Source: Takakia lepidozioides (taxonomy: Eukaryota > Plantae > Bryophyta). From it: a DNA stretch of 64,000 bases. Below the pieces are notes generated by a model. That model did no database searches. It was not told where the DNA came from and was given only the letters and a program-made list of their open reading frames with translations. Positions 1 to 64,000 of the stretch are shown piece by piece. The translations under genes were made by a program, and so were the position numbers. The DNA is taken from assembly GCA_030704615.1 (NCBI GenBank), contig CM060731.1, positions 12,834,001 to 12,898,000 on the forward strand, read 5' to 3'. Position 1 is the first letter of the stretch, and each line of letters begins with the position of its first letter.

Positions 1-247
1 CCACATATTGATACCTAGGGTGCAAGCGACGGCGGAAGACATAGTACCGGTATCAACAAAGTTGTGTTCCTTGCGATACCAAGCTGGTCTGGCAGGAGCC
101 CAGGTATTAGTGTTATACTATATTGCCCCCAATATGTTCTCCCCGGGGTATTGCCAGTTGCTTATACCCGCTTGGTCTGGTACCCTGCTGCGATACCCTT
201 ACCTGTGTTGATACCCTGCCTCACCCCCATATACCAGTCCAACACTG
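1..247. mobile_element. Right end of a hAT-type non-autonomous element (runs off the window start)
   Basis: Ends in CCAACACTG (239-247), the terminal sequence shared with the other hAT elements here. Subterminal region rich in GATACC/GGTAT motifs. Confidence 0.6.
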
Positions 248-255
248 GTAAATTC

Positions 256-820
256 CAGTGTTGGGCGGTTCTTGCATTTGTGAAGGAACCTTCAGTTCCG
301 GTTCCACAATTATTTCAAGAGACGGTTCCGGATCCGGTTCCGGTTTTTTTTTTATTGAGCCGGTTCCAATCCGGTGCCGGATCCAACTTTTAAACATGGG
401 GGCGGTTCCGGTTACAGGTTAGTTGCTGATAAAAACCATCGGTTCCGGTTAGGTTCTGGTTCTATTTTTAAAATATATTTGTTTAATTTAATTAGATTTA
501 AAATATTTTATCAGTCCAGTAGATTAAATAGCAGTGTATTCACATATTTGAACTAAAATCCAACGATTTTGCTAGTTTTCACTAACACAAAAAAACAAAC
601 AAAAATACTCTAAATAAACTGGTAGAAGAAAATGGGTAAAATTTTATGGGTTGAAAGTACTATTCAGCTACCTGGCAAGTATTGAGGCATCTTCAAACAT
701 TTTATTAATGAACTTAGCCAGGATATCATGGAGCTGGAGATTGAACCCAAGATCTCATGGCGCTGAAGCATTGAACATAGAATCTCATGGCCTTCAAGCA
801 TTGAACCCAGGATCTCAGGG
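256..820 (-). mobile_element. Truncated copy of the hAT MITE found intact at 29882-30712 (opposite orientation)
   Basis: Starts CAGTGTTGGGCGGTT. Near-identical to the reverse complement of ~30150-30712, including CCGGTT subterminal repeats and a ~30-bp x3 internal repeat. Similarity stops near 820. Confidence 0.9.
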
Positions 821-2835
821 CCTTTTGTGGTGATTTTGGAAAAGTGAAAAAAAACCCATTGCTAGGGAGGGTTGTTCTTTCATGCACACTACATTTTTGA
901 AACACTTGTCATATTAGCCTCCATAAGGTTATTCTTGTCATAGACAGATTGCATATTCTTTTAGGCATACATTGTGGGAAAGCTGTTTCAAACCCTAAAC
1001 TCAATCCATAATAACATTCTTTTTGCTGGCAAAATTTCGCTTAAAAACTCCTTTCGTTTTGGAAAATAAAGGCATTTTGTTTTTTTGCCAAAACAGAGAG
1101 ATGAATGAGAGGTTGTCGCCAGAAAATCTGTATGATTCATGTCAATGTGGGCCTGTCAAGGCCTGCCAGCTGTCATATAGCGACACATTTGTAGAGGTGC
1201 TAGCTCATTTTTTTCGCCACTTGGGGCGCTGGGTAGAGGACACAAGAATGTGGAAAAAAAACTCATGCTACTTTTGAAGAATGTGGAAAAAAACATTGAT
1301 CCATAAGGAGGTGAGTAGCTTGTCCTTAAGATGGTTAGGGCGGGCGAGGCGAGGCATGGAATGGTTTAGAGTAGGCCTTTAATGCGGAGAGGCTGTAAAT
1401 GCTAGGTGCATGGGCCCTGCTCCATGATATAGGGAGCCAGGGCATTGATTGCCTGGCTACAAAGAATTCCAGAGCCATGTAAACCCATACAAAGTAGCCC
1501 ATAGGACAAAAAAGTCATATAGACTTGCAATTTTGACATGCTTGTGAATTTGTGGGTCTCAAGCTCGACGGGAGAATTACGAAAAGCCACGTTGTGAGGT
1601 TTTGCTTAGGAGAACATATTCTAGGTCCATGAAAACATTTAAAAAATAAATAAATAAAATGTTGGAATCTTGTTAATTGGAGGTGCCATGATGCATAACT
1701 TTTTAGGCTAAATGTTACATGGTTGCAATTTGTGGATGGATGGTGGTAGGTAGTTGCACATATTTTAGTGCAAATGGCCAAAAAGTTCATAGCCACCTTG
1801 GGAGATTGAAGGTTAAGCTAAACTGGGGACTCTTATTTTTATTAACATTTCCATTTATTTGAAGATGGTTCAGATTCCAAATTTGCTTTTTTTAAGGGGC
1901 GTGCTTGTAGAGCCCAAGGCGGAAGAAACCTTCTAGATGGTAGCTGCCCTCACCCTCTTTATATAGTGTCTCAAGGAGCCTTCTACAAGGCCGGTCACCC
2001 CTCATCCTACTTTGGAAAGCTCTAGAACTATAAGGAGGGTCCACCCTCCTTCTATGCTAGCCTCTATACGTGGTCTTTGAACATCTCACCCATATCAACA
2101 CTGGTGCCCTCCCTCCCCATTGGCTGCTCCAAATCCTCTCCTTTTTTTCGACCTTCAAGAATAGCCCCTACCACAATTTGGGACCCTTATTTATTTATTT
2201 ATTTATTATCTTGTCAGTGGAGTGGATATCTTTGCCAATTCTTTTTGCTATTCCTGAGAGCAAGACAAATTATCCAGGGAAAAATGGACTTTGCATACCA
2301 GCTCGGTGAAGCCTAAATAGGAAGAGAACCATAAAGTCCAGTGTTAGGCAGATATTATTTTTATTTTAATATCCAACGGTTCTGGGTATTACCAACATGA
2401 CAAACAGCCTGTCCAGGTTGACATCTGGTTGTTAATTTTGGGGCTAATATCAACCAGGTATTGACGGATGTTGGCCGGGTACTACAGTGGGAGTAGTAGT
2501 AGTATCGTACGTTGTTGTCAGATTCGACAACATAGTGCCGAAATAATTATTTTTTGGAGGCTCAGTCCATTCGGCACCTCATATTTTATACTCCAGGGTT
2601 TCAGCAGTTAGGATTAAAAAATTTCACATTTTGGGCATTTGGGCAGTGTCCAGAGTAGTATATAGCACAAATATGTATTTTGTCCTTTCGTAGATTTTTT
2701 GAGATTTTCCAAATTTTCTCATTTTTGCAAGCTGAGTATGTAATATGTCTGGATTTTTAGACATATCACTTGAGTTAATCCAAAAATTTCAACTACCCAA
2801 AGTATAATAAGTTTTTGTCGAATTTGACAGCAACG

Positions 2836-2858
2836 TAGTAGTAGTAGTGGTGGTAGTG

Positions 2859-2889
<31 letters not shown>
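2836..2889. repeat. (GTA/GTG)n trinucleotide microsatellite
   Basis: gtagtagtagtagtggtggtagtggtggtggtggtagtagtag... Confidence 0.9.
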
Positions 2890-3405
2890 GGTTTTCATCA
2901 TTAGCTGCTAGTTATGCAACTACCCTAAAATCACCAATTCTGATTCCGTGATATGATCCGGATTGATATCCTCATGGCTCTATGCCCCGCAAAACACGTG
3001 AATTGGTGGCCCTAGGATTTTCGTGGATTTGAGTTGCCTCTCATGAAGACAGGGGTCAAAAATCCAAGAAAGATCTAGGGCCAAATTTTTTCCTTGTGTA
3101 AAGATATAACATCTGTCCTTGGAAGCAATGGACAAAGTTTCATAATAATTCCATAATCAACGTATGAAGCAAGGTTGTTTGTTTGATTGTTTGTTTTCAT
3201 TGTTCAGATCTCCTTGAACCGCAGGCCCACCTTGGCTCTTGGGACCCCGATCTTCTTAGGGTGAACCATTTGCTCTCCTCAACTATCCATTTGTGGATGT
3301 CCAGGGAAGTTGGAACTTCCCTGCATATTTTGCCTTATGGCCTTGTTCCAAGTTAATTTTTTCCTCGCTCTTATTAATTTGATGAACCGGCCTCTCTTTT
3401 AAATT

Positions 3406-3410
<5 letters not shown>

Positions 3411-3436
<26 letters not shown>
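3411..3436. repeat. Poly-G homopolymer (~26 G)
   Basis: Uninterrupted G run. Confidence 0.9.
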
Positions 3437-3537
3437 TGCCAAAACAACAAAAGGTAAAGGCGGCAACAATGCGCCTGTGGGCCCCGCCAGTATGGCCCAT
3501 GGGGTCAACTCAGAAGCCCAACTCTCATCCTCCGGGT

Positions 3538-3678
3538 CCGCCGGAGGGTCCATTGGATAGTCCAGTCCGTTCTGGAGAGTCCGCTGGAGGGTCCACCCAC
3601 TCTTTACAGACTTCGCTGGAGAGGGTCTACTCTACAGTCCAACCGCTTGAGGGTCCACTCTATAGTCCAGTCCGCTGC
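3538..3678. repeat. Degenerate ~30-bp minisatellite (consensus ~CCGCTGGAGGGTCCACTCTACAGTCCAGT)
   Basis: 4-5 imperfect copies containing GAGGGTC and AGTCCA motifs. Confidence 0.6.
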
Positions 3679-4059
3679 CATAGAAGACAATGTCAACTTA
3701 AGAAATTTTAGAAAGATTAAGTATACAAAATATTTAATTAATAACACTACCACCTAACAAAAATTGCATACCAAGCACTTTACCACCTTATAAGAGGTGA
3801 ACACCTAACCTTTTACATTACATTCAATGCTCTTAACCAACACACTACCCACTGCTTTTGAAAGCCTTGGAATTGTTTAATGTTTTATATGCATTACCAA
3901 TACCTAGGGGCACATCATGGCTCGGACCTACCGCAGCACCCCAGATCTAGCTATGGATATATGAGGCCTCCCGAAGGAAGCGTAAATATGGTGTCTCTTC
4001 ACCTCGAAGGGTTGCAGCCTTCCGTGAGGAAGGTGGATATCTTTGTGACACCAATCGGT

Positions 4060-4465
4060 AGCTCTATCTCCTTCTCTTCTGAAGGCATTGGGGAGGTTCA
4101 GGGTGGGCTCACATCGTCTGCAAATGGAACTTTATAACGTCCGCGGAAAGCTCAAAGAGCTTATGGGACAAAAGGGAAAAACAGGAAAGAAGAGAAAGCC
4201 ACAGCCAAAAGCAGCCCAGAAGCAACTACTGCTCAATGGATTGCCTAACGGCCAAGGCCTGATCATGCAGAAAAGCTGCCAAGCATTTCTGATCCTTGTA
4301 ATGGAAGACCTCTGTAAGAGATTGGGTATCCTGGAATAGAGAGTCCAATTTCCCATGGATCCCATAGTATAAATGGCAGTGAAAGAAGAAATGTTCTTCA
4401 CTTTCAATTCCCTGTAGTTCTTAGCGCAGGCGGCGGGCAGAGGCGGTCATCACGTTGGAGAGATC
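4060..4465. mobile_element. LINE family A 3' fragment with internal inversion
   Basis: 4060-4128 (+) encodes ALGRFRVGSHRLQM. 4128-4465 (-) carries the downstream CCHC region and family A 3' tail. Confidence 0.8.
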
Positions 4466-4661
4466 TCCGTAGCAGTGGACCTTCCGACGGGTAAAGGTGC
4501 TCCCTGCCCTAGGCACACTCTGTACATGTGGCCCCGCCACAGGCGCATTGAAGATGCTATTATGTTATAATGAGAAGCGGTGAGGGCCCTGTAATCCCCT
4601 TTCTTTTCAAAGTAAAAAACCAAAAACAAAAACAAAACAAAAAATGTCAACAGGTCTTCAC

Positions 4662-5934
4662 CAATATTGTGCGGGTAAGGATAAATAAAAATCCAAATAT
4701 TATTTATCCTCCTGGCAAGGATAAATTGCATTTATTTATTCTATGGGTAAAGGATAAACGCCAATATTTTTGACCTGGTAAGGATAAATAATTTATTCTT
4801 TCTATACACCGTCTAGTAAATAAAGGATATATAAAAGGATACATAGTTTTTTTGTTTGTTATGTGCAACTCAAAAAATATAACTAATTACTTAAGGTAAT
4901 CAATTTTTGGTCTATTTTTTGGTTTAGTATGAGGCTGATTGTACCACATGTTGTGAATGATATGAGGGAGGATCATGAGTGTGTTTCACACCAAAGATAA
5001 TAATCAAACAAAGCCAAATAAGACCGTGTAGCAATGCCTCGTCCACGAAACTAGTGCCTCCGAGATCCAGGTTGACTTGATAGCATTGGATACTGCACAC
5101 CCGTGTACCCGTGCACTCTAAGCAAAGTGACTATTGACACAAACCCAAAGCTTTAGAGATGAAGCCAGCATCCCCACCGGGCCCGCGATCAGCCACAGAA
5201 GCGGCAAAGTTCCGTGTCGGAGAGAAAAGACACAAAAACCATGCCCCACCGCTGAACGTTACAATGCGCGGTAACGTTCAGTGCGCTCCAAATTGGAACC
5301 GGACCCCGGACCTTGCCGTCTCCTTCCGGCCCACGACGGCTCACCAAAGTCAACGTCAGACGAGTCCAGCGCGCATCTGGAGAGTCAGGCGATCATCCCA
5401 CACGTGAGACGCTGGCGAGCGAGAGGTTGAGCGGGAGGGTGGGATGAGGTTTGCCGTGCAACCGGTGGGGAGCAATCCAGCTGCAGGCACCCCATCTTCT
5501 TGAGCGCTCTGCACATGCCTCAATAAAAGGCACTTGATGTACCCACATACACAGCCACCGGTGGTGATGGTCTTATAAGGTACGCCCGCACTATATGGTA
5601 CACGATAATGGTACGCCCCACTATGTGGTGCACGAGAACGGGATGCCCTTGGAGATGGTGATAGAAGGGAGGATGCTTGGAGCACAAGGGACCCTTGAGT
5701 CAGGCCCTCGTACTTAGGGATGAAGAAGAGTTTTTTATTTACCTTTCTACTATTTACCCTCCAAAAATTTATATTTACCCGTGGATAGAGGGCATATGAA
5801 ATTTATTTACCCTTCAGACGGGTAAGCTCAGAATATTTACCCGTCTTAAGGGTAAGTAAGGTAAATGGGCCAATACGGGTAAATCATTTACCTTACCTTG
5901 AAATCGGGGTAAATGATTTACCCGCACAACACTG
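4662..5934. mobile_element. Non-autonomous hAT element with 8-bp TSD
   Basis: TIRs CAATATTGTGCGGGTAA / TTACCCGCACAACACTG. TSD GTCTTCAC at 4654-4661 and 5935-5942. GGTAA/GGATAA subterminal repeats at both ends. Confidence 0.9.
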
Positions 5935-6828
5935 GTCTTCACGCTTCTATTCACGTTTGGGAGTCAAGGTCCTTGACCACAGTTGACTGTGGACCAGGGG
6001 CCTGGGTGGAATCCAACTACCACATCGCTGTGGACTATGCTCAGGTTATTCATCCAACATTCGTCCAACGGACTACCGCTGCGCAACTTGTTTCTCTGCC
6101 CAGGCGGCAGCTGGCATCGACTAACTTCCCGTTGGCGCGTGTGAAAGTGAAGCGGGTGGACGCGGCGATGATTGCAAGGACCGACCCGGTGGAGGGGCCC
6201 GGGCGGGCCACCAACCCGGTGCATGCTACAGCCCCTTCTGTCTCGTCCTCACAATCTGGCCTCGCTACATACAATGCTCCAGAGTAGATTGTCTTGTTCA
6301 CTTGTGCGACGTGCTCTTCTCCTTCGAGCGATCAAGTGTGTGCAGTCTGCTCTGCTCCTGAAATCTTATAAGCGGTCCAGAGGTGACGAGCGCATTTTGT
6401 TCTTGGTGCTGGAGTAGAGTTAATCCGTTGATCCGTTAATCGACCGTTTCCGTTTTGTTTGCTTCCGTTTTATTGGCATTCTTGTCTCTCGAGCTTGTGA
6501 TTTCATTCTGCTTCTCTCTACACGTCTCTCTCTACTCCTGGATCTGTTGTCAATTCTGGACGCTGTTTTGTGAGCCTCCGCTTGAATCTCAAATTATTTT
6601 CCCGCCTCCTTTTTCGGTCAAAGATTTCACTATCATGTAGCACGGATCTATCGCTCTCATGTGGCTAACACGATCATTCTTTACGGAACGATTGAACCTG
6701 TTTCGAATTCTAGATTTTACCTCTGGGGATTAATTTTTAAGGAGTTATATATTTGGAGGCTGAGTTGTTCAGAGTTTGTCCCTTGCTGTACACGGGTCTG
6801 AAAAATTATCCAATATATAAATTATAAC

Positions 6829-9800
6829 ATGGATGGAAGGAGGCCTTCTCAAGAACTCGCTGAAGATGCTCGAAAGGAGCGAAAGGACGCGGTAACAACG
6901 TTACGAGTGATGCAGACAGACACACAGAATTTTGGTCGTCTTAGAAACCATGATACAATTTTGATGAACGGAAGCACAGGGTCTGGCAAATTTATTAGTC
7001 TACCCTCGGACATCAATGGGGCCACGCCGAGAAATGGCATTATTTTTAGCCAAATGCAGGAGTCAAACACCATTGATTTGAGAGGAGAGCCTGGAGGGGC
7101 GGTTGAAGGGAGATCGTGTTCTTCTTCCGGTCAGGATGTTTGGGAAAGCTATTGGCAGGCATTGCATCGCTGCCTTGCGGCATCAACCAAGGGTTTCGCG
7201 GTTGGGGCAGGGCTGCGTGGCGGTCTCGCCCTTTTTTCCATCCTTAGTCGATTGAAGCGAAGATCGGCCTCTTTGTAAGACTTCTGCTACTTGGAATGCT
7301 ACATTTTGAGCTTACACGGTGCTCCGGAGATGTAATCTCCCGAGATGAGTCATACAATCCAACGGATTTTCCCTTTCTAAAATTTCTTCCCAAAATCCAT
7401 AACCAAAATCCACAAGTATTGTTCCCTGCTTGAAAAGTGTTTCAGGTGAAATCGATCATATGTTGCGCATTACTTATTCAGTGCGACTTTTTCGGTAGTG
7501 TTAAGAAACTCGGCCATGCCGCTTTATATGAGCATCATGGAGACCAATGGAGGTGATCTGCACTGCTCGTCAGCATGCACTAAAAAGCTGCATTGTGGCG
7601 GATCAAAATGTAAAGTTTGTGCCAAGAATACCTTGAAAGCCTGCTGGAGTTGGTCGTGATCATTGGTCCCTGCAAGAAGTTATTCAAAACCTCAGCGAAG
7701 GTGCCAGGTGGCAATTTCAATCGCGTGGTATTACTAATCGTGGTATTACTTTGCGAGTCGAAGGGTGTAGGGGACTGACTAGAGAGAAAACTACTCCACA
7801 AGGAAAGCATTAGCTAACTGCTCCTTATTTGGCTGTAGGACATCAAACGCAGACCTGCGTGGGAAGACGAACAACAAAGCCATCGTCGCTGCATTGAAGG
7901 AGACATTGCGCTATGGTCTTTTTCTGGGGACATTTTCAGGAGCATTCTGCACTGTGGATGAAGCCATCGCTGCTGTGGGAGGCTCTGGCAGGTTTTTATT
8001 AGAACAGTCCAACTTATAGTCGTCCACACTTCAATTTTTGTTTCTACCTGCTTGTGCTGTGTAAAGGAGAAAGATAACAATAATTCGAAGCATTGTGGAA
8101 TACGAGTTCATCTACATACAAAATTAGCATTTGGATGCATCGTATGCTCCTCTATGGATGTATCGACTCCTAGGCATTGCCCCAAGAACTGAAGGGAGAA
8201 TTCCCTCCGCATTATAGAGTCCTAGGAGATCAGCAGTTTGGCTCTTGTTCTTTGGAGCTAGAAATCCGTTCCGCACTTTCTTCTGACATTGGTGCATTCT
8301 ACACGATGTTTGCAGAACTGCAAGATGGCGAGCATTGGTTGCTGGAGCAGTTGCGGGGCCGGCCTTGTTGTTGACGGGAAGTAAGACAGGGCATACAAGC
8401 TTGGCCCTGTACGTTTTGCTGAGAGCGGCAGTTCTGGCTGCCCGTTGTGGGATCAAGAGTGAACGGGCAGGGTGGATGTTTCGCCCACTGTCGTGGAAGC
8501 ATGGCGATACATTCCTCATGTGCTTGTCGTCTGCACAGATTCTGTACGTATTTTCGCTTCCTTTCCGCTGTTCCATAGAAGAGAGCAATATTTATTTCTA
8601 GAGGTCTGCAAACCTAGGTCCGTGCAAGAATGCTCAGTGTAGAATTGCGGATTGCGAATGATGCAAACCTTTCCAAAGAGTTAGTTCAGTTCTGAGGACT
8701 CACTGTGCCTTCTGCGTTCTCCCACCCGCTCCTGCCACCAATTCATAGAAACATTTTTAGTGCTCCTGCACCTCACAGTCTCTTGAAGCCTATCTTGGTA
8801 TTTGAGATATTATCTAATTCTTCTCCCTTGTTTCCACCTTGTCACTCAGGTCTGCCTGGATTCTCAAACCAGGGAGTCTACCATCATCGTATGTTGCATT
8901 CCTCAACAAGCATTCAGGCAAAGATCGGTCAATAATTGAAGGATTCAGGGAACTGGCCTTCAATATTCAACCTCGCACTTTCCTGAAAACTATTGAGCAG
9001 CACTACAAGACAAACAATCAGGACATTCAACTTGACCCTCATATGTCTATACCCTGCACGGTAATTTTGCCTTCGTGCCAAAAGGAGATTGTCGACACCT
9101 ACTCCCACAATTTGTTTTTAATGCAACGCAAGACAGAATTGTAATTTTTGAGCTTTGCTTGGGTTGCTTTCATATTTCCTTCCAGGCTAGTCCATCACTT
9201 GGTATAAGATTGTAAGGATGTTAAGGCTTTCCTACAAGTGGAGTTGTCTTTGGGTTACAAGCTGAGTTGAAAATTGCTTGACAACAGGTCAAAGGTTGAA
9301 ACCCACTGGAATTGCTTACTTGTTGTAAGGATACTTACCCTTGACTTGTCCCTTTTCCAGATGGTACATGGAAACGAAGGATGCGTATCACATTTCTTCT
9401 CGCATTTGTGGGCTTCATATCTCAGGGCTTTACCTGTTTATCTCCCTGTCTATCTCGTTCCTGCTCTTCTTGTGCATCGGCAAGGGCTCTTTGCAAGGTG
9501 AGGCGAATCTTCTGACAGCTTAGACAATCCCTTGAGCAGTAATTGCTTTTGGGCTGCTTTTGGCTTCGCGCTCTGTCTTTTTTTCTCTTGTTTCTTGCTT
9601 TCCTTTTGTCCCATAAGCTCTTTGAGCTTTCTGCGGACAAGTTCCATCGTATTTCAGTTCATTTCTTTCCCTATTTTGACATCCGTATCTCAAGGGCCAT
9701 ATGCAGGAGAGACATAGGCAATCCAATGACAAACTGTCCAGTTGATGATTCTGTGGCCCTGTGTCTCCAACCGCCATAGCTTTACTTGCCTCAGAATATC

Positions 9801-11818
9801 TGGGACTCTTAAGTGGTGCTTTAAATATCTGACGTCAAGTGAGGACCAGGCTATGTTCCTAGTCTCTTAGTTATTTCTCAATTGTTCCTTCTTTGCTGAT
9901 TTTGTGATTTGTCCCTAGGGGAGGGAAAACCAAGAAGGTGCCCAAAATACGATGGCATGGAAGGGATGAAGAGCTAAGCTATGACCTTGACATTGGTGGC
10001 GAGTATCCCAGACCATCTGCTTCCATTAAAGATGCTTTGGCAACATTTGAATGGTAACTTAAAACCCCTTGCCAATGGTACCAGTTGTTTTCTCTCTTGC
10101 ATCTCTCCATTGCTATGACATTATACTGATCTCATTAGATAGGGCTTGTTAGCCACTGAATTTTATGTGTCTAGCTTTTCGGATGCTAAAGCTGGACAGG
10201 TTGTCTTTCTGTCTACATCTGTCAACTCCACTCATACATACTGTTGACAAACAAAAGTTTCTGTGATATGCACGTCAACTTCTTCTGTGTAGAAGATTGA
10301 GCTTGATTTTGTTCTCATCTGGAAGACTTTTGCCTTATCTATAGTCTTGCCACCCTTGCCCTTCTCATTTGCTTGAGTGCTTACTCTCTTCTATGTCCCC
10401 ATTGTGATAGCCCACTCCGTGTACTTCAACATAAGCACAGAAGTGAAGAGACATGGGTGGTTATGGCACAGTCATTTGTGTAATTGTACATGTAAGCAGG
10501 TCCCATATAGGGTTTTTGCTTAGCATTCACACTTTTGCAATCACATGCTTAGAATGCATCCCACTGTAGAACTATGCATGGGCAATTTGTTTATGAAATC
10601 GTTTTGTTATCATGGATGCAGGCCTCTTCCTATCCTATCCAAAATGCTGCTGGGCACAGCTAGATCCAGCCTTTTCCTTGCTATGTACTGTGCATCTTCC
10701 TGGTAAGTGACTGTTCCCCCTTCTGACCTTTATATGGGAGGTAGCTAAGGTTTGCAGGCAAGTACATGTCTCTGGTCTTCATGTCCCATAAACCCCCTAC
10801 CACTCCCCATGGACATAAAAATTTCCCTTATGCTATCTTTCTTGTGTCTCTAGAAACCTCCAAGTCCTCTCTCTTCCGAGCATGCTTCATCCTCTCTCAC
10901 CTTGTTTTCAGCAGTCTTCGAGCATTCCACCATTTGTCTGTTAACTAACCCCGTCTCGTGTGTTGTCAGGACTGCGACGTGTGCCTTCCACAGGGCCTCA
11001 GGGAAATGTAACCCGCCCATTTTGGCAGCTGCATGTGTACGTACCCCCTATCTTGATGATGTTTATTATTGGGAGGGGCTCCACAAATTCACTTGTTTGC
11101 GTAGGACAGGCTTGTTACAGTTCGAGGGAAGGATAATGTCTACAATGAACCTCAAACAAATTATGGGGAAAGGGTAGAGGGGAGGGGTGAAGAGATGGCG
11201 AGGGAGAGAGAGATGCAACCCACTGCCTTTTCAAATGCTAATAATTTTCCTTGTGTAACTCAAGGAACAATTTCTGAGATGGTCAAACAAGCTCTACCGT
11301 GAAATCATTGCACACCCAACACATGCCCAATAATGAATTTGCACTGCTACCCCAAGTTTGCTTTTACAACTGCTCCCAATACTACACGTTGTCAACATGG
11401 AACAGGTACTCCAGTTAGTAACATGCTGGCCTCTTTTTTTTGTCTTCAGTCTATACCAGGGCTGGCAACGCTGTTAGAGAAGAAATCACGTCGAATGGAA
11501 CTTGCACTCTACTGCTTGGTTCATGCCATTGAGAGTTTCTCAACCTGTATTGCCGACTCGGGACTGCTGCGCCGCAACAACTTGACACCCCCAAAGAGGA
11601 TGGATGTTCTCCTTTTCAGCCTAGCTACAGGCATCATTATGCACTGCTACGCTCAAGAACGTGAAGTCTTTCGGTCCAAGTATCGCAATGTTCTGGATTG
11701 GGTGTTTGGGCTTCCAGAGGGGGCTACCCCATACGTGTATACTCGCCCAACAAAAGATCCTGTAAAATCCAATGGGCAAATACTAGATCAGAGGCAGCAA
11801 AAAGAAGTAGAAAATTAG
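6829..11818 (+). CDS. TMEM135: Transmembrane protein 135 (TMEM135/PMP52-like), 8 exons: ~6829-7274, 7839-7991, 8316-8543, 8850-9060, 9361-9497, 10622-10702, 10970-11036, 11450-11818
   Basis: Motifs KGFAVGAGLRGGLALF, LRYGLFLGTF, AGAVAGPALLL, YLPVYLVPALLV, ARSSLFL, EKKSRRMELALY. GT-AG boundaries keep the frame. Confidence 0.88.
9519..9665 (+). mobile_element. LINE family A 3' end in a TMEM135 intron
   Basis: TTGTCCCATAAGCTCTTTGAGCTTTCTGCGGAC followed by a degenerate (ATTTC)n tail. Confidence 0.8.
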
Positions 11819-13176
11819 ATTCTCAAAGTTTGATCGGTACAGGTGAAGAGGAGTTTCAACTTTTTGTTGAAATGCTGGGTATACCAATGCGAGCATGGTA
11901 TCGCTTTCCTCTCGGAATGGAAGACAAAATGTGTTGTAGCATTGTGGGCACATCCGAGGGTGAAGTTGTCATACCCTTCATAGTGGTCGTGTTATTATGA
12001 GTTCTCAACAATGTACAACAAAGTCTTCCATCTCCCAACTGGATGAAGAGAGCGGGATTGATTTGGCAAGTGATGATTTCAACTTGTGCAGATGTTGTGA
12101 GGAGGTAAATGCCCACAGGTTTAGCTATTGTGTACAGGCGCGGGATGATTTCAGACTGATGGTATAGAAACAACTGGGGCTTACACATATAGTGATATTG
12201 ATGTATACGGATTAGGTGGGTTATCATCTTGGGGAAAGTCAGTCCCCCTAGCTAAAGTCATAGACAGCTTTCATTCCTCAGGCAATACTGAGAACTTTGG
12301 TGAGTACAGGAAGTGCTTGTGATTGTCCCAATGACATTGGCTCTTCATGTGCTTGATTGCAATGGTAGACCTAGGTACTTTTGAAGAATGGCTCAGGTCA
12401 TCCATGCACTTTGGACTGTCCACCCTAAAAGAAAGACTCTTGTGCCTGGCAGTATCTGCTCTGCAGGTGTGCTGCTGTGAAAATTGCATATGGATTAAAG
12501 CAAAAGGATTCTTAGAGAGATACAAGGAAGATAGTTTTGCACACAGGGCTTAATAAGATTGAAATCAATGGTTTAGTACTAGAACTAAAAGCAAAGAGAG
12601 CTTTGCAAGTTGCCAGCATGTATCTCCAGCCTCTTTCTTTTCATGTGGCATGTGGTGTTATTTTGAACTCTGGGAAAGCACAATGCTACATGACCTGTTT
12701 GCATTGCACCTAGTTCATGCCCATTTGCATTTGCACAGCACCCTATGACAAATGTTTAACATCTAGAAGGAAGAAGGAAGACTCTTTCTGGAACATAACT
12801 TATGGTGTCACTTCAACCCCAAGGGCTGGAAGGTGGACACCTTCCAGAAAATATCGACAAACACAGTATGAAGAGGAAAAGATATCTTGGAAATGGTGGT
12901 TGGCAGTTGGCAGTTGGCAGTTGGCACGCATCAAGTTATGTGGCAAGAAGGCAGTGTAGCTGGACTGCGTGTTGACACCTACGAGATTGGATTGGAATGA
13001 TGGGTTCAGTACAAAGAGTTGGGAAAAGAGGTTTCAAGAGCAGATTCCTGCATAGCTTGCAACCGCAAGTTGCTCTAGGTTACACGAGGTTGTTGTGGAG
13101 ATAGAAGCAAGTAGGGAAGAAAGTGGAGAGAAAGGCTATGACTGCTGCTAGGTATGCTCCATAGATTTCGGCCCAC

Positions 13177-13923
13177 CAGTGTTGGCCGGTTATAAGAATT
13201 TTACATATCCGCCGGTTAAGGTTACTTCAATATTTTTGGGATGGACACACTCCATGGTTATGTATAAGGATAATTTTTTTATTTTAATATATCCATCGGT
13301 TAACTATTCTACAAAATTCTTCAAATTTAGACGGTTATGAATAGGAGGGTTAGAGGTGTTCTAAAATTGGCGGATATATATGTAATTGGCGGTTACATAT
13401 AATATATTGAATGGGCACTTCTCAATGATTTTTGTTAAAAATAATCAATTCTCACATGACATCCAAATGAAGATGAGAACCTTTAATAAAGATAGTAATA
13501 GATAGGTAATGCTAGAATGCTCCAAATACATGAGACAATGACAAATAAAATGACTAAAATAAAAAAGAAAGAAAGCCAAAGAGGGAAGTTGGCTAACATT
13601 TAACGTAGCAATAAGTTATACATATTGAGCGCACCTCTTGCAAAAGTTGCCAATAGTGAGGTATGCAGGCAATCAATGCAGTTGCATTGTGTGAAGAGGC
13701 GTGTCCTATACTTTAACCATTATAGGGGTGGTCAAAACGCCTTAGTAATCCGGGTATAGAGTGTAGTGCTAACCATAATATAGGGTACATATACATACTC
13801 ACCTCCTAACCGTCGGTTATCTATTTGCTCTGTTTTGTAAAAATATCATGTATGCAATTATGTATACCTACTAACCGGGGTGATAATCGACTCACTAACC
13901 GGAGTAGAGTGCGGCCAACACTG
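13177..13923. mobile_element. Non-autonomous hAT-like element
   Basis: Perfect 12-bp TIRs CAGTGTTGGCCG / CGGCCAACACTG with GGTTA/TAACC subterminal motifs. The flanking 8-mers do not match (no intact TSD). Confidence 0.75.
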
Positions 13924-14321
13924 GTTTGGACTTTGGACGTTTGCGTCGGGCGATTTGGTTGTATTATCTATTAATCTGCCTCGATTTGCTTTTGGTAGCG
14001 TGCTCTTCAGTCTTTTGTACCAATCAAGAGTCATGGGCGCGGTGGCGTTTCGTGTTTCCGCACGCAAGATGTAAGGGGAAGAAAAAGAGTGTCACAGGCA
14101 TGGGTCTGACACTCTTTTTCAGATTACAAGTAAGTGTCATGTCTCACTCGGAATGCAATGTCACACGTTGTGTGGGGTCGCTGGGGAGCCAGAGAGATAG
14201 AAAGGGGAGGACCCTTTATAACGGCAGTAGGTTGCTCACGGGAAGAGTGAGGGAATTAAGGGGTGAATGCAGTCAGCTTGTTTAGTTTGCTGGTCACATA
14301 TGTTTTCTCGGTGACCGCAGA

Positions 14322-15950
14322 ATGACTGACATGGAGGCATTGGAAACCAAAGGTAATTTGGAGGTGAAGGTTTTAGATGGTGTGGACGAAGACGGCAAGA
14401 CAATCCTGGAAGATGAAGCGTGGCTGCCAGCTGGCTTCGAGCATGAGCCTCCAGTGCTAAAGGTGACTCAGCCCAAGGGAACGTTCTGCCAAATTGATGC
14501 GAGATTTTCCGTTGCGTTGGATCCTGATGGAGTCTACAACATCATTACTGACCCCAACAACCGGCGTGTGTTCAAGAATATCAAGGTGGGCACTCAAAGG
14601 GTTGGTGTGGGGCCACTTCGTTTTAGCTTAGTCTTTGTAAGAGTTTCAGAGATGGTGATGTGCATCAGTATTGGTAGCAACGGATGCCTTGAAATGTGGT
14701 TAATATACTTCAGAGCTGGCATTTGAGCATGGAGTGTTGATGTATTACTTCTTTGGGGGTCTGGGTGCATGCATGTTCGAGAGAGAAAAGAAGAAGAAGA
14801 AGAATTTGTGTTATGTCCATGGGAGGCCCAGTGGCCCTATTGGACAGGAGACCTACCAGAGAGCCTATCAAAAAATAAATGTTGTATTATAAGTGTCTGT
14901 GAGTTAGGGAAATAGGTGAAAGTGATGTCATGCCTTTAGACTCCTTGAAGCAACTAAAGGTTGTAGCAAGGGCCTGCTACAGCAAGCTGTAAAAGAGTTT
15001 TGGCAAGGTGGACATTGTTTTATGTTGACCGGGGTGAAAGAATGTTGTAGTCTGGATCCCTGGACTTCTGATTGCATTGTTGAGGACAATTTGTGTCAGA
15101 AAATAGAATTGTCATCACCAGTTCATGTTGTCATTTTTCTATACATCAGTAGGAAAGTCGTTGGAGAGGGACCAGTATTTTCACACCGTGGCCCATTGTG
15201 GAGAAGAAAATGCGAGCTGAAATGCAAGCCCACTGCTGAGCAATCATAGAGAGGGTTGGGTTGGCAGGAAGTAACTTATCGCAAGGTGCTCGAGGATGAT
15301 GGCAACCGGCAGCTGGTAGAGGTTGAACAACTTGGCCGCTGGCGATTTCTTATGATTTCAGGGACCTTCGCATCTCGTGTGATTGTTGAACAAAACCGGC
15401 AAGAACATCTGGTACAGTGGTTATTTGAACTTACATCTTCCATTTAGAAATCTGTGACAATTGTGTATGCACAGGCTTTCTCAGGAATCAAGTGACATAG
15501 GTGTCTCAAAAAATGGTTTATAAATTGTAGCTTGATTTGCATCACAGACCTTGCTAAATTTCACTTGTTTGTATAGGTCAAACTTCCATGTGAATCTTAT
15601 CGGTAAAGGTGACACTCCTAATTTATCTATTACAGATGCTATTCGATCTGGCAAGGCAAGGAATGATGCGGAAGTTTACGGGTTCATGGAAGCTCGAGCC
15701 CATGTGGCCCTCTGAAGCAAACTCAAAGGCAACAGGGAAGGAAGGAGAGAAGGAAGGAACAGCTTCTGCGGTAGGGTCGTGGGTGAATTTTCATCAGGTT
15801 CTCGAGCCTGCAATGATTCCTCCCTGGCCTCTAAACATATATGTGAGGGGTGTCTCAGAGAGGATCATCCGTGAGATGTGCGGGGACTTGCAGCGAGAGT
15901 GCCTGCGTCAGTATGAGCTGAAGAAGTCTCTTCTGGAAGAGGATACGTAA
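14322..15950 (+). CDS. START/SRPBCC (polyketide cyclase/dehydrase and lipid transport) family protein, 3 exons: ~14322-14585, 15268-15411, 15636-15950
   Basis: PDGVYNIITDPNNRRVFKNIK|EVTYRKVLEDDGNRQLVEVEQ...|MLFDLARQGMMRKFTGSWKLEP, typical of this plant family. Canonical splice sites. Confidence 0.82.
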
Positions 15951-18022
15951 GACCCGATGTAAATCTGGCCACCCAATTGCTGTAGCTGCCATGAGGACAA
16001 TAGGAGATAGCAGTAGCCATTTCCCGAGTAGAGCACAGCTTGAAAATACAGTCAACAGAGGGTGGAGTAAATGTCCACATTAACGGTCTTCTTTTGTAGT
16101 AAATTTGTCAGAAAGTAGCCTGTGGACTAACTTCTGATTATGTGAGATCTAATTCACACTGGCAGGCTCACCCGTGTTCCCAGCTATAGCCTAGTCACCA
16201 CGAACTAATCCTTTAGGGGGCCTTGATAATGGTGAATTGTGGAACAATGATCAGAAGCCTTATGAATGGGATGCGTACTGCCAACATTGGATACTAATTT
16301 GAATACAATTCTGCTCAAGGGGTCAAGTTCTCTTTCTACGATAAGTAGGAAGGAAAAGGTTCTCTCAGAAAACTGGGGGTTGCCTGTGGGTTCGGAACCA
16401 ATTTGGATGGGGAATGCTGTGTGTCAGTTGTTCTACGGCTGGGGTGACTTGTTCCCAATGGAGTGGATGTGCGTTGCAAGTTTTGGCAAAAGAAAGAGAG
16501 TTGGATGCCTGGTGCTAGACATTTTTAAAACCTATGCATTGGTAAAGACTGCTTTCGATATGTTGTAGAGAAAGAACTTTGTCAAGAAGTAGCTTTGGAT
16601 ACTGAAGCATGACCAGTTTGAGAATCTATACTGTCCCCCCAAAAAACTCTAAAGAACACAAAATGTCTGTCAAAGATGATCTTGTGCTCATTAGAATTCT
16701 GTCAGTTCTTTCATGCAGTCTCAGATCATGGAATCTTTATTAGTGAATTCTTCACCTGTACTAAAATTAAGCCTGTGCAAATGGTGCCCTCTGTCTGGAT
16801 CTTGCTTGTTTTCTGGTGAAGGTCTTCTATCAAACAGTGTTCAAGCACCAATCAATCTTCATCCTTCATTTGACCCATTCACTCATGCATCCTTAAATTC
16901 ACAACTTTGTGGATCATTTCCATTATACAGTGAAACACAGCACTATTGAACAAGAACCGGTGCTTACTTAGTTGTGAGCAACTCACTGTAACGCAGACAG
17001 TAAGTTAGACACTAGACACAGGGTTTGCAGGGAAAGAAAGAGATGAAGGACTCCAGAGACTTGCAAATTGAACACACATTTGTATTGGGAATAGTAGCAA
17101 TTATATACACAAGGAATGACCACCCGAGGTCATCTCATCTACCTAATCACTCTATGTCACTGCTCCTCCCTGAACTCCACAAATACCTCCTCATTTTCCT
17201 CACTCCCTGTCAATCTCCCCAAAGCGGGAGTCGAGACACTTGCCGAAGCGTAATCGTATCTTGTGGCAGAGAGCGGCAGAGAGACAGAATAAAATCTGTG
17301 GACCACATGCCACGTGTTAGGCTGTCACTATTACATAGTATTGATCGATAACAAATATGAATATATCTGTGCAGGCCAATGAGAGGAATACAAGTGTTGG
17401 AATTCAGAATATCTGATCGGATTCTTGTAGCGACGCTGCGACGCGGCGGAAGGCGGGGCAGGCCACGTCACAGCGCCGAGACTGTGGGTGCGAGATGTCC
17501 GCTGCTCTGCTCGGCTCTCCTTGTTGGCGGCCGGGCCGAATGAGAGCCAGGCAGAGCGTAGAGAGCAATTTGGCTTCCAGAGCCAGAAGCCGAGTTGAGA
17601 TTTGCAATTTGCTTGCAAGGAGATGGAACAGTGAGATGTTGTGACATTCGTTAACCGATTGGTCTAAGTCGGTGGAAACGAGTGATTTGCTGTGCTCTGT
17701 TTTTGTAGCAGCAGACTGAAATGGAAGTATTTGAGAGCGTGGAGGAGTGTGTTCGCCCTGTGAATTGGCTTAAAGGTGGTGGTTTGATTAGACAGCACTT
17801 GATAGTAGCTTGATAGCCGTGGGAGAGAGTCGAGAGGAAAAAGAAAGGAGTTTTATCGTTCAGAGGGGTATTAAGATAGATAGTTGTGGGGAGCGGAGCG
17901 GAGGATTGTGGCCTGTAAGGTGGAGGAGTCTGCAGAGTGAGTCTCTTAGGGGTGAGAGAGGGAGTTAAGGGAGGGGGAGTCTGAGATTTGTTTTGGTGGG
18001 GAGGAAGGGGGGGTTTGCAAAT

Positions 18023-19063
18023 ATGGCCGTAGAAAGAAGTCCGCTTATCCCAGGGTTGCCAGATCACGTGGCCATGCTATGCCTGCTGCGAGTGCCAAGG
18101 CTGCACCATGCTCATCTTCGTGCGGTGTCTATTCAATGGAATGCGGTTCTTAGAAGTGCTGAATTCTACAGTGAACGCAAGCGGTTGGGTTTAACTGATT
18201 CGTGGCTTTTTGTCACGGGCACTGATATGCTCCGGTCGTCGCAGACTGTGTGTTGTATGTTCGATCTGACGTCCAAGCGGCTGTTGTGGAGGGTGTTTTC
18301 TTCCAGTTTGCCTCAGAAAGCGGGAGTGGATGGGTTTAGGTTTGCTGCCATTGATGAGCGCCTGCTTGTCATTGGTGGGTGCAAGGTAGCAGTAGGGAAG
18401 TTAGGTGATGATCAGCTCGCAATCTTCAACACAGTGACCAACGAGTGGTCGGAGGGTTCAAGCCTCCACATTCCAAGATGCCATTTTGCGAGTGGTGTCA
18501 TCAACGGGTCCCTCTGTGTGGCAGGGGGCTACAACAATGCAGGCAAAGTGGAGGAGTCGATGGAGACTTACAGCCTGGAGAAGGATGAGTGGTCTCCTGG
18601 GCCGAAAATGCCAGTTGCATTGGACACAATCGAGAGCGATGTTGTGTTCCAGGGCAAACTCTATGTCCGAGGTTTTGTGCTGAATAGGGAGGATCCCATT
18701 GTTCTGGTATACGATCCTGTTAGCGGTAGTTGGGAGATAAACGAGTCCATGAGTTGTGCCAGCCTCGATGATGGAGACCTAGTAGCAACTGATCATGGTC
18801 TTTACAATCTGAGTATTTCAGATACTCTTCAAAAGTTCAACGAGGAGACGATGAACTGGCAACAAATTGGGCAGTTGGGTCAAACAGGCAATGCCTCTTT
18901 CAATGTAAATGCACCCCGAGCCTTTGGGCTAGGCAAGCAAATCTTTGTTTTGATAGGGGCCATGGCTGGCCCTTCTCCAGATCTTTGCATAGAGGGCGTC
19001 GCATGCCACAATCTGTTCTTAGGATTACCCTGGCATAGAGCTGGAACAATTATTCAAGCGTGA
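18023..19063 (+). CDS. F-box/kelch-repeat protein (intronless)
   Basis: N-terminal F-box LIPGLPDHVAMLCLLRVP. Kelch repeats with GG...W (LLVIGG, LCVAGGY, W..GPKMP). Confidence 0.92.
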   Translation: MAVERSPLIPGLPDHVAMLCLLRVPRLHHAHLRAVSIQWNAVLRSAEFYSERKRLGLTDSWLFVTGTDMLRSSQTVCCMFDLTSKRLLWRVFSSSLPQKAGVDGFRFAAIDERLLVIGGCKVAVGKLGDDQLAIFNTVTNEWSEGSSLHIPRCHFASGVINGSLCVAGGYNNAGKVEESMETYSLEKDEWSPGPKMPVALDTIESDVVFQGKLYVRGFVLNREDPIVLVYDPVSGSWEINESMSCASLDDGDLVATDHGLYNLSISDTLQKFNEETMNWQQIGQLGQTGNASFNVNAPRAFGLGKQIFVLIGAMAGPSPDLCIEGVACHNLFLGLPWHRAGTIIQA

Positions 19064-20079
19064 GGCGAGATGATTAAGTGCTCAGCGTCCATGCAATGTA
19101 CATATGATTTTGAGTTTCTCTTTTATATGTGGATCTGCCCCTCGGCCTGTTGGCAATCATTTCACACTTGAGGTGAATGTACTAGAGGACTGCATCCTGA
19201 AGAAACATGGTATTCACCTTGCTGCATGGCAAAGCAGGTCTCCGTTATGATTACATGCATTTTGTTGTGCAGATAACTTTTGCATGCATGTCAATCAGCT
19301 TCCCCGTGAATCTCAGTGGATTAGCCTAATGACCGAAGAAACCAGTTGACATTTGGTATACAACTGAAAGCCCTGACTAACGATGTGAACCCTTTGTCCA
19401 CTGTTCTGTGAAATGTGGACTGCCAGACATGGTCGTGACACAGAAAGGCGTCCCATGCACATAGTGAGATGCGTCCGAGAGAGCAATGAGTACCTCCACA
19501 CTGTCGTAGCAAAGAGAACATTCCATTTGCTTCTCATCGGAACAGAATATCCCAGAAGGGCTATGGCCTCAATGTCTCTGTCTGTGTTTCTCTCATGAAA
19601 TGAATGGAAAGTCTAGGATGATCCCAGAGCGCAATATTGCAAGCTGCCCACAAGGTGGACATTATACTGCACGGGAAGGCCTAGGGCGACGAGGATTAAT
19701 TTCAGAAACAAATCACAGACATGTGGATAGCAGTTTGACCGTAACGCAGGCAGCCGAGAAAATGCGCACTCTTTCCTTACCTACCGGGACTGCTGAGGGC
19801 GGAGGGTCTCGTGGGAATGAATGCACCCCCCAAAACCTAAATCCCGTCGCAAAGTGCCTCGGGGTATAGTAAGCTGATGTCGATGAAGCTCCTGAAGACG
19901 CAGAACGACTTGCAGGTTTTTCCTCTCTGAATTCAGCCAGTCTAAGTCAACGCTTACGATGCATTACAATTGCAGCAGTTTAGAAGGAACTAACAGGGGA
20001 TGGCGGAAGGTGTCTAGTCAATGCGGTCTACATATACGGTTGGTCTTACAATCAGGGGGTGGTGGCCTAAAAGAGAAAG

Positions 20080-20530
20080 ATGGACTCGATGGATCCAACT
20101 ACGAAGTGTGGATCATTAGCATGTTTGCTGGATGAGAGAGAAGTATGGGATCTAGTGGCTGGCACCACACCCACACCCAAGCCTGCGGCTATGGCAGCAA
20201 ATAAGGCTACTAGAGATGCATGGACTGCGAAGGATCATAAAAAGGCTAATCTTGACAAACATAGATGGTGATCCTCATTTAAAAGGGAAAATGTTCGGAA
20301 GCTTGGACATATTGTGAACTCATGATTGTTAAAAACGTGTAACTCTTGAGGAAGGACAGCATATGTTTCGGAGGCTGAATCCCAGTGTATGACGAACTGT
20401 TTTCGATATTGATCAAGTAGAGGTCTCTTGAAGGTGCTAATGGCAGAGAAAGTTGAAACAGATTCAAGCGCTGACCTCGTGAAGATGCATGAAAGAAAAA
20501 TGAGCATTCAAGATTTCTAGACATGGACAT
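20080..20530 (+). mobile_element. Degenerate Ty1/copia gag fragment
   Basis: LDGSNYEVW...LLDEREVWDLVAG...AWTAKDHKKA resembles a copia gag N-terminus. Frameshifted. Confidence 0.6.
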
Positions 20531-20564
20531 AAAGTCCTAGTCTTCCTGTGACATGGACCAAGAA

Positions 20565-22316
20565 ACTTCCGAGCCCTTCGCTCATCTGCGCAAGCCTCCT
20601 AGTAGCACGTTTGCTTGGAGCAGCACGGCTCTTGGCCATGTCCAAGAACACAGGTGGGATTTGTCCTATTGCAGTGGGGGAGGTTTTGTATCGCTTGGTG
20701 AGCCGCTCTATCTGCATCCAGTTTCGGGAGGTCTTTTCTTCTCACTTTTCTTCACATCAGTTTGGGGTCGCTACTCCGGGAGGTTGTGAAGCGGTGGTGC
20801 ATGGGATTCGGGCTTCCCTTGACCTTCATCCAGACTGGGTCGTCCTTCAGGTGGATGTGACCAACGCCTTCAACACGGTGTCCAGATCAGCAATATGTCA
20901 AGAATTGCGATCAGCCGGCGGCGCATGCCATCAACTCATTCCCTTTGTCAGATTGTTTTATGCTTCCTCCACCCCTTTGTTTTACAGTCATCACACCCGT
21001 ACCGGAGATCTTTCTACAATCCAGTCCGAAGTAGGAACCCGTCAGGGCGATCCATTAGGGGGACCTCTTTTTGCTTTTGCCCACTTCCGAGCCCTTCGCT
21101 CATCTGCGCAAGCCTTCCAATCCTGTATATTTCCTTCTATTGCTGATGATACCCACATCATTGGCCCTCCCACTGATATCCTTTTGGCTTTCCATCATTT
21201 TGCTACCCAACTTCACTCTCTTGGGCTCACTGTTCAACCTCGCAAATCCATAGTTTGGTCACCCTCTGGTCTGCCTTCAGATTTCGTGCCCCCTGTCGAC
21301 TTTCTAGCACCATCTGAGGGTATTCGAGTGTTAGGTGTTCTCTTTGGTAGTACCCCTTACACAACATCTTTCCTCCAAGACGCTTTGCTACAGGATACAA
21401 GCCATATAGAGCTTCTTCCCAAACTAGGCGATGTGCAGGTAGCCCATGGCATTCTCACCAAATGCTTTTTACAGCGACCTTCTTATCTTTTACGTTGTTT
21501 CCCCCCACTCCCCAGTTTGTGGAGCTTCTGTCTTCTTTTGATACGACTGTTAGGGGGATTTTTGGTTGTCTATTAGTCCCAAGTGCATTTGATAGTGAGC
21601 AGGGGCCCTTGGCATATCGTCAGGCTACCCTCCCGATCTCTTCTGGAGGAGTGGGTTTACTATCCACAATCGTCACTGCCCCTGCTGCATTTCCTAGGTA
21701 GTTGGGCTTTAGTCGCTCCAGCCTTGGCATCTCGGTTTCTGTATCAGCAACGCCCTTTTCTCATGGAGGTGATTGCCCACATCGACGATGGCTCTTTGTC
21801 CTTCCAGCAACATCTTCGTTCAGCGCGGGATCTCATTCCAACACTAGCACGGGCTTGTCTGCCACCCTTTGAACAGTTGGTCACTCAAGGTCTGGAGCAT
21901 TTACAGGATACCATCATGGAACGCGTGCACCGACACTCATTTGCCAGCATGCTTTCCGACGCTCCTTCAGATGCACATCGGGCCAGACTTCTCTCGTGCC
22001 CATCATGCAACAGAAAACAAAAGCCTTGGAAGCCCATACGCCTCTGTTCTTGTAGCTTTCTTTAGACAACGAGTTTATGTTGCTTTGCAAAAGGCTCAAG
22101 CTCAATCTATTTTACGTCGGGCAGAGGTTGTTGGGGCGGCTTCATCTCGCCTCCCCGCACTCTCTGATCCACCCTCTTTCCTGTTGTCTGACCTTTTTCA
22201 GGCTGTAGGTGATACTAGAATAGTTTGATTTCTTTCATTGTGTTAATATATCTAGTTCTACGAGCTTTGGTTGTTTCTTCTTGGGGACAATTACACCCAC
22301 TTGGGTCTTTTTATAA
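20565..22316 (+). mobile_element. 5'-truncated, internally deleted CRE-clade-like non-LTR retrotransposon (RT pseudogene)
   Basis: RT motifs PIAVGEVLYRLV, QFGVATPGGCE, VDVTNAFN, GTRQGDPLG, IADD. C-terminal QRVYVALQKAQA motif typical of REL-type elements. Frameshifts near 21520 and 21700. Confidence 0.8.
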
Positions 22317-22539
22317 AGCTATGAAGGATTTTTGCTGCATGGATTAGAGATTCTTGAATTATTAGTTGAAGGGGTTGTTGAGATATTCAGTATTTGATAT
22401 TTGAAAAACCTTTCTCAAGGTGAATGTGGACCGTCAACTCACAGAAATACAAAGATTCAAGAGGCCTTGGAGGCCAAGAGACGATTGAATTTGGGATGCT
22501 TCCTGTCATGGATGTAATGAGTCTCCGAGGAGTTTTCCG

Positions 22540-24907
22540 TTGTCATTGAGATCTCCTAAGAACTGAAACATCTTCATTTTCATCCCCAGACTCTATCCCA
22601 GTAGGTAAGTCTTGCTCACCTCCAACTTCTTGAATGTGCAAATCATTTCCATCATCCATTTCGTCCACACTTTCATGTAGTGGTACCTCATATGCTATTG
22701 GCTCCAATCTAACTGCCATCTTATCTTCTGTCATGGAAAAAGGTATGTACCCTTCATAAAAAACAACATCTCTGCTTTGTTTGACTGTTTTGGTTATTGG
22801 GTTATACTACCCTTTCACCCCCTCGGTGTATCCAATGAAAATGCATTCATCTGTTTTTGAATCTAGTTTCCTTCGTTTCTGATGGAACATGAGCATATGC
22901 ACGACATCCAAAAATCTTACAATGGGCCACACTTGGTCTTTGACCACTCCATACCTCCTTTGGTGTTCGGCCCACAACAGATGCGGTAGGAATCATGTTG
23001 TGAAGATAGTTGCAGTCCCTATTGCCTCAGCCCAAAACTGATTTGACAGATTTACTTCTTTCAACATACTCCTTGCAGATTCTTGCAATGACCTATTCAT
23101 CTGCTCAGCCACTCCATATTGCTCAGGTGTGTACGGAGTAGTAAATTGCCGAGCTATGCCATTTTCCTGACAAAACTTGGTAAAAGTCTTCGAGATGAAC
23201 TTATCTCTGTTGTCCGATCTGAGAATCTATAGGACCTTTCATGTTTGTTTCTCTGCAAGTACTTTGAACTCCTTAAATTTCTCTAAGACTTCGCTTTTCT
23301 GTTTCAGAAAGTTCACCACAACCCTCCTTGACAGATCGTCGATAAAGGTTACAAAGTAGCATGCTCCTCCAAAGGACTTAGTTTGCATTGGTCCGCATAC
23401 ATCAGAATGTATAATTTCCAGAATATTTGTCGCTCTCCGTCCACCATCACTATGAAACTGAGTTCTATACTGCTTCTCTTCTATGCAACCTTTACAGAGA
23501 TCAAGGTTGGTGACATTTTTCAATGACAGTCCTTCTACAAAAGAAGTTGACTGTTTCATTTGTCTCAACTTATTGATGCTCACATGTCCCAATCCCATGC
23601 CATAACTCAGTTTCTGACATGACTAGTCTTGATCCCGCCTCTGGTAAATAGGTTGCAAGAGCACTAGAACTTTGATTCTCCAATCTATATAGACCATTGT
23701 CTAAAAGAGATGCATGTGCTACTACTTCACCTTTGTTATCTGAGATGAAGCAACCTTCATTCTGGAATAACACTCTATATCCCGCATCAACTATCTTCCT
23801 TACTGACAGCAAGTTTTTGGTTAAGGTAGGTACGTATAGAATACCTTGCACTTCTCGAATCTCTCCTTGATTTATCAGAAGTGAGACTGAACCTTCTCCA
23901 CTAATGACATGTTTGCTATCATCTCCCAAGAGAACATACTAGGAAGAAAATATAGATTTGTATGTGAGAAAATGTTCATTTTCTGGAGTCATATGTTGAG
24001 ATGCTCTTGAATCAATGTACCACTCATACTTTTGCCTAGTAATGCTAAAAGTGAAACTACAAATAAGACAAGATGTTTCTGACGACTAGCTACATTCCCT
24101 GTGTTTCTTGATTCTCTCGTTTATGCTCCTCTGCTATGCGTATTCTACAATCTTTTATCCCACGCCCAATTTTCTTGCAATGAAAGCACTTAATCCTTGA
24201 GTTCAGCTTAAACTTTTGAGCCAGACTTTGCAGTTTAATATGAAGGGAATTTCTTCTCCAGGTTTAATATCTGTGAACAAAGCCTTGTCTACCAATGTAG
24301 ACGCCCATTGACCTCATCGTTTCTCCTCCTTCAGGAGAAGACCTATGACCACCTCAGTTGTTAAGCTTCCAAGACTGGTAGTTGATTCCATTGAACCGAT
24401 CTTCTACTTTTATATCTAATGCGTTTCCATGAGCAGAATTTGCCATTAGGTCTTTCTTTTCTCAGTATCTAAAACTTTATACTTGACAATCAGCAAACTC
24501 ACAGACTTTTACTAATCACTGGCCGTGTTCCAAATTGTTTTGGCTAGGAGCTCCCTTTGATCACATCCTCGTTGCCACCTCGTAGCACCTCCTCTACCTA
24601 GCATGAAACTGCAACCACCTTCTAACAACTAGGCTATGATACCATGTTGAAAGCATAAATAGAACAAAAAATGAGGATTGTATAGAAGCTCTCCACCCAA
24701 CCATAGAAGCACACAGCATGAACAACTGATATGTGGCTTTACCTCCGAGCTTGTTATATAGTTCTAGCTAGGCTAAAAGCAATCACTAAGACTTGCCTTT
24801 TAGACCTACTTTTACGATATACATTAAGCAGTCCCAAAATGGACTAGCTTTAACCTTAAAAGACAAAAGCCTCTCTAAATAGAGAATTACTTTTAATGTG
24901 TCTAACT
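22540..24907 (-). mobile_element. Degenerate Ty1/copia LTR retrotransposon (5' LTR, PBS, partial gag, protease, integrase; RT/RNase H absent)
   Basis: LTR ends at 24645. PBS next to it. Zinc knuckle CFHCKKIG, protease WYIDSRASQHMT, integrase IHSDVCGP...YFVTFIDD, TTPYTPEQYGVAE. Many stops and frameshifts. Confidence 0.9.
24632..24644 (-). other. Primer-binding site (tRNA-iMet-like) of the copia element
   Basis: TGGTATCATAGCC on the minus strand immediately after the LTR's terminal CA. Confidence 0.8.
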
Positions 24908-27229
24908 TTATCTACAAATCAAGATGTAGACTATGGAGCTATTTTCCAACAGGCAGTTCGTCTGCTTAGCAAGATGCAATTTTGATAAACACTTTGAAAA
25001 AGCAGCGCCAATATCGTAAACTTGTTGTGTAAGATACAAATGAACCATTTCTATAGCCCTTTGGACCTCAGAGTAAGGTACATCCGAGGCTACTAATTCT
25101 TCTTCATTGTTCTCATGCTCATGCAATACCCTACCAAGAGGTTCTCAAGTTCCCTGGAGGCCCCCCAAACCCTAACAAACTACGGTTAGGGTTCTCCTGG
25201 CCATTTCAATAGTTCCAATGCTCATCTCGATATTGAAATGGCCATTTCAATAGTGAATACTAGTACCATTATTATTATTATTATTATTTGATTGAATATA
25301 ACAATTACATAGGTGTCTTAACAAAGAGGAGAGTAGGTATTCAAAAACAAATAACAAATAACACTCTTTTTGTCATTCTTAGTGTATATTTTTACAGAGT
25401 AAGAAAACCATAACATTTAGGATGATATAACAAAAAAGGAGGTAACATTTATCCAGGTTTGACTGTATCCCAGAGAATCCTCATGGGGTTTTGGGCACCC
25501 GAATGATGATCTGCCAGAACTGACAGCAAGTCACAGCCATTGCAACCCACCTGCATCATTTACTTTCCCACCGGTCCAGGGCCTCAAGTGGTGTCACACA
25601 ATCAGTGGTCCTGGGTTCAAATCCATGAAAATGAGAACTACTCTACACACTGATTCACGGCAGCTATCTGCTTCAAAACACCCAGCCCACTACACTGCAC
25701 TCTACAAGTACAAGCCATTTCCTTTCACAAGCAGCTTCACATTGAAGGGTGTTGGCAGGGGTGACACTGGACAGGAATAAGTCATCGTACATTGCAAATT
25801 GGTGCAATGAGTAACGAGGTCGGCGCACACCCACCAAGGGTATAATCAAGGTGCGCTTTTGAAGCAGGCGTTTCCCAAAGTTGGGTATCTGACAACCTTT
25901 TAGTAAGCTTCTCTCATCACATCTGGGAGTAGTACTACCTGTGTGCTACCTGGAAACTCTCGATAAAACCACCGCCACTCAAGGTTGTGCATGTTCATAC
26001 AAGAGACAGAATCATGTCCACTAGCCCTTATGGACATTTGGAAAGTGCATCACTCACACATTGAAGTATCTCTGTGTCCTTTCAGTGGGCTTTAGATACC
26101 ACCTTCTCAACTTAAGGTGCTGCACCTAAGTCCCAGCTGGAGAGTTTATGAAAAGTTTCCAAGGAATACAGCACGGCACCAAATAACGATCGTGAATTGC
26201 AAACACTGGATTTCCCGTCCGATGGGAAAAATGAAGCGCTCGACACAGTAAGGTCTCATGTATGAGTAGTGTGCAAATCTATGGTACGTGATACAATTTG
26301 TAAGAGGTTGCATGCCCCACAGATGGTGACACAGAGGTCAGACCTTTACATCCTTGGCAGAAATGAGCCAACACAGGTGGGCTTGCTTACTTACATTCGT
26401 GCATACTGGCGAAGACTGAACGCCAAAGCTTTGCTGTAGAGTGACTGCACTCCATGCCTTGACCAGAATCTGTTGCACAGCTGTCATGTGTATTACATGG
26501 TAGCAAACTTGTTGCAGCAGAAAGACAGTTTGATAGATGTTCCTTTTACAACTAACCCAATTTGAAAGACACACTACCAGATGGCAGTGACAAAGAGAAT
26601 CTTGCATGACATAGCAATCTGTCCAGAACCATAAAAATAACACATAATGTGATTCTTGCACACACCACAAGATCAAGGACAGCAAACAGCCACTGCAGCA
26701 CCGATGGGTGTGGCTGCCCCTTCTTCTCCCAGGTACTTCCACCTGCCCATGCCACCACAGAGATTTCCATTCATTAACAATGTGGTAAAATGAAAATACT
26801 TCTACTATTTTCATTGCCAGGTAAGCTTGGCAAGCATGCATGCGTACCACTACTTTAGTACCACCATTGACCCCAAAGCAACATTGCATTCGTAAAGTCC
26901 AGGTTGCTATGACATGCCCTTCAGGTTATAGTCCCCACATACTGACCCTCCTCAAGCCAATTGTAGAGTTTCAGCCACAGGGGTATGAAAGACTTCGAAC
27001 AAATTCCTTAATGCTTGCACACAGCAGGCAATCCAGTTACACTGAATTCCTTGTTCAACTATTGGTTAGCATTATCATCATCCTAGAAATCGCAAGTTTG
27101 ATTACAGCACTGCTTCTCAAGCCCTATAGCTTATGACAATAAATGATGCAAGATAATGTGGCTGCACTATAAGCAGAGGAAAGAAGACAAAGAGAATAGG
27201 GTTTACTGCGGGTAGGAGGAGGGGCATAC

Positions 27230-28399
27230 CAGAATGTTGGCACCAATGCTGGTGCCTATTGCCATGAGAGGTGCCTGGGGATACTTATGGTGTACATACT
27301 TAACTAATCTCCGAACGTCCTCTGTCCATCCAGCATTGTAAAACTGGTCTGACTGCATAACACCATGGAGGCAAACGAGATCAGCTACGTACATCAGTCC
27401 TTACTCTTACCTTCTTTCTTTCTATCTTCTTCGTCTTTTTCTTCTTTTGATAAAATTAAGACATGCTTCAGAAATTCAAAGCAATGTGCCTCACATACTG
27501 TCCCAGCCGAGTTCACCAATGTCATTGGCCATAAAGTTGCTGTTCTTCTTTCTAGTTCACACTACTTTACTTTAGTTTTGTTTTTATTTAATTTGGTGTA
27601 AATCATGCTCTCCATAGGAATGGTTCTACAACCAAACCCTAAAGAAAGCACAGTCAAATGAATACATATTGGACTTGACTTGAGCAAAGGAGCTATGCAA
27701 AACCTCAATTTTGTCCTCACAGAAACTTGTACAGTATATGTCCATGCTGCAGAGCTAAGTACTAATAGATTATCTGTTAAGGGAGAAAACCTACTGCATC
27801 TTGGGAGTCACTGGTAAGACCCGGAATCATGATGACCACCGGAGTTTCATCCGCTGCTGGGTTATCGGGTTTGCTGTCATTACTATCTTCTTCACGAACT
27901 GCACCCAGAACTTTCAGGATTAGAATGTACTCATGAGATGTTGTTTGCTGTAGCCTTGTGGCCATAGACCCCTTTCAGGATTAGAGTTGTTTATTATGCA
28001 TACACGACACCTCCCATTTTCATCTGCATGCATGACTTCTGATATCAATATGAGAAAGTGTTGAGGAGATGGAGGTTGTCAGCAAGCCTTACCAGGACGT
28101 GTTTTAACCCAGTCAAGAGCTATTGTTCCTCCATCTGGTGTGAGAAAGAGCTGCCTGTGAGGTCCAACCACACCACAGCTATGAAGAGAAATAGACTGAT
28201 GAAAAGAGAAATTATAATCACCTATCCATCAGCTTTTGTTCTCTCTATGTGAAGTTGTTCAAGAGTTCTGGTGAAAATATTGAATAGAATACAACTATGA
28301 TGCGAATACTCCTTAATGTGCACAATAGGACACAAAGGTGCAGGTCAACATCACTTACCGAAGGTACTCAACAGGGGGTGGCCGGCCATTCAAATGTAG
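27230..28399 (-). pseudogene. Fragmentary alpha/beta-hydrolase (EMB8/ABHD1-3-like). Exons ~28359-28399, 28093-28154, 27795-27910, 27230-27352
   Basis: RQLFLTPDGGTIALDW, PVVIMIPGLTSDS, FYNAGWTED, nucleophile elbow GTSIG. The 5' exons, the NHRG exon and all exons after GTSIG were not found. Confidence 0.75.
27925..27971 (-). mobile_element. 47-bp LINE family B 3'-tail insertion with 14-bp TSD
   Basis: TSD CTTTCAGGATTAGA at 27911-27924 and 27972-27985. Insert matches the family B tail at ~57320-57370. Confidence 0.85.
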
Positions 28400-28843
28400 C
28401 GATGATCAGCTAGCTTGGCCATGATGCGATTGTGTGATACTGTAGCTGCCAACAAAGGTCGATTTATGGCTGGCCTTGGCATCCCCATGATGTTGATGTC
28501 CAACATAGGTCCAGCATAGGTGTCTGTCTGTGTGTCAGGTACCCTGCAGGTATGGACCCTTGGAATCTCTGACAAGGAGTTCTGTTTTCAGGAGCCTACG
28601 AGTGTTTTCAAGGCACCATTGTGGGTCCCATTGCTGTCTGCTGTGGCCTGGCTGCTTCAACGTGCATTTGGTGCTCATGAAGCAGTGAAAATCCGCCAAT
28701 CTTTGGTCGTCGGTTCGTAGAGCCACTTACGGTTCGCCGTTGGCCAACATAAGGCCGAATACAAACACACATACCTCCACCTGTCCCACAATGCAAAAAA
28801 TACATTCTGTAGCTGAGAGCTTTGTGGCCCATTCTGGGCTTGA

Positions 28844-29760
28844 GAAATGAAATGAAATGGGACTTCATAACGTCCGCGGGAAGCTCAAAGAGATTATGGG
28901 ATAAGCGGAAGAAAGAAACAAGAAAGAGAGAGGGGCCACAAACAGCCCAAAAGCAACTAAAGCTCAAGGGATGGTCTAGAGTCAACGCTTCATGCAGGTA
29001 AGCTGCCAAGCATTTCCCGATCCTCATAATGGAAGACCTGTGTAAGAGATTGAGATCGCCGCATAGACGATTCGATCTCCCATGGATCTCCTAGTATAAC
29101 GGGCAGTGAAAGAAGAGATGTTCTTCACTTTCACTTTCCTGTAGGTCCCAGTGCAGGCGGGGCATAGTCGGTCATGACGTTGCAGATTTTCCCAACTACC
29201 AGTCTCTATCCGCCGACTGTGGGAGCCCATCCTGAACCTCCCCAATGCCCTTAGAAGAGAGGGAGATAGAGCTAGAGACAGGTAACTAGGCCACAGATCC
29301 TATCGTCACGGAGAACCAAGAACGTCTCCTGATTGAATTGCAGTTTTCTTGGAGTGGCTGATTTCCATGTCGGCCTGATGTGCAATTCCATAAGTTCTCT
29401 TCTGATGCATCTATTGCGGTCCTGTTTGGAGGCAATATCCACCCCCTCCAAAGGAGATTGCGCTCAAAAAAGTTGGACACCCAAGCATACCGAGAGTGCT
29501 TGAAACCAGATGTTTTGAGCCTGATACATGTTGTGAGGGCCCGGGCTGTCAACCCTTTGGGTCGAAGGGCTAGTAACCTTGTAATAAGAAAGATTGTAAG
29601 CCGGAAGATGGCCTCAGTTTGAAGTGTGACGCATGCAATAATTGGTGACGTGTTGTCCTGCATTCGATCTCAAGCATTCGTGTTGTTCTGAGCTACCAGC
29701 CAATGTGCAATTTAAAGTTGGTTGTCAGAAATTGACAATATCTAATAAGGTACTTTAGTA
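28844..29760 (-). mobile_element. LINE family A, 5'-truncated (RTEX/L2-like ORF2 C-terminus)
   Basis: GRFRMGSH...IETGSWENLQRHDRLCPAC with a (CATTT)n tail at 28844. Confidence 0.85.
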
Positions 29761-29763
29761 TTG

Positions 29764-29825
29764 CACTTGGCAGAGCTCTACCGTGTGCCATGTGCAGTCG
29801 TGGCTCCCTATGTGGTGCCATACAG
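29764..29825 (+). pseudogene. Displaced, inverted exon fragment of the glycosyltransferase pseudogene
   Basis: HLAELYRVPCAVVAPYVVPY followed by a GT donor. Matches the At5g24750-family motif EGWSLAELFxVRCVVAAPYVVPY as recalled. Confidence 0.75.
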
Positions 29826-29881
29826 GTTGTTACTAACTCTACCAAGTGCCCTGACTTCTAAACTCGTCACATGCTCTACAC

Positions 29882-30712
29882 CAGTGTTGGGCGGTTACCC
29901 GCCTGGGCCCCGGGTAACCGCCGGTTCCGGTTCCGGTTATGTGGAACCGGACCGGAACCGGACCCGCCTGTGCAGAACCGGAACCGGAACCGGAACCGCT
30001 CATTGGGGATTGTGTGGGAACCGGAACCGGCGGTTCCAGCTACGACCACATGTGTGGGAACCGGCGGTTCCAGCTCCAAAGCGGTTCCGGTTCTTGGTTC
30101 TTGACCCCCTGGTGGGGCTGGTGGGCCCAGGGAAAAACTTATTTAATGCTCTTAAGCTCCTGAGATCCTGGGTTCAATGCTTGAAGGCCATGAGATTCTA
30201 TGTTCAATGCTTCAGCGCCATGAGATCTTGGGTTCAATCTCCAGCTCCATGATATCCTGGCTAAGTTCATTAATAAAATGTTTGAAGATGCCAATACTTG
30301 CGAGGTAGCTGAATAGTACTTTCAACCCATAAAATTTTACCCATTTTCTTCTACCAGTTTATCTAGAGTATTTTTGTTTGTTTTTTTGTGTTAGTGAAAA
30401 CTAACAAAATCGTTGGATTTTAATTCAAATATGTGAATACACTGCTATTTAATCTACCGGACTGATAAAATATTTTAAATCTAATTAAATTAAACAAATA
30501 TATTTTTAAAATAGAACCGGAACCTAACCGGAACCGATGGTTTTTATCAGCAACTAACCGGTAACCGGAACCGCCCCCATGTTTAAAAGTTGGAACCGGA
30601 CCAGAACCGGCTCAATAAAAAAAACCGGAACCGGATCCGGAACCATCTCTTGAAATAATTTTGGAACCGGAACCGAAGGTTCCTTCACAAATGCAAGAAC
30701 CGCCCAACACTG
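29882..30712. mobile_element. Intact non-autonomous hAT element (MITE) with 8-bp TSD
   Basis: 15-bp TIRs CAGTGTTGGGCGGTT / AACCGCCCAACACTG. TSD CTCTACAC at 29874-29881 and 30713-30720. Dense GGAACC/GGTTCC subterminal repeats. Confidence 0.95.
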
Positions 30713-31853
30713 CTCTACACTACTTCATGATATCTCTTCTGCTGGGAAGTAGTTGACATTCATTCCATGTGAAATCTTTACACACCCCAAAATGTCCAAG
30801 CTCGGACTATGAGACCGAATCCAAGAATTATTTTGTTCTTTTGCAAACAGCAAGCAACAGTTCCTGACTGTCCCCTTCAAGTGTCATGCATCTCAAAAAC
30901 CTAACTTTTCTGATAATATATGCACTGCCGTCCCAGTCCCATCCTGCAAAAAGTATAATAAAATTGTCACGTCTGAAAGCAATCACCTTTCAGCCTAAGG
31001 CTTGGAAAGATACACCGTCTTCACGAAAACTGACAGTCTCAGGAAGTATAACCATCTGAAAGCTCAAACATGTGGAAGATGACACTCACTCTATGACACC
31101 ATGCATGTACATAAAGAGCCATCCAACTCCCAACACAGGGCAGATCGTGCTGTGAGATTATACCCTAAATTGGGTGCTTCTTCCAACGGTCTCAACCCAA
31201 GTTTCACTGTTCATCTCTTGGCATTTGCAATGAGGCCCAATAAAGATTAGAAGTTCCCCTTCCCCCAACAAAACAAAGAGCGACCAACATCAGGAGACCA
31301 AATAAAAGAGGGAAGAGGCTCCCACCTCCATGCAAATCTTCTTACTGAAAGCAGAGGCCCAAAATTGCAGGTCAGTGCTGGAAGCCTCAATTGTGGCAGA
31401 TATGACCATCCTCACTGCTTCAGCAAATTCCTGGGTTCTCCACACATATGTGGATTCAGGTGGTTGGGTTTTAAGGGTTGAGGTGCTACACCCAGCCACG
31501 CCATGCGCCCTGCCCAATAGTACTGGTCCAGGATAAATGAGCAAATTATCTGCATTATCATATGTACAATCCTTCAATTTGAGAATGAAATCAGATGCTA
31601 TATCCATCTGCAGAACTACCAAGAGTAGCCCTGTGCTAAGGACGGTGGGTACACTCATGTAGTCCTTGACAAAAACTCCCTTGACCAATTGAAAGGTTGA
31701 TCTATCCAGTCAACATAACTACCTGCTGTCAGGATGCATGGATCCTTCTCCGTCCTGGGTGACGAGATCAGCAGGATAACCATTCCTCCTAGCAGGAGAT
31801 GGGGATCATGATCGCAAGGATTTTAAGACCCAATCACAAAAACAAACAGTTTG

Positions 31854-32160
31854 TGTTCGAAGTAATTAAACGTATCTAGAAGAATAAGAGTCTTGAAGGC
31901 CAAAGGTTTAAAAGTCTAAGAGACTATCTTGTTTAACTCACCTTTGAAAAGTGAACGGCTAGAATGTGGATGGTCACCATAGTGGAAGTGGAAGCGACCA
32001 AGTAGGACTTCTTAGAGACCTTCTTGTACAAGCTCGGGGGTGAAGCCACTAGTCTAAGTGTAAGAGTATGTTGGTGGCTTCTATGGTTGGGAGGAGAGCT
32101 TTAGTTTTAACTTTAGTCTAAGACTTTAGTTCTTGTTCATGTTCTTGCTCAATTCTAACA
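31854..32160 (+). mobile_element. Solo LTR (copia-related), 307 bp
   Basis: TG...CA ends with 5-bp TSD GTTTG (31849-31853, 32161-32165). Shares GCTTCTATGGTTGGG.GGAGAGCT with the LTR at 24645-24907. Confidence 0.88.
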
Positions 32161-32739
32161 GTTTGCTAGATGGAGCTGGGGACTCTACAATATATAACAT
32201 ATATACAATATAACCATGGAAAGGTAGAAAAGGAAGACACCTGCAGAACCACTGACCACAAAGAAGCTGCTGTTGTCCCACTGCACAGCTTAGCAGGAAC
32301 ATTAATCTCTTGACCCTAATAAAAGCCTCTTTCTTTCTTACTTTAAGCTATCTGGCAAACAGGTTAGCAACATAATCTTCATAATGTATTTATTCTTCTT
32401 AATGTGGTGGATCTGGCTGCTTATACAAGACTGTACACAGGCTTCTTCTGAAAGATTTTGATTTTGTCCCTCAAGCCACCATCAAACCAGAAGCTCTGTT
32501 ACACTTCTTCCTTGAGCTTTGAGTACCAAAGGTGCCTAGCAGCTCACCTGCATGAAGCACTCCATCCTTAAGCAACAGATGAGTCCTTTGATGTGGTTTT
32601 CTTGTTGTTCTACTCTGTCCCACGTGCCCTTGGGACCACATGTGGAAGTTATAACGTTTTGCGTGGAGTATCCCTCTTTCTCTCTAGGCCCTTCCCACCA
32701 AGGGGCTCGTGGCAAGGGCCCTCGCAACATTTATGAGGC

Positions 32740-33452
32740 TCAAAGTTGCAGGTTTCAGGAACTCCTAGTATGCTCGAGTGGACAGTTTATTTCAACGCAA
32801 CGGACTCTCTACTGCTTCCCTATTACCAATGAATCCAGATGAGGTTGGACATCACATCCAGACATGACCGCAACAGACTCATTAGGAGAGAGCTTATGGA
32901 ATTACATGTCAAGAGAACTTGGAAGCTACCCAATTTCACGACAAATCTCCACTTCTATCGAGAGACATTCTTGGTGCTCCGAGATGATAGAATCTTGAGG
33001 CCAAACTACCTGTCAGCATCCTTATTTCCTTCCCTCCTGAGGGCATTGGGGCGGTTCAGGGTGGGTTCCCACAACCTACGGATAGAGACTGGCAGATGGG
33101 AAAACCTGCAACGGGAGGACCGCCTATGTCCAGCTTGCATAGGGCGCAGCCAAGAAATTGAAACTGAAGAACACTTCTTCTTCTACTGCCCTCTATACTA
33201 CGAGATCCGTGGGAGATTCCACTGTTTATTCAGTGGAGCCCAATCTCTCACTGAAGTCTTCCATTATGAGGATAAAAAATGCTTGGCAGCCTACCTGCAC
33301 GAGGCCTTCACCCTCAGACAATCGCTAGAACATTAGTTCTTATTCTTGGGTTCTGGTTTTGTTCCTCTCTCATGTTTTCTTCCATTTTGTCCCATAAGCT
33401 CTATGAGCTTTCTGTGGACGTTTTAAAGCACCATTTCATTTCATTTCATTTC
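32740..33452 (+). mobile_element. LINE family A, 5'-truncated
   Basis: RFRVGSHNLRIETGRW...CPAC...ETEEHFFFYC (CCHC) with a (CATTT)n tail ending 33452. Confidence 0.9.
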
Positions 33453-33453
33453 T

Positions 33454-34510
33454 ATGTCCTCGTCCAAACGCGAAAGAGATCGACGAGGATGGAGACTAGC
33501 CTTCACCCTCGCCTCACCCCGGGTCTCATCTGCTCTCATCTGTTTCTCCTTCCTGCCCCAGCCTCACAACAGGCTTCTCCCTTGCTTCAGTGCTCCACGA
33601 GAAGTGCTGATATTCAAATCCTCCGTGATCAAGTTATTATCCAGCAAACTCTCCTCACCCCGGGTCTCATTTGTTCTCATCTGTTTCTCCTTCCTGCCCC
33701 GGCCTCACAACAGGCTTCTCCCTTGCTTCAGTACTCCATGAGAAGTGCTGATAGTCAAATCCTTTGAGACATAGACTTGGAGAAGTCGTTGGCAGCTCGA
33801 GACACAGACTTGGAGAATCTGCGAGCTGAGGTCACCGTCCTGCGGGCCTCTCTTCTAGACAGTAATAGCAAATTGGAGGGTCTCTTGAAACAACTCAATG
33901 TGAAACCCACACAAAACATGTCTTTCCAAATTGGAAACTTTCCTAGCTTACCACTGACCCGGATGTTAAGGGCTTTGAAAGCCTGTTGTTGTTCCTCACG
34001 CAAGGTGGCTGAGACTGTCTCCTCTAAAGAGTGGGGACTCTTGTTGGATGTGCTGCCCTTGACTATATTAGCCCAAGAGGAAGCCTCTGCCTTATGATCT
34101 TGGAGCTCCCGGGCCATTGTAGGCATCGCAGCTTTGTGGGTTTCTAGCTCTTTAATAAGGATTTCCACCTGTTGATGAATGCTTGCCGTGAGGGGACTTG
34201 AGAGGTCCTTCCTTGTGAGGGTCTTCACTTCCCCATCCAGTTTGGAAAGACGTGTTTGTGTGATATTCACATTGAGTTGTTTCAACAGACCCTCTAGTTT
34301 GCTATTGCTCTCTAGAAGAGAGGCCCACAAGACGATGACCTCAGCTCGCAGATTCTCTAAGTCTGTGTCTCGGGCTGCCACCAACTTCTCCAAGTCCATG
34401 TCTCAGTCTGCAAGCCGCTTCTCCCAGTCCTTGTCTGGGGCTACAAGCAATTGCTGCAGAGCCTTCTCGGAGATGCATCAAGTTTGCAGGATAGTAACTT
34501 GATCACGAAG
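33454..34510. mobile_element. Two convergent LINE ORF1 fragments (33454-33905 +, ~33945-34510 -)
   Basis: Coiled-coil followed by SWANIVK...EEQQQAFKALNIRVSG, like L2/CR1-type ORF1. 140-bp inverted arms and a 111-bp direct duplication. Confidence 0.65.
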
Positions 34511-34609
34511 CCAGCCTTCCTGCACACCAAGAAGGACAGAACTAAGATTAACATGAGGCAGTCAACTTTCAATACAGTAAAAGTATTTGTCAAATCTATC
34601 CAATGAAGG

Positions 34610-34840
34610 AAAGAATGTACTCATAAGACATTCATTGCCGTAGCCTTGTGGCCATTGACCCCACGCCCAGTTTGAGCGGAACACAAAGGGACAAAACCTA
34701 CCTTTGTTAGGGGCCAACGCCGGTAGTAAGACTTACCTTGGAATGGACAATTGATCCAGGTTTTCAGATATCCTCTAGAAATTGTGATTTGCCGAATAAC
34801 TAGACCCCGAAAGGGCCTGGGCTTTTGGAAACATCTCCAC
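34610..34840 (-). mobile_element. LINE family B 3' fragment
   Basis: Highly similar to ~57320-57560 (GCCGTAGCCTTGTGGCCATTGACCCC.CGCCCAGTTTGAGCGGAACAC). Confidence 0.85.
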
Positions 34841-37117
34841 TCTCCCCTGTTAGAGGATGGTGGCTTCATGTTGAGTAGAACAAATTAGACCAAAAACAAA
34901 AATTACCACCGGTTTCCTCGAGTTGTTCATGGCCAAGAGTCTGTCGACCTTGCAAATTTGGGCTCCAAAGGATCTCCTTGCTCCTGGGGGATGGAACAAC
35001 AGGTGGGGTTGAGACAGAAAGAAATGATACCCTGCTTGACTTAGAGACCTCTTTAAATCCTGCAAAATACATCAGCAGCATTTTCAAAGTTTGCAATGAT
35101 AACTTGGATGGACCATAACTCGAACCACCAAGGGTTCCTATCTGGGTCAAAATTTGGGCTACAACTTTCCTGGTAGGAGGAGGATATTTCAAATGAGCCT
35201 TTATGACCCAGGCTTGTTTTCTTACCCGGGTATAGTTGAAACCTACAATCTTCCATGCCGCGACCTGCTGACATTCTGGAAAACCTGCATCTTCCAGTAG
35301 TGACTTGGAAAACTCCAAGAAGCCAATTTGGGGACAATGCTCTCTTGTCCATTGCTGGGTGGACCAGCTTACGAGCATGTGGTGGACACTAGAGCATTGA
35401 CTAGAAAAAATTAACATTGTGTGTGTGTACTTGTAGGATCTAAATGTCTGCAACCAGAACACTCTAACCACCTCATGGACTAAGCTTTTGCTGTCGAGAA
35501 GGGCAAAAAGGGATCATTGTACAGTGCTTGCCATACATACCAAGTCAGGAAAGCATATTATGCTACAATAGCCAAAAGTAAACAACCAGAGTCATTGTAG
35601 AGGACCGAGACATTCATAAAATAGAGAAATCCTTGACTGTTGACAAATATCTGATGAGCAGTGTGCATGATGAAAGTGATAGCACAATCTTCTTTGGCCT
35701 TGGCTAAAGCTGCTGCCACCACCTGCGTACACATCAGCCCAGGTCCCTTCCTCTCAACATATTCTTTTGCACTCCCTTCTTTTTATCCTTATTCACTTGA
35801 GCACTAGATCTCTGTCCAGCAACATGGTGTCCTTTTTCTGTACTTTTTAGTTATGGTTACTGATTTGTACACATGATTTCAAGACATTCTGTGAAATGTG
35901 TAACCCCAACACCCATCTGGAAAGGCTTGGTGGCTGCTGGTAGGATTTTCAGAATTGATCTATTGTGTCAAAATCTATCCCAGTTCAAACTGCTGCTAAT
36001 TGGTGACCCATGAATATACACCAGTCTTGCTACATTCAGGTCAATTACAGGAAAAGCCAAGCTTTTCATCATCAGCCTGATAGGATTGCACATCCCTGGG
36101 CCATTCAACCAACTATCGCTTAGTTAACCCATCTACCGAGTAGGGATTTATCTGTCCCAAATGCTTGAGACAACGCCACCGATCACCATTTTCTTATTAT
36201 CAATTGAAAGCCGCATAAAAAGCCAATCCACGCGCATCCTACGCTTTCTCGGCAGCCTAACAGTACCACCTAACAGGAAAAACTCCTATTCCAGTGCACT
36301 TACAGCTACAGGAAGCACATCCCCAGCGTTCCAAATGCTAAGACCGCAACCCTGCACTTTCCACGCTCCAGGGCCTGTCTCATCGTTCTTTCTGTCAATG
36401 TCGCACATCCGCCAGCTTGCTGGAGTGCCTTGTTGAAGTCGTGGAACTTCTCTACCACTGACAACTAACGAAAGAATTTACTGCATACATATATGCAATT
36501 TGGGTTGTAAAGGGCTCAGGTTTTGGAGTGAGGGTTTATGTTCGGTGTTTTTGCCATAGCGTAAGGGAGAGTGAGACGAGAGATTTCGAGCAACCAGGGT
36601 ACAGAAAGGCAGGCACCATGGATTGCCATGAGCGCTTTCTTTCTCTCTCATGTCTGGGGGCATGAAATGGTATGACAAAACTTCCCACCACCAAAAAATT
36701 GAATCTCTTGAGAGAAGAGTACGCATTCCTGTTCTACCTTCCTCGAGTAACACCTCTAATCTCTTACAAGAGTGATGACGATGGTTTGCAAACTCAAATG
36801 ATCGCCATATTTACAGGAATGATCACGAACACTATCTAATGTTGGTCTAAAAGTCTAACTTAACACACGAAGGGGGAGACCCAGTTTGCCTATGCGTGAT
36901 CTAAAATCGGTCCACTAATTTCTTTTGCTTTGTGATTTCTTCTGGCCGCGATCCCGTCCGCTTGTCGGAACTGGCCCCCTTCCCTCAAGTGGGTGGTTCA
37001 AGGGGGAAAAAATAATCGTAGCCCTGGCCTGGGCTCAAATGCTTGGAGCACTACTTGGCATGCCTGGACTTTGTTGAGACCTTCCCTCTCTCAAATTAGG
37101 CTACAAGTGTTGCGGAA

Positions 37118-37126
37118 TTAGGGTTT
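37118..37126 (-). promoter_or_regulatory. Telo-box (AAACCCTAA) upstream of CDC123
   Basis: TTAGGGTTT about 50 bp before the ATG. A site II-like TGGGCT lies at ~37030. Confidence 0.45.
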
Positions 37127-37173
37127 CTCTGTCATATGTTGTGGGTGTGTGTGTGTGTGCGCGAGAGAGAGAG

Positions 37174-38744
37174 ATGAGGGAGGCAGATGTACTGCGGTGC
37201 CAGATTCAGGAATGGTACCCACGGTTTCGAAGGCACTCAATCCGAACTCTGATACACCCACTACCCGAGAGCTTTGTCTCCTTCCTTCTGCAGGACGGTC
37301 TGTTTCTTCCCCGGGAAAGCGATGCCATGCCCTCGCGCACACGGGTATTTCACTCCCCCTTCATCATTTGAAACTTTGGTTGGATACGAAGATTACACCT
37401 TCACTTCATTGAGGACGAAAGACCATTTCTATGTAAAAGCGAATGAAATCCAGTAGTAACAATAGTTTTTGGGTACAGGTTCAGAACAGTCAATTGCAAG
37501 CAGAGGACTATTCCCACTGGGATGAAGAAGATGATGAAACCGATGAACCTGAATTCCCGTCATTTCCAGGCCTCGAGGCCCAGGTACGGGCATCAATAGA
37601 AACTCTGGGAGGCTCAGTATTTCCAAAGCTGAATTGGAGCGCTCCAAAGGACACGCCTTGGATTAGCCCATCTGGGAGTCTAAAATGCCAGAATTTTGGA
37701 GAAATTTCTCTCCTTTTAAAGGCATCTGATAACGTGGTCCATGACCTTTGCCATGCCTTCGATTCTTGCGATGATAAAAGCACAGAGAAGCCCTCACAAG
37801 TGGTCTTAGCCCTTCGGAAGTGGTATGATTTGAGGCCAGAGATGGAGTTTCGGGGATTTGTACGAGGTAATATTTTGGTTGGAATCTGCCAGAGAGAGGT
37901 GACTGGGTTTTATGCAACGTTGCTTGGAAAAGAGGAAGAAATTGAGCAGGCCATCGCTGACTTCTTTGTGGAGAATATTAGTTATGAGTTTGGAGGGGAG
38001 GACTACACATTTGACTGTTATGTGACGAAGGATTGGAGGATAAAACTGTTGGATTTCAATCCGTGGGGGTGCTCCACCCTTTCCCTTTTGTTTTCATGGG
38101 AGGATTTGGAAGGAACCTACACCCAGGTTTTGGAGAGAGTGCAACAGAATCACTGGATTGATGACGATAAGGAGCCAGAGATTCCAATTCAGGAGAGGAA
38201 GGCAAGCGGGAAGGTAGATGTGAGTTCAGATTCTCTGAGTGAAGGACTAGAGGGAGTGATTCTTCAAGAGACTTGTGTCCAAGGAACACTGGACAAAACA
38301 ATGAGGACAAGAGCCAACCTCCGAAGCTTCGCTGTATCTGAATCTGAAAGGGAAACTCTAGAGAGTCCAAAACCCCCCCATGACACTGGGTACTTGAGAG
38401 ATGACAAAATATGGACACACAGTGAAGGAGGAGAGATTGTGACCCCTTCTGAGTTAACTGCAACAACTAATAATGGGTCGGGTTTGTTCGAAAGCAGGCC
38501 AGAGTCGACTCTGGAGACCATATCGCTTCAAAAGTTTGCAAGCTTTTTGCATTTACGGGAGGAAGGTTATAGAGTAGAATTGCGCATTGTAAAAAGTGAA
38601 GGTCTAGTGCAGCCAGGGTTGCGGGTGGGTACCGGAGTGCCCATTGATTTTGTCAACCAAGGGGCCTGGGAGAACATCATAAGGAGGGCGAGGGAGGAGG
38701 AGGCTCGAGAACAACTGAGGGAGAGAGCAGTTGCTGGTGGTTGA
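37174..38744 (+). CDS. CDC123: Cell division cycle protein 123 homolog (eIF2 assembly factor), exons 37174-37344 and 37479-38744
   Basis: CQIQEWYPRF, VFPKLNWSAPKD, LLLKASD, LRKWYDLRPEMEFRGFV, LLDFNPWG. In-frame GT-AG intron. Confidence 0.93.
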
Positions 38745-40186
38745 GGTCCCAGAAACTGGTTGGAGGCCAAAGAGGGAGTGGGAGAGAGAGCTATGTACTT
38801 GGTCCGTTTGCTCCTAATGTTGGATATGACGCACCTTGACCATGCATGCTAGAAACCCTGGTGGAGCTGGCTGTGGGTTTCAATTACCAAGCTGAGGTGA
38901 CATTTGCATAGTTCCCTATTCACACATTACGATGGTCAAGGGGGCATTCAGCCCTGTTGTGATCATATGGAGATGCATGTGCATGCTGATGACAAATCCA
39001 GTCGCAATTTATTGTGTCAATCTTAACCAGCTGCAGAAGAAAATGACCCTCGAAATCGATTAACATGTCATGCCTCATTCTGAGGGGCTATCCCTCTTCA
39101 AAGGTGGCACTTGTAATGGTGCGGAAGATGACCTAATATTTTTCCTTAACAGTGAATTGGTAAGGGACATGGTGGGCTGTTGGTCTTCCTGCTGCTGGGT
39201 GGAGCACATAGGACAATCTCAACATTAGACTTGCAACTGGCTTATCTGTCGAAACCAGAATTCCTCTGTAAGGAGTTTGGCAGCTGATTGACAAAATTTG
39301 AGTAGCATTCATATGCTAGCTCTTGTGGGGAGAGTTGGAGAGAGAGGGATTGTCCCCTACAGCCCTCTGGTTGAGGCTTCTTGGCTGATTTTAAGTCGAG
39401 GTGACCGTCGCAGGTCTCCTTTTTCCTTTCTCTCCGGAGTGCCTGGAAGCCTACCTGCATGATGCATTTCATCTGTTGGTGTCATTTGATGTTTTTGGAA
39501 GTGGTTTGTTGTTCTCTTTCTCTGTTCCATGGAAGCCAATGGAGGTTATTGAGGGTCCAATCAGTAAGGCCACAGTGGAACTGCTGCTCTAGAGTAAGAA
39601 CACACAATGCCTCAGACAAATGACCTCTTGGCCTTATTCACAGAATTTGCTGACTCACAGAGGACTGAGGGATCACCAACATGCCACAAGCCACAAGCCA
39701 CAGTCCCAGGCTAAAGAAACTACTTAGTATGTTACTACCTTTCTACAGTAATGTAACCAAGTGGGTGAAAGGGAAAAGGGATTAAAAAGAAGTCATTCAA
39801 GCTGGGACCCTCCGCTTGTCTTCATAGAACCCCGTACATTCTTCATTTCAAAAAGTATCACAAGTTGAGGTAGTTGTTCAATTTTGGGATTGAGGTAGGA
39901 ATACTAGGAATGACTCTCATGAGCATGCGACTCCACAATACATCAGAAACGACATCTACGAAATTTTTTAATAGATTGTCATTGAACCAGCTAAATGATC
40001 AGATTTTGATTAATTATGATAAAAACATTCAACATGGCTGACGGAAAGTTACAAAAAACTCCTGTGCACACACCAAACACAAGATAGCAGGCCCCATACT
40101 TCTAGTGGCAAAATTCTGGTGAATCATACTGGCGATCTACATGTTTTGTATGTACAGCATAGTAGGATACATTATAGCTAAACAGC

Positions 40187-40260
40187 GCAGTAGCCGTGAG
40201 GTGAAGTGGCTCTTAGTTAAGCCGGCTTCGGCCGCAGTCTTCTCTCTCTCTCTCTCTCTC
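40187..40260 (+). mobile_element. Tiny putative retroposon 3' end with (TC)n tail
   Basis: Flanked by AACAGC (40181-40186, 40261-40266). Two short hairpins followed by (TC)n. Confidence 0.5.
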
Positions 40261-40533
40261 AACAGCTGCCTAGAACTGTCAATGCCGTATGCATCAAGCT
40301 ATTGAAGGGAGCACAACTTGCTCATGTTTTGAAGCAATGGGGCTACCCTTTGACCAAGTTCCATCTCTCACTGCAAATCAATTTTGAGAGAACACCATGC
40401 TCTGATTAGAAATCATGCTCTGTGCTTGTGGCAACAATCGTAACCTCCTTTGGGTTCAGATGGAGTAGTTGCTTGAAAAGTGCGCCACTGAAAGGTACAA
40501 ATCTTAGTAAGCATAATACTACCATCAGGCTTT

Positions 40534-43500
40534 TTAAAACTGGCTGTTTAATTTGGCAAGTGAGCTCAAGAGCTGGACAAGGTTCTGAGGGCATTCATAG
40601 CGCATATAGAAGACTGGGCAAACCCAGTTTGTGCAAAGGATGGGCTGGAAATGGCCTCCCGAATGGCAGCGCATACATTCTGCAAGTGCTCTGGTGAACT
40701 TCTTTTCCTGTTCCCTCACCTCCAGGAAGATTCCATTTGCCGCACTCTGTGCAGCTCCTGCCAGGGCACAATCTTCACACAATGCTGGCTTATCATCTTC
40801 CATAGGTTTCCTGCATTGTGCGAGCCAAATAAGCCACAGACACAGCACAGATCGCACAGCAGCACTCAACAAAAATGAGAATGACAACTTCAGTTTCAGA
40901 TAGTGCTTCCATAAAACTTCGGAAAGAGGAAGATACCGGCAATTGAGGCAGGGGGACTTAGGTCGGAAGAAGCTGCTAACTAAGGCCTGTGTGCGGTGCG
41001 AGGCACTCATTGATGCAGATGGAGGAGGAATGGTGTGGCTGCCAGTGAAGAGCTCTCGCAGCGTTGCTGAATCTGTGACATGCTCCAATATCTACCCCAC
41101 CACAACAATCAAAATTGAACGGGCCTAATCTTAAGAGTGCTCCCATCCTTCCCTTCCCCCTCGCCGACAGCTTATTTTTCCAAATCTGGAAAACCAGCTC
41201 AATCAAGTATCATCACCCTCTGCTATTACAATCAGGTCACCTATATCTCCCTTTTGATACATTTGCAGGAATACTTCATTAACCACTTTAGCATATCCAA
41301 AAGCACTTTAGGGCTGGCTTCAAATCACAAGTGAAACCACCTGTCCACAGGTGAAGAGGCTTTCGCACCTTGGGCCCCCAGCCATTAGTATTCCAATGTG
41401 GCCAAAACACCTCCACAACGACCCCTTCATGCACGTGGCTTACGAAGGAATGAGAATGTTACTCACAGATTCAAGAGGTTTGCGAAGCTTATTCTCAAGA
41501 TAGACATGTGTATTCACTGGTATGCCTCCACTCATGGCATCCACTGGGTCTTCCGCCATGTCATCCTGCCAGTCCCAAGTTAACTTTTGACTCAAGCGTT
41601 TGAAGTACAAATGCATCGTCTGATCTCCAGCCATGTCAGAATTTCTCACTTTATATGAATGGGAGGTGAAGGCCAGTAGCTGCCTTGTGCATACCATAGA
41701 TGCCCCTGAAATTGAAGAGAGTACAGATCTGACCTGAAGTTTGCTAGAGTTGGCAGCCAGGACAAAGGGTATTCGTTCCCCGATATGAAACTGCCGATCA
41801 GGATCTTTGCGTTTCAACCTTATGGCGAGCGCCACATGGGGGCCCCGACCTTCCTCTGCAGTGGATGGACCCCCAGTTTGCTTTTGGGGACTCTTGGTCA
41901 CTGCTGCTAGCCTTGCAATGTCATGGTCATCCACCCTCCAGAGACCCTGCCGTACCCACCTGATTCATTATTGTCATATAAAACCACTGCAATCTGCTTG
42001 GGCTGCTTTGCTGTGCATTCACCTAAGAAGGAAGAACTGAGGAGAAGGGTTAAATAGTGGAAGGGACACGAAATGAAATGAAATGGAATGGTACTTTATA
42101 ACGTCCGCGGAAAGCTCAAAGAGCTTATGGGACAAAATGGAAAAAATATGAGAGAGGAAACACAACCAGCGCCAAAAAAAAGCCCAAAAGCAACTACTGC
42201 TCAAGGGATTGTCTAAGGGTCAAGGCCTCGTGCAGGTAAGCTGCCAAGCATTTCTGATCCTCATAATGGAAGACTTCATTGAGAGATTGAGTTCCGCGGA
42301 ATAGACAGTGGAACCTCCCACAGATCTCATAACATAGAGGGAAATAAAAGTGTTCTTCAGTTTCAATTTCCTGGTTGTGCCCGGTGCAAGCTGGGCATAG
42401 GCGGTCCTCCCGTTGCAGGATTTCCCATCTGCCAGTCTCTATCCGTAGATTGTGGGAGCCCACCCTGAACCGCCCCAATGCCCTCAGGAGGGAAGGAGAT
42501 AAAGGCGCCGAAAGGTAATTAGGCCGCAAGATTCTATCATCAAGGAGAACCAAGAATGTCTCTTGATAGAAATAGAGCTTTGTTGTGAGATCGGGTAGCT
42601 TCCACGTTCTCCTGACATGTAGTTAAGTTCCCTTCTAATGAGTCTGTTGCGATCCTGTTTGGATGTGATTTCCACCCCTTCTGGATTCTCTGGCAATAAT
42701 GAAGCAGTAGAGAGTTCATTGCGCTCAAAAAAATGCAGGGAAGAATGATATATAGTGGGTCCTTGGGAAGTTTTTCTTGAGGCACTCCTAGGCATGCAAG
42801 ATAATTCTCAATCACGTGTTGTCAAAACATATGCCTCTGACTGTTATTTCCAATATGAACGTTTTGGAATCAGAACTTGTGTTACCCCAGTCATCAGCAA
42901 GTCCGAAAGGCTCCACTTGCCCGCAACCAGCCGGCGGATGGCATGCTTACAACTCTCCAAAGCACCCGCCACATCATTCTTCACAAGAATGTCAAAGAGT
43001 GCTTGTTTGCATATTGTGCGTACAAAGCCAGGCACATCCCTTCGTTCAGCTTCAATGCCGCGTACAAACAGAGTGCCTTGGGTGTCCTGGCCCTCACCTG
43101 CCTCACTGCTTCTGGTGAATTGCTTGCCCGCGTACCTATTGACCTGCTCCATGTTAGAGCCAACCTCTCAAATGTGAGAGCGAGTTGCACAGACATTGGA
43201 CTGTTGTTGCCCCTCCAATCAATGAATGAATAGTTTTCAGGTCCACAGGAAACACCACATATCTGCGGCCTCATGTCAAGAGGTGCATACTTGTCGGCTA
43301 AACATCATGACAAAACAGTGTCTCAAAAAGCCCTGCCTTGTACCATAAGTTGATGATTTTGACACCTAGCTTGTCCTCAACTGTACACGAGGGTGGGTTA
43401 GGGAGGGTGCTGAGAGGGTGAATGGTGCCTGCAGCCAGACAAGACATGAACAAAAATATGTTCAATCGTGTCTAATATACTTTTAATCTCTGCTTCTGTT

Positions 43501-46500
43501 TGCAACTTTGTATTGTGAACCACCTATAAATCACATGCACAGACTAAAACTAAAGTGATGTGCACAGAAAACGACCTGAAGCAGCAGGAATGGACACAAT
43601 ACCTGCAAGAAATAGAAGCATTAGTCAGAAATTTCCCCATGTAGCTTTTAAGCTCACAAGTCTTCATGTCTTAGGACCACAAAACACATTCTCCCACACA
43701 CCTTTCTATATATTGACCTACAGGATCAGCTTCTTATGGACTCATTTTCTTAAACTCATCCATAGATTCAGTTGGCCCTGAAAGCTATTTCATGCAAGGG
43801 ACAAACCCTCCAAGCATCCATGAATGGAGTGTGACCAAGACAAACTCGCAAATGCGACATATCTATACAGATATATATTCCAATCAATTCCTAACTGTAT
43901 GAGGTTATAAGCTTCTGAAAATCAAACCTTGAAATTTTCTCTCTGTTTCTCACCGTTCTGGTACCCTTCCATCTAACTTGTTCTTAACACGTTGATAATG
44001 TGAACAGACACAAGCTATAACCCTAATCTACACATGGAAAAAAGACCAGAAAGTAACTGCCAAGGCCTACTACGAACAGCAATGTACCAACATATACAAT
44101 GAATGCCAATCCCCAGTAACATTGATGGGTCCTTACCCGCTCAAATTTAAGGACCATAGGAGAAGGAAAGGCTTGGGACACAATGTCAGCTGCTTGGGTG
44201 CCCAAAGCAATCGCCTCGTCTATACTGGCCCCTTGGAATCGAATAAACACACTGTCAGTCTGAGCATAGATCACTTGTGCCTTCTCAAATGTGCTCCCCA
44301 CAAGCTCTACCGCTCGTTTACATGCAGCTGCCCCCATGCTGCATTCAAATAGAGGGGGTCATTGCCCTTGCAGGGGATGTAGACGCTGTTTATACAGTAT
44401 GATTCATTCATACTCTTCAAACATAGAATACACCTCTATATCTAAGGAGCTCTCCAGCTAGCAGGAGAAAGTTTGAAAAGGTGAGATACAACTCGTTATT
44501 AACTTCAAGAAATTGCACCCTCCAAGTTATATACCTGAGACAAGAGTCAGCCAAGGGCAGCGCCTGCTGGGGCGATGTACCTGCCCCTGTGAATCCATAT
44601 AGAGCATTTGAGCATAGCTGCATCATTAAAAAATCCCCGCCACAATCATCAATGTGCAAACCATTCATATAAGACTATTTACAAGATTTAGAACATCATG
44701 CTTGGCTCAAACTTAAAGAGAGGTTGTAAGCTGTTCTCAAATCTCATCAATACACTATGATGTAAGTTAATGTACTCTCTAGGCATCAACTGTAGCTCAC
44801 ATTGTTTGTAACTTGAAGTACAGATGGGATTTATGATCTACAGTTAGTCGAGGGAAGCACGACTTTCATGTGTAGGATTCCATTGGAGCAGGCCACAAGA
44901 AGTTGTTGTCCACCAGGCGACCAGTCCATGCATGTGATTGGCCCTGGTACCACCACGGCCTACTGACTGTGCTATTTGTGAGCCAGTCAACCCATCACAA
45001 CCACATAGCCTACTCGTTCAACATTACATAGTACTATGTTTCAACTACGGGCTGGAACGGGGTGTACTTCTGGTAATATATCTAACTATCTAGTGCTGAT
45101 ACAACTCAGAAGTTCACTATTTGTCCCCAGAAATTGAGACTCCGCAAGTCAATCCATCCGATGCTTCATAGCTTTTATCTTTAGTCGGCACAGGAAGTGT
45201 TCACCTTCTCACTTCTGATTACTACTTAGATGAGATTGAGCCGCTGCATGTGCACTGTATTAAACATGTACAACAATCAGGTAATGGTCTGGAATTTATT
45301 CTCAGGAACCAATTAACCTTGAGGGCCTTCTGCCTTCCATCCAGGACAGCTCGCTCTTCCATGCTCACATTATCAGCGGTCATTTGATCTCTTGCCTGTT
45401 TCCGCGCCCTGATTAAGGCTCCTATAAATACCACAAACATCCTGTATGAGCAGTGCGGAAGACAGAGTGCAACTTTATAACGTCCACAAGGGGCATAGAG
45501 GGCCCATGGCAGAAAGTATACTGACCAGAAACCACATCTTATTGAAGACCACACCCCTAGTGCCCTTCCAAATGCTGTCCTCAACTCTTCATATCCACTG
45601 TTATTTTGTTTGAGCGAGGTAAAGAAACTGGGGAAGGGGAGGGAGACAGACATACAGAGGTGGACAGTACCACATATACGAGGTAGGATTCCATGGCGGA
45701 GTGATGGCTTCACAAATTGAGCTCCATTTGGGCTGCTTGGACACACATCCAGAAATCCATGGACCAAAATATAAAGAAAGGTATTACTCTGCCTGCTTCT
45801 GAAGCTGTCATTTCCAAAACATTAAAGGCCTAGGAGGCCTCAATATGCCCAGCTGACAGGCATCCCTGCCATATGACTAGTCCATGTTTTTGATAGGCAC
45901 CAAATGGAGTGCAGTACTCCTTTGGTCCCTGAGCCTTCCAATCCAGGAAGAAAAGGCTTGTGAGGGATCCAAGTGAATACCACAGAATAAATTACTTGAT
46001 GCACCAGGCTATAGACATCTGACAAGAAAGTAAAACGCAAAAAGAATGAACCACTGCCAAAGAACTACTCAAGTGTGGGTCAAAGGCAGACTGCCTCAAG
46101 GAGGTAGGCTGCCAGGCAATTTGGATCTTCACAGCTAAAGACCTCAAAAACAAATGGATGGTAGCCAGCACTCACGAGGAGTCTAGAGGCATTCTTGGAT
46201 TCACGGCCTGTCAACTTATCTTGAAGTATTATGCATACTACGGCTCGTAAGAATGAAGTGCAACCACACAGAAACCTTGAAATAAAACCCCTGGAACCCC
46301 ATCCTCTTCTGTGAGTAGTAAGACACTCAAACATGGCCTGAAATTGTAAGCCTTTCACGGCCATTTGAAGGTTGAAGGTTCGTATTTCTTTTCCTAGAGA
46401 TCACAAGCGAGCACCTGGAAATCAAAAGATCATCGGGCAGCGAGCTTGCATCCTCCGGATGTACTAGGGTGGTGTAGCACCTGACAAACAGAGTGCATGG

Positions 46501-49500
46501 AGATCCTTAGGATGGTGTGGAAGCATTCTCAGATCAATGTTACATGGATAGTTCCCGCAAGCAGCAATGGTCTCATACTAATGGTCACCAACCAATCTTT
46601 AATTTCACTTGACAGAAACATGTGAAAGTAGAGATGAACAAGTTTCTCCAATTAGCAGAATTTGGCTTGTCCCTGAGCCTCTAAGCAGCAAATTCAGGGA
46701 TATCTGGTATCTATGCAGCCAGAGGGGACTCACAGGTTATAAGCCATGAAAATAGATGGGTAGAGAGATGCAAAGTCCAAAATAGTAACAGGGTCCTGCT
46801 CCTGCCATCCCCCCAGCTCCTCCACCTCAAAATAAACTCACGTGTGTACAAGAAAGCACCAAAGCAATTTTGCAACAACCTGAGTGTTGCAAAAACTGAC
46901 AGATCAAAGTCAGTACCTGATAAAACCCAGCCGTCTGAGCCTCCTTTGGATGAAGCAAGAAAGGGCTCTCCGATAGCTGCCCTGTTTCACATAATTCCAC
47001 AGGCCTGGGTTATGACAGTTTTTGGTCCAAGAGAATTTCCCTAATTAATGGTTACACTTCCACTTATTCAAGGCAATCTCAGTAAGTTCTGCACAATATG
47101 CTAAACAAGGTTGACTGTCATTGAGGACCCAAGGGGCTTCCACAGGAAACCCCACACACCTCCAGCACGTAGGCAAGTCTAGCAACTGATAACTAAATTA
47201 ATGCATAAGATGTTTGAAAAGATGCCACAAAATTTCAACACCAGATTTTACGGATGTGCTGGGAAGTGCAACATCCAGGTCTACAATAAAATAAGAATGT
47301 ATCACTAAGAGTGCACCAAGACCACCAACCAGTAATAGTGGAGAAATTACAAATTGCATGGTCCCTAGATCTGGCATCCTGCCATGGGACAAGGAAATCC
47401 ATTTTTCTTGAACTCACCACTTATTGCAGCCCCTCCAAGCAGCCATCCCTCTCTCCTTGCGCTCCGGAGAAGTAAGCTCTTCAGTCACAAGAAATTTTGG
47501 AGAAATGTACAATTCAGTTGACTGACAGCAAGTTGCTTGTAGCCAGAGTTTACCAATATTATGTCTTAGCATCCCAGACATAGCATTCTTACTCAGATCC
47601 CTTAATGGAAACAGGGACCAAATTTTCCACCCTGTTTAGTGAACAGCAATACGGTCTGAGCCTGTACCCTAGTCTCTCTGCACCACACCCATCCAACTGA
47701 ACTGTAAAAAGAAGGGTAAAATTGCATACGGTGGGATTCAGAATCTTTTATCACTTACTTGCACGCGCACCATTTGCGCTTTATAAAGGACTTCAGAGAG
47801 AGTCAGCCCAGTGACCCGGGCCATCTCTACTGTTTCGGGCACTGTTTGCAACCTCTCCATTAGCTTGAGTGCTACCTGCCACTATTCAACTTCATATGAA
47901 CACCTCAAGTGGTGTTTGCTAGCTCCTAAAGAGAAAACAACATCCAGTGAGCTCACACTGCAGCAAAAGCACCATGCAACCTATGACTGCCGATTACAAG
48001 ACAGTGGCCACATCATTTTGCAAACTCTGCTAATGCACAATGAGGTTGTTTGTTCTGGCATCCAGTCCAATGAAATTTTGCATCAGATATAGCCATCAGA
48101 AATAGAGCAACAAAACAATCAGCTTACCTCAGCTTCATGAAGTGAGTAAACCCACAGGCGAGAATGACCCCCATATTTGCCAGCCCAAAGCTCTGCCACC
48201 ATTACCGTTGATAGCACCTCTTTGGGAGTTCCTAAAAACAGCTGTGGACATGTACATTAATACCATAAGATCAAGAACTGCGTGGCCTTGACAGCAGTGT
48301 TCGTCCTGATCTGATAGCTTACTGGACTAGCTTCTAAATCTTTTCACTTCTCCACAAGGGAACCGATTGCACTGAAAGGTGCAGGAATTAAATTTCACCT
48401 CCAGCAATCTGATTGAGCGATCTATATATCGAATAAACAAGGCTGCAAGACATCCCCACATAAGTGATGACCTGGACTGAGTGGAATCGTATTTTGATGT
48501 ACCTGTCATTATGCACATTTGGAGGCTCAAAGGATATTTTCATCATGGAATTACAAAAGCAACCTGAATTCTGCATAATCTACCATTGTGGATCACATAC
48601 ACAACAGTCATGAAGAAATGACAACAGGCAGAGCAGGGCAGGAGGTGGCTCTTTAGGATTAGTTAGTTTATCCCCTTTCTGCCATTGATAAACTCAAATG
48701 AAGTTCAGCATCATTTAAAACTTCATAAGCCTTGACTGAAGCACTGGGACAAGGTCAACTACAGAAACAAAAGAAGTCGTACCAATCAATCCAGTACAGA
48801 ATAGCAAGCCTTGTCTTCAACTACGATCCGCAATTAGTCATACAAACCTAGAACCATCGCTCAATCTTAAGAATGATAATTTTTTACCAAATCAAGATTT
48901 GAAACCAACCCAACACCTGGAACCATGGAGAAAAGGCACGAATGCAAATATCTCACCTGTGAACACTCTGCTAGTGTGAATGTAGAGAGGTTGAAAGCCA
49001 CAAGGATCACACGAAGCATGTCAATCACTAGCCTGCCCTCAACAGATGCCCGGAACACCTCCTGGTTGGATGTTGATGACATGCGTGCTTGCTGCTTTAC
49101 CCAATGTTTCCCATATGTCACCACTGACTTTACCTGCCATTGGAAAAAGACAAAATGAGATTTTATAGATTCCACATTAGAACATATCTATGCGAGAGCC
49201 TACTAAATCTAATCTGAGGTAGCCAAAGATTATAATAACAAATTTCACATTAGAACTGTATCATAGCTGACACAACTACAGTGTATCTGTGACCTATGCA
49301 ATAGAGTGTGCTGATAACACAGGTTAGGCATGAAATAGCAATGAATACTGGTGTTCATCACTATCTGCTAAATGCATGGAGACTTCCATAACAAGACATG
49401 CAGTCTGTAGTGGAGTTAATAGAGACAGAAACCTCAATAGATTGGCCTTTGCGCCGGCCAATATCAAGAGGTCCTAGCTTCAGCACTTTGAATCGCTCAG

Positions 49501-52500
49501 CCAGATACCGCAAACTATCCTTCAATTGAAATACACACACAACATCTGGATCCACCTCCCAATAGAAAAACTCACGCCATGCCATTAGCATAGGAGTCTC
49601 TGTCTCATACTTCCGCACCTCCACTCCTGGTAATCTCCCTTGGGACAGATTCCTACCATGGGTGAAAACTACCTGTTTTGTGCCATCCTGGAACCCCCTA
49701 AAGCAAAGGATGTGGGATATAATAAGGACTGGATCTCTTGATGGGAGGGCTGACCCTCCCCCAGCAATACTGTCAAGGTCCTCAATGTCCCCCACCCGTG
49801 CTTCATCATCCTCAGAGGGGCCCAATCCTAGGCTATCACGTGTCGTACCTCTTTTAGTTGGGCTTGTCAAACAATCAGCTCTTGCTCTCCCTTTCACTCT
49901 TCTTGAAAACTGCCGACCACTACTGGTGCTAAGTTTTGCCCCACCAGACACAATTCTTCCACCTCCCGCACACTGCACATGGAGGGCTACAATTCGTAGT
50001 GGGGATATTAAAGACCATGTGGAGTTGTCCAAGCCTGAAGCCAAACCTTTTGGGACCCTCATAGGTGTGCTTGTCTCTACTAGGCTACCAGCAGGGTCCA
50101 CTTTAGATTTTGCCTCCGCTAATCCTTTGTTATCTCGCAGAAAAATCTCCTCTTCTTCGTCATCTTTGTCAAAAAGCATATCCCGATTCTCTGCCAAGTC
50201 TGTGCCAATGACCCCAGGAGATGTTTGTGGGGGGACCTGAGAGCCCTGATTGTTCTCAGTGAACTCCATGTGATATGTAGCATCAGGTGTCAAACCAATC
50301 AGGTTGCGCCAGCCCACCATGAGCTCCTTGGAGCAGCGTGTCTTCTGCTGATTGTGAGGTACAGACTCTGCTTGCTTGATTTCCACCCAGGAGCCCCCAG
50401 CAATCGAGGTGTCGCAAAAGAAGCGCATCCCTAGCTGCCAAATGCATAAAACTTCCTGAATGATAAAGCTGGTTTACACTCTACTATGAGAATATTTCCG
50501 ACTCTTTTGTCAAAATATGAAGAGATTTTGCCTAAAACAAGTTACACCTCCCTTGGAAGACACCCCTAGTGATTGCCTGCTAAATATTGGGTCAAGGAAA
50601 CTGACCATGTTCCACACTTAGTGTAGCATACAACCTCATGGGGAGAATCACCCATTTCCATCCAGAACAATGACAAACTTGTCATTGCACGTCCCTTTAT
50701 GATTGAAACTCTCATTTAAAAAGTCCAATAATCCTCTAGCCGTAACCATAACAGTGTGCAAGGATACCTATGAACCTAGAAAGTTACAATAGAGGTTTAG
50801 CTTAGAACAGACTTTGATGCCCTCCTCATAGGAAGTGTGGTCCTTCCAGACAATGCCATGGCTTTGCAATCCGTTACTCTCAGCCAACACAGTTATCTCC
50901 TTGGCAACCACCTCCACATCTTTGCCTCTCCATACTTGTACCTGTGATGAGCGATTCCAACAGTCACAGACTACAAGCGTATTCACCAATACACTTATTA
51001 CTCTCTTCTTCTTCTTCTACTGCCCTCTATACTACGAGATCCGTGGGAGATTCCACTGTTTATTCAGTGGAACCCAAACTCTCACTGATGTCTTCCACTA
51101 TGAGGATCAAAAATGCTTGGCAGCCTACCTGCACGAGGCCTTCACCCTTAGACAATCGCTAGAACATTAATTGTGGTTTCTGGATTTGTTCCTCTCTCAT
51201 GTTTTCTTCCATTTTGTCCCATAAGCTCTATGAGCTTTCCGCAGACGTTATAAAGCACCATTTCATTTCATTTCTCTTCAATCTCTTCCTATGCCCCATG
51301 GATATTGAATTATTGTCTCTCTTTCTTCCTGGGAAGCCCACTACTTGTTCTCTTTCTAATTTCATCCATACCATGCTTCTTTGACCTTCCCATATCATAA
51401 AGTTCCTTTCTTCATTCATACTTTCTCTTTTCAACCGTCACATTGGCTCTTTGTCCTCCCGCACTCAACAACTTAATTTTCTTTCTTCTCTTGTTGTTCT
51501 ACTGTCCCCCCAGATCCAATTTCATAAACCAAATACCACATCACAACCTTGGCAAGCCAAAGCTGGCCTGACAGTGCCATCTGGCGCTGTCTATCTGGTT
51601 TACATTTTTTAGCTCTCTGTTTCTGTGCTTTTACTGTTTGTTTTGTCTGTGGTTATTAGTTATTCTATTGTGTCACCCTTTCAAACCTCCTGTGGATGTG
51701 ATAATTTTCTTTCCTTCTTCTCTTTTCTACTTTCCATGGGCCCTAAGGGTCTCTGTGGACGTTGTGAAGGTTTCTTTCGTTCTTCTTTCTTCTATGAGTC
51801 CTTTTGGGCAAAAATAATTGGAAAATTGGAAAGAAACGTTCACATATTTCTTCTTCACATGTCAAGCATCCAACCCTAGTTTCATGAAAGCATGGGGTAC
51901 CTTCAAGAAAGGATAAGTCCCGCCGCGACGGTAATACATTAGCGGTGTCATGTCAGCGAGTGAAATTCCAGCCACCTGCTACAGAAACACCTGCTAAGCC
52001 AATCCATCTTTTTCCAGATACTCGAGGTGGTAACCCAACACATGAGATTGACCGTACATAATCACCTATTAAAGAGGAAGTTTTGACTCACTGAAGGTCA
52101 TGTTTCGTATTAATGTCAGCAACTCTCATCCTCGACAATTTGTCCAGGAAAAGAATGCACTCATAAGACGCTGTTAGCAGTAGCCTTGTGGCCATAGACC
52201 CCGCACCCAGTTTGGGCAGAAAAGATAGAAGAATTTGTCCAGGGAAAGATATGATCAACAAGAAACCAGTAATCTCAACTGGGAATGCTCCTCCCATTCT
52301 TGTTTAGGGTTTCTTATGGTGGATTCTGTTTGCAAGATAAAGAGTCAACACCTAGATCAAACCTACCTCTACCAATTCACAACCTTGCAAGTCAAGAAAT
52401 GTGATGGCAGGTGGGGACCCAACCCTGGTCAGCGATCGCTGTCCCAATCAGAAAAACAGCTGCGTCACTCACATTATAGGCCTGATATCCGCAGACTGAC

Positions 52501-54696
52501 ATCAGGGATACCCGCTTGTGCAAATGACCACTTGGTTTCGTGGTCACACCCTCGGCCATGAGACTAGGGGTTTGCATGCCAGTTGGTATAAACTACTGAG
52601 GCCCATACAGTAGTACTTTCCTGGATTGCAAAAAAATCAACAGCAATTGACGTATTGTGGGCTGATTTGACACCCTACTCCTCGAGTGTGAAGCAGTTTT
52701 CAGGGTCGTTATCTTTCTTCATCAGATACTACCACTCCATTGGCTGCCAGCCAGGGCACTCCACACAACTGAGTCATTAGGAGGGACCAGAGACCTGGTT
52801 GACCACCTTCCTTGCAAATTGCACTGTATAGTGACACAAGACTTCCCCACTCAATCTACCCCCGGCCGTCATACTTACGAAGAATGAGAGGAACAGGCTG
52901 ATTCAAAGAGGTCTCAGGAGGGTCTACATACTAGAAACATGGAGCCCCGAGAGACAACCCATCAATTCTCTGAATTCTACAGGGACAATTTCCTTGAAAA
53001 CAGGGATAACTGCATGATTATGCCTTCCTACCTCTTGAGGATGGTCTGTAAGCAACACCGAGAGGCTACAATCTGTCACGTCTGCATGTTGCAGGCAGTG
53101 GCAACGGAGCAGCACTTTTTCTTATCCCCTCTTGTATATTATGAGATCCAAGAAAGATAATATTATCTCCAATCTTTCACAGAAGCTTTCAGCCTCAGAG
53201 ATCCAAAGTGCCGTGGAGCCTACATGCTTGAGTACCTCCTACAATTCTTTCTTTCATTCGTTCTCTGGGCACATAGACTGTTTTGGCTTCTTGTGGACGT
53301 TAGGAGGAACTTGTTCACACTCAGACGTGCCTGACATCAAATCACCCACATGGACAGTTTATATTATCAGCACAACAGTGTGAAGAGCTCACAACTTGGT
53401 TTGTAGAGGCAGCATTCTTCTTGCGGCTGGCCTGGACAGAGCGATTGAGATTCTCCATGACAATCCCTAGATTCCCCTCCTTTATTGCTGCTTCCTTTCC
53501 TTCTTCCAGACACATGGGAGCTGGGAACCAGAAGTAGGGCAAAAAATCTGCTCCATTTGATGCACTTGTGATTGTTAGACATGTATACCAGTAGGCCTTG
53601 AATCTGAAAAGTAAAACAGTCCTTGGGTACATAATGAATTAAGTGCACATTGCTTAAACCCCATTGGAGATGGCACCATCTGACAGACGAAGGCATGACG
53701 CATGCAATTGCTTTCACCCTCCAGCTTAGATTTCATTCTAGTCTTCAAATTGGATCATGTCACGTTCTCACAGACAAGTGGAGAAAGGTGAATACCATTG
53801 CACAGAAAGTGCACAGTAGGAGAAGACTTTATATCGAATGGATCAATTGAATGAACAGTGACAGTTAAAGCACCATTAACTTCAATAGCTCAGAGCAAGG
53901 TTTGTTGTTGTTTGGAATTTTCATTAGACAATGTGAAAAAGCCCTCGGATGTCACAAATTGTCAATAACATGTAAAAAGCAGTTTAGGGTTTTTACATGT
54001 TAAGCAAGTACTTTCTCAGCTCCAGACATTCCCACCCAGTTGGAACAAAGTAGATTGTGATAAAAGAGGACACATTGTGTATCCACAAGAGTTAAGGGTT
54101 TAACAGCATATCTTAAGGAAAATACTCAAGTTGTGTCAGGAGGTGTCATGCAACAGGCCATAATTCAGTCCCGTGATTTTGACATGAAAGTCAGCTCTGA
54201 GACTTCATAGGCACATGTACTGGAACAGCTCCAGACATCACAAATTATACGAATTTAAACTTTTCCGGGGGGGTGAAACCAACGGGATTTATTGCTACGG
54301 CCTCTTGCTACCCAAGGAAGCAGGAAAAGTCCCGTCAAATGTTCGAAAAGTCCAGACTTTGCAATGTCACTCGAGTTTTTGTGGAGGAACAAATGTCCGA
54401 GCTACTTCTGTGGCCTGGTTTTCTGGAGATATAGGCCCATTGTCCATAATTGCTCATGACAGGGATGAATCAGAGCATCGCCATAACTCAGGGACTATTC
54501 CATGTAAGAGTATACATTTTGAATCCCAATTGAAAAGTTCAACACGGCAGCATCCTACCGTAGAGACACTTGTTACGACACACAATAAGAAAGATTGAGC
54601 ACAGTACAGAGGGAGGAGCAGCAGGCGAAGAAGGAGGAGCATCAGTGAAGACCGCATCCACCAACATCATTCGCACTACTCCATTTTCTGCATCCA
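40534..54696 (-). CDS. Divergent DNA polymerase delta catalytic-subunit-like protein (family B), ~21 resolved exons; 5' end uncertain
   Basis: Delta-like N-terminal exons (DFLPYFWF, MYYRRGGTYPFLK, MRFFCDTSIAGGSW), EMARVTG, motif A LDFASLYPS, motif B KLCSNALYG, motif C YAQTDS, RGIEAERRD, GERIPFV, CysA CLNC..CEDC, CysB CMRC..CTNWVC. Resolved exons from 53547 to 40534 splice in frame. Confidence 0.9.
42070..42815 (-). mobile_element. LINE family A, 5'-truncated, in a polymerase intron
   Basis: Same CCHC peptide and tail as 32740-33452. Confidence 0.9.
51008..51274 (+). mobile_element. LINE family A 3' end in a polymerase intron
   Basis: FFFYCPLYYEIRGRFHCLF... nearly identical to ~33175-33450, with (CATTT)n tail. 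Confidence 0.9.
52155..52231 (-). mobile_element. Short LINE family B 3'-tail insertion
   Basis: TAGCCTTGTGGCCATAGACCCC core. Flanked by a near-perfect repeat AATTTGTCCAGG(A/G)AAAGA. Confidence 0.75.
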
Positions 54697-56431
54697 TCTC
54701 CCTGCTCGTTTTATCACCTTCCGCAAAATCCTTCTCTGTCTCTGGGATGGGAGCAGTAAAATTAAAAACGAAATCGAGAGCTAGCTTTCCAATCCCTCTG
54801 GCAGTACATACGTGCGTGCCAGATTGAAAAACACAGAATTAGCTCAATTTGATCTTCAAAAATCTACTCCGACATAGTCAACAGATTTCCCATAAACATC
54901 AGGTTGATGAAGCGTCAAAAGCTTCAGCTACGGACCGGCCACAATACAAGCACAGAAAAACAGAAATATACTGCTCCGACTCCATCTTCCTCTATAAAAT
55001 TTCAACGAGAACATCTGGAAGGAATTGAAATGGAAGCCACTCTACGAAAATCCACTTGGAAGTTCTGAAGAAAAACCAAGGGAGAAAGAAGGAAACGCTG
55101 TGCGACAGTGAGGCTTCATGAATCAGGCGGCACGCAGACACACAGACGTGGAGGGATGATTCATCCAACGTAAGATTCAATTCGTAAGGATTGTGGATGA
55201 AGGCAGCATTGAGTCATTAAAATGACAGAGCTATCAACAGCCAAAAGTGCATTCACATTCATTGGGACATGTTCTTAGGCATCAAGTTATTTTCTTTTTT
55301 GCATGGAGTGAGGTGCATATTAGCACTTTCAAAATGTTCTTCCACAATTGGGCTTCACCACCAACCATGAAAAAACACTGAGCCACAAATAGAGAAGTCA
55401 CTTCTGCTGTCACAGAGCAAATTGAAAAGAGATGGACAGATCGACACTTGGCCTTGAAGAAGGAAGAAGACCACACCACAGCCGACAAGGTAGCAGGATT
55501 TGGACCCAGAATCACATGGATGACACTCAAGAACAAGGTAGACAGGTATAGCAACATGCAATCAACCACCCTCCTGCATTCAGAGGGCATTCCGTTGCAA
55601 GGGCTGCGCTTTGGGTTTGCATAGAATGGGTACATGGAAAGGCCCATTGAAGCTCATGAGACATGTTGCATAGGTTTCATTGTCTGCCACTGCCAGTATC
55701 TTCTCAAACAAACATTCTCAAGGAAACTGAAAGTATTCAAAGCATGCACAAAGAATGTGTAACTGGAAAAAAAAACTAGGGGAGTTTCCTACAACGGTGG
55801 GGGGAGTACTGGTCTATCAATGAAGACTCAGTTGGTTTGGTAGACGTGGGGGTAGCTGTTGGGGTAGAACTCTTAGGGTTATTGGCAACAACTTGTTCAA
55901 AACCATACTATGTCACTAAGTGAATATCAGGCTGGTCTGGTTTTCCATACCAGTGCAACCCTATATACCAGTACAACATTGGTATGTGCCCATTACCATT
56001 GGGCTACAACTTGTCTCTCTCCCCTCACTATAATTAAATGGCCTGATCATGTGAGCGATCACTCCCTCGTGTTTGCCATTGAAAAAGACTACTAATGGAA
56101 AGAAAGAAAAAAAGGAAAACAAATCCAAGCGTATATGTTTTAGCTCAACACTTGCAGCTGCTATATGGTGATGAAGCAGATAATGCTTAGAAGAGCATTA
56201 CTTCTGACGGGAGAGTGCAGGTCATCAGTTGGTGCTAGCCTCCCACACTCACCAGATATACTTTTTTACTTCAGATCATGATGCACTGTTTTCAAATTGG
56301 CATATACAAATGGATTCCTTGAAGTTCAACTTCCCCACACTATGTCAGTAGATGGGAGAAGTATTGGGAGCCTGTAATCCTTCCATATCAACAGACTAAA
56401 ATCTTGATATGTCCGTATTGGTTGGACCACC

Positions 56432-59400
56432 TTATGGATTGTTGAGCTTTTCTATGCCTTGCTTGCCACTGGGAGTAGGATCTAACGTGTACCGACCAAG
56501 TTTCCCAGTCCTATACAGTTTGATTAGTTGCTTCGAAACCCGTACCCATCCAGCCTCACCAAGCTCTGCTGGAACTTTAAATAATCTTCGAAGCACATTC
56601 ATTTGTGCATCCACCAAGCTTTCCATATCCTCTTCATCCTCCAACTTCCCATCAAACTTTACCCGGGCTTGGGCCAAGGCTTCTCGCGCGCTTACGGCAT
56701 GGCAGGAATCCACGTCCTGAGAATGCAGACACATGTGGATCTCAGTGCGTAAGTATACCAGATATAATCACATTCCAACAGATTAATTCCCCACCAAATG
56801 AGGAGATGAAAGGAGATGAAAAATTTTACCTAGAGTGATCTACTATTAAAAACATTGAACTGCTTGCGCACCTAGTAAGTGCTGCAGGAAGGTTTCGGGG
56901 TTCCCACATTGGCTGATATAGAGATCCCAAGTTACTAGAAACATTTAAAATTGAGTGTAAAGGTTTGAATTTCACTCCATCCAAGAATACTAGTAAGTCA
57001 GCCGAAGAGCTGTACACATACATTAACGTTTAAAAATGACAGTGATTTCCTTGGCATTTGCACAAATCACCAAAAGCAGGAATACATTGACAAAAGAGTA
57101 GTTCAAAATTACTTCCGACCTCCACCAACTCTTCCAAATTGCATTCCTGCAGTGTCCAGCTGTGTACAACATGATCACAAAGGGTATCAAAGAGAAATCG
57201 AGCTGTCCTTCTTGGGGGGCAAGAAACCAAATTGTTGTGACCAGCATTCTTGTCCATGTGCACATATGTTTGTGTGAGAGGAGGTGCGACCATCATAGGG
57301 GCACGGGAAGGGGAAATAGAATGTCCTCATAAGAAGTTGTTTGCCGTAGCCTTGTGGCCATTGACCCCGCGCCCAGTTTGAGCGGAACACAAAGGGACAG
57401 AACCTACCTCTGTCAGGGGCTGATGTTGGTAGTAAGACTTACCTTGATACAAAAAATTGATCCGGGTTTTCCAGATATCCTCTAGAAATCCCTTCACACA
57501 AGCATCAATCTGATGTGTGTGATTTGCCCAAAAACTAGGCCTCAGAAGGACCTGGGCTTTTGGCTCAGCAAACAGATTGCGATGACTGCAATGACTGTCA
57601 AAGTTGGTAAACAGAGGTACAGGCACAATTCACTTGATAGATTTGAAGAGAGCGTCTCTTTGGTGAGAGAACCCCGGACAGTGTATCAGAAAATGAATAT
57701 TGTCTTCAGGTTGCCCACACAATGGGCAATTGCACTCTCCCTTTCCTCTCTGCTTCTGTTTGCTGTTCAAAGGTAGGCTTCCTGCCCTGAGTTTAAATTT
57801 CAGTCTAGTGCCGAGAGTGGGTAGACCCTTGAGGTCATCCAAGCTGTCCTCCCCCATGTCACAGACTGGAAACAAGTTCAGGGAAGTTTTCTGCCTCATC
57901 AGACAATTTCATGGCAAGAGACATGGCTTTGGACACTACAGCCTCTAAGTCAGATTTATCCAGTAGGCTCAAGACTTGCGGATCCAGATCCAGGTCCTTG
58001 AGAATCTCTTCTACTCCATTTTGTCCCATAAGCTCTAAGAGCTTTCCGCAGACGTTATAAAGCACCATTTCATTTCATTTCATTTCTCTTCTGCCAGGAC
58101 TTAGCCTGTTTGACAGGGCGGTCCTGTTTCCAAGATATAGAGTCGATTAACTTAGGATATCTGGTGTTGGACATATGTTGCAGCTGACCCCGCCATCTGA
58201 CCTTCAATTCATCTCGTCGGGAGCTTAAGGATGGGATGCCAAACTCACCCCAAACAGCCACATTGGCTGTTTTGGAGCATGCTGACATGCACTCCTTAAG
58301 CACCCCCACTTGAATGGATCCTAGAGACTTAGCCTGGTTGGAGTTATCAACCCATATTGCAGATCCGTACTCCAAGGCAGGTCTAATAACGCGACAAAGC
58401 ATGGTTTTCTTAACCTCAGAGTAGAAATAGGGGGGTAGAAATAGAGAGAGAAGACAAGTGGATAGGTGATGAACCTCAGATTGGTTGCTAAGCTCAACCT
58501 TCCTTCGAGAAAGTACCGATCTGCTATTCAGCAGCGATAGCAAGTAGCGTGCCACTCGTTCCTCACCCACCACAGAATCTTTCACTGCCCCTACATGCAC
58601 CAAAAAAAAAGGTTGATGCCTACCAAAGTGAGTGTTAAATATGGTTTCTCTTCACCCCGAAGGACTACTGCCTTCTGTTGGGAAGGTGGACACCTTCTAG
58701 CGGCCATAACCGGGGCAACGAAGTTGCCCAAACCTCCCCCAAGGACTCAAAAGTTCCAAGTACCCAACATTAAGTAACAAGTTGACCCGGGACCCCCCTT
58801 TTCATGGCTCCATTGACTATGATCGGTGACATCCAACATACACGCATGGCGCCAAAGGGGGAGAGAATCCTTATAGACAGGATAGAATTGAAAGAAAAAA
58901 CCCAAAGAATAAATCTAAAGACCCAACGAGGAGAGCAAATGAGAGAGGACTAAGACAGAAAGAACCAAGCATTATAACCTCCATTGGGGAGCCATTAGAT
59001 AATGTAGAGCAAGAAAACGACATCAAAAGATTCCAGATCTTGCACTGGACAAGAGCCTGCCTACCACTTCTGTCCTCAATGCCTCTGCCAAAGACAGGAA
59101 TTCTCTAAGGACCAGAGTGTATGTGGGGCAGTTGAAAAAGAGAAGATACTATGTTTCTACTACTTGGGACAGGATTAAAGCCCTTGTGACGGATGTGGAG
59201 ACTTCCCAGAGAGGTAGGAAGACACAACTTCTTATCCTGATGACTAGGAAGGTGGCTTTGAAGAAAGAGGGAGAGAGCGAGAGCCAGAGCCAGAAATCAT
59301 ATACCTGTTAAGGTAAGTTTCAGGCCTGTCTCCGAATCACCTATATTGGGAACTAGCACACCTGGCGTGTCTAATACATACACACTAGGTCGTTCACCAA

Positions 59401-62124
59401 TCTGTCCAGACACCCATGAATTGATCGTTAAAATATCTTCCTGCCAATTTGAAATATAAAAGAAAACTCATCATGGCCTGACAAGGATTCAATGAAATCA
59501 GAGGAGTACCAAAAACATGGGTGACCTGCCTGCCGGACATCACAGCAAGGAGGCCTGGTTATGGGAGAATATAAATATGTACACTCTTAGGGGAAATATG
59601 TCCAATGATCTAAAACAGTTACAAATTGAGAAACCAATAACAAAACAACATAGGTTGTACCTTAAAGCCAGCAATGTCCTGAGTTACACCTGGCAGGGGC
59701 CCAACCTTGGCTTTCTTCAATCGCTCCTGCTCTAGACAGACACAAACCTCTTAGAACCGTGTCTTCAATAGATATTCCCAAGTTCCTTTGGAGAATGCAA
59801 CTCATAGACTATGAACATGTATCCTCAGTAGATAAAAACGTTCAATCATTACAAGTTAACAAATACTATCAGGAGTGTCAGAATCAACTTGGCGGCAGAA
59901 GGGAAGAGACATTAACCATTGTGCAGAGTGGGGTTTCAGCCAACCACGGTATATTTGCACAGACAATCCAGTTGCAAGGATGGGAGCTGATGCTGAGATG
60001 TGGTTCATGGAAGAAACTCTATCTGGACTATCTTTTTTGGTTTTAAAGAGTGCAGAGATCCAAATACGATTGAAACAAATGGAGATAGTATTTAAACCCA
60101 AAGATGTCCAAAGGCTTGATAAACTCATTCTCAAATGGATTGGAAGCCCCAAATGATAGAATTTGGAAGGGTGAAACAAACTTCACCTGGAGTGGAAGAA
60201 TGAGCCAGGCGAAACAAGGAATTGATAAGAGCTGACTTGCCCACGTTTGGGATACCCACTATCATCAAAAGGAGTGTTGGTTCTTTCTCTAGCCTTTCCT
60301 TCAGCCACTCCCTTGCTGTGTCCAGCATCTGTGAGGATCGGTACAAACGTAACAGAAAGCAGGGCTGGTCATGAGAGGAAGAGGGAGAGAGACAGAGACG
60401 GAGAGGGAGAAAGAGTTGTTCCTACAATAAGACATGGATAAAGATAACTTCTGAAAGGGAAGGATATAAGGATCTAAAGGAATGTAAACTCCTGACACAT
60501 GATTCAGAGGGCAAATAACCGACTGGTGCTATGTGGAGGCTCACACACCAGCACACCGCCCAGGCTAAAGGTTAGCACCATGTCAAACATATGTCGATCC
60601 ATGAACAGGTATGAACCGCATTCTACCACTCAGAAAGACCAAGTTACACCCTGCTCTATGTGACCCATGGCACAAAGCCTTTTGTACAACTCACAAACTC
60701 AGCTTTTGTAGCACTGTTTTGTGTATCTTGCATGCACTAAATATCTTAGAGGTTTGTTCATAAATTTTGGAATATTACATGTCACCAATCGTAGATTCTG
60801 GAACTGGGAAGTAACACATACAGGAGCAAAGCAAATTGTCACTAGCTACTCATGGCTCATTGTGAGCATAAACCCTGATTAGGATCAAGTCATGACATTT
60901 TAAAATAAAAGGAAAGGGTTTCCTGGAGAAGAATCAATTGCGTAACTTGACCAACCCAACACACTCAAAAGTTCAGTCAAGGCTCAGATAAACCAAGGTT
61001 TATAGTGAAGGAGATGAATGCAAGCACACACACACCTTCTTGACAGATTTGGGTTGATGGGCATTAACAAAAACATGGTGCTGCTTGCATGCCTCAAAAT
61101 GATTGGCCCACTTCTGCATTCAATGCCAATGGACAAAATGTTACTCTCTGGCAGGGGGAACTGGAACATACAGACATTTGTTGGGTCGGAGAATGTTTCA
61201 GCACAGAAAGAGTTCACAACTCTTATTTCGTAATCTTTGAGTCCAACTTGTTCACCAAAGGCCACTCATGGAGCTTTTGTGCAGAGATCCATTGTACTCA
61301 AATTTTCTCCTGCCTGGCCTTGCCCTCAACTGACTTCGCTAGAGATCCAACTTGAACAACCTAGAAATGTCAATGTATTCACTTTGAGCATGCTTTGCCG
61401 ATTTAACCAGGCCCATTCTGCTTGCAAGTGACATGAGAGAGGGAGAGAGTGTGACATTGCTCACAAGCATCATGTTGGGATTGGCGAGGTCCATTTTGTT
61501 AAGCACAATCAGACGTTTTTTTCGCTCCAACAACTCCTGTAGCTCTCCATTGGCTGACGATAGTGGAATCTAAATTAATCCCCATAACAACGCAGCAATA
61601 TGAAAAAGGAGAAACACTCCATCCAATCCAAAACGCAACCCGCTCCTACCAAGGTAATTATCTAGCTCGTTATCAAATCCAACAAAGGCTACATGCATGC
61701 TAAGTCTGAATGGCATTTACGATCCCAACGGTCTCACAAATACCCATAGTAACGTCTCCCAGCTGACAGCGAGCTCAATGCAACAACTGTGCTTTCAATC
61801 CCTCCTTCCAGTGGGAAGGAAGCTGAAATTAAGACAGCCGGTGGGGCAGAACAATTTACATCCCAGGCTTCTCCGAGGCCTAGTCGCCAGGCCTTCGAAA
61901 GGAATCACAAAGAATGAGTCCATAAGCTTAAGACCAGCCATTCCTAATAAGAGGCTTTAACGTGCTACACAGTGTACCCGGGCATCACGAATCTCAAGCA
62001 CAAGATCAACCACTTTGATGCGCTCCCGAATGGCTTTCGTCGCAGATGCCATATGTCCCGGATACCAGTTTATAGCAGCTTTCCCCGCTCTGCCTGCCAA
62101 ACCCACCAGCCCCTTCCCCGCCAT
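56432..62124 (-). CDS. SIN2: Mitochondrial circularly permuted (DAR/RbgA-MTG1 family) GTPase, SHORT INTEGUMENTS 2-like, at least 8 exons
   Basis: INWYPGHM, EIRDAR|IPLSS, LNKMDLA, GIPNVGKS, VGPLPGVTQDIAGFK, VLDTPG, GAVKDSVVGEE, YRTGKLGRYTLD. Confidence 0.9.
57316..58425 (-). mobile_element. LINE family B, 5'-truncated ORF2 C-terminus, in a SIN2 intron
   Basis: IRPALEYGSAIW, VAVWGEFG, KLRAGSLPL, CPLC...EDNIHFLIHC (CCHC). Confidence 0.85.
58017..58086 (+). mobile_element. LINE family A tail-only insertion nested in family B
   Basis: TTGTCCCATAAGCTCTAAGAGCTTTCCGCAGACGTTATAAAGCAC(CATTT)4 interrupts the family B ORF between WQKR and VEEIL. Confidence 0.88.
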
Positions 62125-62433
62125 GCTATCAAGCACAAAACGGATCTCTGTGGCTCTCTCTTGAATCCTTCATAACCACTCTTCTCCGTCTACACCACGC
62201 TTCTTTCCCTCCCTGATACCACCCCTAACTTAAATCTGCTCCCCCAGCATGTTTACTGTCAACGCTTGCCACAGACTCACCTCCCTCTCCACCACATTTC
62301 TCTCTGAAACTCAAACTCCCCATCAATCCTCACTCCCACATAATCACTTCACCATCCCATTCGATCAGTACGAGTTCAGCCTTGTGGTGGGTTCTTTGTT
62401 CTTTCCTTTGGTTTCTCGTGCAAAGACAAGGAG

Positions 62434-62447
62434 TTTAGGGTTTAGGG
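62434..62447 (-). promoter_or_regulatory. Tandem telo-box in the SIN2/thioredoxin divergent region
   Basis: TTTAGGGTTTAGGG between the head-to-head start codons at 62124 and 62908. Confidence 0.4.
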
Positions 62448-62907
62448 AATTTTTTCCTTTTGAGCTTTAGACTTCATTTCATGTGAATCTTGCGTTTAGA
62501 ATTGCTCTAAGTTCTGATTAGGGCATAATCATAAGATTTAGCTGCTATCAATGGTTGAGATCCTTCGGTAATCTGATCGTCATTCTCCAACTGAGTTGAT
62601 TTATTGGAGTTTGTTGTAACTTGTAACTGCCTGCATCATCTTCGTGCATTCTCCTTTTGCCTCTACAAATCTAGAGATCCACAGTCAAAATCGAGTAGCC
62701 AGTGTGTGGGCATTGGGTTCTACTCTCATTAGAGTGTAGACGTGTGAACCCATATTCTGTAAGTCGATGATGTAGGTTTTTCCTGATGGTTCCATGCATG
62801 TCTCGTTACTTACTGTGGAGTCTATTCTGCAAGTTTGTGTCAAGACTTGCATTCGTGTTATAAATGTTGTGGTGCATGTTGTCTGTGACCGCTGCAGTCA
62901 GTGGAGG

Positions 62908-63583
62908 ATGGCAGCTGGCCCGGGGGACCATGGAAACGTTCAAGTGGTGAAGTCTAAGCAGGAATGGGAGGCCAAAGTGGAGGAAGCAGAGAGCCACGGC
63001 AAAATTGTTAGTACTAACACGTTGAGTTCTTTGCATGATAACACCAATGCAATGATACTTCGATCCTTGTAATATTCTGTGATGTTCTAGGCCCAGGTTG
63101 GTAGAGAGATGGTTATATTAATGGAAGAGCAAAGTGGAGGTGCTGACACTCGGAGTTGCCAATGTGGACAGGTTATAGTGGATTTTACAGCATCATGGTG
63201 CGGCCCGTGTAGACTTATGTCGCCAGTCTTCATAGATCTAAGCAAGAAGTATGTGCAGTTGGTGTTCCTAAAGGTTGATGTTGATGAAGTCCAGGTATTA
63301 CATATTCATGCCTCTTCCCTCACCATATTGTTCTTAGCATATTTTGTGCCAAGTTACAATCTATAACTTTGATATATGATCAATTGAAATCACGATTGTT
63401 TCTGCTCAAATTGTTTACAGTTTGGTGTTGGTGGTGTGGCAGGAGGTGACATCAGAATGGGAGATTCGCGCCATGCCTACCTTTTTGTTCATAAAGGATG
63501 GCAAGCAAATTGACAAGATTGTTGGAGCAAACAGGGACGAACTAGATAAAAAATGTCATCATTACGCTACAAATCAATCGTAG
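62908..63583 (+). CDS. TRXh: Thioredoxin h-type, exons 62908-63006, 63172-63294, 63443-63583
   Basis: [11 protein letters not shown] active site, [19 protein letters not shown]. Conserved two-intron structure. Confidence 0.95.
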
Positions 63584-64000
63584 ATAGTGGGAGATGGGCA
63601 CGATAGTCACAGCGAATACACAGCTTTGAGAACCTCGAGTCGGCTCTTTCATTGCACACATAATCTGAGTCAACCAGCTCGGTTGTATATATGGCTGTTT
63701 CACTTAGCCTGAAAATGAAGCTGCGACATTTGTTGTTGGCACAGTTCTTTCTTTACATTTATAGTCAAGTCCATTTCATAATGATCAGTAAGTTATCTTC
63801 CACATGCTAGCATCTTTCATCAGTACCTCACTTCAAGTTCAGAATTACATGGACCTTCTGCATTGCAGAAAATCCGAGACATATTGTTGTGTTGCTCCTA
63901 TCATTCTCAATACTTTCATATACTTCCTAAGGCCATCCTAAATATTCTACTATGCACAATCCCCAAAAGATGAAGAGATTTGATTCCTTAAAATGGACAA

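What the first reader, a model, noticed from the sequence alone, without database searches (positions are those of the whole stretch)
40534..54696. A second, proofreading-dead DNA polymerase delta: candidate specialised plant polymerase
Seen: a long multi-exon family-B gene whose resolved exons splice in frame with no stops. It is delta-like throughout (LDFASLYPS rather than the zeta-type LDFQSLYPS; no REV3-size insert; EMARVTG; CysA and CysB). The exonuclease carboxylates are all altered: ExoI ALHVQC for SFDIEC, ExoII VCVFQLKDS for GYNxxxFD, ExoIII YSLHE for YCLKD. Known: canonical plant POLD1 is highly conserved and keeps these motifs. Inference: this is a retained paralog, not the replicative enzyme, plausibly an error-prone, translesion or gap-filling polymerase. 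Its intact Fe-S tail could let it share POLD2/POLD3, as Pol zeta does. Surveys of B-family polymerases may already list a divergent delta-like group in green lineages; I cannot verify that here.
Basis: partly seen in the sequence, partly recalled or inferred. Interest (0 to 1): 0.9.

Follow-up and report, generated by a model that had tools for sequence, protein, structure and literature searches.

The report
Green-plant proofreading-dead polymerase delta paralog
Mosses, ferns and green algae carry an extra, ancient copy of the DNA-copying enzyme polymerase delta that has lost its error-correcting part, has a rebuilt active site and a strong clamp-binding tag, and (in a model moss) is switched on by DNA damage, so it looks like an overlooked DNA-repair polymerase that databases label as the ordinary enzyme.

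Summary
Confirmed and extended. A minus-strand gene (ATG 54697, stop 40534) gives 1168 stop-free codons from exon 3 onward over 20 GT-AG introns; 11 are seen spliced in public RNA-like contigs. All four exonuclease carboxylates are altered. The finding omits more: motif C is YAQTDS, KKRY is VNRY, the exonuclease hairpin has an invariant insert, and a strict PCNA PIP box (QALVSSFF) precedes CysA. These marks define one long-stemmed clade across moss, lycophyte, ferns, charophytes, chlorophytes and one stramenopile. No seed-plant member was seen. Canonical POLD1 coexists in 11 species. It is delta-like, not REV3, not viral, and under purifying selection. The Physcomitrium ortholog, almost certainly Pp3c17_18800, is induced 5.5-fold by bleomycin and is SOG1-dependent; papers file it as 'POLD1b'. 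Best reading (0.55): an active, non-proofreading, PCNA-recruited repair or extender polymerase, convergent on archaeal PolB2. The main rival is a weak or inactive scaffold (0.2). 'Error-prone' is not shown. Caveats: a conserved 55-nt exon 2 is missing in this copy, and POLD1 in this genome was not located. The scan noted motif C on this same window only. No description of the family was found.

The parts
54608..54697 (-). Exon 1 (ATG at 54697; phase-0 donor 54607, as in moss orthologs). An unverified alternative donor at 54558 would restore the frame without exon 2.
53549..54607 (-). Intron region where the conserved 55-nt exon 2 should lie; no homologue above shuffle level
53393..53547 (-). 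Exon 3, N-terminal domain (phase-1 acceptor 53548)
   Evidence: homology
51901..51975 (-). Exon 4, N-terminal domain
50813..50941 (-). Exon 5, N-terminal domain
49433..50434 (-). Large exon: end of N-terminal domain, two low-complexity inserts, dead ExoI (49987-49970) and ExoII (49540-49514)
   Evidence: Pfam PF03104; RNA
48957..49133 (-). Exon with the family-invariant hairpin insert W-V-x-x-Q-x-R-M-x-x-T-S-N-Q-E (49103-49059)
48128..48241 (-). Exon ending in dead ExoIII (YSLHEAE)
47759..47875 (-). Exon with EMARVTG
47418..47478 (-). Exon
46917..46981 (-). Exon
46734..46801 (-). Exon with intact polymerase motif A (catalytic Asp, Leu, steric-gate Tyr)
46415..46480 (-). Exon
45671..45732 (-). 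Exon
45318..45421 (-). Fingers exon, first half of motif B (RQKALK)
44535..44617 (-). Second half of motif B (LCSNALYG)
44137..44338 (-). Palm exon with altered motif C YAQTDS (44268-44251). A minor acceptor at 44232 skips the motif and frameshifts.
43576..43602 (-). 27-nt exon, same size in Physcomitrium
42886..43143 (-). Exon with VNRY in place of KKRY (43143-43132) and RGIEAERRD
41734..41946 (-). Thumb exon
41467..41565 (-). Thumb exon
40937..41091 (-). Exon with strict PIP box QALVSSFF (40989-40966) and the first half of CysA
40534..40810 (-). Last exon: rest of CysA, CysB (Fe-S motif), stop
   Evidence: Pfam PF14260

Best explanation
This is the bryophyte-type member of an ancient, separate subfamily of Pol delta-type B-family polymerases. 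It most likely works as a damage-induced, non-proofreading repair polymerase. It docks on PCNA through its strict PIP box and probably binds the Pol delta B-subunit through CysA/CysB. It would extend mismatched, lesion-paired or recombination primer ends that proofreading Pol delta would chew back. The second motif-C Asp and the motif-A Asp would hold the metals. Loss of the first Asp and of the KKRY lysines would loosen the check on the primer end, and the invariant hairpin insert would form a new template or partner contact. Shown: gene, splicing, motif pattern, clade, coexistence with POLD1, purifying selection. From papers: damage induction of the moss ortholog. Inferred: activity, substrate and partners.
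For: Motif A Asp/Tyr, motif B R/K/N/Y and the second motif-C Asp are invariant in 35 aligned members while Exo residues scatter. Strict QxxhxxFF/Y PIP box in 26/36 members against 0/185 POLD1; human POLD1 has only an atypical PIP at this place (PMC7048817). CysB intact in 34/36. dN/dS against Physcomitrium about 0.1; both exonic RNA variants are synonymous. Pp3c17_18800 is up 5.5x with bleomycin, while the two canonical POLD1 ids are absent from that list (PMC4990234); it sits in the SOG1-dependent gamma-ray cluster 8 (PMC8711748). Precedent: archaeal Dpo2 lacks Exo and the first motif-C Asp (His instead) yet is an active mismatch extender (PMC8764526); six algal members also have His there.
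Against: No biochemistry. The second KKRY lysine is Asn in every member, and K706A nearly abolishes RB69 polymerase (PMC4333401). Mutating the first Asp lowers activity in Pol alpha and two viral enzymes. One canonical POLD1 is also in cluster 8, so that cluster is not specific. Dpo2 copies undamaged DNA accurately, so the analogy does not imply error-proneness. The match of the moss ortholog to Pp3c17_18800 is by elimination and chromosome position, not by sequence. Exon 2 is missing in this copy.
Confidence: 0.55

Rival explanations
1. A weak or inactive pseudo-polymerase that binds primer-template DNA, PCNA and the B-subunit as a scaffold, fork protector or competitor of Pol delta after damage.
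For: Two DNA-contact elements needed by replicative PolBs are replaced in every member: first motif-C Asp and both KKRY lysines; chlorophytes also change VRRD to xWRQ. The PIP box is strengthened and an invariant new surface exists.
Against: Metal ligands, dNTP-binding residues and the steric gate are invariant across Viridiplantae, which a pure scaffold should not need; Dpo2 was called dead on the same grounds and proved active.
Confidence: 0.2
2. An active polymerase specialised for something other than lesion extension, such as D-loop or strand-displacement synthesis in homologous recombination, long-patch gap filling, or use of unusual templates.
For: Induced by double-strand-break agents together with HR genes. 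Exo-deficient Pol delta displaces strands more strongly (general knowledge). The hairpin insert could act as a wedge.
Against: No direct test. Pol zeta and Pol eta genes are induced in the same data, so the expression does not pick out HR.
Confidence: 0.17
3. The family is real, but this particular copy is damaged or mis-assembled at its 5' end. Loss of exon 2 makes the exon 1 to exon 3 join frameshift. This can hold alongside the other readings.
For: Exon 2 is undetectable; the direct join stops after 52 codons; a minor isoform skips motif C.
Against: The remaining 1168 codons are intact, the terminal branch is short (0.13 against 0.24 for Physcomitrium), transcripts are correctly spliced, and a donor at 54558 could restore the frame. 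An assembly deletion is possible.
Confidence: 0.2
4. It is a divergent REV3, the only POLD1 of these organisms, or a captured giant-virus PolB.
For: Exo-dead like REV3; long stem; REV3 could not be placed in my trees.
Against: Delta scores twice zeta. Physcomitrium has a separate REV3 and two canonical POLD1. None of the 80 best viral hits has a Q/H-type motif C; those where the motif was read are canonical YGDTDS, at 25-29% identity. The delta-type C-terminal domain is present.
Confidence: 0.03

Closest known systems
Eukaryotic DNA polymerase delta catalytic subunit (POLD1/Pol3)
   Same: Domain order, fold (Foldseek best hits, TM 0.70), motifs A and B, EMARVTG, CysA/CysB, PIP position, size about 1200 aa.
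   Different: Only 33-34% identical to land-plant POLD1. Exo carboxylates lost, YxQ/HTDS, VNRY, an invariant hairpin insert, strict rather than atypical PIP, mostly different intron positions (2 of 20 shared with Klebsormidium POLD1 against 5 with the Klebsormidium paralog).
Pol zeta catalytic subunit REV3
   Same: Exo-dead B-family enzyme with a delta-type Fe-S tail; damage-induced.
   Different: No REV3-size insert, half the profile score, motif A of delta type; REV3 keeps YGDTDS (general knowledge); a separate REV3 gene exists in Physcomitrium.
Archaeal PolB2 (Sulfolobus Dpo2)
   Same: No proofreading, first motif-C Asp replaced (His; six algal members also have His), damage-inducible, coexists with the replicase.
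   Different: Separate lineage, 555 aa, Exo domain largely deleted, no C4 tail; a convergent analogy, not membership.
Physcomitrium 'POLD subunit 1b' Pp3c17_18800 (XP_024401114; annotated POLD1-like)
   Same: Ortholog: 66-68% identity, 19 of 20 intron positions shared exactly.
   Different: Named as an ordinary POLD1 copy in papers and databases; its altered sites were not mentioned in the passages I read. It has the exon 2 that this copy lacks.

Membership tests
Canonical POLD1 | NTD-Exo-Pol-C4 architecture and Pol delta fold | tested here: met
   Pfam; PDB profile; model of the lycophyte ortholog and Foldseek
Canonical POLD1 | Four exonuclease carboxylates (ExoI D,E; ExoII D; ExoIII D) | tested here: not met
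   H, Q, S, E in the window; ExoII and ExoIII Asp absent in all 26 aligned members
Canonical POLD1 | YGDTDS and KKRY | tested here: not met
   YAQTDS and VNRY; 48/48 readable members have Q or H, 117/117 readable green POLD1 have D
Canonical POLD1 | Branches with POLD1 orthologs of its own lineage | tested here: not met
   Separate clade, support 100, while green POLD1 forms its own clade. Origin by duplication of the green ancestor's POLD1 is not rejected, AU p=0.14.
Canonical POLD1 | CysA, CysB and a PIP motif before CysA | tested here: met
   the PIP is strict rather than atypical
Canonical POLD1 | Binds POLD2/POLD3 and PCNA; processive, proofreading synthesis | not testable with these tools
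   needs biochemistry
Pol zeta (REV3) | Inactive exonuclease domain | tested here: met
Pol zeta (REV3) | Closer to REV3 than to POLD1; large REV3 insert | tested here: not met
   634 against 322 bits; exo region 99 against 37 bits; Foldseek order; length about 1215 aa
Pol zeta (REV3) | Placement inside the REV3 clade in a tree | not tested
   no REV3 sequence was available by reference
Archaeal PolB2 / Dpo2 (works-like) | No proofreading motifs and first motif-C Asp replaced | tested here: met
Archaeal PolB2 / Dpo2 (works-like) | Descent from PolB2; short protein without C4 tail | tested here: not met
   delta-type fold and C-terminal domain
Archaeal PolB2 / Dpo2 (works-like) | Mismatch-extender activity | not testable with these tools
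   needs kinetics
Giant-virus PolB | Nearest relatives in viral contigs | tested here: not met
   best 80 viral loci are 25-29% identical, none has a Q/H-type motif C, and those in the trees branch outside the family

The most novel reading that the evidence does not exclude
This is a fifth nuclear B-family DNA polymerase lineage of eukaryotes, as distinct in role from Pol delta as Pol zeta is. It would be older than green plants (one stramenopile member branches outside all green members), retained for roughly a billion years in algae and seed-free plants, lost in seed plants, and convergent on the archaeal PolB2 extender through the same motif-C change.
Probability: 0.4. Interest if true: 0.9.

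Novelty: new variant of a known kind. Interest (0 to 1): 0.8.

Why it matters
Eukaryotes are taught to have four nuclear B-family polymerases (PMC7544198, PMC12198294). A conserved extra one, hidden under the POLD1 label in model organisms (Physcomitrium, Ceratopteris, Chlorella, Volvox), would add a component to DNA repair in green algae and seed-free plants. It is directly testable in Physcomitrium, where knockouts are routine. It offers a natural test of whether a B-family enzyme can work without the first motif-C Asp and the KKRY lysines. It may also mark a difference in repair between seed-free and seed plants.

Tried and rejected
Exon 2 search by exhaustive splice-site enumeration, protein profile and nucleotide alignment found nothing above chance; the GES-like stretch near 53720 scores p=0.15 against its best-fitting relative. 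A profile search for further family members added none. The ESM Atlas returned only generic PolB clusters. The viral scan gave only ordinary PolBs. The careful IQ-TREE run and the mixture-model AU test did not finish; quick trees and an LG+G4 AU test were used. SOG1-type motifs occur at 55274 and 55447 upstream, but at chance density (29 against 26 expected); rejected as evidence. Nine paper searches found no description of the family; the library lacks most subscription papers, so this is not proof. Look-ups in the scan's notes found no POLD1 or REV3 note for this genome, which says nothing about presence. The exo-dead Anaeramoeba Pol delta (P0017) branches with canonical POLD1 and is not a member.
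Full report
Observation. The gene lies on the minus strand, ATG at 54697 and stop ending at 40534. Single exons hit PF03104, PF00136 and PF14260. Two public RNA-like runs from two studies hold 0.27 and 0.21 of the words of 41000-50500; fully spliced exons would give about 0.24. Laid on 44150-50100, their contigs show 11 consecutive GT-AG introns, all in run X1 and 6 also in X2, and that path reads 706 codons without a stop. The runs are RNA by guess only, but spliced joints cannot come from genomic DNA. With homology-guided junctions the model from exon 3 to the stop has 21 exons, 20 GT-AG introns and 1168 codons. Nineteen of the 20 intron positions match the Physcomitrium ortholog exactly. 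A minor acceptor at 44232 skips motif C and frameshifts.

One defect. Physcomitrium and eight other bryophyte-like loci have a 55-nt exon 2. The window keeps the matching donor (54607) and acceptor (53548) but has no trace of the exon. A direct join stops after 52 codons; a donor at 54558 would restore the frame with a 16-residue substitute, but it is unverified. This concerns this copy, not the family.

Family. The largest exon retrieved full-length relatives. A search with the fern protein ranked about 49 family proteins almost entirely above ordinary POLD1: Adiantum, Ceratopteris, Diphasiastrum, Physcomitrium, Klebsormidium, Closterium, Chlorokybus and many chlorophytes. No seed-plant protein was among them, although angiosperm POLD1s fill the control search. 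Marchantia, Selaginella and Chara were also not seen, so losses or annotation gaps are patchy. Canonical POLD1 coexists in 11 species: Physcomitrium, Ceratopteris, Klebsormidium, Coccomyxa, Myrmecia, Tetradesmus, Volvox, Haematococcus, Bryopsis, Auxenochlorella and Ostreobium. A partial, intron-containing gene from the stramenopile Phaeothamnion carries the family signature. The window protein is 66% identical to the Physcomitrium ortholog and 33-34% to land-plant POLD1, so the source is probably a bryophyte (inference).

Anatomy. Exonuclease: ExoI D>H and E>Q, ExoII D>S, ExoIII D>E in the window. No aligned member keeps the ExoII or ExoIII Asp; about half keep the first ExoI Asp. Polymerase: motif A Asp, Leu and Tyr, motif B Arg, Lys, Asn and Tyr and the second motif-C Asp are essentially invariant. 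The first motif-C Asp is Gln or His in all 48 readable members and Asp in all 117 readable green POLD1. KKRY is VNRY throughout. Between ExoII and ExoIII there is a ten-residue insert relative to yeast and human Pol delta, with near-invariant W, Q, R, M, T, S, N, Q, E; by my knowledge of Pol delta structures this is the tip of the exonuclease beta-hairpin. Just before CysA, 26 of 36 members have a strict QxxhxxFF/Y PIP box and all 36 have its aromatic pair, against 0 of 185 POLD1; human POLD1 binds PCNA here with an atypical motif (PMC7048817). CysB is intact in 34 of 36.

Placement. The family profile scores 634 bits on human Pol delta, 322 on yeast Pol zeta and 165 on Pol alpha. A model of the lycophyte ortholog (pLDDT 79) matches Pol delta structures first. 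None of the 80 best viral hits has a Q/H-type motif C. In three trees the family is one clade with support 100 on a stem of 0.9-2.0 changes per site, and its internal order broadly follows the species tree. It does not join green POLD1 in the best trees, but that union is not rejected (AU p=0.14); the long stem leaves the origin unresolved. The trees used subsets of rows (74, 42 and 27) and contained no REV3 or Pol alpha. Selection: against Physcomitrium dN is 0.23 and dS 1.8-2.7 (saturated), a ratio near 0.1. The window's terminal branch is short, and both exonic variants in the RNA contigs are synonymous.

Expression of the ortholog. Physcomitrium lists three POLD subunit-1 genes, on chromosomes 6, 17 and 27 (PMC8711748). 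The two canonical proteins lie on sequences of 19.5 and 5.3 Mb; the family member lies at 12.66 Mb on CM009332.2 and spans 9.4 kb. By elimination, gene size and my recollection of the chromosome accessions it is Pp3c17_18800; I put this at about 0.9. That gene is up 5.5-fold with bleomycin, REV3 is up 4-fold, and neither canonical id appears in the supplement (PMC4990234). It falls in the gamma-ray, SOG1-dependent cluster 8, as does one canonical POLD1.

Mechanism. Most likely (0.55) an active, non-proofreading polymerase recruited to PCNA after damage, extending primer ends that Pol delta would excise. The closest working analogue is archaeal Dpo2: no exonuclease, first motif-C Asp replaced, long called inactive, shown to be a damage-induced mismatch extender with high insertion fidelity (PMC7390963, PMC8764526). 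The serious rival (0.2) is a scaffold, because the lysine replaced by Asn is nearly essential in RB69 polymerase (PMC4333401). A recombination or gap-filling role is next (0.17). Error-proneness and B-subunit sharing are inferences.

Novelty. Term searches in a PolB survey, a viral/eukaryotic PolB phylogeny and a plant polymerase review turned up no mention of the group, and the other paper searches found none. The proteins are public and annotated as POLD1 or POLD1-like. I class it as a new variant of a known kind: it fails POLD1 and REV3 membership but works, probably, like an extender polymerase.

Handling. Database searches used single exons by window reference, or the ids of fetched homologues. 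The joined spliced model was not submitted to any search or folding tool; that step was left out. It was built only inside local scripts and compared there with sequences already fetched. The structure prediction is of the lycophyte ortholog, not of the window protein.

Noticed in passing
window:44232-44338 (-): A minor alternative acceptor, seen in both runs, removes motif C and frameshifts; possibly unproductive splicing that limits the protein level.
   Followed up: partly
window:42070-42730 and 51008-51288; also 4050-4414, 28840-29300, 32790-33460, 57970-58090: Copies of one dispersed repeat family at 76-97% identity, two of them inside introns of the polymerase gene; the coding remnant looks like the end of a LINE ORF (my reading; no Pfam hit).
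   Followed up: partly
window:256-824 and 30154-30712: About 570 bp present twice in inverted orientation 29 kb apart at 97-99% identity, with a 30-bp tandem unit inside; a recent mobile element or inverted duplication.
   Followed up: no
window:37443-38744 (+): Intronless CDC123/D123 ORF, 433 aa, convergent with the polymerase gene.
   Followed up: partly
window:17993-19063 (+): F-box/kelch-repeat ORF, 356 aa.
   Followed up: partly
window:20548-22065 (+): Broken reverse-transcriptase ORF of a retroelement (PF00078).
   Followed up: partly
L086 (Phaeothamnion confervicola contig, protein P0013): A stramenopile carries a partial, intron-containing member that branches outside all green members; it suggests an older origin or a transfer. 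Single 4.9-kb contig, contamination not excluded.
   Followed up: partly
protein P0017 (Anaeramoeba flamelloides): An independent exonuclease-dead Pol delta copy with the same ExoI change (HVQC) and an intein in motif C; it branches with canonical POLD1.
   Followed up: partly
protein P0091 (EukProt): A family member of 1881 aa that also carries an endonuclease/exonuclease/phosphatase domain (PF03372); fusion or gene-model artefact.
   Followed up: no
L001:4001-6454: A giant-virus bin contig encodes a 1308-aa PolB with canonical YGDTDS and KKRY that branches near eukaryotic Pol delta on a long branch.
   Followed up: no
window:55274-55286 and 55447-55459: Two SOG1-type CTT(N7)AAG sites within 750 bp upstream of the ATG; window-wide density is at chance level.
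   Followed up: yes
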